Shown here: one piece after another, positions 1 through 64,000 of the stretch
Layout: every line of letters begins with the position of its first letter
How positions within the stretch are numbered: the first letter of the stretch is position 1
Source: Mobula hypostoma
Lineage: Eukaryota
Direction of reading: 5' to 3'
Assembly (NCBI RefSeq): GCF_963921235.1
Contig: NC_086097.1
Span: 92,940,001 to 93,004,000 of the forward strand
Length of the DNA stretch: 64,000 bases
Notes under the pieces: model-generated
Databases searched by the model: none
What the model was told of the DNA's origin: nothing
Seen by the model: the letters and a program-made list of their open reading frames with translations, nothing else
Made by a program: the position numbers and the translations under genes

Positions 1-414
1 GGGTTCACATCGATGGGGTCTCAGTCTGGGATCGGGGTGAGGGTAGGGGCTCTGTGAATGGAAATGTGGTGAATGTGGGGGTGGGGACAATGCTTGGGTG
101 GAGGTCTAAAGGGAAAGGCCTGGATGAGTGGGAAGTGAATTGGCAAACAGGATCTGGAATGGGAGTGTCCAATGCTTGCTTGGTGAAGGGAGGAGCTCAG
201 AAATGGGCGTGGTGTCTGGGAGTGACTCCAGGTGGGGAATATCAGGAATGAGGTGGGGGGGGGGGGAGATGTCTGGAATGGGAAAAGTGTCCAGCGAATA
301 GTAAGGTGGGAAATGTTCAGAATGCTGAAGGTGTCTGGGTAAGTGTTGGAAGTCGTGAGGTGTCCGGGGAATGTTAGGTAACTGACATTCTAGTGAATAC
401 AAACTTCTGGTCAT

Positions 415-835
415 ATGAAGAGCGTTTGACGGCTCTGGGCCCGTAGTCGTCAGAATTCAGAATGAGGGGTGACGTCATCAAGACCTATCAAATGGTGAAA
501 GGTCTTGATAGAGTGGATGTGGAGAGGATGTTTCCTATGGTGGGAAATTCTAAGACCAGAGGACACAGCCTAAGAATAGACAAGGAGTCCTTTTAGAATA
601 GACATGAGGTGGAACTTCTTTAGCCAAAGAGTGGTGAATCTGTGGAATTCATTGTCACAGGCAGCTGTGGAGACCAATATTTAACCATACGAATATTTAA
701 GGCAGAGGTTGATAGATCCTTGATTGGTCAAGGCATGAAGGGATATGGGCGAAGGCAGGAGATTGGGGCTGAGAGGAAAAATGGATCAGCCATGATGAAA
801 TGGTGGAGCAGACTCGATGGGCCAAATGGCCTAAC
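415..835 (+). mobile_element. CR1-type LINE, degraded 3' fragment
   Basis: Matches the CR1 ORF2 C-terminus and 3'UTR pattern repeated across the window (gaatgaggggtgac...agagtggtgaatctgtggaattc...gatgggccaaatggcct). Confidence 0.85.
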
Positions 836-1295
836 TGGAGCTTTAGCACTAACTGCAACACAACTGCACCATACTGATCGCAATTCCCGAGCATCAGCTA
901 ATAAAGGACAGTTGACTGTCAATTTAAGAGGCCACGGGCAATTGAAACGTGCAAGTTTTAGGGTGATAAGATATCTCGCAAATGGTGAGGTGCTGTGCAC
1001 AGAATCATTTAATAGCAGGGTGGGAATAGTTTGTCCTCAAAGTAAAACAACTGGGCATATACTATCTATTTTAATTGGGCTGACTGAAACAAAACAAGAG
1101 CAGTCCTATAATTAATGGTTTGTTTTATTTAGCAGAACAGCAATTATATGCATCCAAAGTAAAACTGTCATTAACATTCCAAATGAAGGCGGCTGTATAG
1201 AACTGATAGCACTGGAACAGGCTGTTTGCCCTACAACTCCATGCCAGTGTTTGTGTTCCTGAAGGGTCTTCACCCACCCTTGTTCATCCAGCCCA

Positions 1296-1655
1296 GGTGA
1301 GGTGGCACTGTGGCACAGCTGTGAGGCGTTTGATCCTATTGGCTGGACTGCAGCGGTTACCTGGGTGCTCCCGTTCCCTCCCACATCTGAAAGGCATGCG
1401 GCAGGGGTGCCCAACTGGGGGTCCATGGACCCCTTGCTCAATGGTAGGTGTCCATGGCATAACAAAGGCCGGGGACCTCTCGTGTGTGGATTGATAAGTA
1501 AATTGACCCTTGATGTAGGTGAGAGGTAGATATGGGGAGAGAGTAAAATAAAGAGGGTTTATGTAGGATTAGTGTAAATGTGGTTGATGGTCATCATGGA
1601 CTGAATAGGCCAAAGGGTCTCATTCCATGCTGAATACTGTACCTCTTTGACTCTT
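1296..1655 (+). mobile_element. tRNA-derived V-SINE/HE1-like SINE, interrupted by a MITE
   Basis: Degenerate head ggcactgtggcacagc, core gggtgctcccgttccctcccacatc, CR1-like tail (ggccaaagggtctcattccatgctg). Confidence 0.7.
1402..1481. mobile_element. 80-bp hAT-like MITE
   Basis: Imperfect TIRs caggggtgcccaac / ggccggggacctctc. The 8-bp flanks gcatgcgg and gtgtgtgg are both explicable as CpG-decayed gcgtgcgg. A related copy lies at 57497-57576. Confidence 0.65.
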
Positions 1656-2174
1656 TGTCAATCAGTGTAATCGCTTTCACAATGGAAAAAAAAATCTTGT
1701 TAAGTCTTAGGGGGAAGTCATGTCTTATCAACTTGATTGGAATTTTGAAGGCAGTGATAAATAAGGATACAGCTGTGGATGTTGTCTACATGGATTTTGT
1801 TAAGGCGTTGGACAACATCCCTCAAAAATATCCAGTATAAATGATGTATTGATATAGAGGAGATTTACAAGGATGTTGCCTGGATTGGGGAGCATGCCTT
1901 ACAAGAATAGGTTACGTGAACTTGGCCTTTTCTCCTTGGAGCGACGGAGGATGAGAGGTGACCTGATAGAGGTGTGTAAGATGATGAGAGGCATTGATCA
2001 TGTGGACAGACAGAGGCTTTTTCCCAGGGCTGAAATGGCTAGCACAAGAGTTTTAAGGTGCTTGGAAGCAGGTACAGGGGAGATGTCGGGGCAAGTTTTT
2101 TTTCCCCACAGAGAGTGGTGAGTGCATGGAATGGGCTGCCGGCGGTGGTGGAGGCAGATACGATTGTGTCTTTT

Positions 2175-3425
2175 TTTAAAAAATCTTTTTATTGAATAAG
2201 TATACAAAAAAGGTAAGCCATATAAACATTAATACAATGTTAAAGTATAATAAAATTCCAAAAGGTATCAATACCAAAAAAAAATACTACAAACAATGTA
2301 ATTTAAACATAAGAAACCAAGATAACATAATAGTATACTAAATTTTATATATATCAATGGAAAAAAAAAGAAAAAAAAACCCCAAAAAAAAACCCACCGT
2401 GCAACTAACTAAAAGCAAAGCAAAGCAATGGGCTAACTTGAAACCAAACAGAGTTAAACTTAAAATCACGTCCTCAATCCCGACCTCCATTAAAAACAGT
2501 GAAAAAAAACAAGAAGGGTAAATATTACATTAAATGAAAATATCGAATAAAAGGTCCCCAAATCTGTTCAAATTTAAATGAAGAATCATAAAGGTTACTT
2601 CTAATTTTCTCCAAGTTCAAACATAAAATCGTCTGAGAAAACCAAAAAAAGGTAGTTGGAGCATTAAGCTCTTTCCAATGTTGTAAAATACATCTTTTCG
2701 CCATTAAAGTAAGAAATGCAATCATTCTACGGACTGAAGGGGAAAGATTACTAGAAATTTTAGGTAGTCCAAAGATAGCAGTAATAGGGTGAGGAGAGAT
2801 ATCTATATTTAATACCTTAGAAATAATATTGAAAATATCTCTCCAAAAAGTTTCCAAAGTAGGGCAAGACCAAAACATATGAGTTAAAGAGGCTATCTGC
2901 CCCGAACATCTATCACAGAAAGGATTAATATGCGAGTAAAAACGCGCTAACTTATCTTTGGACATATGTGCTCTATGAACCACTTTAAATTGAATTAGGG
3001 AATGTTTAGCACAAATAGAGGAAGTATTAACTAATTGTAAAATCTGCCCCCAATCATCCACAGAAATGGTAAGCCCCAATTCCTGTTCCCAATCTACCCT
3101 AATCTTATCAAATGGAGCTTTCCTAAGTTTCATAATAATATTATAAATCATAGTCGATGCACCTTTCTGACATGGATTGAGGTTAATTATCGAATCTAAA
3201 ATATATGTAGGAGGAAGCATTGGAAAGGAAGAAAGTATAGTACTTAGGAAATTTCTAACTTGTAAATATCTAAAAAAATGTATTCTTGATAAGTTATATT
3301 TATTAGATAATTGTTCAAAAGACATAAGGGAACCATCTAAAAATAAATCCAAAAACCGTAAAATACCCTTAGTCTTCCAAGTTTGAAAAGCGCGATCCGT
3401 AAAAGAGGGAGGAAAAAATATGTTA
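2175..3425 (-). mobile_element. 5'-truncated L1-clade LINE with A-rich tail and 13-bp TSD
   Basis: TSD gattgtgtctttt at 2162-2174 and 3426-3438; AATAAA and A-rich tail on the minus strand; ORF2 C-terminal coding region. Confidence 0.93.
2525..3352 (-). pseudogene. L1 ORF2 C-terminal fragment with CCHC (zf-RVT-like) zinc knuckle, uninterrupted for 275 aa
   Basis: Motifs FFRYLQVR, LIQFKVVHRAH and CDRC...SLTHMFWSC are typical of fish L1 ORF2. Confidence 0.9.
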
Positions 3426-3591
3426 GATTGTGTCTTTTAAGAGACTCCTGGATAGGTACATGGAGCTCAAAAAAAGTAGAGTGCTACGGGTAACTCAAGG
3501 TAATTTCTAAAGTAAGTACATGTTCGGCACAGCATTGTGAGCCGAAGGGCCTATATTGTACTGTAGGTTTTCTATGTTTCCATAAGTAATG

Positions 3592-3627
3592 TTATATATA
3601 TATATATATACACACACATACACATAC

Positions 3628-3672
<45 letters not shown>
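3592..3672. repeat. Compound microsatellite (TA)n(CA)n(TG)n(TA)n
   Basis: Seen directly. Confidence 0.97.
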
Positions 3673-3734
3673 AATAAAAAATGTATAATTATTTTACATA
3701 CTACAAAAACATACACATACATACATATACACAG

Positions 3735-4810
3735 TATATTTGGATGAAAAGGTGGATTAGTAAATTTGCAGAGGATACAAAAATTAGAAGACTGCCGAAG
3801 GATAATTGGGAAATAGATTAGCTGCAGAAATGGGCAGGGATGGAGTTTATTAAGTGTCGCACTTTGGAAGATCAAATGAAAAAGGGCAGTTAATGGTGCT
3901 GATGTGCAGCGGGATCTTGAGTTCCAAGTCCATAACCTCCCTGAAGGTTGCTACACGTTTGATAGGGAGGAAAAGAAGACTTATGGAACCTTGCCTTTAT
4001 TAATCAAGGAATTGAGTTGAAGAGTCATGAAGTCATGTTGCAGTTTCAGAACACTCTAGGTTGGCCACACCTAAAGCAATGCTTTCAGATCTGTTCACCC
4101 CATTAGATGAGGGCTTTGGAAAAGATGCCAAAGAGGTTTACCAGGAGACTACCTGGATCAGAGGGTATGTACTGTAAGGAGAGACTGGACAAACATGGGT
4201 TATTTTCTCTGGAGTTGTGGAGGCTGAGGGGAGAGTTGATAGAGGATTATAAAATTATGAGAGCTACAGGTAGAGTAGACAGACACTATCTTTCTCCCAG
4301 GGTTGAAATGTTTCATACCTGAGGGCATGCATTTAAGGTGAGAGAGGACAAGTTCAAAGGAGATGTGTAGTGACAGTATTTTACAGAGATTGGTGTGAAT
4401 TAGGATTAGGAAATTTAAGGCGGAGGAACACTTAGGAGACAGTGATCGTAATGTGCTAGAATTCACCCTGCAGATTGAGAGGGAGAAGCTAAAATCTAAC
4501 GCACTAAAAGTTAATGTACCAGTTAGTAGGTTATTTGTCATTGCAAATTGTCCTGTGATTAGAGTACTTTGAAATAGGCGGGCTGCTGGGCAGTGTGGCT
4601 TTTTGGGCATGAAGGGTCTGTTCCATGCTGTATCTCTAAATAAGTAAATAACGACAAATCAGATCCATCAGTATTACAGTGGAGTAAAGGAAGCTAAAGA
4701 GTCTTAATAGAGGAGCTGACCAAAGTTGATTGAAAGGAGGCAGTAACAGGAATGATGGTAGAGCAGCAATGGCTGGAATTTCTGGGAGTAATTTGGAAGA
4801 TGCGTGATTG
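3735..4810 (+). mobile_element. Old CR1-type fragments with a SINE 3' piece at about 4505-4650
   Basis: Peptide RFTRRLPG...LFSLELWRLRGELIEDYKIM; endonuclease-end remnant gaacacttaggagacagtgatcg (HLGDSD). Confidence 0.75.
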
Positions 4811-4819
4811 GTACATCCT

Positions 4820-5480
4820 AACAATTCAAAGTACATTTATTATCCAAGTATGCATACAGAATACAACTCTGAGATACGTCCTCCCACAGGCAGCCATAAA
4901 CAAAGAAACACCATGGAACCCATTCAAGAAAACATCGAACATCCAAAGTGCGGGGCCATTCTTCACTGAAGCATCCCCATCCACATTGATCACCCCAAAC
5001 AAACTGCTTAAAAGCAGCAAAAGAAAGAGTAACCAGAATCCAGAAACACATGCAATGTGAACCTCAAAGTTCCCCAAAACAAGTCCACAGCCTGGCTAAT
5101 GAATTTTTGCAACATGGATCCGAAGTCTCCTGAACTTTCCTCCAAAAGCAGCTAGCGAGAGGGAGGGGAAGACTGGCCAAATGCAGGCAGACAGCACCGA
5201 ACACCTACTCTCAATCAGAGAGAAGCAATGGAATAGATCATGAGCTCACTTCTCCCCCATTTCCAGGCTTCCAGGCCTCTCACTCTGCTCCAAACCTCAC
5301 TGAACTCCCTTGGAGTCAGATCGTTCAATCGACCCAAAATCCATCAAAGTGTACATCATTGGTTCCATTTACAACAGCTTAGTATAATCATGTTTGAAAG
5401 CAGAAGAATAAGTAAAAGAAATAGTTTCATCAACTGTCTGCATGGTCGCCTTTGGTCACGCCATTCATTGATGCCATCTT
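4820..5480 (-). mobile_element. Non-autonomous retroelement starting AAGATGGC with a gataataaatgtactttgaa tail
   Basis: tgccatctt at 5472-5480; the tail is shared with other Rex/L2-type 3' ends in the window. Confidence 0.5.
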
Positions 5481-5509
5481 GAATGTCTTGAGGAAGAGGA
5501 AGCATTCTA

Positions 5510-6445
5510 AGGGAGGATGAGTTCTAGTTTCACCCAACCTCAGTGGAAGAAGTTTGCTTGCATTTATCCTATCTATACCCCTCATCATTTTGTATACCTC
5601 TATCAAATCTCCCCTCAATCTTCTACATTCTAGAGAATAAAGTCTTAACCTATTCAACCTTTCCCTAAAACTCAGGACCTCAAGTCCTGGCAACATCCTT
5701 GTAAACTTTCTCTGCAGTCTTTCAATATTATTGACATCTTTCCTGTAGGTAGGTGACCAAAACTGCACACAGTACTCCAAATGAGGCCCCACCAACGTCT
5801 TACACAATTTCAACAAAACATCCTGTACTCAATACAATGATCTACAAAGGCCAATGTGCCAGAAGCGTTCTTTATGACCCTATCAACCTGTGATGCCACC
5901 TTCAAGGAATTCTGGGAATACCTGTATTCCCAGAACCCTCTGTTCTACCACACTCCTCAGTGCCCTGTCACTCATTGTGTAAGACCTACCATAGTTGGAC
6001 CTCCCAAAGTGCAACACCACACACTGTCTGAATTAAATTCCATCTGCCATTTATCAGCCCATTTTTCCAGCTGGCCCAGAACCCGCTGCAAGCTTTGATA
6101 GCCTTCCTTGCTGTCCACTACACCCCCAGTCTTGGTGTCATCTGTAAATTTGCTGATCCAGTTTACCACATTATTATCCAGATCATTGAAACAGATGACA
6201 AACACCAACAGACCCAACCAATCCCTGCGGGATACCACTGGCTTCCAGTTAGAAAGGCAACCATCTCCAACTACTTCCGTGAAGCCCATGTTTAATCCGA
6301 TTTTCTATCTCATCTTGAATGCCAAGCAACTGAACCTTCTTGAATAACCACCCATGTGGGACCTTGTCAAAGACCTTGCTGAAGTCCACGTAGACAACAT
6401 CCACTGCTTTCATCAACTTTCCTGGAAGCTTCCTCGAAATTCTCT
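5510..6445 (-). mobile_element. CR1-type LINE RT fragment
   Basis: ISKFTDDTKTGG, WQMEFN, PHLEYCVQFWSP, RGDLIEVYKMM; frameshifted. Confidence 0.92.
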
Positions 6446-6446
6446 G

Positions 6447-7800
6447 TCGTTAAGATCAAAGAACTGATTGTGGACTTCAGAAACGGTAAGACGAGCAAAC
6501 ACACACCGGTCCTCATAGAGGGATCAGAAATGGAAAGAGTGAGCAGTTTCAAGTTCCTGCATGTCAGTATCTCTGAGGATCTATTCTCGACCCAACATAT
6601 TGATGCTTCTACAAAGAAGGCACGACAGCAGCTCTATTTCATTCAGAATTTGAGAAGATTTGGTCCTGTGTGTCACCAAAAATATTTTACAGACGTACTG
6701 TGGAGAACATTTAAACTGGCTACATCACCGTCTGGTATGAAGTGTGTGTGTGGGGGCAGGGTGCTACAGCACAGGATTAAAGTAAGTTTCAGAGAGTCAA
6801 GGAGCAATGACTCAAAAAGGCAGTGTCCATCGCTAAGGAGCCCCAACACCCAGGTGTTGCTTCCATCAGGGAGGAGAGACCCGAGCCAAAAGGCACACAC
6901 TCAATGATTCAGGAACAGCTACTTCCCCTCTGCCATCTGATTTCTCAATGGACATTGAACCCATGAACACTACCTCACTACTTTTTTTTCTTGTTCTAGC
7001 ACTCGTTATTTAATTTAACTGTTATACAATATATATTTACTGTAATTCACAGTTTTTTCTCTATTATGCATTTCATTATACTGCTGCCACAAAGTCCACA
7101 AATATCATGATGGAGGATTACAAATACCTGTGGATACGAATTGACAATCAACTGGACTGGTCAAAGAACACTGAGGCTGTCTACAAGAAGGGTCAGAGCC
7201 GTCTCTATTTCCTGAGGAGACTGAGATCCTTTAACATCTGCCGGACGATGCTGAGCATGTTCTACAAGTCTGTGATGGCCAGTGCTATCAAGTTTGCTGT
7301 TGTGTGCTGGGGCAGCAAGCTGAGGGTAGCAGACACCAACAGAATCAACAAACTCATTCGTAAGGCCAGTGATGTTGTGGGGATGGAACTGGACTCTCTC
7401 ACGGTGGTGTCTGAAAAGAGGATGCTGTCTAAGTTGCATGCCATCTTGGACAATGTCTCCCATCCACTACATAATGTACTGGTTGGGCAGAGTAGTACAT
7501 TCAGCCAGAGACTCATTCCACCGAGATGCAACACAGAGCATCAAAGGAAGTCATTCCTGCCTGTGGCCATCAAACTTTACAACTCCTCCCTTGGAGGGTC
7601 AGACACCCTGAGCCAATAGGCTGGTCCTGGATTTATTTCCTGGCATAATTTACATATTACTATTTAACTATTTATGGTTTTATTACTATTTAATTATTTA
7701 TGGTGCAACTGTAATGAAAACTAATTTCCCCCGGGATCAATAAAGTATGACTATGACTATATGACTATGACATATGCCAGTGATATTAAACCTGATTCTT
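6447..7800 (+). mobile_element. Rex1/Babar-type LINE 3' fragment (host of the nested insertion)
   Basis: KELIVDFR...ERVSSFKFL...KKARQQLYF. The tail catatgccagtgatattaaacctgattct resumes at about 7770. Confidence 0.8.
7108..7770 (+). mobile_element. Younger Rex1/Babar-type LINE 3' fragment with (TATGAC)n tail
   Basis: Open 170-aa frame YKYL...KKGQSRLYFLRRLRSF...HPLH...SFLPVAIKLYN; AATAAA followed by tatgac repeats. Confidence 0.88.
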
Positions 7801-8450
7801 AACCAGTGCTTCAATATCTCTCAAAAACTGAGGTCCCTAAAGCTGTTATCCTTGCCTTTTATTCTGACAGGGACAAACAAACCCTCGAAATTTTAGTTTT
7901 GGATGCCTCCCATGTAAAAAGTACACCTTTGCCAGGAAACAGCCTGTCCCAATCTGTACTTGCCAGATCATTTCTGATACCATCAAAATTGGCTTTCCTC
8001 CAATTTACGTTTGTAGAATCTCAACCTGAGGAACTGAAAACTGTTACTTAATTTTCTTGGAATTTATGGCATTATGATCACTAGGTGCAAAGTGTTCCCC
8101 TATTCAAACTTCTGTCACCTACCCTTTCTCATTCCCTAATAACAGATCTAGTATCACATTCTCTCTAGTTGGGACTAGTATGTACTGATTAAGGAAACGG
8201 TCCTGAACACATTCAACAAACTCTTTCCCATCCAGCCCTTTTACAGTATGGGAGTCCCAGTCAATATGTGGAAAGCAAAAATCACAACCTTATGTTTCTT
8301 GCAATTGTCTATGACGTCTCTACAAATTTGCTGCTCTAAATCCCGCAGATTGTTGGGTGGTCAATAATAACGGTATCCCATTAACATGGTGGTACCTTTC
8401 TTATTCCTCAGTCCTACCTATAAAGCCTTACTGGACGAGCTCTCTGGTCT

Positions 8451-9417
8451 CGCAAACACGAGGAAATCTGCAGATGCTGGGATTTCAAGCAACACACATA
8501 AAAATTGCTGGTGAATGCAGCAGGCCAGGCAGCATCTCTAGGAAGAGGGCCCCTACGTGACTCCCTTGTCCATTCGTTCCCCCCCATCCCTCCTCACCGA
8601 TCTCCCTCCTGGCACTTATCCTTGTAAGCAGAACAAGTGCTACACCTGCCCTTACACTTCCTCCCTTACCACCATTCAGGGCCTCAGACAGTCCTTCCAG
8701 GTGAGGCAACACTTCACCTGTGAGTCGACTGGGATGATATACTGCGTCCGGTGCTCCCGATATGGCCTTCTATATATTGGCAAGACCTGACGCAGACTGG
8801 GAGACCGCTTTGCTGAACACCCACGCTCTGTCCGCCAGAGAAAACAGGATCTCCCAGTGGCCACACATTTTAATTCCATGTCCCATTCCCATTCGGATAT
8901 GCCTATCCATGGCCTCCTCTACTGTCAAGATGAAGCCACACTCAGGTTGGAGGAACAACACCTTATATTCCGTCTGGGTAGCCTCCAACCTGATGGCATG
9001 AACATTGACTTCTCTAACTTCCGCTAATGCCCCACCTCCCCCTCGTACCCCATCCGTTATTTATTTATATACACACATTCTTTCTCTCACTCTCCTTTTT
9101 CTCCCTCTGTCCCTCTCACTGTACCCTTTGCCCATCCTCTGGGCTTCTCCCCCCCCTTTTCTTTCTCCCTGGGCCTCCTGTCCCATGATCCTCTCATATC
9201 CCTTTTGCCAATCAACTGTCCAGCTCTTGCCTCCATCCCTCCCCCTCCTGTCTTCTCCTATCATTTTGGATCTCCCCCTCCCCCTCCCACTTTCAAATCT
9301 CTTACTAGCTCTTCTTTCAGTTAGTCCTGACGAAGGGTCTCAGCCCGAAACGTTGACTGTACCTCTTCCTAGAGATGCTGCCTGGCCTGCTGCGTTCACC
9401 AGCAACTTTTATGTGTG
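8451..9417 (+). mobile_element. Penelope-like element (Neptune-type GIY-YIG region plus 3' repeat) with a short inverted 3'-end copy at 8451-8548
   Basis: YPCKQNKCYTC linker and IYCVRCSRYGLLYIGKT. TSD gagctctct(g/a)gtct at 8437-8450 and 9418-9431. Confidence 0.92.
9318..9360 (+). ncRNA. Minimal type I hammerhead ribozyme (GUU triplet variant)
   Basis: agtc-CTGACGA-A-gggt ctca gccc-GAAA-CGTT-gact. Confidence 0.75.
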
Positions 9418-10539
9418 GAGCTCTCTAGTCTGTCCTGATTGAGCACTGCAGTGACATATTCCTTGACTAGTAATGCCACCCCTCCCCCTTTAATCCTTCA
9501 CACTCTATCACGTCTAAAACAACAGAACCCTGAAACATTGAGCTGCCAGTCCTGCCCATCCTGCAACCAAGTCTCACCAATGGCCACAAAGTCATAATTC
9601 CACATGCTGATCCATGCCCTAAACTCACCTGCCTCTCCTACAATATTCCTTGCATTGAAATATCTGCAGCTCAGAACATTAGTCCCACTATGCTCAACCT
9701 TTCCATTCCTGACTTTGTGCAAAGACTTGATGTCTCTCTCCACAACCATTCCACCAGCCGTTCTGGCATTCTGGTTTCCACACCCCCGCAGCTCTAGTTT
9801 AAATCACACCCCCCCCCCATGCAGCACTAGTAAACCCATGCACCACAATATTAGTCCTCCTCCAGTTCAGGTGCAAACCATTCCTTCTGTACAGGTCCCA
9901 CCTTCCCTGGAAGGGAGCTCAATGATCCAAAAATCTGAAGCCCTCACTCCTGCCCCAACCCCATATCCACATGTTAAACTGTATGATCTGGCCTCACCAG
10001 CACGTGGCACAGGTAGCAATGCTGCGATCAGAACCCTGGAGGTCCTGTATTTTAACTTAACACCTAACTCCCTGAACACACTTTGCAGGACCTAACCATG
10101 ACATTGTGACCGATGTGGACCACGACCTCTGACTGTTCAGTCTTCCACTTAAGAAGACTGTGGACTCCACCCGAGATGTCCTTGATCCTGGCATCTGGGA
10201 CGCCATCTAAGAATCTTGTTCTCGTCTGTTCCCCTTACCAACAAATCCCCTATCACTACAGCTCGCCTCTTCTCCCTCCTTCACTTTTGAGCCACAGAGC
10301 CAGACTCAGTGCCAGAGACCTGACTGCTGTAGCTTTCCTCTGCTACATCGTCCCTCCCAACAGTATCCAAAGTGGTGTACCTGTTGTTGAGGGGAATGGC
10401 CACAGGGGTACTCTGCAGTGATTACCTATTCCCTTTCCCCTACCTAATGGTCACCCAGTTACATGTGTTCTGCACTTTGTGTATAACGTCTTCCCTGTAT
10501 ACCCTGTCTATCAACCCCTCAGCCTCCTGAATGATCTGG

Positions 10540-12565
10540 ACTTCATCTCAAAGATGAAGAAATATTCTAAAGGAAGGATGAGACAACTGTGGCTGACAAG
10601 GGAAGTCAAAGATAGCACAAAAGCAAAAGAGAATGCATACAATATAGAAAAAATTAGTGGGAAGTTAGAGGATTGGGAAGCTTTAAAAAACCAACAGAAG
10701 GGAACTGAAAAGGCCATAAGGAGAGAAGAGATGAAATATGAATGTAAGCTAGCCAATATTATAAAAGAGGATACCAAAGGTTTTCAGGTATCAAGAGTAA
10801 AAGAGAGGCAGAAGTGGACATGGGATTGCTGGAAAATGACAACAGAGAGGTAGTAATGGGGAGAAAGAAATGGCAGATGAACTGAATAAGTATTTTGTGT
10901 TAATTTTCACTTGAAAAGACATAGGCAGAATGCCAGAAATTTGAGAGTGTCAGGGGGCAGAAGTGAGTATAGTTGCTTCGGAGGAGAAGGTGCCTGGGAA
11001 GCTGAAAGGTCTGAAGATCAATAAGCCAGCTGGACCAGAGAGACTACAATCCAAGGTTCTTAAAGAGGTAGCTGAAGAGATTGTAGAGGCATTAGTAATG
11101 ATCTTTCAGGAATGACTGGATTCTGGAATTGTTCCAGAGGACTGGAAAATTTCAAATGTTTCTATACTCTTTAAGAAGGGAGGGAGGAAAAAGACAAGAA
11201 ATTAACAACCAGTTAACCAGACTTCAGTGGTTGGTGAGATGCTAGAGGCCATTTTTAAGCATAAAGTTTCGGGTTACTTGGAGGCACACAATAAAATCGG
11301 CCAAAGTCAGTGTGGTTTTCTTAAGGGCAAACTTGAGGAACCCACAGATGGGATAGACAAAGGAGATGCTGTGGATGTTGTTTACTTGGATTTTCAGAAG
11401 CCCTTTGACAAGGTGACAGACATGCAGCTGCTGAAGAAGATAAGAGCCCATGGAAAGATGCTAGCATGGATAGAAGATTATCTGACAGGTAGAAAGCAAA
11501 GAGAGGGAATAAAGGAAGACTTTTCGGCTTGGCTGTCGATGACTACTGATGTTCCACAGGGGTCAGTGTTGGGTCTGCTACTTTTCACATTACATGTTAA
11601 GTCACATTATATGTTATGATCTGGATGATGGATTTCATGGCTTTGTGGCCAAGTTTGCGGATGATAGGTGGAGGGCCAGGTAGTGTTGAAGAAGCAGGAA
11701 GTGTGCAGAGGGACTTGAACTTATTGAACTTGAACTTAGGACGGGTAAAGAAGAGGCAGATGGAATATGGCGTAGCTAAGTATAAGGGCATGAAATTTGA
11801 TAGAAGGAATAAAAGTGTAAACTGTTTTCTAAACGGGGAGAAAATTCAGAAATTGGAGTTGCAGAGGGTCCTAATGCAGGATTCCCTAAAGGTTAACTTG
11901 CAAGTGAGTCAGTAGTAAGGAGGCAAATGCAATATTAGCATTCATTTCAAGAGAACTAGATTATAAAAGCAAGGATGTCATGCTGAGGCTTTAGAAGGCA
12001 CTGGTCAGACTGCATTTGGGGTACTGTAAGCAACTTTAGGCCTCATATCTAAAGAAGCATGTGCCAGCATTAGAGATGGTCCAGAGGAGGTTTACAAGAA
12101 TGAACACGGGAATGTAAGGGTTAACGTTTGAGGAATGTTTGATGGTTCTGGGCCTGTACTCCCTAGAGTTTATATGAATGAGGGGGGTGGGGGGAATCTC
12201 ATGAAACCCACCAAATATTGAAAGGTCTAGGTAGAGTGGACATGGAGAGGATGTTTCCAATAGTGGGTGAGTCTAGGATCAGAGGTCACTGCCTCAGAAT
12301 AGAGGGACATTTAGAACAGAGATGAGGAGGAATTTCTTTAAACAGGGGGTGGAGGATCTGTGGAATTCATTGCCTGTCGAGACCAAGTCATCGGATATAC
12401 TTGAAGTGGAGGTTGCTAGGTTCCTGATTATTAAAGGTGTCAAAGATTGCGGGGAGAAGGCAGAAGAAAGAGGCCAAGAGGGAAAATAAACCATGATGGA
12501 ATGGCAGAGCAGACTCAATGGGCCAAATGGCCTAATTCTGCTCCTATGCCTTATAGTGTTATGGA
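10540..12565 (+). mobile_element. CR1-type LINE, degraded ORF2 RT and 3'UTR
   Basis: VDVVYLDFQKPFDKV and VPQGSVLG; many stops and frameshifts. Confidence 0.92.
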
Positions 12566-12904
12566 TATGGACATTGTGTAGCAGAAAGGATGAGTTTAGT
12601 GGGCCATTTAATTACTAATGTAATTATTTCTCTTCAACATTTTGGGCAGAAGGACCTGTCCCTGTGATGTATTGTTCTATATTGTTTGTTCACATTCAAA
12701 AAAAAATCTAACTTTGAAAAATGTCAATGGATGTCTCCAAGAATGAAGTTGCATTTCGTTTTTATAGCAAGACCTTAAGGTGGTTAGAAAGTATAAGGGA
12801 TGTTCTCTTTTATTAGCTAAGGTTTAGAATGCAAGAGCAGGGAGGTAATGCTATAACATACCACCATAGTGGGCCATATCTCAAATAATGATGGGATGGT
12901 GGAC

Positions 12905-13520
12905 AGGACCCTCCAAGACCCCACCAACTTGGGCATTCAACCAGTGTGCAAAAGACAACAAACTGTGCAAATACAAAAAGAAATAAATAATAATAATTAA
13001 TAAATATCAAGAATATGAGATGAAGAGTCCTTGAAAGTGAGTCCATAAATTGTGGGAACACTTCAATGATGGGGCAAATGAAGTTGGGGAGGTAATAACT
13101 ATTCCTGAACACTGCTGACATCAGGTAAAAGGTACAGGAGCCTCAGGATCCTTGCCACCAGGTTCAGGAACAGTCACTACTCCCCAACCATCAGGCTCTT
13201 GAACCAATGCGGATAACTTCACTCGCCCCATCATTGAACTGTTCTCACAACCAAGAGACTCAATTTCAAGGACTCTTCATCTCATGTTCTTGATACTTAT
13301 TTATTATTATTATGCATTTCTTTTTGTATTTCCACAGTTTGTTGTCTTCTGCACATTGGTGGAGCACTCAAGTTGGGTGATCTTTCATCAATTCCTTTAT
13401 AGTTATTATTTTATCGATTAATTGAGGATGCCCACAAGAAAATGAATCTCATGGTTGTACAGTATGTTGGTGATTTCTATGTACTTTGATAATAAATTTA
13501 ATTTGAACTTTGAACTTTAA
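12905..13520. mobile_element. Two oppositely oriented 3' fragments of the same Rex/L2-type family ((TTTGAAC)n tail)
   Basis: gaatatgagatgaagagtccttgaaagtgagt (minus copy) versus actcaatttcaaggactcttcatctcatgttc (plus copy). Confidence 0.75.
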
Positions 13521-16500
13521 GGTGGCACTTTTCCAAGCAATCTGCCCTTTTGCTTCCTCTTTTCCCACCGTATGGAGACCCAAACTGTCCTTCCAGGTAA
13601 AGTACTTCTTCCAGTCTTGAGCACTGCATTCGACACGGAGAAACCTAGCACAAATTGAGTGATTGCTTTGTGGAGACATGACATAGATTTCATCACAAAG
13701 ACCAGAAAAATGTCACAACTATACTTAGAATTGGGACAGTCGGACAGATGGAACCAAGGAAAGTTTCATCATCTCAGGACCATTAAGCTTGCTCCAACCA
13801 AGCTCTTGCTTCAGCCACATATCTCATTGGTGAGGTTTATGGAACTGGGAGAGGAGAAGTACAGGAAGACACCTAGAAGGTGTTGGGGGAACCAGAGGCC
13901 AAACCAAGATAGATGTACAACTACAACACAGGAATCAAACGCGTGCTCTGCTGAGTGGTGAAAACACAACAGCAGCAGAATGCAGCCGTGACTTGACACA
14001 CAGAATTTGCCAGCTGGCATGAGGTCATGAGCAGAGGGCATCCTCTCTGGTGGAAGCGGGCTCCTTGGCAGGAGACTTCTGAGGAGAGATCCTCAGGAGA
14101 AGCAGCTATGGAGACTAGTGCAAAGTGAGAATGTAATAGTTCGGTGATAGGCTGTAGGAGAATTAATTGAGGCCAGATCTGGAAACTTAGTCCAAAGATG
14201 CCAGTGTCTGGGGGACTTTATGCCAAAATAAAGCACGCAGCACTTGGGAATTATGGTGGATGCTTGGTTTTCCTTTAGTAATTCATTATTAAAACAGGGA
14301 TAAAAGCATGGGTTATGCACAGTAAAACTCCAATAATCCAGCCCTTTTGGGATTTTGGTGGTTCCAGAGTGGCTAATTTCTCAGACTATTGAACGCTATA
14401 TGCAAACACAACTTTATTTCAGTTTTCTCATGTAGAGTAATATATTCAAAGAGAGCAGGGAAATATACCAGTATTCTTAAACCTGGCTCCAGCTGCAAAC
14501 CAACTCACTTTCCTGACCCCTCCCCCCCACTCAGTGTTCCAGACCTCAACCTCAAAGTTCCAGCCACACACCAAACTTCTGTCTGGACCCCAGGCCCAGC
14601 CACAAACTTGATGCCTAGCTTCCATTCCCAGCTCCTGGAGCCAGAAACCAGACCACAAGGATTCCTCAAAAAGCAGATGTCAGGCTATCGGAATTTTCCG
14701 CGCACCTCTTTAAGAATTGCACCATGTGACCAACATCTCACAAATGTACGTCGCAATGATGTTTGGAGAAGGGCATCCTGGAACCAGCTTGGAGCAGACC
14801 TCCCCAGCTGCAAAATAGTGTTTGCACTTCAGTAAGTAAATTGTTGGCTTCTGTATTGACTCACTCCCTATATCTAATAGGAGAGGGCATTGATACAGCG
14901 GCCACACCTGTAACTGTTGAGGACAGTGGATCCCAACCCAGGGGGTTGGGCAGGGGGGGTCCCCTGGATTCTTTGGTGAAGGGCACACTCGAGATTACAG
15001 GACCTCCAAGGGACTTCAATAATATTGAGGTAATCTCAGTCAACAGTTCATGGAACAAAGGAATAGTTGGCATTCTAGCCTGATGCATTACTAGGAGTGG
15101 CTTGGGATGCCAATGGGATGTTTTAGGGAGAAGGTATGTGTGAACAAGTTGTGTCTTCATTTAGAACGAGTGGCCCATTGCTCCTGGGCTCCGGCACTGG
15201 AATTCTCTCCCGAATCATTCGCAGAAATCCCTCCTTGTGAGTCTTTGAATGTTCTGACAAAGGAAGGGAAGGAAGCCATTCTATCTGTCGCATCCATGCT
15301 GCCTCCCAGGTAACCCCCTCTCCTTATTGCTCTCCATCCGTGTTTTACATGTGGTTTAGCATTCTATTGTGTCCCTGACCTCTACCTTGAATCTGGTGAG
15401 AAGGATTCAGGCTGTCAGAGACAAGTCATTTCTTTCTGAATGCTCAGCTTCTGGTCTACAATTATAACCACAATATTTATGAGGCTGGTCCAGCTGACTT
15501 TCTGGTCTTTAGTGATTCCCAGGACTTTTGACATCAAGGATGGGTGGTCAGACTCTCTCTAATGGGATGTTGCTATTGTCTGGCACTTTCATTGTATGGA
15601 TGTTACTTGCCTCCTATTAAACTATACCTCACTGTTGCCTTGTCATCTGCTTGAATCATCTACGGTTGAATACAGCGAATATCCCCTCTTCTGACCTCAG
15701 GATAGGCTATTGATGATGCAGCTGAAAGTGGTTAGGCCTTGGACATCATCCTGGGGACTCCATCAGTTTGTTCCAGAACTGGGATAATTTACCTCCACCA
15801 ACCACAAGCACCTTCCTTTGTGTAAGGTACAACAGCAGGTGCAAGAGCACCTTCGCGGATGGTCACGGACTTCATTTTTCCCAGGGCTCCGGATGCCAAG
15901 TCTAATGCCTAAGTCAGGGACATTAGGAAGGATTCTGGACTGACACAGTTAATTAAAAAATGCATTCAGTTAAAAATCCCAGAATGGGCTTGCTTGACTG
16001 AAACCAGAGCTGAAGTGAAGCTAGTGGGCCAGATGTGAGCTCCATCTGGTCCCTCCATTCAACACATCTGTGCTTTGTCAGAAGAGTGGGGGTGCTAAAG
16101 CATGGTGTGTTCAGGCCAAAGGTGTTCAATATAAGCAGCAGTTTAATGGAGTGCGAACATTTATCTGCTATTAAATATAATGTGATTGAGGTGAATGGAC
16201 CTTTTCAAAGGGAGAATTGTGAAACGAGTACAAAGTTCCTGTTCTCAGTGATGTTATAAGGAGGAAGGGATTTTCCTTCTGAGCAGAGGAAACCAACTAA
16301 TGTGTAAAATGATAACAGAGTGGTTGGAGATGTGGGGAAAAAACAGAACCGGCACATCACACTATTTGTCGATTAAACGTGAACAAGGTAAGGGACTATA
16401 TATTACTAAATTTTAAAACATTAGGGGTTAATGAGTGGTGAAAAATATTAATTGAGTCATAAAGTCACAGAGTAATAGAATCAACTAAAACCAGTAACTG

Positions 16501-17744
16501 GTCCTTTGTCTCAGCGGAATAGCATCAAGCAGTCATTTACATGAATCCCTTTTTATTCTCCTCACATTCCAATCAACAAGCCAGGCGCCCCCCCCCCCAC
16601 CACCTCCCCCACAGATTCTATCACTCACCTGAACAGTAGGGGCAGTTCGGCATGGCCAATTAGCCCACCAACCCGCACGTCCCCCAGATGCGGATGCAAG
16701 CCGGCACACCTGGAGGAAACATACAGCACAGCAGGTCATGATTAAATATGGGTTACTGGAACAGTGAGGCTCAAGTCTGATTCAGCAAATAGTTGTTTTA
16801 ATTATATTAGTAAACAATAACAGAACACCTGTTTATGAAATGGAAAAATAAGTTGCTTTTATAACCATAATAAAATGTGAAAATCATATGGTGTTTGGAT
16901 TTTCCTTTGGGCTTACTCGTATTTTCTTATAACTGGGGCTCCCTCTCTCCTGTAAGGCAGACAGGGGTCTGTGGCTTGCGGTTCTGAACATTGGCAGAGA
17001 TACAAAGAACAGTAATGGTGAGAAGACAGATAGTAAGAACTACCGAATGGGAATATGACACTCTACTATTCAATAAAGGTGAGAGGGGCAAACTATGAAT
17101 TACAGACTTGCTGGCCTAACATCTGTGACTAGGAAATTTAGTAATCTGTAATTAAGATCAGGGTGACAACTCTGAGCCATTTCTTTCCCACTGAGAGAGT
17201 CAGTGTGGATTTGTGAAGGGTAGATTGCACCATCAAAGCAATTTGATAATTTTGAAGAGGTGGCAAAAGTTGATGAAGGTAAAATGTCTGTGAATTTTAT
17301 ATATACATCTGAAAGTCAAATAATGAAGCCTCGTACAAGAGACCTCGGGCTAGCAATGTCGCTCATGGACTGACAGACCTGGCTGAGCTGCGAGAGCAGA
17401 GGTAATGGGCTGGGACTAGCAGTGTGGGTGGCTTATTCCTGCTGGGGCCTCAACAGCTCACCCATTTATAAAAACCTTACGTCCATGTCCACTGATGTCA
17501 CAAAGTCTGTACTCTAAGAAGCACAGACAGCAGGAGTAAATTACAGAGAAGTCTTTTGCATCCGCATTCTGATGTCCTCTACCTCTCCCCACTGCCTTCT
17601 CACAAGAAAGATCTCGTCAGTGGATGGAGGTGCAGAACATGACTCCTCTGTATCGCCAGGAGCTCCTGGCTTTGAAATGTTTGCTTCACGTTCTTTACCA
17701 GGGAAACCATTGTTGAATTTTCTGCAGCACACACATTGAAAACT

Positions 17745-18205
17745 TACAAGAAGCATTTGACAGCTCTGGACCTTTTTTCTTGCTGGAGTTTATAGAAGAA
17801 TGAGGGGGGATCTTTTTGAAACCTACCAAATATTGAAAAGCATAGATAGAGTGAAAGTGGAGAGGATGTTTCCATAAGTGGGAACGTCTAGGACCAGAGG
17901 GCACAACCTCAGAATGGAAGGCTGTCCTTTTAGAACAGAGAGTAAGAGGATTTCCTTTAACCAGAGGGTGATGAATCTGTGGAAGTCATTGCCACAGACA
18001 GCTGTGGAGGCCAAGTCATTGGGTATATTTAAAGCAGAGGTTGACAGGTTCTTCATTAGTAAGGGCATCAGAAGTTATGGGGAGAAGGCAGGAGAAAGAG
18101 GTACGGAGGGATAATAAATCAACCATGATTGAATAGCAGAGCAAACTCAATGGGCCAAATAAATTCTGCCCAATGTCTTATGATCTTATGGCTCTATGGT
18201 GTTAT
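17745..18205 (+). mobile_element. CR1-type 3' fragment
   Basis: RTRGHNLR...FNQRVMNLWKSLPQ; tatggtct-like tail. Confidence 0.88.
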
Positions 18206-18569
18206 GGTCTAACTTCCCATTACATATTTCACCTGGAAGATGCCCAACCTTTAAAAGAAGCAGGCTCCCTTTCAATAGAGCTGTGCCCTTGTGACATCAG
18301 AAGCCTTGCTATTGAGTATGTGTGTATGTCAATGGCTGCAAACAGCCTTGATGGAAAATAGCAAGCAGCACAAATCTGATACCATGTCTATGCCACAAGG
18401 ACAAGGTGTTGATAAAAGGCTATTTCATTCTTTGTGCCCATTCCTAATTTGTCTCATGTTGCCTTGTGATGATCCATTGCTATTTGTGGGACCTCAGGAA
18501 GCATATGTACCTACATAAACCAAGCAACATCTTGAAGAAGTAAGTCATTGGTGTGAAGCCCCAGGGAAC

Positions 18570-19415
18570 AGGTTTATTCACCACATGTACATCGAAATGC
18601 AATGTCTGCATTAACAACCAACACACAGCCCACAGGTGCCACCACGTATTCCGGCGCCAACATGACATGCCCACGATGCTTTGCAGAACAACACTGAACA
18701 CAACAAGACAGCACATACCAAGGAACAAAACAACAACAGCAACAAAGCCCCGTTCTTCGCCCCCACCACCCGACCCACAGACACACACAGCCTCGCAACC
18801 CCAGGACACAACGTCTTCTTTGGATTTCTGCCTCCAGTGGACTAGTAGATCACAGATATTTGGCCTTTGACGTCCTCAGTGGACTCGCAGAGATCTGCAG
18901 ATTCATTGGTCCTCCACATCTGGACTTCTGATCAATGCTCGGGCTTTGACCTGGACTCCCAATTGAGCTTCGGGCTTCAGTAGCAACCCAGAACTTGCCA
19001 AAGGCGATGAATGAGGATCCGAAATCCAGGCCTCGAGTTCTGGACTCGCAGATGACAGGAACCCAGACACTAGGCCTTGAATCCCAGTCTCACAATTCGC
19101 GTACCTAGGGGACACTGGCTCTTTTTCTTTCTGTCCACATGGAACTCTGATCCCAGAACAGGCCAATGACTCCAGCCCTCAACCTCACTGGTCCATGAGC
19201 TCAACATCCAACCACATCCACATCACTGATCTTTGAACGCCGAACAGAGGCTTAGACTCTGGCCTGTCCTCTATTTACCCCACATATCCCTCCCTAAACC
19301 CCAACCCGATCCCCAAAAACATCCTCTGTCCCCAAGAACACCCGTCCCCATGAACCTAAAAAATAGCTTAGTCTGAGACACAGCCTCAACAGGGACCACA
19401 GCTGAACGCCATCTT
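18570..19415 (-). mobile_element. Non-autonomous retroelement starting AAGATGGCG with a LINE-like tail
   Basis: cgccatctt at 19407-19415; tail ttcgatgtacatgtggtgaataaac on the minus strand; no ORF. Confidence 0.55.
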
Positions 19416-19552
19416 AAAAAACATATGGAGATAGATAGAAGTGCTATAGAAATGTAAACATGAGGAAATGTGCAGATGCTGGAAATTCAAGCAACACACA
19501 TCAAAGTTGCTGGTGAACGCAGCAGGCCAGGCAGCATCTCTAGGAAGAGGTG

Positions 19553-19594
19553 CAGTCGACGTTTCAGGCTGAGACCCTTCGTCAGGACTAACTG
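19553..19594 (-). ncRNA. Minimal type I hammerhead ribozyme
   Basis: Minus strand: agtc-CTGACGA-A-gggtctcagcct-GAAA-CGTC-gact. Confidence 0.78.
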
Positions 19595-22192
19595 AAGGAA
19601 GAGCTAGTAAGAGATTTGAAAGTGGGATGGGGAGGGGGAGATCTGAAATGATAGGAGAAGACAGGAGGGGGAGGGATGGAGCCAAGAGCTGGACAGGTGA
19701 TAGGCAAAGGGGATATGAGAGGACCATGGGATCTAGGGAGAAAGAAAGGGGGAAGGGGGAAGCCCAGAGGATGGGCAAGGAATATAGTGAGAGGACAGAG
19801 GGAGAAAAAGGAGAGAGAGAAAAAGAAAAAAATATATATATATAATAAATAAATAATGATGGGGTACGACGGGGAGGAGGGGCATTAACGGAAGTTAGAG
19901 AAGTCAATGTTCATGCCATCAAGTTGGAGGCTACCCAGACAGAATATAAGGTGTTGTTCCTCCAACATGAGTGTGGCTTTATCTTGACAGCAGAGGAGGC
20001 CATGGATAGACATATCAGAATGGGAATGGGACGTGGAATTAAAATGTGTGGCCACTGGGAGATCCTGCTTTCTCTGGTGGACAGAGCGTAGGTGTTCAGC
20101 AAAGCGGTCTCCCAATCTGCGTCGGGTCTCACCAATATATAGAAGGCCACATCGGGAGCACCGGACGCAGTATATCACCCCAGCCGACTCACAGGTGAAG
20201 TGTCGCCTCACCTGGAAGGACTGTCTGGGGCCCTGAATGGTGGTGAGGGAGGAAGTGTAAGGGCATGTGTAGCGCTTGTTCCACTTACAAGGATAAGTAC
20301 CGGGAGGGAGATCGGTGGGGAGGGATGGGGGGACGAATGGACAAGGGAGTCGTGTAGGGAGCGATCCCTGTGGAAAGCAGAAAGTGGGGGGGGGGGGAGG
20401 AAAATATGTGCTTAGTGGTGGGATCCTGTTGGAGGTGGTGGAATATCGGAGAATTATATGTTGGACCCGGAGGCTGGTGGGGTGGTAGGTGAGGACCAGG
20501 GGAACCCTATTCCTAGTGGGGTGGCGGGAGAATGGAGTGAGAGCAGATGTGCGTGAAATGGGGGAGATGCGTTTGAGAGCAGAGTTGATGGTGGAGGAAG
20601 GGAAGCCTCTTTCTTTAAAAAAGGAAAACATCTCCTTCGTCCTGGAATGAAAAGACTCATCCTGAGAGCAGACGTGGCAGAGACAGAGGAATTTGCGAGA
20701 AGGGGATGGCATTTTTGCAAGAGACAGGGTGAGAAGAGGAATAGTCCAGATAGCTGTGAGAGTCTGTAGGCTTATAGTAGACATCAGTAGATAAGCTGTC
20801 TCCAGAGATAGAGACAGAAAGATCTAGAAAGGATCAGAAATGGACCAGGTAAACTTGAGGGCAGGGTGAAAGTTGGAGCCAAAGTTAATAAAGTCAATGA
20901 GCTCAGCATGTGTGCAGGAAGCAGCGCCAATGCAGTCGTCGATGTAGTGAGGAAAAGTGGGGGACAGATACCAGTATAGGTTTGGAACATGGATTGTTCC
21001 ACAAAGCCAATGAAAAGGCAGGCTATCTGGACTATTCCTCTTCTCACCCTGTCTCTTGCAAAAATGCTATCCCCTTCTCGCAATTCCTCCGTCTCTGCCG
21101 CATCTGCTCTCAGGAGGAGGCTTTTCATTCCAGGACAAAAGAGATGTCCTCCTTTTTTAAAGAAAGGGGCTTCCCTTCCTCCACCATCAACTCTGCTCTC
21201 AAACACATCTCTCCCATTTCACGCACATCTGCTCTCACCTCATCTTCCCGTCACCCCACTAGGAATAGGGTTCCCCTGGTCCTCACCTACCACCCCACCA
21301 GCCTTGGGGTCCAACATATAATTCTCTGTAACTTCTGCCACCTCCAACGGGATCCCACCACTAAGCACATATTTTCCTCCCCTCCCCACTTTCTGCTTTC
21401 CGCAGGGATCGCTCCCTATTCGACTCCCTTGTCCATTCGTCCCCCACATCCCTCCCCACCAATCTCCTTCCTGGCACTTATCCTTGTAAGCGGAACAAGT
21501 GTTACACATGCCCTTACACTTCCTCCCTTACCACCATTCAGGGCCCCAGACAGTCCTTCCAGGTGAGGCAACACTTCACCTGTGAGTCGGCTGGGGTGAT
21601 ATACTGCGTCCAGTGCTCCTGATGTGGCCTTCTATATATTGGCGAGACCCGACGCAGACTGGGAGACTGCTTTGCTGAACACCTACGCTCTGTCCACCAG
21701 AGAAAGCAGGATCTCCCAGTGGCCACACATTTTAATTCCACATCCCATTCCCATTCTGACATGTCTATCCACGGCCTCCTCTACTGTAAAGATGAAGCCA
21801 CACTCAGGTTGGAGGAGCAACACCTTATATTCCGTCTGGGTAGCCTCCAACCTGATGGCATGAACATTTACTTCTCTAATTTCCGTTAATGCCCCTTCTC
21901 CCCCTCATACCCCATCGTTATTTATTTATTTATTTATTATATATTTTTTTCTTTTTCTCTCTCTCCTTTTTCTCCCTCTGTCCCTCTCACTATATCCCTT
22001 GCCCATCCTCTGGGTTTCCCCCCCGCCCCGCTTGTCTTTCTCCCCGGACCTCCTGTCCCATGATCCTCTCATATCCCCTTTGCCAATCACCTGTCCAGCT
22101 CTTGGCTCCATCCCTCCCCCTCCTGTCTTCTCCTATCATTTCAGATCTCCCCCTCCCCCTCCCACTTTCAAATCTCTTACTAGCTCTTCTTT

Positions 22193-22235
22193 CAGTTAGT
22201 CCTGACGAAGGGTCTCGGCCCGAAACGTCGACTGT
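22193..22235 (+). ncRNA. Minimal type I hammerhead ribozyme
   Basis: Helix I agtc/gact, CTGACGA at 22202-22208, helix II gggt-ctcg-gccc, GAAA, palindromic ACGT, predicted cleavage after C22229. Confidence 0.85.
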
Positions 22236-23395
22236 ACCTCTTCCTAGAGATGCTGCCTGGCCTGCTGCGTTCACCAGCAATTTTTATGTGTGTTGATAGA
22301 AATGTAATTCTGTTGTCTTTAAAAGTATTACCTTTTTGACTTGGCTGAAGGATCTATTTTTGCCTGAAAGTGACGGATCAGTTGTTATACTGAGTGACGT
22401 CAGATTGATGAACATCTTGGCATGGAATAGGAAGTAGCTAACCAAATCCTTTGCTATGGGTAATAGTTAAGAAATAGTTCTGGCCCTTTCACGTACTTGG
22501 TGCTGGTTCACTGTACTGTGGAGTATTGAAATCTCAGGTGTTGTACACCATTATTCTCAATGGGTACTTAATGGAACAGTATTACTCATGTGCTCTTACA
22601 TTCCTGCTGGGATGTACTAGAATATCACGGCATAGGGTCTGGCAATCCAAGTGTACAAGATCCTATTCCCTCTTTTTAGTCAGTTTGGCATGTTGGTTTG
22701 CTCAAGGAGCAATGCTAACCCCGGGATTCCAAACTCAGGATCCCGATCACCGAGAAGGATAAGCTCAGCAGATGCATGGTTACACCACCACCCGCAGGTT
22801 CCTCTCCAAGTCACACACTACCTTGGCTTGGGAATCTATCAACAGGCCTTCATCTCTCTCAGGTATGAATTCCTGGAACCCTCTACCCAAGAGCACTGTG
22901 AGAGTATCCTCATCCAAATGACCGCTTTGGTTCAAGAAGGCATCTCAGCACCACCTTCATATGGGCAGTGGGGGATGGGTTATAAATACGGGCCTTGTGA
23001 GAGTCCAACAAAGTGAATACATTAGGAAAAGGGTGTTTTTACCTGCTCCTGGGAGTAAAATATCACAACTACAGAAATCGCAGCTTTCGCACCACACCAG
23101 ATTTAAAAGTGCCAGCTGGACGCATTCCAGCAGACATCATAGACAGCCTGCTACACCCTGCCTCCAGGCTCTTGCTATTGGCCAGCAAACATGTCAATCC
23201 CTGACAATCTTGCCTTCCACACGGCCAATTGGAAAGCAAGCAGGTTCTTTATTATCAGAGTGGATTTTTTTTTCTCCATAGTTGGCAAGCAAACCTTTCA
23301 CGTATCTCAGACATTTTTATTCCCATTTTAAATTCCTATATTACTACTAACGAGTCTGCCAAGTAAAATCTTCATGAAAATGCATTTTCTCGTTC

Positions 23396-23759
23396 CTTAC
23401 TTACTTAAGCTCTCCACCCCTCCTGGGACAGCAGCTCACCCATCCTTTGTCCTGGGACAGCAGCTCACCCATCCTTTGTCCTGGGACAGCAGCTCACCCA
23501 TCCTTTGTCCTGGGGCAGTAGCTCACCCATCCTTTGTCCTGGGACAGCAGCTCACCCATCCTTTGTCCTGGGACAGCAGCTCACCCATCCTTTGTCCTGG
23601 GGCAGTAGCTCAAGTTGTATAATTCTTCTCCCGGGGATGAGGTCCTTGGAGCTTGTTTTGGTGTTTCTCTAGCTCTGGGCTTTTATGGAATGGAATTGCT
23701 AGCCCCATGCCCAGCCCTCCTCTTTTCGCAAGTGGGATTGTGTCCGTCACGGCAGAGTT
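23396..23759 (-). mobile_element. RTE-derived short non-autonomous element with (TAAG)n tail
   Basis: 5' part gagggctgggcatggggctagcaa resembles RTE 5'UTRs. It ends cttaagtaagtaag and has no ORF. Confidence 0.65.
23422..23612. repeat. 29-bp minisatellite, 6.6 copies
   Basis: Unit cctgggacagcagctcacccatcctttgt; units 4 and 7 are the variant cctggggcagtagctca. Confidence 0.97.
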
Positions 23760-23760
23760 A
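23715..23760 (-). ncRNA. Degenerate type P1 twister ribozyme
   Basis: Minus strand UAACUCUGCCGUGACGGACACAAUCCCACUUGCGAAAAGAGGAGGG follows the twister pattern UAAC..UGCC..CGGUCCCAAGCCCG..GAGGG. Confidence 0.6.
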
Positions 23761-25318
23761 TTTTCTTACCCTTACCATTTATTGTTTTATCTGATATTCA
23801 CCATTGAAGTTTCCGGTGCTCCACTCTTTAATTCCTCAAGACTACAGGAAACCCACTACCAGATTGACATAGATCGGAGTGGGAAAGGAATATGAAGGAG
23901 CCCTTAAATTTCAAGGGACCACAATTGTTTCTGAGACTTTATACTTATTCTTTACATTCTATGATATTAGGCAGTTGAGAATTTTCTCCATGGCTGTTAA
24001 GTTCTTCCCCAAGTTATGGAAAAAATAGCTGTAGAGCCTCTGTCAGAGGGTTCATCAAAAATTGAGACCTTTAAGCCCCATCTCTAATCATTTCAAGCTT
24101 ATAAGCTGTCTATGAAGCACAACAGTAAACTCAGGCAAGGAACATTCTCACTCCACCCCACGTGAGGAGATATTGGAAGTGACCAAAAACTGTGGCCGAA
24201 GTTATTGTCTTTAAGGACCACTTAAAGGAAGGAAATGAAGAACACAGAAGCAAGCATTTTCATGTACAACTATATAAAACTTTGGTATAATATGCAGATC
24301 TGGATGCCACGCTTCTGGATAAGGTGCAGAAGGGATTTACCAGAATGTACCAAACAAGATACTGGAGGGACTCAGCACATCAGGAAGCATCTGTGAAGGG
24401 AAATGGACAGTCGGGTTTCGGGTCAAGACCCTTCATCTGCTCCTGCAGTTAACTGCCTGGCCCAAGGCCACAAGAAGCTGCAGAAAACTGAGGACACAGC
24501 ACAGCACATCACTGAAACCAGCCTCCCATCCGTGGATTCTACCTACACTTCTCACTGCTTTGGTAAAGCAGCCAATATCAAAGACTTCTTTCACCATGAG
24601 GAGCCTCTCTTCCCCAACCCCACTAAGCAGAAGATAGAAAGCTTGAAAGCACATACCATCAGGCTCAACGACAGTTTCTGTCCTGCTGTTATAACTCTAT
24701 TAAGCAATATTGTACCTTTTGTATGATAAGATGAACACAATCTGCCTCCTCATGGCCTTTCACCTTATTGTCTACCTGCACTGCACTTTCTCCGTAACCG
24801 TAACACTTTATTCTGCATTCTGTTACTACTTTTGCCTTGAACCACCTTGATAGATGCCATCAGACAAAAATAATGAGAAACCAATTTACCAGTCACTTGT
24901 GTCTCCATTTTACCAGGAAGTTATCTGGGATGTAGTGTTGAAGTTATGAATGGGAGCCCAAGTTGTGTTTTTTTTTGAGTGGAGAAGATTGAGGGGATTT
25001 CTGATTGAGTCATACAAGGCTGCGATAGACACAGACAGGGAGATAGCCGTTTTTTTTCTTACAGTTCAGAGATAGCCACAACTAGAGGCAAAGACTTAAG
25101 GTAAGAATAGGAGATTCAGAGGGAATTTGATGAAAAGTTTTCTTTTCCCCCACTGAGTGTGGTTAAAGTCTGGAACACACTTCCTGAGTAGATGATGGAA
25201 TACTGAAATGAGCACTTGAAATGCTATGGCATAGAAGGCCTCGGGTCAATCAGTGGAGAGTGGGATTATTATAGGGAGGTTCTTGACAGCCAGCATAGAA
25301 AGAGAGGGCTAAAGTTTT

Positions 25319-26491
25319 AAATGGATTAAAAACTTTGGAGAACGCCTTTCAGAAAGCACGTTAAGTCTAACTCAAACAAGTGAAAAGGTTAAACTGTGAT
25401 CCATGTTGCCACACAGGTCGGTGTGAGGAGCCAAGTTCTCTCATATGACCCTGATTCTATCAGGTTTATGATGGAAATTGCACTTCATTTCCATCATAAT
25501 TAAGTGACAATTAATTACCATTTAATGATTAATATGGATATTAATTACATTAATTGTTATTAGAGTCTAGAGAGCAAGTAGCAGCGGTGTAGCAAAGGAA
25601 GGAGGTTAATGAAGCTATTCCAAGCATAGAATGCAGAGATCCCAGCCGACTGTAGCCTCCCAGCTCTGCAGGGAATGATGGCGATCAGGAGGAACTTAAA
25701 TGCAAGATGATCATTCTGAAACTTGGTGAAACAAGGGCTATCATCGAGCACAGATTTCAGTAGGTGGAATGGTCTCAGTGCATTCAATTTAGAATGAGCT
25801 CAAGTTGACACAAGATGGAAAATGGAAGGATATTGCAAATAACCATGTCCAACAATAACAGCAGCGCAGGTGAGAATCTTACCGTTTGTAGGAGTGAGGG
25901 AGAAAGTAACTGGGCTCCACAGAGATGAAACTTTATGGTGACTACTGTTCGGCCAAGCTGTATATACGGATGCAGGAACCGGCAGGTGGGGATGTGGGAA
26001 AAAGAGAGCAAGATGAACCTGAAGAAACAGGCACCTTGGCACAACTCCAGCTTGAGACAGAGGTATAGAAATCGAGAGACGCAAGCTCACCAAACGCTGG
26101 CATCACTCCAGTTTGTTCAGCTGAGAGAGAAAGGGACTGAGGGAAAAGAAAGGAGACCTTCAGTGGCAGGCTTATCTGGCACTGGTCCAGCTCCTTTCTT
26201 GGAGGGAGAGAGAAAGAGAGAAAGAAAGAAGGAGAAGAGAAGAAAAGTGAGCCTTGCAAAGACAGATTTCACTGCAGGGAGAGCCGGGGTTCCTTCAAAA
26301 GATGCGAGGCATGCTTAGCATAAGAATAAATGGGAATGGTGGTTTTAATGAGTGCCTCAGCACAAATGGATTAAAAACTTTGGAGAACGCCTTTCAGAAA
26401 GCACGTTAAGTCTAACTCAAATGAGTGAAAAGGTTAAACTGTGATCCATGTTGCCACACAGGTCGGTGTGAGGAGCCAAGTTCTCTCATAT
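25319..26491 (+). repeat. 128-bp direct repeat: 25319-25446 and 26364-26491
   Basis: The two copies are identical except for two adjacent bases (ca/tg). Confidence 0.95.
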
Positions 26492-27249
26492 TGCATCCTT
26501 TGCTGAGAGTGCTGAGTCCTCGGTGGGCCCATGCCATTAGGTTCGTTGGTTGAGTCCAATGTTATAGGCTTAGAGTCAGAGATATATAGTACAGAAACAG
26601 GCCCCTCAGGATTCTGAATCTATACCAACTATCAATCATGCATTTACAGTAATGCTACTTTAGTCTCCTATTTTATTTTCCCCACATTCTCATCAACCAC
26701 CCCAGATTCTATCCCTCACCTGCAGACTAGGGCAAGTTGCTGCACAGAACTGAGCAGGGGTCAGAATTGAGCCCGAGTCTCTGGCACCGTGAGGCATCGG
26801 ACCTAACAGTGTTTTCTTGAAGCTGTGAATCCGTGTTTGGCCATATAAACGCGGAATGTAATCTTGCAAGCAACTAAGCAGCTTTCTAAAATCATTCAAC
26901 TGCTAAGAAAGTCACCAGAGAACAAAATGGCAGCGCAGAAGGGTTCTCATTGCCTTGACAGCACATGACAAAAACCAAGGGTGCCTGTCGACTCCCATAA
27001 TTTTGTACTTGCTGGTCAAAGATGGCAAAATCACAGAAAGAGGAATAAACCATTCTGCCCTGAACTGCTTTCATCACTCCAGCTATCATCAATCTTTGTG
27101 CTCTTTTTCCGAAGCATAATCTTCCAGCAATTGCTAAACCCTTCCAGTGGAAGTGAATATGTACTCTCCAGTAAAAGTCTGGGGTCATGGAGTCATCCAG
27201 CACAGTATATGGCCCTGCCGTTTCCATGCAGACCATCGAAACAATGATC

Positions 27250-27930
27250 GTGGGAATTGGTAGTGACTTCAGAAGTGTGAAGGTGGGGGACCAAGTATCG
27301 GTTCTCATTGGTGCACCAGAAGTGGAGCGAGAAGTAATTTGAAATGATCGGACATGGGCATATTGGATGAGTTGTCCTGGGTCCGGTCCACTGATGCAAC
27401 AACAGAGAAGATACATCAGTGCCTCTGCTTTCTGAGGAGCTCAAGAAGATTTGCATGTTACCAAATACTTTAACTAACTTTAACAGCTGCACTATTGGAA
27501 GTATCCTTAATGATTACATCATGGGCCAGTAAAGCAGTTCCGATGCATAGGACTGCAAGAGGCCAGGAGAGAGAATGAAACACAGCCCGGTCCCTCACAG
27601 CACAGCATTATGGATACTTACAGGAAATGCTGCCTCAAGACGACAGCATGTGCCATCCAGGAACTCCACCATCTGGGACATGCCCTCTTCTCACTGATAC
27701 TGTCAGGCAGGAGGCACAGAAGCTTCACGTCCCACAGCACCAGGTTCGGGAACATCCACAATCCTACAACCATTAGATGCCTGAACCAACCTGCATAACT
27801 CGAACCACATCTCAGCAAAGAATGCTACAGACCATCTCTCACACTACTATGGACTGGAAGTGTGTCTTTGTTTCTTTTTGCACTACAGTCTTGTATTTGC
27901 AAACTTTTATTCTTTTTTTACGCAATTGTA
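27250..27930 (+). mobile_element. Degraded Rex1/Babar-type 3' fragment
   Basis: ggaattggtagtgacttcaga (ELVVDFR-like); HHLGHALFSLILSGRRHRS...TRFGN. Confidence 0.7.
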
Positions 27931-27942
27931 TAATATTACGTA

Positions 27943-28480
27943 CACTCAGTGGCCACTTTATTAGGTACCTTGTGTAGCACTGTGTACATGTTCAAGCTCT
28001 TCTGCTGCTGTAGCCCATCCACTTGAAGTTTTGATGTGTTGTGTGTTCAGAGATGCTGTCTGCACATCACTTTTGCAATGTATGGTTAGTTGAGTCACTG
28101 CTGTCTTCCTGTCAGCTTGAACCAGTCTGCCCAATGTCCTCTGACCTCTCTCATTAACAAGGAACTTTTACCCACAAAACCTCTGCTTGCTGGATGTTTT
28201 TTTATGTTTTTCCACACCATTCTCTGTAAATTCTAGAGACTGCTATGCATGAAAATCCCAGGAGATCAGTCATTTCAGAGATACTCGAACCACCCCATCT
28301 GCCACCAGCAATCATCCCACGGTCAAGGTACCTTATGTAGATCACATTTCCCCTCATTCTGATGTTTGATCTGAACCTCTTGACCATGTCTGCATGCTAT
28401 TATGGATTAAGTTGCTGCCACATGATTGGCTGATTAGGTATTTGGCGTACCGGTGTACCTACTAAAGTGGCCACTGTGTG
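27943..28480 (-). mobile_element. Non-autonomous Tc1/mariner element
   Basis: TIRs cactcagtggccactttattaggtac / gtacctactaaagtggccactgtgtg, TA on both sides, and a paired-like HTH remnant GMIAGGRWGGSSISEMTDLLGFS. Confidence 0.9.
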
Positions 28481-29699
28481 TACAACTTAAGTATGACTTC
28501 TGTTCTACACATTGCCCACACCAATATGCCGATGATGTGGCTGCAAGTCTCTCATTGCATGTGTACCTCATCAAACATGACAAAAAACTCAAATTGAGCA
28601 ACCACTCAGAATCCCTAACTTCACCTGTAATCTTCTTTTTAGTAATTATCAATAATAAATACTGGTTATCTTATTTGCTTGTTATTATTTTCACATAGGG
28701 TTAAATTTGGAAGGTTTTTCTGCAAGGGCAAGAGTGAATATTAATACCCCCTAATGGGCAAATTTTCAAATGAATGAATAAATGGAAAGAGGACTAGAGG
28801 ACTAGAATCGGGGGAAGGGGAGTAGGACCCTAGTCCTGTTGAGTGCATCATATCAGTCTGGGGTCAACCAAACAATTGATAGGATAGATGTTTGTCTGTA
28901 CGGTCAAATGTCTGGCTGGATGAAGTGATTTTGAGCAAGCGATTGGTGAACAGTTTGAAGAGATCAAGCCTGGGGATGAAAAGTGGGTAGGCAGACTGCC
29001 ACTCTCAAAGATATTGGGATAAGTCAGTGACTTAAATATTCAATAAAGGTCCTTCATTCATGAAACAGCTGCCGGAGCAGTTGCTAACCTGCCAGCTGTT
29101 TTCCAACAGGTTTTCTTTAGGATCTTCCCTCATTAAATACCATTGCTAAACCCGATTCTGGTTTTGAAGGTTTTGACTGCACCTGTGCATACATGTATTT
29201 GTGCTGATGACAATAAGCTCTACTTTGACTTTGACTGTGTTTTGAATGAGATTTTATCATGCAGCATGCAAGCTCGTTATGGTACACTCTTTCTCAGTGT
29301 TACAGTGCAGCACCAGCCTGCATCTTTGTGCTCAAACCCTGAATTGTGCTTTGAATCCACGGACCTCTGACTCAGAGCGACGAGTGCAGACACTAAGCCA
29401 CAGCCAACAGTAATTTTAGAAGTTTTCATAAAGCCCTTTTCTGGTTCCGCTTCCACCACCAGTTTTATGCAATTTTTGCAGGCTTCCTTGTCTTTTGTTC
29501 CGTGCTTTGACCAGTTAAGGCTAGTATCCCATCTGCTTTAACAGCCTTATCTACATGCCCCACTATGGTCAAACATTCAGAATCCTCACAGTTTTCGTTG
29601 TAATGCAACATTTCATAAGGCCTGTCTGCATCTATTTGCTGGTTTTCGTAATCTTTTGGCCTCGAGATGCCAATTAATCAGTTATTCCTGGTGGCAGAT

Positions 29700-29965
29700 T
29701 TTTAAAAATTTTACTTAGAGATATAGCTTGGAGTAGGCCCTTCTGGCTCAACAGGCCTATTTAACAGTAGCCTAATTACAGGACAATTTGCAATGACCAA
29801 TTAACCTACTAACCAGTACCTCTTTGGACTGTGGGGGAAACTGGAGAACTCGGAGGAAACCCATGCGGTCACAGGGAGAACGTACAAACTTCCTACAGAC
29901 AGTAGTGGGAATTGAACCCAAGTCCCTCGCACTGTAAAGCGACATGCTACCGTTACACTACTGTG
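29700..29965 (-). mobile_element. tRNA-derived V-SINE
   Basis: Minus strand: A-box-like gtgtaacggtagc, B-box gggttcaattccc, core gtttgtacgttctccc...gggtttcctcc. Confidence 0.8.
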
Positions 29966-30544
29966 CATCAAATCAGTGGTTTTCAAATAGACCATGTGTG
30001 GTGAACCTTGTACTCCTCTCCATTCACCTTCGAAACCAGAATCAGAATATCTTTTTGCTGGTTTTTGTAACCATACACCCTCACTTTGCCCATTTATCAT
30101 TTCTATCTGGTGGCAGAAATGATTTTGAAGAGATCTGTCAAAAATGCAATTCAAACTCACATTGAAGCTGAAGGTACACAAAGTCACTTGACTCATCATC
30201 ACCAGACTCGTCAATCTTGGAGACATTTGGCTTACATGCTGTTAGCCTGTAACATATCAAGCTATGGTTCTTCACATGCTCATCCAGGTATGATTTAAAA
30301 TGATGAGGAGGTTTTGCCTCTCTGAGGCTGTAAATTCCTGACAACCACTGCTCTTCAGATAAAAATATATTTCATCCATTCATTATTATCCTTTCAATTA
30401 TTTACTTCATTCTCTGTTAACTAGTGATTGAAGTCTTTGCCAATAAGAATAGGTCCCTCTGTTTGCCCTGTCTAAAGCCCTCTCAATTAATTTTTCCTTT
30501 AATCATTGTTTTAAGGGAAACAATTCAGCCGAGACCGTTAAAAA

Positions 30545-30745
30545 AAAACAGGACATGCAAGAAATACTCAGTCTATCAGGCTGCATCTGTGAAAATAGAT
30601 GCTGTTAATATTTCAGGTTGTTTGGTGAAGGGTTTTTATCCGAAGACCCTCAGCAATAATTGTTTTTATTCCCATAGTTACAACCTGGTCTGCTGAGTAT
30701 TTCTAGCATTTTCTGTTTTTATATGAGATCACCAGCATCTGCAGG
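30545..30745. mobile_element. Old miniature PLE-derived element made of two inverted 3' repeats
   Basis: gaaatactcag...gcatctgtg is inverted relative to ctgctgagtatttctagcatttt...cagcatctgcag; a decayed hammerhead-like tgaagggt...ccgaa lies between them. Confidence 0.55.
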
Positions 30746-31239
30746 TTTTTTTTTTAGATTTTCAGTCCTAGTTATAACTCCTTATTTCTTAGAGATTTCT
30801 TCATTATCCTCTCCAGTTTGCTCATAACTTTCCCACATTGTTATAACCAGAACAGCGCCCAGTACACCAGCTGTGGCTTAAAAGTTTATTTTAACAAGAC
30901 CTCCCCATCTATTATTCTGTTTTTTTGCCTGATAAGCAAAATATTCCATATGTTTTAATAATCTTATCTTCTTGTCCCAGTCCTATCAGGATCTCTGTAT
31001 GAGCACTGCCAAGGTATTCCCTTTCCGCTGTGTCTCAGTAATCTATCAATTATCATGCACTTTCTTGCCTTGTTTGCCCTCCACAATTGCATTACTTCAT
31101 TTTTCAGCAGATTGAATTCCATTTGTGCTCTTTGTGTCACAAATCTATTCCACTAATACCTTTAGCAACCTGGAATCTTTTCCTCACAATCCTCCGCTTC
31201 CTCCGCTGCCCATTTTGATGCTAAAATACAAATTTGCCC

Positions 31240-32410
31240 CATCATTTGCTCAGACTGTTGATTAACTGGCTGGAGTGTTCACCGATATCTTTAGCGTCTC
31301 GCTTCAGCAGTCCGAGGTCCTCATCTGATTCAAGCGGATTTCAATTCTATCGATTCTTCAGAAGAACATGTTACCCCCCCCCTCAATGACTATAATAAAT
31401 AGCTCTTACATTCATAATGATGAAATACTTTGAGGAGGTTGGTGATGAAACATATATTCTCCTGCCTGCGAAGCGGCTTAGATCCACTCCAATTTGCCTA
31501 CCAGTACAACAGGTCCACTGTCAATGCCATTTCATTGATTCTTCACTCACCCTGGGACATATGGACAATGAAGGTGCATACATCAGGATGCTCTTTGCCA
31601 ATTACTGCTTGGCATTCAATATTATCACTCCCTCAAAACTGATCAATAAGTTTCAAGACCTTGGCCTCAATACCTTTTTGTGCAACTGGATCCTCAATTT
31701 CTTTACTTGCAAACTCCAGTCAGTTCGGATTGGCAACAACATCTCCACAATCTCCATCAGCACTGGTGCACCACAAGGCTGTGTGCTTAGCCCCCCCGTT
31801 CTATTCACTTTACACTTACAACTGTGCGACTAATACCATAATCAAGTCTGCTGATGACACCGCTGTCATTGGTTGAATCAAAGATGGTAATGAATCATCA
31901 TATAGGAGAGAGATTGAAAATCTGGCTGAATGGTGTCATAACAACCACCTCTAACTGAATGTCAGCAAGACCAGGAAGCTGATTACTGAGTTCAGGAGGA
32001 GGAAACGGAGGCTCATGAGCCAGTCCTCATTGGGGGATCAGAGGTGCCAAGGGTCAGCGTCTGTAAATTTCTTGGTGTTATCATTTCAGAGGACCTGTTC
32101 TGGGCTGAGCATGTATGTGCAAATTACAAAGAAAACATGGCAGCAGGTCCAATTACTTAGAAGTTTGCGAAGATTCAGCATGTCATTTAAAACTTTGACA
32201 AACTTCTACCGATGTGTGGTGAAGAGTGTATTAACTTGCTGCATTACAGCATGGCATGGAACTCCATTTCCATTGAGTGAAAAATCTGACAAGAAGTAAC
32301 GGATATGGCCCAGTCCATCACCAGTAAACACCTTCCATCACTGAGCACAGCTGCACAGATTGCAGTTGTAGGAAAGTAGCATCCGTCATCAGGGACCCCC
32401 ACCACTCAGG
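31240..32410 (+). mobile_element. Rex1/Babar-type LINE RT fragment
   Basis: LDPLQFAY.YNRST, AYIRMLF, STGAPQGCVLSP, IKSADDTAVIG; frameshifted. Confidence 0.9.
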
Positions 32411-33274
32411 TCAAATTTCAAAGTTCAAAGTAAATTTTTATTATCAAAGTACACATGTCACCCTCGCACTGGGGCTTGTATACAAACTTGGCTCATTAGC
32501 TAACTCTGCTAACAGGCATGTGACTCAGCAGTGAGAAGTCCACCTTTCATAAACAACGTACGGCTGGGTTCGGTATGATTTGGGGTTCAACCAAACAGGA
32601 ACGTCGGGAATTCAGATTAAAATGAACCTCAGTTTGAGAGAATGCTGTGTAAATACTAGCCATGCACAATTATCGGTCGCCAAGAAGAAACAGGTCATAC
32701 CCAGCATAAAATTATTTAAAAAGTGTATATACCAATTTCAGCTTTATCAAACAGTTGACAGGAAAAAGAAAAGGAAGAAAAATAAAAGGGCCCGTTATAA
32801 CTAAACCAATCTAAATATGTATATAAACATTGAAGCTCGTTTCTGCAGTGGTCAGTGTGCCACTCTACTCACGTGCTGAATTCTCATCACCAATCACAAA
32901 TAGAACTTCCCTTCTTGGACTCCATCATCTCACAAAGCACTCCTTGAATCCTCCAGGCACCTTCCCTGGTCCTCTCCCCTCCGCATCTCCTGCCAAAAGC
33001 CCACAAACCTGACCACTGTCTGTCAGAAATCTCTCTCTGGCCAGCTTTCTCTGGAACCTTCTCTCTACCCACCACCCACATTGGCTGACACAACATTCCT
33101 AAGTTTAACAACATGGCTCATTACCTTCAGCCAAAACCAAAACAGTCTCACCAGGAGACGCACTGCTTTTACAGAACACTGTTAAAATATAATACCTCAT
33201 GGCATAGCTGTAGAAATCCCAACCAGGGTATTACCCATATATATCACCATATGCAACCCTGAAATCCATTTTCT

Positions 33275-33710
33275 TGTGGGCTCTCTTCTCACTGCTGCCA
33301 TTAGGAAGGAGGTACAGGAGCATCAGGACTCACACCACCAGGTTCAGGAACAGTTATTACCTCTCAACCATCAGGTTCCTGAACCATTGGGGATAACTTC
33401 ACTCAGTTTCATTTGCCCCATCATTGAACTGTTCCCACAACCCATGCACTCACTTCTTAGGACTCTTCATCTCATGTTCTCGATACTTATTGCTTATTTA
33501 TTTATTATGATCATTTCTTTCCTTGGTATTTGCACAGTTTGTTGTCTTTTCCACACTGGTTGTTTGTCTGTCCTCTTGGGTGTGGTCTTTCATTGATTCT
33601 ATTATGGTTCTTGGATTTACTGAATATGACCACGAGAAAATGAATCTCAGGGTTGTATATATATAGTGATGTATATGTGCTTTGATAATAAATTTACTTT
33701 GAACTTTGAG
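33275..33710 (+). mobile_element. Rex/L2-type 3' fragment with (TTTGAAC)n tail
   Basis: Same family as 13110-13520 and 52945-54120. Confidence 0.8.
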
Positions 33711-34189
33711 ATCACTAATATATATCATGAAGAACAAGGGCGCTTGTGTTTAGAACACCACAGCAAACATCTCCCACTTTTAAAGTTGCCATCAACAGGG
33801 ATTCTTGATCGCATTTTTATTTTCTTCTCTTTACAACACAAGAAGCAGTATTTATGTAGCATCACTAATATGGCAAAAGATACCAATTTACTTCTCAAGG
33901 ATCTTATTAAAGATGTTGATACTGAGCTGTCGATTACAGTAGGTGATTAAGCAATAAAAAGTCATTTTTACAGAGTGCTGACAGAGCTCTGGGAGGGAAC
34001 TCCAGAGCCTGCCGGGGCTTGGCTGCTAAAGCCAGCAATTATCAGATTAAAGAAAGTCAAGGATACGCAAGGGAGTAGTTACCACATCATGGGCAGTGAT
34101 GGAATGGAGGAGGAGGACAGGGCATAGGGGCTGTTGAGGCCTTGAAGGGTCTGAGAAAACAAGTTAGACATTTCATGTCAAGATATTGC

Positions 34190-34515
34190 TGTATCTTCCT
34201 TCCCTTTCTCCCATGATCCACTCTCCTCTCCTATCGGATTCCCTCTTCTCCAGCCCTTTGCCTTTTCCACTTATCACCTCCCAGTTTCTTACTTCACTTC
34301 CCATCCCCCGCCAACTTGGCTTCACCTTTCACCTTCTAGCTTGTCCTCCTCCTACCCCTCCCCTTCCCCACCTTCTTATCCCGGCTTCTTCGCCCTCCCA
34401 CTTCCTTTCCAATCATGATCGAGGATCTTGGCCCAGAACGTTGACTGTTTGTTCATTTCCATAGGGGCTGCTTGACCTGCTAAGTTCTGCCAGCATTTTA
34501 TATGTGTTTGCTCTG
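34190..34515 (+). mobile_element. Old PLE 3' repeat fragment with decayed hammerhead
   Basis: CT-rich body followed by catgatcgaggatcttggcccagaacgttgactg...gctgcttgacctgct. Confidence 0.65.
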
Positions 34516-34525
34516 GAGTAACACC

Positions 34526-34605
34526 TTTCTCTCTCTGTCTCTCTCTGTCTGTCTCTCTCTCTCTCTCTCTCCCCCTCTTTCTCTCTCTCTCTCTCTCTCT
34601 CTCCC
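34526..34605. repeat. (CT)n microsatellite
   Basis: Seen directly. Confidence 0.95.
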
Positions 34606-34719
34606 TTCCCAACGTGGAGAAATGCCAAACATCCACTTTAACTTCATACAGACTAATCATGATAAACACAACTGATTAGAGACTACTTGACTAAAGGTCA
34701 CACCAGTCAGCATGCTGGG

Positions 34720-36110
34720 GGTTTATTTCAGCAGTGCTTTCATTGTACCAATGACAGCAGAAGGTAATGGTACAGTATTCAGGAAGAGTTAAGTGTATCC
34801 ACTATTGGTAAGAAACTATTGTCCCACAGACCTTTGTGAACAAACTCCTTTTCTTCGGTCTAAAGGTGCAAGTGGGTGTTGGACTTTTTAAACCAAAGGA
34901 CCTCAGGACATTCAGGATACATAACCGCTCCTCCCTCCCCATCATCCTCAACGTGGGAACCCCCAGGGCTGGGTGCTGAGCCATTGTTGTACACTCTGCT
35001 CACACACAACTGTGCGACCAAACACCTGAGCAATCACATCGTCAAGTTCACCAACGACATGACAGTGGTGGGGCTTGTCGCCGACAATGATGAGACAGCC
35101 TGCAGAGAGGAGGTGGAAGAGCCAGGCAAATAACCTCTTCTTCAATGTTAACAAGACAAGGGAGATGGTTATTGATGCCTGGAAAACCCACACCACTCAC
35201 ACCGCTCTTAACGTCAGCAGCACAGCAGTGGAAACTGTGAGCGGTTTCAAACTGTGAGCGGTCTCATACAACCTCTCATGGTCGAAGAACACATCCTCCA
35301 CAGTTAAGAAAGCTGGCCAATGCCTCTACTTTCTAAGGAGACTGAAGAGAGCTGGTCTATACATACCAATACTCACGAACTTCTACGGATGTGCAGTTGA
35401 GGGCATGCCAGCATATTACATGACTGTGTGGTATGGAAACTGGACAGCGGTGGACAGGGGGGCTCTTTAACCAGTGGTTAAAACTGCCCAATGCATCACT
35501 GGTACCAGCCTGCCCATCACCAAGGACACATAGACAGAAAGGTGCTGGAAAAAGTCCATCAATATCATAAAAGACCCCACCTATGGACTGTTCATCGCAC
35601 TCCCATTAGGGACGAGGCTACGCAACACCCATGCCAGGATCACTAGACTCAAAAGCAGCTACCACTCCCAAGCTGTCAGGCCGTACAACACTTCCATTAA
35701 CCCTGCCCACCACCATTACATCCACATCAGCCACTCCTTTCAACGGCCCCTCAGCGCCCTTCATCCCTCATGCTTACACTCCACACCTCCTACCTACACT
35801 GACACAGTCACCATCCTGTGTGTTTGCACATGTTCTGCTGCTAAGAGTCACTTGATACTTTGTCATTTCCTGTCAGTCACCTTTGTTCAGATACTCCTCT
35901 ATCACTGTGTGTACATACAATCAGTCCATGTACTTAAGCTAATCTCATGTATATACGACCACACTCTGTTTCTTGTACATTCTGTTCATAGTTTTGTTTT
36001 TATATCTATTATGTTTATTATTGCGTACTTTATGATTATTTGGTGGGGGTTTTTTGCTGCATCAGATCCAGAGTAACAATATTTTGTTCTCCTTTACACT
36101 CAAACTGAAG
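34720..36110 (+). mobile_element. Degraded Rex1/Babar-type LINE
   Basis: PLLYTLLTHNC...IVKFTNDMTVVGL; NVNKTREMVID. Confidence 0.8.
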
Positions 36111-37844
36111 AATCATGCATCTTGGATCCTACAACAACAGGGGAGGTGTGAGGTGGAGTTATGCAATAACACAAAGAGCTTTGTGTCATGGAATCTTGCA
36201 CTCGTACATTGACCATTTGGCCCATTGCCTTTGTCAGCTGTTTATCCTATTCTAATTCTGTGCCTGCCCTTTTCCTTGGCCCTTCAAACTATTTTCCCTT
36301 TCTGCTGCTTTGAAATCCAATTCTCTTTCCTAAGTATGTTCATATACCCTTGTGTCAGCATTCAGGCAATCAAGAATAACTCACTGGGTAAAGCAAAAGA
36401 CAATGTAACCACATCTTCTGGGACAAGAGGATGGTTGGGATGTCCACCATTTACTGCCCCTAAATGGGATGGTTTGTTGTGGCAGATATTTAGGAGTCTC
36501 TGACCTGAAATATTAACCCTGTTTTCTCTTCCACAGATGCTAATTGACCAGCTAAGTATTTCTAGCATGTTCCATTTGTATTTCTACACAATTATGTTCG
36601 GCAGCAAATGCATCTGAAAACTCTCCCTTTATTTTGTGTTCCTTTGTATCTCTCAACTGGAAAATCTCTTTGAATTGCATATTTGACCTATAAAATGCAA
36701 ATTTTCCTTTTCCAGTGCATGCTTCACAGTAGCTCTGAACAGCAAGGTAGGTATATTCTATGTTTCACTGCCTCTCCCAACTGGAAACTTCCCCTAGACG
36801 TTTCACAGTAACTCTGGACTGAAACTCTCTTTTTATCTGATGCTTCTCAGAACTCCAGAGCGTGAACTTACTGTCTGACAGCAATTTTCACAACAGCTTA
36901 CCAGGAAATTGTCCTTTCACTTTATCAGTTTCACTGTAACTCATTCTGATGAAAGGCCATCGGCCAGAAACATTAATCCTCTCTTCTCCATCCATAGGTG
37001 CTGCCCAACCTGCTGAATACTCCCAGCATATTGCAGTGGCTCTGATATCCACTGAGTAAAGATGGAAGATCTTGAAGAATGCCTATTGAACTAGGAATTC
37101 CACAATCATATTTACTTTTTACTTTATTTTGTATTAATTGAATTGAAACTCCACAGCCATCATGATTGGATCTCAAATTGGGTCTCCAGGTTATGTCCAT
37201 TAATTTAACCACTGCACCACCACAGGTGATTCAACCAAACCATGAAACAGGAAATACTTGACCTGAAATTGGATAGCGTTGGCTCCTGTGTCAGCAAGTA
37301 TCAAGAATATGTTTTAGAACCACACCCACTGAGCACTTGCTCTTAAATACTCATGAACAGTTGGATGGAGGTCACCTGACATCTTCTAAGATGGCAGCTC
37401 TCTCCAGTACCTTGACACCAAAATAGAAAATAATAGATAAGTTTATGTCAGGATACTGAGGAGATGATGGAGTACATTTTCACCTTTTAACTCTGGTCTC
37501 CTAGAGTACAATCATTGTCTCTTTCTCTTACCCTCACACCCTTGCTTTTCTCTCTTCTCTGGGACATCAGACAGTTTCTTTACAGCTCTGGCTTTTGAGT
37601 GACAAGGGCCATCTTCCAAGTCCAAGTGGTTAGGAGAGAAATGAGATCTCTCACGTTGCATCTGTCACTGGGAGAACCGGCCCGGTGTGTGGGTTAGATA
37701 CAACCCTACCCTTCTAACTGCTGCTCTCTGAAAGACCCAGAAAGGAAAAATTTGTCTTTGGCCACCAGCTCCATTGCACATCTAGTTCCATTGCTGTCAC
37801 AGAGCTCATTAGAAGCTGCAAAGGAAGTGCAACCAGCAATTATA

Positions 37845-38610
37845 CCCCCTCCTGGCACGCATCCATGCAAACGGCCCAAGTGCTATGCCTGCCCAGATAC
37901 CTCTTTGCTCACCTCCATTCAGGGCTCAAAACAATCCTTCCAGGTGAGGTCACACTTCACCAGTGAATCTACTGCGGTCGTCCATCGTGTTCAATGCTCC
38001 TGATGAGGCCTCCTCTACATTGGTGAGACCCTTTGTAAATTGGGGATCATTTTATTGAGCACCTCCACATCATCCACAACAACCAGGACCTACCAGTAGC
38101 CAAACATTTTAATTCCAGTTCCCATTCTGTTCCTGTTGCAACGTGTCAGTCCACAGCCTCCTCTTGTGCCAAGATGAGGCTACCCTCAGGATGGAGGAGC
38201 AATACCTTATATTTGGCCTGGGTAGCCTCTAACCTGATGGCATGAATATCAATTCCTCCTTCCGGTAAACAAATTCCTCCCCCCTTCTTTTATTCATCAC
38301 TCTGACCTTTTACCTCTTCTCATCTGCCTGGGTCCTCTCCTCCTTCCCTTTCTCTTATGGTCCACTCACCTTTCCTATCAGATTCCTTCTTTTCCAGCCC
38401 TTGACCTTTCCTACCCACCTGGCTTCACCTTTCACCTTCCAACTAGCCTCATTCCCATTCTCTTTTTATTCTGGCATCTCCCCCCCCCCCCCGCCCCATT
38501 CCTGAAGAACGGTCTCGGCCCAAAATGTCAGCTATCTATTGATTTCTATAGATGTGGCCTGGCCTGCTGAGTTCCTCCAGGATTTTGTGTGTGGATTTCC
38601 AGCCATCTTG
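37845..38610 (+). mobile_element. Older PLE GIY-YIG and 3' repeat fragment
   Basis: PPGTHPCKRPKCYAC...QSFQVRSHFT; decayed hammerhead ctgaagaacggtctcggcccaaaatgtc at about 38502. Confidence 0.85.
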
Positions 38611-38800
38611 GTTTAAGATTGCCCTGAAAGCAGTTCAGAGTCACTTGAACGAATAGAGATATCACACTTCAAACTGCTGAAAGCTTAGTGCCCACTCCTG
38701 CACCAGTTAGCGGTGTTGAAAGAAAGTAAATGAAAAGAACTTGAAATTTCAAACTTCCGCTCAATCCACCGGAGTCTGTCTTCACATGCTGGGATAGACA

Positions 38801-39936
38801 ACTCCATCTCCGTCTCCGAGCCTACTTCTTCGGCAAGGACTCTTCCACCCCCACCGATGACCCCCTCTCCCGTCTTCAACCCTCCTCTTCTTCATGGACA
38901 CCCTGCTCTGGTCTTCTGCCTGCTCTGGATCTCTTTATCGCTAATTGCCGACGGGACATCAACCATCTCGACTTCACTTCACCCTGACCCCATTCCAACC
39001 TCACTCCTTCGGAACACTCTGCTCTCCACTCCCTCCGCACTAATCCTAACCTTATTATTAAAACCACCGATAAGGGGGGTGCTGTTGTAGTCTGGCGTAC
39101 TGACCTCTACCTTGCCGAGGCACAGCGACAACTCGCGGATACCTCCTCTTATTCTCCCTATCTCACATGCCCTTACACTTCCTCCCTTACCACCATTCAG
39201 GGCCCCAGACAGTCCTTCCAGGTGAGGCGACACTTCACCTGTGAGTCGGCTGTGGTGATATACTGCGTCCGGTGCTCCCGATGTGGCCTTCTATATGTTG
39301 GCGAGACCCGACGCAGACTGGGAGATCGTTTTGCTGAACACCTACACTCTGTCCGCCAGAGAAAGCAGGATCTCCCAGTGGCCACACATTTTAATTCCAC
39401 ATCCCATTCCCATTCTGATACGTCTATCCACGGCCTCCTCTACTGTAAAGATGAAGCCACACTCAGGTTGGAGGAACAACACCTTATATTCCGTCTGGGT
39501 AGCCTCCAACCTGATGGCATGAACATCGACTTCTCTAACTTCCGCTAAGGTCCCACCTCCCCCTCGTACCCCATCTGTTACTCATTTTTATGCACACATT
39601 CTTTCTCTCACTCTCCTTTTTCTCCCTCTGTCCCTCTGAATATACCTCTTGCCCATCCTCTGGGTCAACCCCCCCCCCACCGTCTTTCTTCCCGGACCTC
39701 CTGTCCCATGATCCTCTCGTATCCCTTTTGCCTATCACCTGTCCAGCTCTCGGCTCTATCCCTCCCCCTCCTGTCTTCTCCTATCATTTTGCATCTCCCC
39801 CTCCCCCTCCAACTTTCAAATCCCTTACTCTTCCTTCAGTTAGTCCTGACGAAGGGTCTCGGCCTGAAACGTCGACTGCACCTCTTCCTATAGATGCTGC
39901 TTGGCCTGCTGCGTTCACCAGCAACTTTGATGTGTG
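38801..39936 (+). mobile_element. Composite PLE: N-terminal DKG region (38801-39154) joined to GIY-YIG and 3' repeat (39167-39936), RT core missing
   Basis: RLRAYFF...NLTPSE...LIIKTTDKGGAVVVW...QLADTSSY, then VIYCVRCSRCGLLYVGET. Confidence 0.9.
39837..39878 (+). ncRNA. Minimal type I hammerhead ribozyme
   Basis: agtc-CTGACGA-A-gggtctcggcct-GAAA-CGTC-gact. Confidence 0.8.
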
Positions 39937-39971
39937 TCCCTATCTCACTGAGGGTTTGAGACCCGTCGGCT

Positions 39972-40157
39972 ACCCTCACCTGGTTTAGCCGGCTTGTCGA
40001 AGCCGTTGCCCGGGGTGTGGCCGCTGTCGCATGCATACAGCTATGGGGAGCCACAGGTGAGAGCTGAGTGCCAGATGGGGACCAAAGGTGGACTAACCGC
40101 CTTGAAAAGGACGCAACATATTCCCCCACCAGAGATACTACCCCTCCCTGACACCCC
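39972..40157 (-). ncRNA. HDV-like self-cleaving ribozyme with long J1/2 and expanded L3
   Basis: P1 GGGGUGU/ACACCCC, P2 CUCACCUG/CAGGUGAG, P3 GGC/GCC, L3 beginning UCC, GGGCAAC, P4 GGCUU-CGAC-AAGCC, J4/2 GGCUAA, all in HDV order. Confidence 0.8.
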
Positions 40158-40567
40158 ATACACCCCATACATACTGTACACAAAAAGGACAGATTTGCAG
40201 TGACACTGGGAATGAACAGGAGAGTGGGACTAATTGGATAGCTCTTTCAGACAGCCAGTGTTGGTGTGATGATGTTCATCTGCACTGCACAATTCTATGA
40301 CCTTTAAAATCTTTCATCTGTTATTATAAACGATTCTGTTGACCTATAGATTTATTTTATGCTATTTTAGGGTATTAACATTTAGAAGTATCTGTGATCT
40401 ATCTCTTGATGTGGTGTGATATAGAAAGGGGCTATGTTGGAGCACATTTCAGAGACAGAGAGGATTTCCTGGCAGTCCGAGTGCTAATTGCTTCCTTGAT
40501 CAACGCTGTTTGTGACTTAACAGGAATATTTCCACCTCCACATTCTGAGGGAGTTCTGTGGATTCAG

Positions 40568-40866
40568 GAGGTGCCACCGTAGCGGTTAGCACAACGTGAT
40601 TAAGGCTCAGGGAATCAGAGTTCAGAGTTCAATTCCAGCATCCTCTGTTAGGAGTCTGCACGCCCTCTCGGTGAACATGTGGGTTTCCTCCGGGTGCTCC
40701 AGTTTCCTCCCACAGACCAAAGATGTACCTGTTCGTAGGTTGATTGATAATTGCAAGTTGTCTGATGACTGGGCTTGGGTTAAACTGGGGGGTTGCTGGC
40801 AGCAAGGCTCGAAGGGCTAGAAGGGCCTATTCCGTACAGTACCTCCAAATAAATTAAAATGAAATA
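40568..40866 (+). mobile_element. tRNA-derived V-SINE
   Basis: gtagcggttagc A-box-like, gagttcaattcc B-box, gggtttcctccgggtgctccagtttcctcccaca core, AT-rich tail. Confidence 0.85.
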
Positions 40867-43309
40867 ACACCAAGGGTACACACTCATGCTTTGGACTGTA
40901 AGGATGGATGTCAGGCATCGCTTGAGATTAATGAGAGTTTTATGTTGAGGGCTGAGCAGAGCGACTTAAAGAGCCCCTTGAGTGCTTAGAGCAATTTTGG
41001 AGCTAATGGCTTGGTTCACTGCTCAGCTCTGTTTAAATAATTTTTCCCACCTTTTGACGTGATTTCCAGATATCTATTAAACAAAATCAGTATTTGAAAG
41101 TGATGTACCAGAGGCAAAAGCTCATAGGAACACGTACATGGCAGCATAGCCAAGGGACACATTTAATGGGAAGTTGTCAGGCAACTGTTTTTTGTTTTGT
41201 TTTTACACAGCGGGTGGTATATACTGTATATGAAAGCAAGTGGCTGAGGCATGTACAATAACACCATTTAAAAGACAGTTGAGCAGGTATGTGGATAGGA
41301 AAGAATTGGAACTTTTTGGGCCAAGCAGTGGGATGATTTTTGATAGGCATCTTTGTCAGCGTGAACCAGATGGATCGAAGAGCCTTTTTCTGTGCTGCAT
41401 GAATCTATGACTTACGTATATGCAATACTAGCTTTTGTGTGGATTAGTGTTTTGTTATTTCTTCTACTTAAACCTAACCTGAGGTCTTTGATTGATACAA
41501 AGAATGAAAACTGATGGATCCATGCTGCTGTTTCTGAGCTGGAAGCTCTCAGACATATTGAAACTGCTTAAAAAAATAAGCACAGGTCATTGAATTGTGG
41601 ACCCAGACATTAACTGAGGCGTGTACAAGGAGCTAGGTGGTATGGTGGGTGGAGTGTAGAGTGGGAAAGAGGGATGCCATGCCTCATTAGATGTCGGGGT
41701 CAGACGACCATTGGTGAAGAAAGAGAGTATAGGTGTGATAAAAAGGGTTGGAAGGCACAGCCAATAATGGGAAGCAACATTTTGGGGATATTAAGAGGCC
41801 AGAACTGGAGGAGCACTGATATTCAAGAGGTCCATAGGCAGAAACAGGGAGGGAGGGAACATGAAAACGTTTGAACAACAATTTTAAGACTGATTGAAGG
41901 CTTAGCCACAAAGCCTTCTCCCTCCTCCCATCAGGCAGAAAATACAAAAGAAGGAAAACATGTATTATCAGGTTCGAGGATAGCTTCCCTTGTATGACTT
42001 CAATGCGCTGATAAAGATCAAAAGATCTGTATGAATGGGATGCAAAACAATGCTTTCGACAATACTTTGGTACATGTGACAATAATGAACTGACTGCCAA
42101 TGACATTGGTGAACGAGCCAGTGCAGGTTAGGCAGCAAAGAGTGGATGATCAGATGTCGTAATGTCAACTGTTTACTCCTCTCCGTAGATGTTACCTGAC
42201 CCGCCGAGCCCCTCCAGCATCTGGTGTGCATTGCTCGGGATTTACAGTATCTGCAAAATCCCTTGCGTTTTGAGTTTGGAGTGACCTCACATGCACGGAG
42301 GGTAGAATCTGGGTGATCAGTGAAGTCCAGCTAATGCACGGAGAAATGCAGCTGCTGTGAGGTAGGGCAGGGCTTTATCAAAGCTCCATGGGTGAGAAAA
42401 GGGAGGCTTTGTAAAGGTGTGCGGATAAAATTAGAGTCGGATATAAACCAGAACTTTCGTCAACTTCGTGACAGTTTGTCAGGAAGAGGGGTAGGTCAAT
42501 AGCTGATGAATGGAGCTGAAGTCGATGGTTTTCCCTCATGAGAGGAAATTTCTACTCATCCAGACCAACACTGACAAATTAGTGATGGGGTTCAGGTCGG
42601 CAGAGGTGATGCTAAGTAAAGCTCAGAACTGCCTGCATATGTGTGGAGACTGTTTTTAGATTAAACCCCTTCCTGTACTGCATCCTGCTCTGTGCTTATC
42701 ACTTTGCTTTGTCAACACATAGGCCATCACTTCAGTCCTCTAACCCTTTTTCACTTGATTGCCACAAGCCCTCATAAAATACAAACAATGGTCCGTGCTC
42801 CCACCTGAGTCACTCAGCAGCCTGTTCTGTCTGTTCGTCAGAGACTGGGGGGCAGAGAGCTGTTATACCTTTGTAAAGTACCCCACCTGCCAGACGCAGG
42901 AGCGGTGTGCAACAGAGACACAAAGATGGGAACTTAACGACACAGTTAAATATCACCGTTTCACATGTCGTACAGCCACCAGACCTAGACTTTCGATAAC
43001 AAATGAAATCTGATCAGTTTGTAAGATAGTACGCACCTAACCACACACTATTACTGCTGAAACACATCCACGCATTGGCTAGATTTATTATTCCAACGTT
43101 TTTGTGACCTGTTTCCCTTGTCCTCCCCTCTATAAATCTGAGGCTAATCTAATTTCATCGGCACCAACCCTTTCACAATCACTTGCTGCAGCCTCAGGCT
43201 AAGCAATGGCTTGACCCTCACACCCTTCTGACCTCTGTCATCCAGTCCAGCCTATAACAGACTTGCCTTTGCTAGGACTAACATAACCTTCCCTGTCTAT
43301 CTGTAAATT

Positions 43310-44530
43310 GGTCCCAGAAAAGGTGACGAAGAAGGCGTTTGGCGCCTGGCCTTCATCAGTGAGGAGACCGAGTGGAAGAATTGGGATGTTATGGTGCAGT
43401 TGTGAAAAATGTTGGTGAGACCACGTTTGGATAATCGTGTACAGTTTTGTCTATCCTGTGATAGGAAAGACATCAGTGAATCGGAAAGAATGCAGAGAAG
43501 ATTTATGAGGATGTTGCCAGAACTCAAGGCTTGAGTTAGAGGGAGAGCCAGGGCAAGCTGAGACTTGGTTCATTGGCACCTGGGAGATAGAAACATAGAA
43601 ACATAGAAAATAGGTGCAGGAGTAGGCCTTTCGGCCCTTCGAGCCTGCACCGCCATTCATTACGATCATGGCTGATCACCCAACTCAGAACCCAATACCT
43701 GCCTTCTCTCCATATCCCCTGATCCCTTTAGCCACAAGGGCCTTATCTAACTCCCTCTTACATATAGCCAATGAACTGGTCTCAACTGTTTCCTGTGGCA
43801 GAGAATTCCATAGATTCACCACTCTCTGTGTGAAGAAGTTTTTCCTCATCTCGGTCCTAAAAGGCTTCCCCTCTATCCTCAAACTGTGACCCCTCATTCT
43901 GGACTTCCCCAACATCGGGAACAATCTTCCTGCATCTAGCCTGTCCAATCCCTTTAGAATTTTATACGTTTCAATCAGATCCCCCCTCAATCTTCTAAAT
44001 TCCAGAGAGCATAAGCCCAGTCGATCCAGTCTTTCATCATATGAAAGTCCTGCCATCCCGGGAATCAATCTGGTGAACCTTCTTTGTACCCCCCCATGGC
44101 AAGAATGTCTTTCCTCAGATTAGGGGACCAAAACTGCACACAATACTCTAGGTGTGGATTGAGTGGATTCCTTATCAAGGTGTATAAAATCACAAGGAGC
44201 ATTGGTAGGGTGAATGCACACTCCTATTCTCATAGTCATAGTCATACTTTATTGATCCCGTGGGAAATTGGTTTTCGTTACAGTTGCACCATAAATAATA
44301 AATAGTAATAGAACCATAAATAGTTAAATAGTAATATAGAGAAGTGAATCTAAAACCAGAGGGTATAGATATAAGATGACAGCTGAAGATTTAAAAGGGA
44401 CCTGCAGAACAACTTTCGAGAGTGGTGGGTATATGGATTGAGCTCCAGAGGGGGTGGTTGAGGTAAGTCCAAGAACAAAAATCAAAAAGGCATTTGGATA
44501 AGGACATGGATAGGACAGGTTAGAGGAATC
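43310..44530 (+). mobile_element. Old CR1-type fragment hosting nested insertions, including a minus-strand (TATGAC)n tail piece at 44231-44337
   Basis: ttggtgagaccacgtttgga...gaggatgttgccag; resumes at about 44158 with atcaaggtgtataaaatc. Confidence 0.75.
43588..44157 (-). mobile_element. Young CR1-type 3' fragment with (TTTCTATG)n tail
   Basis: Open 127-aa frame LEFRRLRGDLIETYKILKG...FFTQRVVNLWNSLP; atagaaac repeats. Confidence 0.93.
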
Positions 44531-44966
44531 CTTCCAACAGGTGTGAAACACAAATGCCCTAGAACAGAAAATCTGCAAGGAATGGTGGGCAAGACCCTCC
44601 CCACCATTGAGTGTATCTGCACAAGGCATTGTCGCAGGGGAAAGCATCCACCGTTGGCAAACCCTAACACCTAGGTCATGCCCTGTTCTTGCTGCTGTCA
44701 TTGAGAAGAAAGTTCAGGCGCCTCAGGACTCACGTCACCAGGTTCAGGAACAGTTACTCACACTCAAATGTCAGGCTCCTGATCCAAAGGGGATAACTTC
44801 ACTTGCCCCATCACTGAAATGTTCCCACAACTTATAGACTCGCTTTCAAGGACTCTTCATCTCATGTTCCCAGTATTTATTATTATTATTTCTTCCTTTT
44901 TGTATTTGCACAGTTTGTTGTCGTGCATTGGTTGAACGCCCAGTTGGTGTGGTCTTTCATTGATTC

Positions 44967-46650
44967 CATAGAAACTACAGCACAGAAACAGGCCTTTTGG
45001 CCCTTCTTGGCTGTGCCGAACCATTTTCTGCCTAGTCCCACTGACCTGCACACGGACCATATCCCTCCATACACCTCCCATCCATGTATCTGTCCAATTT
45101 ATTCTTAAATGTTAAAAAAGAACCCTCATTTACCACCTCGTCTGGCAGCTCATTCCATACTCCCACCACTCTCTGTGTGAAGAAGCCCCCACTAATGTTC
45201 CCTTTAACCTTTTCCCCCCTCACCCTTAACCCATGTCCTCTGGTTTTTTTCTCCCCTTGCCTCAGTGGAAAAAAGCCTGCTTGCATTCACTCTATCTATA
45301 CCCATCATAATTTTATATATCTCTATCAAATCTCCCCTCATTCTTCTTCGCTCCAGGGAATAAAGTCCTAACCTATTCAATCTTTCTTTGTAACTGAGAT
45401 TCTCAAGTCCTGGCAACATCCTTGTAAACCTTCTCTGCACTCTTTCAACCTTATTTATATCCTTCCTGTAATTTGGTGACCAAAACTAAACACAATACTC
45501 CAGATTCGGCCTCACCAATGCCTTATACAACCTCATCATAACATTCCAGCTCTTATACTCAATACTTTGATTAATAAAGGCCAATGTATCAAAAGCTCTC
45601 TTTACGACCCTATCTACCTGTGACGCCACTTTTAGGGAATTTTGTATCTGTATTCCCAGATCCCTCTGTTTCACTGCACTCCTCAGTGCCTTACCATTAA
45701 CCCTGTATGTTCTACCTTGGTTTGTCCTTCCAACGTGCAATACCTCATACTTGTCTGTATTAAACTCCATCTGCTATTTTTCAGCCCATTTTTCCAGCTG
45801 GTCCAAGTCCCTCTGCAGGCTCTGAAAACCTTCCTCACTGTCTACTACACCTCCAATCTTTGTATCATCAGCAAATTTGCTGATCCAATTTACCACATTA
45901 TCATCCAGATCATTGATGTAGATGACAAATAACAATGAACCCAGCACTGATCCCTGTGGCACACCACTAGTCACAAGCCTCCACTCGGAGAAGCAATTCT
46001 CTACTACCACTCTTTGGCTTCTTCCATTGAGCCAATGTCTAATCCAATTTACCACCTCTCCATGTATACCTGGCGAATGAATTTTCCTAACTAACCTCCC
46101 ATGCGGGACCTTGTCAAAGGCCTTACAGAAGTCCATGTAGACAATATCCACTGCCTTCCCTTCATCCACTTTCCTGGTAACCTCCTCGAAAAACTCCAAT
46201 AGATTGGTCAAACATGACCTACCACGCACAAAGCCATGTTGACTCTCCCTAATAAGTCCCTGTCTATCCAAATGCTTGTAGATTCTGTCTCTTAGTACTC
46301 CCTCCAATAACTTACCTACTACCGGTGTTAAATTTACTGGCCTATAATTTCCCGGATTACTTTTCGATCCTTTTTTAAACAACGGAACAACATGAGCCAC
46401 TCTCCAATCCTCCGGCACCTCACCTGTAGACAGCGACATTTTAAATATTTCTGCCAGGGCTCCTGCAATTTCAACACTAGTCTCCTTCAAGGTCCGAGGG
46501 AACACCCTGTCAGGTCGCGGGGAGTTATCCACTTTAATTTTCCTCAAGACAGCAAGGACCCCCTCCTTTTCGATCTGTACAGTTTCCATGATCTCACTAC
46601 TTGTTTCCCTTAATTCCATAGACTTCATGCCAGTTTCCTTAGTAAATACA
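44967..46650 (-). mobile_element. Relatively well-preserved 5'-truncated CR1-type LINE
   Basis: 284-aa frame 45774-46628 with GNYRPV, QHGF, DFCKAFDKVPH, GVPQGSVLG, KFADDTK. Stop after WAEK; downstream parts continue. Confidence 0.95.
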
Positions 46651-47924
46651 TTTGATTGAGGTTGTTATTCTATTCTGCATTATTGAGTATGCCTGCAAAG
46701 AGAGTGAACCTTACTGGAAAATGTAAATGCACACATTGTATTTTCAAAATGTAAATGCACATATTGTATTTTCTACAGTATTTGCTATGATACCACTGCT
46801 AGCTCATAGAAGGTATTCACTATGCACCCGTGACTTTTGACCTGTTCACTATTAATTCATGAGAGAACTAGAATGAAATCAAGTAGAAAGATAACGGTGG
46901 TGGGTAAGGTGATGAAATATGTGGCAGTATATCGATGCAAGATTAATTAAGAAGTAACTGTGGTTAGGGATGAGAAGACATATGGTCTAAAATGTAAACT
47001 AGGACATAATTAAGTTGGGGAGTAAAACAATAGTGGAAAGTCAAGAGCGGATATATTGATGATATGTAATCACAGGCCGACTGGAGATGATAATGTAGCT
47101 AAGAGGAAAATTGCTATAAAAAAAATGCGATGTACAAGGATCGGCGGGCAATCAGCGACTAGCTCACTGATTGTCTCAGCTTTGATTTGCAAATTAAAGT
47201 TTAAAACTTCTTGAAGAATTTTCTGCGTCTCCTTGCCGTTTGTGAGAAACGAGAAACCACGACAACCTCGGGGTTGTATAGGCTGACACATATGTACGTT
47301 GATAATAAATTTACTTTGAACTTTGAGGGACACATGCACATGGGATCGGTTTGGTAGATACTGTGGTGGGCATGAATGAGCTGAGCCTGTTTCCATGCTG
47401 TGATACTGTTTGCCAGGGCTTCAAGTTATCCAACAGGGATGATGGAAGGTGGCAACTGAAAATCCTTCTGAGGGTGTGTTATTAAGTTGGTGAACTGTAC
47501 ACTAGCTCAGACACTCACATGTGGCTAGGGTTTGACTGGGTCCCCAGTCTGTGAGGGACGGTGGTGGACTCAGGGACAGCATTGAAGCTCAGATGACAGA
47601 GGCCACCCAAGTTCTGCTTGGCCAGGTGCTAACTCTGAGCTCCGGCAACTTCTCCACTGCAGCAAGCAATGCACAGGCACTGGCCGGTCTTCTAGGTACA
47701 CTGACCACAATGGCGGGGAACTGTAGGAATCTGCCTCAGGCGTGAGTGGGAGAATGCGGCAAGGCGTGTCCAATGTGTCTTGCATCCAATGAGTGTCCAC
47801 CTTCCTTGAGGTGTCTGACCAGAGTTATACAGGGCCTTGGTGTGACTGCACCTGAAAGGCTGAATGCAACCCTAATCTCCATAGCCAAAAACAAATTATA
47901 TACCTGCGAAAGACAGAGGGCTGC

Positions 47925-48255
47925 ACACTGGGACAGCGAGTAAAGCTGCTCTCTCACTACTTCAGCAACCTGCTTTCAATCCTGGCTTCTGGTTGTCTGT
48001 ACAGAGTTCGCACGTTCTTCCTGCGACAGCTGGGTTTCCTCCAGGTGCTCTGGATTCTTCCCATTTCCCAATGATATGTGGGTTGGTTGGTTAATTAGCT
48101 CCAGAGCATAGCTGCATGGTAATTTGGGGGAAATTCAGCGGAAGAGAGAATGACAAAAGGGGCTTTATGTAGGTTTAGTGTAAATGGGCGTTTGATGGTC
48201 AGCATGAACTTGACAAGCTGAAAGCTCTGTCTCTGCATTGTCAGACTCGATGACT
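47925..48255 (+). mobile_element. Degraded V-SINE
   Basis: gagttcgcacgttcttcc...gggtttcctccaggtgctctgg core and CR1-like tail. Confidence 0.7.
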
Positions 48256-48809
48256 TCCATAATTCATCTGATTTGCTCCACGATAGTGCATTTGTCTTAC
48301 AAGGAGAGACCGAGTAGAATCAACCTCTATTCTCTGTTATTTCGAAGAATGAGAGTTGATCTAATTGAACCATACAGAGCCCTGTTCCTCCTCCTCCTCC
48401 TCCTCCTCCCTGACCCCCCCCCCCACCTTGCATTTCTGTCCAAGATCTGACATTACATGGATGTCTCTATCAATTATTTGTTTCAGGCACAATGGTTAAG
48501 GAAGTTTTCACTGAAGAGCCACCAAGCCTCCCCGACAGCCAAAGCAAGGTTCAAAAGATGGGATGTCGATGTGATCCCTGCCAGTATCTCTGCTTTCTCC
48601 AAACGGGCCCATCAATAAAACTCTAGCTGAGTGTTAAGAACTGGGCTCCAGGCAAATCAGTCCAGACTTTTCTTCAACTGTTACTCCATAATAGCTTAAA
48701 ATACTGGGGACCCAAATAGTTAACCACAAATTAAGTTATGAATTGCTGACCTCTTCTTATAATGTTAGCACAATATTTTAAATGTCACAGCAGACGAGTT
48801 TATCTACTG

Positions 48810-51325
48810 AGAATATATGGATGACATAAGGAATAATAAAGGTACAACCACATTAATGGGATTATATTATCGAGCACTCAATAGTCAGTGCTATTTAGAG
48901 GAGCAAATTTATAGAGAGATTGCAGACTGTTGCAAGAAACATAAAGGTTGTGAGAGTAGATGATTTTAACTTTTCACATATCGACTGGAACTCCCCATAC
49001 TGTAAAAGGGTTGGATAAGATAGAGTTTGTCAAATAGTTCAATATACAGTATAGAGGTCCCAACTAGAGAAGGTACTATACTGAATTTCCTATTAGGCAA
49101 TGAGACAGGAAGGTGACAAAAGTGTGTGTAGGGAAACACTTCAGACTCGGTGATCATAATTTCATTGGTTTCAAGACAATTATGGAGAAGAATAGGTTTG
49201 CTTCTCAAGTTAGATTCTAAATTGGAGAAAGGCCAATTTTGGTGGCATCAGAACACATTTGGCAAGTGTAGATTGGGGTAGATTATTTTCTGGCAATGGT
49301 ATGCTTGGTAAGCTGGAGACCTTCAAAAAAGAAATCTTGAGAGTACAGAGTTTGTACGTCCCCATCAGAATAAAAGGCAAGGCTTACAGGTTTAAGGAAC
49401 TTTGGTTTCTGAGAGATATTGAGGGCCTGGTTCAGAAGGAGGAGGAGGTGCTTAGCAGGTATCGACAAAAGGAACAAATAAGTACTTGAGCAGTGTAAGA
49501 AATGAAAGAGAATACTTAGAAGGATGTCAGGAGGGCTAGGCTAAAAGAAAACATGAGGATGTTCAAGCAAACAAGGTGAAGGATAACCCCAAGGGTTTCT
49601 ACAGATATTTTAAGAACAAAAGGATAGCAAGGTACAAAATTGGTTGCACTTGAAAATCAGCAGGGTCATCTATGCATGGAGCCAAAAAAGCTGGGGAAGA
49701 TCTTAAATAGATTTTTCTGCATCTGTATTTACTAGGGAGACAGTTACAAAGCCCATAGTAGTGAGGCAAAACAGCTTTGACGTCATTGACTGTATACAGA
49801 TTATATAGAGGAGGTGGTGTTTGTTGTCTTGAGATAATTTAGGGTGGATAAATCCCCAGGGCCTGACAAAGTGTTCCCTCAGAAATTTCAGAGGCCATTA
49901 GCAGAGTATTTAAAACATCCTTACCCGTAGGTGAGGTGTTGGAGGATTGGAGGATAGCTAATGTTGTTCCAATGTTATAGGCTGGTGAGTCTGACGTCAG
50001 TAGTGGGTAAACTATTGGAAGGTGTTCTAAGGGACCAGATATACAAGTATTTGAATAGACAAGACCTGATTAGGGATAGTCAACATGGTACATCATGTCT
50101 AACCAAACTTAGAGTTTTTCGAGGAAGTTACCAGGAAAATTGATGAAGGCAGTGGATGTTGTCTACATGGACCTTAGCAAAGTATTTGACAAGGTCTCAC
50201 ATGGGAGGCTGGCCAAGAATATTCAGTCACTTGGTATTCAGGATGAGGTAATAAATTAGTTTCAACATTGGCTTTGTGGAAGAAGCCAGCGAGTGGTAGA
50301 AAATAGTCATCTCACTGAGTGGAAGCCTGTAACTAGTATGCTGCAGGGATCAGTTCTGAGTCTGTAGTTGTTTGTCATCTATATCAACAATCGGGACGAT
50401 AATGTGGTAAACTAGATCAGCATATTTGCAGATGACATCAAGATTGGGGGTATAGTGGATAGTGAGCAAGGCCAACAAAGCTTGCAGCAGAATCTAGACC
50501 AGCTGGAAAAATGGGCTGAAGATCGGCAGAATGGAGCTTAATGCAGACAAGTGTGAAGTGTCACACTTGAGAGGACAAGCCAGGGTAGGACCTACGCAGT
50601 GAACAGTAGGGCTCTGAGGAGTGCAGTAGAACAAAGGGAGCTGGGAACACAGATCTTAATCCCTTGAAAGTGGCATCACAGCCAGATAGCTGTAAAGAGA
50701 GCTTTTAGCACATTGGCCTTCATAAATTAAAGTATTGAGTACAGGAGTTGGGATATTATGTTGAGGTCGAACAAGACATTAGTCTAATTTGGAGTACTGT
50801 GTGCAGTTGTGGTCGTCTACCTCCAGCGAAGATATGGATAGGACTGAAGGAGTTCAGAGAAAATTTACAAAGATGTTGCTGAGACTAGAATCTGAGTTCT
50901 AGGGGAGGGTTGGATAGGTTCGGACTCAACTCCCTGGAGCAAAGGAGAATGAGGAGAAATTTGATAGAGCTGTACAAAATCATGAGGGGTATAGATTGAA
51001 TAAATGCAAGCGGGCTTTTTCCACTGAGGTTGGGTGAGACTAGAACCAGAGGTCTTGGTTCAAGCACGAAAGTTGAAATATTAAAGGAGAACCTGAGGGG
51101 CAACTTCTCCACTCAGAGGGTGGAGAGAGTGTGGAATGAGCAGGAGTGGTGGATGTGGGTTAGGCTTTAACAGTTAAGAGAAGTCTGGATAGGTACATCG
51201 ATGGTACAAGTATGGAGGGATATAGTCCAAGTGCAAGTTGATGTGACTAGGCAGAATAGTACTTGGGCAAAAACTAGATGGACTGAAGGGCCTGTTTTTA
51301 TGTTGTAGTTCTCTGTGACTCAATG
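48810..51325 (+). mobile_element. Long degraded CR1-type LINE (EN end, RT, 3'UTR)
   Basis: YRLVSLTSVVGKLLE, tttgcagatgac (FADD) and a 3'UTR; many stops. Confidence 0.92.
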
Positions 51326-51360
51326 ACATGTTACCACTTGTATATTATTTAAGGTTATTT

Positions 51361-52150
51361 CATAAAGTCATAGAAAAGTACAGCACAGAAACAGGCCCTT
51401 CACCCATCTAGTCCATGCCAAGCCTTTGGATTTGCCAACTCACGTCGACCTGCATCAGGACCATGGACCTCCAAGGCCCTACCATCCATGTACCTATCCA
51501 AACTTCTCTTAAACGTTGAAATCAAGCTTGCTTGTACCACTTGTGCTGGCAGCTCGTTCCACCTTCTCACAACCCTCTGAGTGAAGTAGTTTCCCCTCAC
51601 GTTCCCCTTAAACTTTTCAACTTTCACTCTTATCCAATGGCTCTATTGAAGTCCCATCCAACCTCCATGGAAAAAGCCTGCTTACATTTACCCTATCTAC
51701 ACCCCCTCAGTTTTGTATACCCCTATCAAATCTCTCCCCAATCTTCTACTTTCCAAGGAATGAAATCCTAATCTATTCAATTTTTCTTTACAACTCAGGT
51801 CCCCCAGACCCAGCAACATCCATGTAAATTTTTTCTGTATTCTCAACCTTATTTACATCATTCCTGCAGGTAGGTGGCCAAAACTGCACAAAATACTCCA
51901 AATTAGGCCTCGCCAATATCTCATACAACTTCAACATAACACCCTGTACTCAATACTTCGATCTATGAGGGCCAACAGGCCAGAAGGTTTCTTTATGACC
52001 CTATCCACCTGTGATAGTTTCAATGACTTATGGACCTGTATTCCCAGATCCCTGTGCTCTACCACACTGCTCGGCTCAGTGCCCTACCGCTCCCTGTGGA
52101 AGACTGATTGGTCCTACAGAAGTGCCACCTCACACCTGTCTGCATTAACT
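51361..52150 (-). mobile_element. CR1-type 3' fragment, tail-to-tail with the previous element
   Basis: FTQRVVRRWNELP; ctatgactttatg tail. Confidence 0.9.
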
Positions 52151-53169
52151 TCTGTCAATTAAATGGATCAGTATAAGCACTGTATTTTTCTCCAACATGT
52201 TAACATATGAAGATCCAAAGGCAGCAATTTTAAGGAGCTGGGCCACAACCATGTCTTAGCATACACATTGTGTTGCTCTGTATACTTACTCCACTTGGGA
52301 TTCACAATCCTGGGGTAATGATCCAAAGAGCAAGAAGCTAAGAAAGTTGTTCATCTGAAAGTTGTTCATAGTAAATCTGAAATGCAGAACTGTATGATTA
52401 TGGGCGATAGTGAATCTATCAGACAGGTTAAGAAATGGAAATATTCTGACCATTGCTTGCCCGGATAACTTTTCGTTTCAGACTCACAGTAATGTGGCTG
52501 ACTCTTAATTGGCCAGTGAAATGACCCAGCAAACTATCAGTTCAAGGGCAAAAGGAAGGGGGTAATAAATACTGGGCTTTCTGGTGACGCAGCAATAAAA
52601 ACAATGTCTCAGTGTTTGCACACATAGCATGGCATTGAGCTGCCCTCCACCTGCATCACAGCCTGTGACAGGGAACTGCATTGTCCCTGCGTCTTGCTGC
52701 ATGGCGTAAGAGACAGAGATTTGAAACACTTTGAAACTCACAATTGTTTTATATTTACATAGTTGTTCATTATTATACAATATACTTTTCAGAGGTTCCA
52801 GGTTTGGTGAAAAGTAGTTTCAAGAATATACTTTTGAGTCCTTTTTGTTTGGTGTCTTTCACAGACATCGCATTATGCAACTGTAATTAGATATGTTCAA
52901 TCTTTGTAATATTTCACATGGATTTAATTAAGTCAGAGTCTTAGAGCAATGTTCCTACAACCAATGGACTCACTTTCAAAGACACTTCATCTCATGTTCT
53001 CAATCTTTATTGCTTATTTATTAATTATTATTATTTCTTTTTGTATTTGCAGAGTTTGTCTTCTGCACTCAGGTCAAATCCCCTGGTTGAGTGGTCTTTC
53101 ATTGATTCCATTATGGTTGTTATTCTATAGATCTATTGAGTATGCCCACAAGAAAATTAATCTAAAAAT

Positions 53170-54050
53170 GCAAACACAAGGAAATCTGCAGATGCTGGAA
53201 TTTCAAGCAACACACATAAAAGTTGCTGGTGAACGCAGCAGGCCAGGCAGCATCTCTAGGAAGAGGTACAGTCGACGTTTCGGGCCAAGACCCTTCATCA
53301 GGACTAATTGAAAGAAGAGCTAGTAAGAGATTTGAAAGTGGGAGGGGGAGTGGGAGATCTGAAATGATAGGAGAAGACAGGAGGGGGAGGGATGGAGCCA
53401 AGAGCTGGACGGGTGATTGGCAAAAGGGATATGAGAGTCATGGGACAAGAGGCCCGGGGAGAAAGAAAAGGGTGAGGGGGGAAGCTCAGAGGATGGGCAA
53501 GGAGTATAGTGAGAGGGACAGAGGGAGAAAAAGGAGAGAGAGAGAAAAATAATGTGTGTATATAAATAAATAACAGATGGGGTACGAGGGGGAGGTGGGG
53601 CATTAGCAGAAGTCTGAGAAGTCAATGTTCATGCCATCAGGTTGGAGGCTACCCAGACGGAATATAAGGTGTTGTTCCTCCAACCTGAGTGTGGCTTCAT
53701 CTTTACAGTAGAGGAGGCCATGGATAGACGTATCAGAATGGGAATGGGATGTGGAATTAAAATGTGTGGCCACTGGGAGATCCTGCTTTCTCTGACAGAC
53801 AGAGCATAGCTGTTCAGCGAAACGATCTCCCAGTCTGTGTTGGGTCTCGTCAACATATAGAAGGCCACATCGGGAGCACCGGACACAGTATATCACCCCA
53901 GCTGACTCACGGGTGAAGTGTCACCTCACCTGGAAGGACTGTCTGGGGCCCTGAATGGTGGTGAGGGAGGAAGTGTAAGGGCATGTGTAGCACTTGTTCC
54001 GCTTACAAGGATAAGTGCCAGGAGGGAGATCAGTGGAGAGGGATGGGGGA
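53170..54050 (-). mobile_element. 5'-truncated PLE inserted in a Rex/L2-type tail (host 52945-54120, plus strand)
   Basis: IYCVRCSRCGLLYVDET; complete 3' repeat; the host resumes at aatctctgggttgtatatgg. Confidence 0.92.
53269..53310 (-). ncRNA. Minimal type I hammerhead ribozyme, canonical CUGAUGA core
   Basis: Minus strand: agtc-CTGATGA-A-gggtcttggccc-GAAA-CGTC-gact. Confidence 0.85.
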
Positions 54051-54163
54051 GACAAATCTCTGGGTTGTATATGGTGACGTACATGCACTTTGATAATAAA
54101 TTTACTTTGAATTTTGAACATGAAAATAAGTCTTTGGTGCCACCGAGTCTGCTCTGACTATTA

Positions 54164-55357
54164 CACACAAGCAAGAGGAAAATCTGCAGATTTGGAAATC
54201 CAAGCAACACATGCAAAATGCTGGAGGAACTCAGCAGGCCAGGCAGCATGTATGGAAAAGAGTACATTCAATGTTTCGGACTGAGACCCTTCAGCAGGAC
54301 TGGAGAAAAATAGATGAGGAGTCGATCGAAAAGGTGGGGGGAGGGGAGAGAGAAACACCAGCTGAGAGGAGAAACTGGGAGAGGGAGGGGTGAAGTAAAG
54401 AGCTGGGAAATTGACTGGTGAAAGAGATACAGGGCTGGAGAAGGGGGAATCTAGAGAGGACAGAAGGCCATGAGAAAAGAAAAGGGGGAGGAGCACCAAA
54501 GGGAGGCGATGGGAAGGCAAGGAGATAAGGTGAGAGAGGGAAAAGGGGGTTGGGAATGGTGAGGGGGGGTCATTACTGGGTTCGGGTGCGAGAAATTGAT
54601 GTTCATGCCATCAGGTTGGAGGCTACCCAGGCAGAACATAAGGTGTTTTTCCTCCAAGCCAAGTGTGGCCTCATCACGATATTAGAGGAGGCCATGGATT
54701 GACATATCGGAATGGGAATAGGAAGTGGAATTAAAATGGGTGGCCACTGAGTGATTCTGCTTCTTCCGGTGGACGGAATGTAGGGGCTCGGCAAAGCGGT
54801 CTCCCAATCTCTGTCAGGTCTCACCGACATACAGGAGGCCACACCAGACACAGTATATGACCCCAACAGACTCACAGGTGAAGTGTCTCCTCACCTGGAA
54901 GGACTATTTGGTGCCCTGAACGGTAGTGAGGGAGGAGGTATAGGGACAGGTGTAGCACTTGTTCCACTTGCAAGTATAAGTCCCAGAAGGGAGATCAGTG
55001 GGCAGGGATGAATGGACAAGCAAGTCATGTAGAGAGCGATCCCCACAGAGAAAATAAAGTTGTGGGGGGGTGGGGAGAAGATGTGCTTGGTGATAGGATC
55101 CTGTTGCAGATGGCGGAATTTCTGGAGAATTATGTGCTGGACACGGAGGTTGGTGGGGTGGTAGAGGAGGACAAGAGGAACCCTATCCCTGGTAGGGCAG
55201 CCTGTAACATCACTGCACCCTTACAGTGATGTGATATTAAATCTACTTATCTTTTTTTTTTCCCCTCCAGTCCTGCTGAAGGGTTTTGGCCAAAATGTCG
55301 AATGTACTCTTTTTCACAGACGCAGCCTGGCCTGCTGAGTTCCTCCAGCATTTTGTG
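54164..55357. mobile_element. Second-subfamily PLE, tail-out inverted structure (minus arm 54164-55200, plus arm about 55250-55357)
   Basis: TSD tctga(c/t)tatta at 54153-54163 and 55358-55368; LGSLQPDGMNI C-terminus. Confidence 0.85.
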
Positions 55358-56999
55358 TCTGATTATTAAGCACCCATTTTTACTTTAGCCCACTTTATTT
55401 CCCCTCTAGATTCAAAGATTCAAAGTACATTTATTATCAAAGAATGTACAAAATTATATAACCTTGAGATTTGTCTGCTTACAGGCAGCCACAAAGCAAG
55501 AAACCTGAAATTACCCAATTAAAAAAAAGAAAGGCCACCCCCAATTTGCAGAGAAAGAGAAAACAAAAATCACAAATCATGCAAACAATAGAGGCAAGCA
55601 ACAACAACAGCATTCTGAAACCAAATTGAGTCCTTAGATCCAAATCCCTGGAGCAGCCCAGAGTAGGCCCACAGCCTCAGTCTCAGTTCATCATACTTGA
55701 GGCAAATAGCCGCAAAGCTCGCAAGCACAAACCACAGCAGCCCTGCAATCTTACAGCCTCAGCGCTGCGGAAAGAGGAGTGAATCACCGACCACTTTATC
55801 TATGTATTATGGGGAATTCACTGTGGCGAACCTACCCTTCAACCCGCATGTCTTCAGAGTGCGAGGAGAAGCTGGCGCATCCACAGCTCACCGAGAGAAC
55901 GTACAGACTCCTCGCAGACAGCACCCGAGGACAAGATTGACCCTGGGGTCACTAGCGCTGTGAGCCTCAGACTTTTAGCAGAGTCTGGGTGCCAGCCACG
56001 ATGTAGCAGTCTGCTCAGGTTTATGAAGAATTATAGCAATGCCTTCCTTACTATGTCTCCGCTCTCTGCCCTATTACACTCTCCTGTTCCCATGAGGAGC
56101 AAGGTCTTCACAGGAGGCTCCTATTCCTACTGACAGTGTGTCACCACTGAAGGTCTGACCACCCTACTGGCAAGATCATTATCCTAAATCTGGAACCCAT
56201 TGCCAGCCTGCCTTCTCCACTGGCCACCTGTTGTTCCCTCTGGCAGTCTATAAGCCACACTAACTGTGCATAGTAATATATACCCACTAACTCCATATGT
56301 AGTAATACATATCCACTAATTCTATAGGTAGTAATATACAGTACATATGTGATAGCTGCTGTCTTCCAAGTCTGCAGGGTCAAAGTGCTTTAGAGGTGTC
56401 ACCTTGTATCACTGTTTTGATCTTTGGTGGACACCAGTTTGATTGACCCTACTAAGGGCTGTGCTTACAGGTATGTACACTCAGCAGACTTAAAGAAAAT
56501 AGATAAACCTGTTAAGAGGAAATGGAGTCTCCACCTTTTTTGATATGTTCAGATATAACAGGTAGGGCTGCAGTTTGTATGTTCAGTGTGGATCCAAAAG
56601 GCAGTGTCTAGACATCAATACATGACCTCACTGCACAAAGCAAGACTAGACAAAGTAGTACATTTTGCTCCCATACAATAGGGTTAACACTGATCATTGA
56701 GAAAGCAGTGAGATTTTCCCCAAGTCTTATGCCAAAGAAAATAATTCAGTTTGTTTTCCATGTTGTAAGAAGCTAGCCAGGCCATTTCTATTTCCACTTG
56801 TTCTCTCTGTATGCAAGTTGCCTCTTGCAATATTTACTCAACCCAGCTATCCTACTGAACCCAATGCTGAGTTTTCCAATGTACCATTCTCTCAGCATGT
56901 AGTTGAAAAACACTTGGATCATATATATGATTAGTTTTGAACTAATAAAACAATTTAAAGTTCAAGTTTCAGACTATGATGATGAATTGATTTCTAATT

Positions 57000-57265
57000 G
57001 GCCGGCACGGTCGCGTAGTGGTTAGCATAACACCATTGCAGTGCCTGCGACCCAGGTTCAATTCTGGCCACTGGCTGTAAAGAGTTTGTACGTTCTCCCC
57101 ATGACCTCATGTGTTTCCTCTGGCTGCTCGGCTTTTCTCCCACATTCCAAAGGCGTCTGGGTTAGTAGATTAATTGGTCACATGGGTGTAATTGGGCTGC
57201 ACAGACCTGGTGGGCCAGAAGGGTCTATTACCACAGTATATCTTCAAAATTAAACTAAATTAAGT
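57000..57265 (+). mobile_element. tRNA-derived V-SINE
   Basis: gcgtagtggttagc A-box, ggttcaattct B-box, gtttgtacgttctcccc core. Confidence 0.85.
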
Positions 57266-57286
57266 AAGCATACTTTAGTTGAAATA

Positions 57287-57838
57287 CACTCAGTGCCACA
57301 TTAGGTACCTCCTGTACCTAGTAAAGTGGCCACTGAGTGTATGGCCATGGTCTTCTGCCGCTGTAGCCCATACACTTCAAGGTTCGGTGTGTGTCCGTTC
57401 AAAGATGCTCTTCTGCACGCCACTGTTTTAACACGTGATTATTTGAGTTACTGTTGCCTTCTTATCAGCTTGAACCATTCTCAGTAAACTCTGGACCAGG
57501 AGCTCCAATCCTGAGATACACAGACCCCTCGTTTAATGACAAGGCTCCAGGGCATAAAGAAGTTTGGGAACCGCTCCTCCAGAGACTGTCTTGTGTGAAA
57601 ATCCCAGGAAATCAGCAGTTTTTGAGATTCTCAAACCACCCCATCTGGCACCAACAATCATTCCATGATCAAAGTCACTTGGATCACATTTCCTCCCCAT
57701 TCTGATGTTTGATCTGAACAACTGAACCTCTTGACCATGTCCACATGCTTTTATGCATCGAGTTGCTGCCAGGCAACTGGCTGATTAGATATTTGCATTA
57801 ACAAACAGGTGTACACCAAATGAAGTGGCCTCTGAGTG
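57287..57838 (-). mobile_element. Non-autonomous Tc1/mariner element (same family as 27943-28480)
   Basis: TIRs; SDFDHGMIVGARWGGLRISKTADFLGFSH; extra internal TIR copy at about 57314-57342. Confidence 0.88.
57497..57576. mobile_element. 80-bp hAT-like MITE inside the Tc1 element
   Basis: Similar to 1402-1481; 8-bp flanks ctctggac / ctccagag at the host site (t/c)tctagag. Confidence 0.6.
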
Positions 57839-58240
57839 ACCACGACCGTGGCGTTGGGTTTGGAAGCTTGTGCACCTCAATGACCAGGAGAGCTATGTTG
57901 GTTGGAGACAGGACTTTATGCTTGGCTCTCGGTAGGGTCACCCATGCCAAACAAGTCAAAGGGTAGAGGCCAGACTAAGAGTGGTCCATCAGACCTCCAG
58001 ATTTAGGGGTTCAGCCCAGGACTAACAACCTGATTGGTAAAACAAAATTGTTACAGAAACAGCAATGAAAAATCCTTCTACATCTGCATGCGACAGTATT
58101 CCTGAGTCTCCACCCGGGACTTGCATAACTGACAGTAGTGAAACCTGAGTTACTAACATGATGAAGAAAGCCCGGGACACCGCCAGAGATGGAGGACCTT
58201 CAGTGCTGCCCTGAACACCTGCAGCATAACGGGCAGTACA
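57839..58240 (+). mobile_element. RTE/Expander-derived bipartite short element
   Basis: RTE-type 5'UTR motifs (gcttgtgcacctcaatgac...gagctatg...ggtagggtcaccca...ccagac) fused to an RTE-like 3' end; gagtg duplicated at 57834-57838 and 58241-58245. Confidence 0.7.
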
Positions 58241-59029
58241 GAGTGTACATTTACTGATTTAGTGTCTCTCTTCATTCAGAGAGACCAACAAATATATCCC
58301 AAACTGTAAGCAGTGAACACTGAAGCATGCTACATCATTCACTGTGCTGGTTATAAATTAATAGTCAACAGGAAGTGAGCCTTGCAATGGAAACTATCCA
58401 AATGCAACAAGAAGAAAAGAACTTGTTGAAGTCATGATACACCTCAATGATGAAGGTTGGGCCCAGCTGCCTACTGAGGGACTGCTCCTAAAGGAGGAAG
58501 ACTTGTTCCTCACTAAATTCAGGAGGCTTGTGTTCAAGCTTCCTCCACACTTATGGAATCATACGGCACAGAAATGGGTCCTTTCAGCTGCCCCCATTCA
58601 TGCCAACCTATCAACACTAATCCCATTTACCTTCATCAGTCCTGTATCACTTTTTATCATTTCCATCCCTGTGTAAACACTTTTAAATATTACAACTGTA
58701 ATCTGCAAATTCAATGCATAAAGTGAACCTGTCTCTTTCTAGGCTAAAAAGATAATAAAGGAATAGATTACCAAAGCACTGCGCCGTGGGTGGAGATGAG
58801 CTATAATGCGGGGGCAGATATAAGCAGTATCGGTGACTTACAGGATGCGGGGTTTGAAATCCTGATGTAAAGTGAACAGGAAACCAAGACTTTGCAAGAT
58901 CTCTATTCGTTCATCTAGTTAATTATTTGTTCATTTATTTTATTCATTCAGAATTTGTAGATAGTTCTGGCGAGACTAGAATCCAGTGCCAAGGTTCCTC
59001 AAAACTGCACAGCTGGAACAAGATCATAA

Positions 59030-59240
59030 CATTGCCACAGACGGGTGCAGAGGCCAAGTCATTGAATAAATTTAAAGTGGAGGTTGATAGGTTCTTAATT
59101 AGTAAGGGCGTCAGAAGTTTATAGGGGGACGGTAAGAGAATGGGGTTTGAGAGGATTAATAAATCACCCATGATCAAATGGCAGAACAGACTGAACAGGC
59201 TGAATGGCTTAATTCTGTTCCTTTGTCTTATTGTCTTTTG
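59030..59240 (+). mobile_element. CR1-type 3' end
   Basis: LPQTGAEAKSLNKFKVEVDRFL plus 3'UTR. Confidence 0.8.
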
Positions 59241-59519
59241 GATTCACCCAATGTGAGAACTTGATCCCCGTGACACAAAGCAATGGCAATATATCCGAAA
59301 ACCAGTGGAGGCGGAGATGTTCCCATGGCCTAGCCGTCTCGTCTGTTTGGATGACAGATTTGGCAGTGGCGTAGAAGGCTTTGCACATTGCTGTAGACTG
59401 CACATGCAGCTTCTGTTATCTAGCATGATCTAACCCTTGCTGTAGCTTCCAGTCCCTTCAGTATCAGGTACACCTCAACATGCTCTTGCTTTCTCAATGA
59501 ACAAGGATTGACTTGAAGG

Positions 59520-60775
59520 TAATAGAACATCAAACATTGTAGCACAGTACAGGTCCTTCGGCTCACGATGTTGTGCCAACCTACTCTAAGATCAGTCTAT
59601 CCCTTCGGTCCTACATAACCCTCCATTTTCTATCATCCATCTGCCTATTTTAAGAGCACCTTGAATGTCCCTAAATATCTGCCTCGACATACACACCACT
59701 CTGTGTAAAAAAAAAACTTCCCCCTAACATTCACCCTATACTTTCCTCCAATCACCTTAAAATTATGTCCCCTTGTATGAGCCATTTCAGCTCTGGGGGA
59801 AAAATGGTCTCTGTCTGTGCACTTGATCTATGCCTGTCTTCAACTTGTACACCTCTTTCAAGTTGCCTCTCATTCTCCTTCGCTCCAAAAAGAAAAGCCC
59901 AAGCTCACTCAACCTATCCTCAAAAGACATCCTCTCTCATCTAGGCTGCATCCTAGTAAATCTCCTCTGTGCCTTTTCTAAAGCTTCGACATGCTTCCTG
60001 TAATGAAGTGACCAGAACTGAACACAATATTCCAAGTGTGGTCTAACTAGGGTTTTAAAGAGCTGCAACATTATCTCACAGCTCTTGAGCTCAGTCCCCT
60101 GACAAATGAAGGCCAACACACTATACGCCTTCTTAACAACCCTATCAATCTGCGTGGCAACTTTGAGGGATTTATGGACATGGGCATCAAGATTTCTCTG
60201 TTCCTCCACATTGCTATAAACCCTGCCATTAACCCTAGATCCTACCTTCAAATTTGACCTTCCAAAGTGATTCACTTCATATCTTTCCAAGTTGAACTCC
60301 ATCTGCCACTTCTCAGCCTGGCTCTGCATCCTGTCAAAGTCCGGTTATAACTTACAGCAACCTTCTGCACTATCCACAACTCTACCAACCTGTTTCATCT
60401 ACAGACTTACTGACCCACCATTCCACTTCCTCATCCAAGTTATTTCTGCACAAAAAATTCAAAATCACCAACAGCAGTCCCAGAACAGATCCCTGGAAGA
60501 CACCAACTTTGGGCAGAACACTCTCCATCTACAACAGCCCTGTGTGTTCTCTGGGCAAACTAATTCAGTATCCACAAAGCCAAGTTTCACTAGGTTCCAT
60601 GCCTCCTGACTTCCTGAATGAGCCTACCATGGGGAATCTTATCAAAAGCCTTACTAAAATCCACATACACCACATTCATTGTTCTACCTTCATCAAAGTG
60701 CTTTGTCGCATCCTCAAACAATTCAATCAGGTTCGTGAGGCATGACCTGCCCCTCACAAAGCAATCCTGACTATC
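59520..60775 (-). mobile_element. CR1-type LINE RT and 3' fragment
   Basis: GRSCLTNLIELFE, DFSKAFDKIPH, LVRPHLEYCVQFWS. Confidence 0.92.
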
Positions 60776-61399
60776 CACAACCATACTATGATTAGATGGA
60801 GCAGGGTTGGATTATAGTGGAATGCAGACAAACAGTTGCTAATGCTGTAAGGAATCTCAGTCCACCTGCTTTAAACAGTGGTGGTAACTATGCAAATAAA
60901 ATGGGTGTTTCTATCAGCTCTTCAGTATCTAGGCGTTCTGCCAGATGCTTATGTCAGGGATTTTCAAGCTCAGCTAGGCTGAGCACACTCTTGTTGTGCT
61001 CTGCCCCAATGCCTGGGTCAAACCACTCTGATATGTCTGCTTTTATTCATATTATCTTTGTACCAGCTACAATACTCAACATCAGATTCAGCTGACCTGG
61101 ATCAGTACTAAGATTATTAATTTCCTGTATTAAAAATGCACACAAGTTTGCAGCTACAAATGATCCTACAAGTTTTTTTCCCCCCCAAAAGTGTTGCTTT
61201 CTCAGAAATATTTTTTGTTTATGATAGACTGCTTAAAGCTGAACACAAATATAATTTCAGACTAGTTGTATCGCATAGGAACTTGGAGAAACAAGAAATT
61301 AATTTTTATTGAATATACAGTAATACATTTAATTGCATAATTGTGTTGTCGCTTTGTAGTAGTTCAAATAAGCTAAAAATGTTTTGTTGACAATTTTCA

Positions 61400-61815
61400 T
61401 TTGTACTCAGTGTCTGAGGCTTCTCGCTTCAGTCTCCAACAATAATCAGCCAGCATTGATGGATTTCATGATAGCATTTCTCCATGATTGCAATGTCCTG
61501 GTGAAACCTTTCACCATGCTCATCACTGACAGTGCCAGGATTTGCAGGGAAGAAGTCTAAATGGGAATGCAGAAAAGAAATCCTTAGTGACACGTTGCCC
61601 TTCATGGTTTTGTAGGCTTGAAGCTTATTGTCAACCAGCTGCACATTGTTCGGTGCTCTGTAGTTGCCAAAAAAGTTTTAATCAACATCCTTGAATGCCT
61701 TCTATGTGATTTTCTGTGGTCCCACTCGACTTTCTTTGAATTGCCTGTCATTAATGACCTGTTCAATTTGTGGTCCAACAAAAATGACTTCCTTAATCTT
61801 GGCATCAGTTATTCT
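61400..61815 (-). pseudogene. Chapaev3-type (CMC) DNA transposase C-terminal fragment
   Basis: FLHSHLDFFPANPGTVSDEHGERFHQDIAIMEK, with upstream AKIKEVIFVGPQI in frame across stops. Family assignment is from memory of this motif. Confidence 0.75.
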
Positions 61816-61934
61816 GACTTGAATTATGAATTGAAACAGCATTTTTAGGCAATTTCAAAATGTTTTAAAAGTTTAACAGTACATCCCTTATGCCTCCCAA
61901 ATTTCATCTATTATACTTGGTTCTTCCCTCCCTA

Positions 61935-62620
61935 GGAGGAGAAGATGGCGGCGTGACGTAGCTCGCAGCGGCCACTCCGGTGAATTGATATCTGTTATCT
62001 GTCAAGTAGGGTGCCGTGCACAATCCTGATTTGATGGAGACAGACGTGAGAGCACAGAGTTACATCTGGTGAAACTTCTGAAATGCCTTCTTCGCTGCCA
62101 CTGCTACTGTGTGATCCATAATCTCTGGAGGAGAAGGCCCCGAGTCCTCGGCTTTGCTTGCTGCTCAGCGGCCGGGGCGGGGTCGAAGCGCTCGGCAGAG
62201 GATGGTGCTCAGGAGGCTGTATCAGAGGGGCTGGTCGGAGGCTCGAAGTTTTTGGACGGACTCAGAGTCTTCTGTGGTCGAGTGCTTCCAATGCATCGGC
62301 AGTTGTCGGCGCCTGGAGGTTTATGGCAGGGAGAGTTTCTCCCTTTTGCCGCCTGCTATCGGGACTATCGGGAGTCGATCGGAACGTTGAGACATTTGTT
62401 TTTACTGTGCCCATGGTCTGCTCTTTATCAAATTATGGTATTGCTTTGCACTACTGTAACTATATTTTATAATTATGTGGTCTTGTCAGTGTTAGTCTTT
62501 GGTTTATCCTGTTTTTTTTGTCATATCACTCTGGAGGAACATTGTATCATTTCTTAATGCATGCATTTCTAAATGACAATAAATGAGGACTGAATGTCCT
62601 CATAATTGAATCTAATCTAT
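61935..62620 (+). mobile_element. Young, CpG-rich non-autonomous retroelement starting AAGATGGCGGC
   Basis: High CpG content relative to the flanks; 3' end aaatgacaataaa...aatctaatct; no credible ORF. Confidence 0.65.
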
Positions 62621-63744
62621 CTGCTATATAATGCATTGGGTTAAGTGAAAAGGGATTGAGTTCCCCATTCAGTGAAGAAGAGCAGGATTGCATAGCAAGG
62701 GTAAGCAGGATTCTGTGCTTCAGTGACTGTATCACTAGGTGTGTATGAACACGGCTGCGTTCCTCACTGAATGGTCAGCAGGACTATTGTCTTCAGTCAA
62801 AAGAAGATTTTGTCTTGCTTGACCAAAGTGAGTTCTTTTCTGACTGATAGTGAGCATGAGTGAGTTCCTTGCCGCATAGGGGTGAGTTTCTCACTGAAGA
62901 GTTTTGTTCTTCATTGAATGATGATGAGGATATCAGTCCATAATCAGTAGAAATATTCCCTGCTTCTGTGTGATATGATGACAGGATACCTTAGAGTTTT
63001 ACAGAGTTACATGTATTCTTCCTCCCACTGCAGTGCCACCATGTCTGCACCCTGTGGGAGAACAAGCATGTGAATGAAAAAGTCGTAAAGGCTGCAATTA
63101 TAATGAAACTTGAAGTAGCAAACACTGGAAAAACAGTACTCAGTCGTCAGGCAGCATCTGCAGAAAAGGAAATAGTTAATGTTCCTCGATTCTTCATTAT
63201 AACTGGGAAAGGAAGAAAACAATTTGTTTTCAGTAAGGGGAAACATAGTGGGGGAATGGATAACATTAAAGTTTAGTTAGAGACTGTTAAGTATTTCTTT
63301 TGGTCAGCCCACTCATCCTCAGTCTATTTTTTTTTTATTTTCCTTTCCCAGTCTGACAAAGGGTTCAGAACAAATTTGTGATGGAGGAGTTTGACATGTT
63401 GGGTGAAACTACGACTATGTCGAGCTGATTGCTTGACTAAATGGCAGGGCAGCTCTCTAATTTAGAGACCTGTACCTGATGTTCATCAATATGCAACATC
63501 AAGTGGGGTGGGAGTGACTTCACTGTGTATGAAATTGGTGCTAAGATCAATGATGAATGGTTCATCTAGGTTTACTCTTTCTCGGGTTTAATGTAGCATT
63601 TGACATCCAACTGAATGATCTATTCAAGAGAAGTAGTAAAGCATCAACCATGATGACTGGTATAGAGTTGCATATAGACCACAGTCACTCAGGATTTCCT
63701 ACCCTGGAGGTGAACCAAATGGGAGTTAAATTAGCTGGGTAGTG

Positions 63745-64000
63745 CAAAAAATAGAACTAAAAAAAACAGTGAGGTAGTATTTATGGGTTCAATGCCCATT
63801 CAGAAATTGGATGGCAGATGGGAAGAAGCTGTTTCTGAATCATTGACTGTGTGCCTTCAGGCTTCTGTGCCATCTTCCTGATGGCAACAATGAGAAGAGG
63901 GCATGACCTGCGTGATGGGGGTCCTCAATGGTGAAAGCCACCTTTTTGAGGTATCATTCATTGATACTATGGAGGCTAGTGCCTATGATGGAGCTGACTA
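63745..64000 (-). mobile_element. Rex1/Babar-type 3' fragment, cut by the window end
   Basis: Minus strand gacccccatcacgcaggtcatgccctcttctcattgttgccatcaggaag...ttcagaaacagcttcttccc. Confidence 0.8.

Follow-up and report, generated by a model that had tools for sequence, protein, structure and literature searches.

Layout of the insertion and its surroundings

The window, by which we mean the whole 64-kb stretch of DNA that was analysed, is repeat-rich, with broken LINE-type open reading frames and many internal repeats. On its minus strand, from 23759 to 23396, there is a 364-base segment that we are strongly inclined to regard as an old insertion, an internally deleted derivative of an RTE-type LINE with a twister ribozyme at its head. 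It consists of 137 bases of 5’ region joined at approximately 23623 to the end of an ORF and a tail, and its length is reduced to 219 bases once five extra repeat units are subtracted. No further copies of the element are present elsewhere in the 64-kb window.

Reading along the minus strand, the element begins with 49 bases (23759–23711) assigned to a decayed type-P1 twister ribozyme lacking P3, on the basis of Rfam family RF03160, a family-specific model (R1, see below) and a table of base pairs. Within it, the 13-base L4/P4 block (23745–23733) carries four substitutions, as recognized by comparison with intact relatives and with the loose ends of reads from other copies. A conserved 6-pair hairpin (23708–23690), identified from the pair table and from base-pair swaps among loci from other organisms, lies directly 3’ of the ribozyme, and is followed by the remainder of the RTE-type 5’ region (23689–23623), which is common to a high-copy family represented by hundreds of contigs and has a blastn match to a short outside element (L018; E 2e-13). 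The 3’ part (23622–23408) derives from the final codons of an RTE-type ORF, as indicated by alignment to the ends of two outside loci (L023 and L004) and by a match at the protein level, and it contains a 29-base tandem array of 6.6 copies (23612–23421; TRF score 356, 96% matches). The segment closes with a (TAAG)3 tail (23407–23396), which is the sole minus-strand run of at least two TAAG units in the window, and the earlier note was thus correct in describing the element as ending in (TAAG)n; the outside loci L004, L005, L018 and L023 end in the same tail. Candidate target-site duplications of 16 nt (23775–23760, the last base being the U before the cut site) and 17 nt (23400–23384, the first five bases overlapping the tail) lie at the 5’ and 3’ ends respectively.

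Two types of unit make up the 29-base array, arranged as A B B A B B b, and since units of the same type are identical the array is likely to have grown long after insertion. This minisatellite has an 87-base higher-order unit, has arisen out of the coding-derived 3’ end, and may be length-polymorphic.

Several other repeats are present in the window. An older RTE-like relic at 57950–58240 on the plus strand is the second match of model R1 (12 bits, E 0.35), and its head is not a twister; its 5’ part aligns to L004 (2 of 300 shuffles are as good) and its 3’ part resembles an ORF end by eye. It may be the ‘first’ element implied by the earlier note, whose reference to a ‘second’ RTE-derived element receives some weak backing from this weakly RTE-like match without a twister head. 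Repeats about 90% identical to one another and with remnants of GIY-YIG-like ORFs, which we take to be Penelope-like, are located at 8450–9420, 19450–22300, 39160–39940 and 53160–54060, and form a tandem pair at 19.4–22.3 kb, just beyond the twister-headed element. There is also a long self-inverted match at 49724–52148 (~70% identity) with LINE fragments in opposite orientation, and a 107-base stretch is duplicated at 7654–7760 and 44232–44337 (95% identity), each copy with a 26-base tandem pair.

A high-copy family and its RTE-type relatives

Evidence on the family comes from public sequencing reads and from loci of other organisms. Among the public sequencing runs the stretch is present in two organisms and in two studies, of which the best-matching may be the source of the window itself, and in the second (species B) the same insertion and flank are found with 7 differences in 473 bases, so the insertion predates the split of the two species; no empty-site allele was seen, species B carrying the insertion too. 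Four runs mapped on 23615–24100 gave 641, 598, 402 and 64 contigs, with X1 and X3 representing a single sample. The summed depth in X1 is ~10000 at 23700–23716, 204 at 23734–23750, 20.5 at 23751–23767, and 11.9 (a single contig) from 23768, such that the flank is covered by the locus’s own contig only, with depth at the single-copy level above 23767. Contigs are mostly clipped at 23722–23730 because the window copy is mutated there, and in all four runs the loose ends, trimmed to 30 letters, read an intact GGUCCCAAGCCC block at an agreement of about 0.7; among the loose ends listed, it is those at 23722, 23727 and 23730 (115 of the 641 X1 contigs) that do so.

The loose-end consensus of the four runs indicates that the family majority has an intact L4 block and is able to form both pseudoknots, and the inner end of P2 appears to be C-G in most copies (23723, about 87% of depth) versus U-A in the window copy. 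As judged from these sequences, the element belongs to a high-copy family, and the block is intact in the other copies of that family. The earlier note had named two findings that would speak against its reading, a consensus lacking the motif and pseudoknot pairings, and copies sharing homology well upstream of 23760; the first is contradicted by the intact L4 block of the other copies, and the second was not seen as far as the upstream boundary can be followed in the few contigs that cross the mutated block. No RNA run containing the window copy is listed among the public sequencing runs, and a run that is RNA by guess (X9) yielded 64 family contigs of which none reaches 95% likeness; these therefore show nothing about expression of the window copy.

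Metagenome contigs scanned for the core and the bases following it yielded 24 loci (L001–L024), in which invariance of the pseudoknot pairs is built in by the search pattern; scanning viral contigs for the motif gave no matches. A same-strand match to an endonuclease–reverse transcriptase (RT) ORF is present in 13 of the 24, and five of the other 11 have fewer than 340 bases of downstream sequence. L005, L007 and L023 contain ORFs of ~1030 aa, and that of L005, which is from another organism, is a single 1031-aa ORF with both AP endonuclease (Exo_endo_phos) and RT (RVT_1) domains; L005 also has a long TAAG tail, and its contig starts at AA. L017 has a 30-base head identical to the X1 loose-end consensus together with an ORF match (E 3e-127), and L004 and L018, from metagenomes and other organisms, are short two-part twister-headed elements ending in TAAG. 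We also note that L005 (1–3257), L023 (~150–3330) and L007 (ORF to the contig end) are apparently intact single-ORF, twister-headed elements, with or without P3, and that L018 has by eye an apparent ~7-base duplication adjoining AA.

The hairpin can be followed through these loci. All six of its pairs can form in the window copy, two of them as G.U where most other copies have G-C, and 18 of 19 distinct outside sequences (L017 dropped; a loop of 7 or 8 taken per sequence) have at least four of the six, with one pair being G-C in 13 sequences and A-U in 5. In alignment A1, in which relatedness is uncontrolled and the core is fixed by the search pattern, 87% of hairpin cells pair, and P2 has a C-G/U-A swap in 3 of 10 sequences. 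Lying just past the twister and showing G-C/A-U swaps across the organisms of L001–L024, the hairpin is a candidate cis signal.

The RTE derivation proposed in the earlier note is well supported at both ends of the element, with a 5’ region like those of the RTE-type loci and a 3’ part like the L004 and L023 ORF ends followed by a TAAG tail. The 3’ part reads QLELLPQDKGW and CPRRGGELK-stop, as compared with QLERKAQDRGSW and CPRRGPRHK-stop in L004. Eight comparisons of 3’-end DNA were made, and in three of them none of 500 shuffles aligned as well, with 3, 12, 16, 125 and 234 of 500 doing so in the others; the best alignments are to the ends of L023 and L004 (0 of 500 each), and those to other loci are weaker. 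These sequence comparisons support the derivation of the 3’ part from the end of an RTE-type ORF, and the partner LINE is provisionally assigned to the RTE clade from its architecture and from likeness to the Schistosoma heads discussed below. A tblastn search of the window with two outside ORFs gives only RT fragments 24–30% identical and no partner. We infer that the element was mobilised by an RTE protein, and its RNA would have been processed by twister cleavage.

The two-part structure could instead have arisen once, by loss of the interior of a full-length RTE copy as it inserted or afterwards, with no separately mobilised short family. Consistent with this, 33 contigs per DNA run depart from the window copy at 23623 and run on into different sequence, and the 23623 loose end reads GSSTRRCMKG (by eye, and at an agreement of only 0.5), which resembles GSSLRGFMKP close to the beginning of the L005 ORF; the read mapping reaches 8 bases past the 23623/23622 junction. 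However, L004 and L018 are two-part elements of the same build in other animals, and a bipartite build is a known habit of RTE elements in the cited part of PMC5786205, so we consider a one-off deletion unlikely, while giving it appreciable weight.

The 5’ boundary and the decayed ribozyme

The degenerate 16–17-base candidate duplication that flanks the element has its 5’ copy ending at U23760 and its 3’ copy overlapping the tail. The two match in 13 of 17 aligned columns, and matches as good were obtained for 152 of 20000 random flank pairs with the same anchoring (~0.8%), for 1457 of 20000 without anchoring, and for 99 of 20000 using the real 3’ flank; this degree of identity is, we infer, what two copies of such age might keep. 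Because the duplication ends at the U of the U^A cleavage site, that U is likely to belong to the target-site duplication and thus to host DNA, with the element starting at A23759, a refinement of the earlier note, which had placed the 5’ end at the U^A site. Upstream of the cut the 5’ strand of P1 is poor, with one A-U pair and one A.C, in keeping with the earlier note’s comment that no good P1 5’ strand is present; since most other copies have U at 23714, two A-U P1 pairs would have been possible at insertion. A similar arrangement is described for Perere-3 of Schistosoma mansoni, which is headed by T-variant twister ribozymes and in which the target-site duplication lies directly against AA and provides P1 with its 5’ strand (Liu et al. 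2021, PMC8501958, in the part cited).

The lack of a good built-in P1 in the family (33% of cells paired among the outside loci) raises the question of whether the twister was already a passenger, with 5’ ends set by the start of transcription or the end of reverse transcription and not by cleavage. We think this improbable, as independent loci have their boundaries at AA, P1 is dispensable according to the cited parts of PMC5113685 and PMC11662667, and the Schistosoma equivalents cleave at AA both in vitro and in yeast (PMC8501958, same part). The AA boundary is illustrated by L002 and L012, which agree at 89 of 90 bases from AA on and at 9 of 25 before it.

An origin as a Pol III SINE was considered and rejected, as there is no tRNA, 5S or 7SL head and the first position is occupied by the twister; no tRNA is predicted in 23000–24300, the element has no match to a B-box consensus, and Rfam gives no such match in 23300–24000. 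The term ‘SINE-like’ used in the earlier note fits only loosely, as the element lacks a tRNA head and B box and is better described as a bipartite LINE deletion derivative.

The reading preferred here, in which cleavage set the 5’ ends, concerns the parent RNA, and the window copy itself is decayed. Compared with intact relatives, its 13-base block has exactly four differences (23743 U>A, 23741 C>A, 23737 G>U and 23733 G>A), the number from which the earlier note had suggested a dead copy. Together these break both pseudoknots and one P4 pair, with C23752 facing U23737 in one pseudoknot, A23741 facing G23716 in the other, and C23746 opposite A23733 in P4; the U preceding CCC is now A at 23743. 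P2 retains all four pairs (23757–23754 with 23720–23723), one more than the CUC/GAG pairing that the earlier note described as kept, and no change has affected the A at the cleavage site (23759) or the G of GAGGG (23719). By our own mapping, we presume position 23737 to be colinear with G30 of the Osa-1-4 twister. In Osa-1-4, G30 is one of four positions at which any change gives a relative activity under 0.2 (PMC5113685, portion cited). Among 2625 natural twister candidates, defects of both pseudoknots are not tolerated together and P1 defects are harmless, and about 94% of natural twisters tested are active, with pseudoknot-defective ones retaining some activity (PMC11662667, portion cited). 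Because both pseudoknots and P4 are broken, the window copy is predicted to be inactive.

Continued cleavage by the window copy, or its co-option by the host, is very improbable. In favour are an intact acid A, base G and P2 and the retention of the insertion in two species, but set against this are the loss of both pseudoknots and P4, and a remainder with many departures from the family majority, such as neutral decay would produce.

Recognition of the relic as a twister rests on several comparisons. The minus-strand letters quoted in the earlier note are found at 23760–23715, and the order L1, P2, L2, P4, L4, colinear with Rfam twister-P1 (RF03160), is present in the window copy together with an NAA cut site and GAGGG. 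On a 121-base stretch RF03160 is the top match (23711–23764, 19.9 bits), with an E-value of 0.03 that is generous given that the stretch was picked after the fact. The score is below the gathering threshold (67.2 bits), at which the whole 64-kb window has no Rfam matches, and a search of 701 bases (23300–24000) at E<=10 reports no twister and three weak unrelated matches. RF03160 calls for a P3 stem and a P1 of four pairs, and as a control all eight of eight outside loci bearing an intact motif are also below gathering, with the intact relative L017 scoring 36.8 bits, so the negative result at gathering says little about the window copy.

Model R1, built from the 10 of 24 outside loci without P3 (two duplicates and one cut head being left out, as was the window copy), scores 63.7 bits (E about 1e-13) over 23669–23765, part of which is contributed by the hairpin region past the ribozyme; the next match in the 64 kb is the 12-bit relic noted above, and all 10 additional loci presented to the model were recovered. 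Single-strand folding reveals no unusual stability (z 0.03 to 0.58), plain folding being uninformative on a double pseudoknot. A scan of the window for the 13-base core with up to three mismatches gave three matches against 10.1 expected, and so no intact second twister is present. From its sequence, minus 23759–23711 is therefore confirmed as a twister-P1 relic, and mere chance likeness, to which the Rfam misses at gathering and on 701 bases and the near-zero folding z-scores might point, is refuted by the 63.7 bits of an independent model and by hundreds of related contigs with an intact motif, and has virtually no probability.

Proposed history, known elements and significance

These features suggest the following history. 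A host promoter would have read through a parent copy, and the twister would have cut before AA, fixing the 5’ end and freeing the parent RNA; that the parent RNA was cut from a host transcript in this way before insertion is likely. The protein of an autonomous RTE would then have bound the retained 3’ end, followed by target-primed reverse transcription of the RNA, with the tail perhaps pairing with GTAAG in the target, and the new flank would have contributed the nucleotide preceding the cut as well as a P1 of two pairs. Subsequently, both pseudoknots would have been lost to neutral decay, and the 29-base array would have expanded by slippage between two almost identical stretches within the 3’ part.

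The closest known system is Perere-3, with which the window element shares a 5’ twister, a start at AA, an adjoining duplication (a candidate one in the window element) that would give the 5’ strand of P1, and a GTAA-type tail, as well as the same bases past the ribozyme in a Schistosoma copy (PMC8501958 and its supplement, in the parts cited). In contrast to Perere-3, the window element lacks P3, is short, two-part, ORF-less and decayed, is known from its sequence, and resides in what appears to be a vertebrate-type genome. The part of the supplement searched has no matches for two cartilaginous-fish genera, Danio, Latimeria or the 22-base head; it does include vertebrate twisters, such as from catfish. 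A literature search judged by titles and the starts of abstracts, and not extending to subscription papers or Repbase reports, listed no primary study on the link between twisters and RTE elements other than PMC8501958.

Bipartite non-autonomous RTE elements such as RTE-N2_Lch, RTESINE2, WALLSI3 and Bov-A have been described (Kojima 2018, PMC5786205), and in the part of that paper cited here they consist of an RTE LINE’s 5’ end fused to its extreme 3’ end and carry a microsatellite tail, as does the window element; they usually retain the very 5’ end of the LINE, which the paper ties to 5’ ribozymes. The ribozyme class is not called twister in that part, and the work cited there concerns HDV-like ribozymes. 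The window element differs from these in that its 3’ part is coding-derived and contains a tandem array. HDV-like and hammerhead ribozymes are found in the same role (PMC6765202, part cited). The overall arrangement is thus already published for the blood-fluke element, and the window case adds another example rather than a new principle.

As a single copy the window element has little weight, as it is a repeat predicted to be dead and its kind was described in 2021; the value of the family is modest. With this family, RTE elements headed by twisters become known from another animal group and in short non-autonomous forms, and because the Rfam threshold misses P3-less twisters (in eight of eight motif-bearing loci) they are likely to be under-counted in animal genomes. 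We give about even chances to a broader proposal, that the twister and conserved downstream hairpin serve generally as the 5’ module in a broad lineage of animal RTE elements extending far past Schistosoma, in which the twister would free the RNA, the hairpin would be a cis signal that the mini-elements must keep, and the flank at the insertion site would decide whether a copy can jump again. If this is true, the large family of Mobula hypostoma would allow a vertebrate test of such a module.

Follow-up and report, generated by a model that had tools for sequence, protein, structure and literature searches.

The first ~195 nt of an abundant, short retroelement in the genome of Mobula hypostoma probably form an HDV-like ribozyme variant, real or recently real, that would define the 5′ end of this non-autonomous element; we hold this reading with reasonable confidence. 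As an initial annotation of the DNA had proposed, an HDV-type layout heads a short, non-coding, non-autonomous retroelement, with a hairpin at the place where L3 normally closes, and this is the case for the majority sequences of both families, A and B, that are described below. The copy at issue lies in a 64,000-nt stretch of contig NC_086097.1 (positions 92,940,001 to 93,004,000; here called the window), where comparison with other copies by blastn and nhmmer identifies it as the minus-strand head of a ~560-bp non-coding non-LTR retroelement that we name family A. Window coordinates below refer to features on the minus strand unless marked (+).

On this strand the HDV order P1-J1/2-P2-P3-L3-P3′-P1′-P1.1-P4-J4/2-P2′, a nested double pseudoknot, is present, and the motifs that the initial annotation had listed are all in place. 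In element numbering (window coordinate = 40167 minus element position), P1 occupies nt 1-7/149-155, P2 103-113/185-195, P3 115-117/146-148, P1.1 119-120/156-157, and P4 162-167/172-177, with the putative catalytic cytosine at C179. In the window, P2 had been read as CTCACCTG/CAGGTGAG, which is indeed present and can be extended to 11 pairs, 40064-40054 with 39982-39972 (5′ strand GCTCTCACCTG, 40054-40064; 3′ strand CAGGTGAGGGT, 39972-39982; helix 6 of the pairing model, with 97.9% of cells paired). P3 joins GGC at 40052-40050 to GCC at 40021-40019 (helix 7), and the 3′ strand of P1, ACACCCC, follows at 40018-40012 (helix 1). TCC opens L3, and the GG at 40011-40010, which precedes GCAA, would pair with the L3 CC at 40048-40047 as P1.1 (helix 8). 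The P4 hairpin CGGCTT CGAC AAGCCG (CGGCTTCGACAAGCCG) fills 40005-39990 (helix 10), and J4/2, GCTAAAC at 39989-39983, places the putative catalytic C at 39988.

How well are the key residues of this layout kept from copy to copy? Over 67 aligned copies, the P1.1 residues C119 and G157 are present in all 67, C120 in 64, and G156 in 51, the losses of G156 being G-to-A changes; the putative catalytic C in J4/2 is found in 45/45 A copies and 21/22 B copies. We take the antigenomic HDV ribozyme to have a U at the first R of J4/2. The published HDV-like descriptor, as excerpted from PMC6326823, requires G1-Y, P1.1 CC/GG, the U, C, and G of L3, and CRRA in J4/2; here J4/2 reads CUAA, with the C and two A's present and a U as the first R. 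The +1 G is paired with a pyrimidine (G-C in 50 and G-U in 8 of 66 distinct rows), and the G-C first pair, which the initial annotation had considered unusual, falls within the G1-Y rule of that same excerpt (PMC6326823).

L3 proper is 8 nt long (40042-40049) and reads TCCCCATA in the window copy and TCCCCGTA in the family majority; the majorities of family A (UCCCCGUA) and family B (UCCAAGUA) both have a conserved U, CC, C, and G, and the L3 guanine, G123, is kept in 36/45 A copies and 22/22 B copies. Between L3 and P3′ lies an extra hairpin at 40041-40023, with a GCTGT/ACAGC stem and a 9-nt loop (helix 9; 96.9% of cells paired), followed by a single G (G40022). The initial annotation had drawn all of this as a 28-nt L3 with its own stem; the stem exists, but the region resolves into a canonical 8-nt L3, a 19-nt hairpin, and one G. 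In neither family, then, is a short L3 closed directly by the 3-bp P3, and the oddity is best described as an inserted helix that follows a canonical loop, at the 3′ end of L3, and precedes P3′. In a limited literature search, no description came up of an inserted helix at L3/P3′ in an HDV-like ribozyme, or of any such ribozyme at the head of a vertebrate SINE. A helix beside the active site at the 3′ end of L3 could block catalysis.

Within the loop of the extra hairpin, family A keeps the 6-nt palindrome GCATGC (40027-40032), as does family B once CpG decay is taken into account; through this palindrome, two RNAs could pair loop to loop. Another drawing of the region, with the inner hairpin as P3 and UGUGGCU/GGCCACA as P1, was rejected: it has no CC/GG P1.1, and the 5′ end that it predicts, nt 111, is seen in no copy.

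Which of two identical sequences supplies the 5′ strand of P1? GGGGTGT is doubled, at 40166-40160 and at 40157-40151, 9 nt apart. The initial annotation had recognized GGGGTGT at 40157-40151 and ACACCCC at 40018-40012, both of which are present as sequence, and had placed cleavage 5′ of G40157, at what it took to be the 5′ end of the element. Family copies begin 9 nt upstream of that site, at the first GGGGTGT (G40166); full-length copies carry both repeats, and no aligned copy begins at the second (40157, nt 10). The expectation that 5′ ends would pile up at GGGGTGT is thus borne out at the first repeat, with none at the repeat that had been chosen. Our script, which looked for exact repeats of ≥7 nt shared by the 5′ flank and the sequence beyond the tail, found target-site duplications in 25 of 45 rows labelled A and 7 of 33 labelled B; the A/B labelling behind these counts is rough, and they may include a few chance 7-nt matches at a distance from the tail. 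In the A rows, the offset of the duplication end from the first G is 0 nt in 11, +1/+2 in 9, and -1/-2 in 5. Because copies and target-site duplications abut the first G, P1 is better assigned to the first repeat (5′ strand at 40160-40166, where a descriptor match at nt 1 also falls) if a ribozyme defines the 5′ end, with a predicted cut 5′ of G40166. A fixed transcription start could account for an exact 5′ end equally well.

We therefore weighed the original proposal, an active ribozyme with the second GGGGUGU (40157-40151) as P1 and a cut 5′ of G40157, against these ends, and we regard it as very unlikely. The second repeat, being identical to the first, pairs equally well with ACACCCC (duplex energy of -11.8 kcal/mol for both), and our descriptor accepts P1 at nt 10. 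Against this stand the starts of the aligned copies, none at nt 10, and the duplications that abut the first repeat; moreover, cutting at nt 10 would yield copies without the first repeat. The second repeat also has another partner: in both the MFE and centroid folds it is the 5′ strand of the basal helix of J1/2, where the changes between A and B preserve pairing.

That helix is the base of a structured J1/2 ("P1.2") domain at 40066-40156 (helices 2-5), which, in both the MFE and the centroid fold, is closed immediately downstream of P1 and immediately upstream of P2. A self-structured J1/2 of about 87 nt had been claimed at this locus; the folds do contain a structured domain, but it is ~90 nt long and takes in the repeat previously assigned to P1. 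Compensatory changes between A and B support it, with pairing kept through GC to AU, AU to GC, AU to GU, and UG to UA; two J1/2 pairs are unpaired in B. Such a domain has a precedent, for a stable J1/2 helix activates large HDV-like ribozymes, according to an excerpt of PMC4908430. The large HDV-like ribozyme drz-Agam-2-1 has a structured J1/2 domain with helix P1.2, and J1/2 of family A is likewise structured, whereas the family A domain, at ~90 nt, has a basal strand that repeats the P1 sequence, and RF01788 gives no match.

Family A is a discrete and numerous element. A 241-nt query returned at least 2567 first-look candidates in the 3.48-Gb genome, the best 40 of which were scored at 94-100% identity, and the alignment of 29 other copies with their flanks delimits a unit of ~560 bp. 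Its 3′ end is an 11-bp stem-loop followed by GATGGACGAACAA(CAA)n, and stops in all forward frames leave no ORF. A tail-anchored search of the genome gave, among the matches listed, only full-length or 5′-truncated copies of the short element, at 29 further loci: 21 are full length, and 8 are truncated, at nt 36, 74 (with an inverted 5′ piece), 98, 231, 231, 348, 357, and 396. The element thus has the features of a SINE or SIDE, namely, target-site duplications of 7-14 nt, a simple-repeat tail, 5′ truncations, and no ORF, and its insertion is not site-specific. Truncations, tails, and duplications are the signature of LINE-mediated target-primed reverse transcription.

Individual truncated copies have features of their own. 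In one (L055:1044-1590), element nt 1-46 are inverted and joined to nt 74-570, a twin-priming-like 5′ inversion of the kind typical of LINE-mediated insertion. Two others (L037 and L056) are independent insertions, each with its own target-site duplication, that begin at the identical base, nt 231 (TCTATCCC). This start lies ~35 nt beyond the 3′ end of the ribozyme fold (nt 195), and the site of the Penelope-like insertion in the window copy (element nt 213-228) is ≤20 nt away. The shared start could mean that the RNA has a second discrete end, or that reverse transcriptase stops at the folded head.

Which LINE would supply the reverse transcriptase? No LINE partner sharing the 3′ end was found among the 29 tail-anchored loci or in the flanks of the 90 loci collected, the best 40 of hundreds to thousands of candidates having been scored. 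The trinucleotide repeats of the tail fit RTE but do not single it out. In the window, the tail motif matches only in repeats with Penelope-like ORFs and is absent from the RVT_1, zf-RVT, and ALKBH8_N-like retroelement remnants. Of these, the RVT_1 reverse-transcriptase ORF (45774-46664; E = 5e-27) belongs to another retroelement remnant, and the zf-RVT and ALKBH8_N-like ORFs are among further remnants at 2525-3436 and 7014-7619 (+).

The family A copy in the window is itself probably catalytically dead. Element positions 1-230, the head and the first bases of the body, lie at 39937-40166 (blastn, nhmmer, and alignment), and positions 213-275 of the same copy lie at 38756-38820; between them sits a ~1.1-kb Penelope-like insertion (38811-39936, +), and the remaining ~285 bp of the split copy are absent from the window. 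The insertion is a 5′-truncated fragment flanked by a ~8-10-bp duplication of element sequence (GAGATAGGGA/GAGATGGA), with a GIY-YIG ORF at 38988-39548 (+; Pfam E = 4e-4, under the curated cut-off). The window copy also has A at 40044 in place of the conserved L3 guanine (the HDV G25 equivalent), as 1 of 9 A copies with A at this position, and on that account it fails our descriptor. The equivalent L3 G-to-A change abolished cleavage in the Nasonia R2 ribozyme (PMC3774820), and a C. briggsae ribozyme with the equivalent change had no observable cleavage, as excerpted from PMC13635239. We judge this copy probably inactive because of the G-to-A change at the L3 guanine, the interruption by the insertion, and the loss of the 3′ half.

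Two further observations concern the Penelope-like fragment. An ORF similar to its GIY-YIG ORF lies at 19885-20823. On the plus strand at 39846-39875, within the fragment, CTGACGA, a short G+C-rich stretch, and GAAAC GTCGAC follow one another, with a weaker copy near 38502-38530 (+); this arrangement appears to resemble the minimal hammerhead motif reported for Penelope-like elements. Rfam gave no call for the motif at 39846-39875, either in a scan of the window or in one of 39700-40500 with E values of up to 10.

A comparison between lineages is possible through family B, which was first seen as one 79%-identical relative at a single locus. A search with it as query returned at least 4981 first-look candidates, of which the best 40 were scored at 76-82% identity to the query. 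Family B is ~537 bp long, is homologous to A along its length, and ends in a (CCA)n tail; it is an older sister family of A. An nhmmer head profile run against the window and all 90 loci for more distant lineages matched only A and B copies, and what looked like a third relative, in L061, proved to be an internally deleted A copy. Contigs of sequencing runs with eight different coded organism labels contain near-identical words of the element; a comparison with four runs placed both A-type and B-type sequences in runs with other organism labels, and an "organism H" contig differs from the element at 4/254 positions. The family is evidently shared among several related taxa. A variant head was seen at L005:1628 and in single contigs of runs X15 and X13, which have different organism labels; the X15/X13 form is without the 5′ half of the extra hairpin and without J1.1/4 and the 5′ strand of P4, and it is possibly a further degenerate lineage.

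Between the A and B majorities, identity is far higher in the head than in the body: 16/17 columns are identical in the doubled repeat, 78/96 in J1/2, 78/88 in the core from P2 to P2′, 27/40 just downstream of the core, and 180/325 in the body, where the tail end is poorly aligned. Based on this difference, the head is evidently under stronger constraint than the rest of the element. From 89 nhmmer rows, 68 were left after duplicate loci and partial matches were dropped, and 67 were aligned, one A copy with an internal deletion being left out. On these 67 copies, 95.2% of the 4206 cells in the full pseudoknotted model pair, compared with 35-48% when partners are slid by 1-3 columns. In P4, pairing is kept from A to B through GC to CG at pair 2 and UA to UG at pair 5. 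P1, P2, P3, and the extra hairpin show no covariation; with only two lineages compared, these helices are invariant between A and B, and they are therefore neither supported nor contradicted by this measure.

Could the whole layout be a chance pattern, that is, a G+C-rich repeat that can be drawn as an HDV fold and has no function? Some of the evidence leans this way: the MFE shows no excess stability relative to shuffles (z = -0.10), the nested HDV-like helix set lies 8 kcal/mol above the MFE, and our descriptor was composed after the candidate had been seen and is not blind. That descriptor specifies G1, a 7-bp P1, J1/2 of up to 120 nt, P2 of ≥6 bp, and a 3-bp P3, then L3 as UCCNNG with 0-25 nt before P3′, GG, P4 of ≥4 bp, C-N-R-A, and P2′. 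In dinucleotide shuffles it matched twice in 34,304,000 bases, both times with a minimal 6-bp P2, and by extrapolation such a lax descriptor is expected to match somewhere in a 3.5-Gb genome by chance, indeed hundreds of times. An intact family copy is matched with P1 at element nt 1 or nt 10 and nowhere else, and both strands of the window gave no other match. For each family the majority sequence passes with P1 at nt 1 or 10 only (0 matches on the reverse strands), and 25/45 A copies and 5/22 B copies still pass individually. A match at nt 1 of a 560-nt element, with 7 of 7 P1 pairs Watson-Crick and 11 P2 pairs compared with 6 in both shuffle matches, is not expected by chance, and the head is conserved well above the body in two lineages, with compensatory changes. 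We give the chance reading hardly any credence, less than any other reading considered here.

A more substantial alternative is that the head is a conserved, structured, non-catalytic module, such as an internal promoter, a platform for binding reverse transcriptase or a host protein, or an RNA stability element, with the 5′ end set by a fixed transcription start; its HDV-like appearance would then be the relic of a ribozyme disabled by the L3 insertion, or a coincidence. Taken as one joint reading, this is unlikely, and several observations fit it. Conservation of the head between A and B points to function, not to catalysis; P1, P2, and P3 offer no covariation; and the insertion beside the active-site loop is undescribed in the limited literature search. 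There is also no Rfam match: at gathering thresholds no family was called in the whole window, and with E values of up to 10 the region 39700-40500 and an intact copy (L005) gave no HDV-type match and only noise (an lncRNA and a miRNA family), while RF00094 and RF01788, run against the whole genome, matched none of the 84 and 34 candidates scored, respectively. Promoter function at heads of this kind is known, in that the 5′ 77 nt of L1Tc are both promoter and ribozyme, according to an excerpt of PMC3383444.

On the other side, the L3 and P1.1 residues fixed by the published descriptor, together with G1, are kept in both majorities, whereas their neighbours (L3 nt 4-5 and J1.1/4) have changed. 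P1 begins exactly at nt 1, and the chance rate of our descriptor is ~6 per 100 million bases, both of which count against a non-catalytic module. So does the apparent lack of a promoter, since Rfam and tRNA scans detected no small-RNA head (tRNA, 5S, 7SL, or snRNA) and no pol III boxes, the tRNA scan of three loci giving none. We favor an HDV-like ribozyme variant, present or recent, at the 5′ end of the element.

How would such a ribozyme serve the element? We propose that the element, which is without a recognizable small-RNA promoter head, would for this reason be read through from neighbouring transcription. Its RNA would fold into the nested double pseudoknot, with the catalytic C179 in J4/2, and the 90-nt helical J1/2 domain, with the second GGGGUGU repeat at its base, would hold P1 and P2 together. 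The ribozyme would then cut 5′ of G1 and free an RNA with an exact 5′ end. This RNA would then be the template for target-primed reverse transcription by a LINE enzyme that begins at the 3′ stem-loop and (CAA)n tail. For an element with no small-RNA head and no ORF, a 5′ processing device makes sense, as in the R2 SIDEs and NARTc.

Comparison with known systems sharpens both what is familiar and what is not. The 5′ HDV-like ribozymes of R2, L1Tc, baggins, and RTE have, like the head described here, the nested double-pseudoknot order (PMC6765202, PMC3774820, and PMC3185411); their cut site coincides with the start of both P1 and the element, which they are proposed to release from a co-transcript (PMC6765202), as we propose here. 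Unlike those ribozymes, the present candidate has a 19-nt hairpin and a G between L3 and P3′ and a duplicated P1 strand; its host is a ~560-bp non-coding element in a 3.5-Gb eukaryote genome, and it has no match to an Rfam model. Also comparable are the R2 SIDEs of Drosophila and NARTc of Trypanosoma cruzi, which are short and non-coding, carry a 5′ HDV-like ribozyme, and have a 3′ end used by a LINE reverse transcriptase (excerpts of PMC3414825, PMC3383444, and PMC6765202), the last being what we propose for family A. For R2 SIDEs and NARTc, an autonomous partner with the same head is known, whereas here none was found among the 90 loci; the lack of site specificity in its insertion here is a further difference from both. 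Classical SINEs (headed by tRNA, 5S, 7SL, or snRNA) are likewise short, non-coding, and abundant, with target-site duplications and a LINE-type tail, but family A is without a detected small-RNA head or pol III boxes.

We speculate further that the family majority sequence might represent a new structural subclass of HDV-like ribozyme that is active and in which the extra helix between L3 and P3′, beside the active site, is functional; we advance this idea tentatively and consider it possible but doubtful. The extra helix might let RNAs pair with one another through the palindromic GCAUGC of its loop, or might offer a partner's reverse transcriptase a handle. Searches for HDV-like ribozymes, whether by descriptor or by covariance model, assume a short L3 that P3 closes. 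Should L3/P3′ prove able to accommodate a hairpin, genuine ribozymes are escaping these searches, and the active-site loop calls for broader structural rules. The natural G-to-A variant and the two sister families provide ready-made controls for studies of cleavage.

If the new subclass is real, current models are blind to a class of ribozyme with thousands of copies in large animal genomes. The finding would place an abundant member alongside the R2 SIDEs and NARTc, the few non-autonomous elements known to be headed by a ribozyme, and would support the idea that promoter-less retroelements rely on self-cleavage for their 5′ ends.
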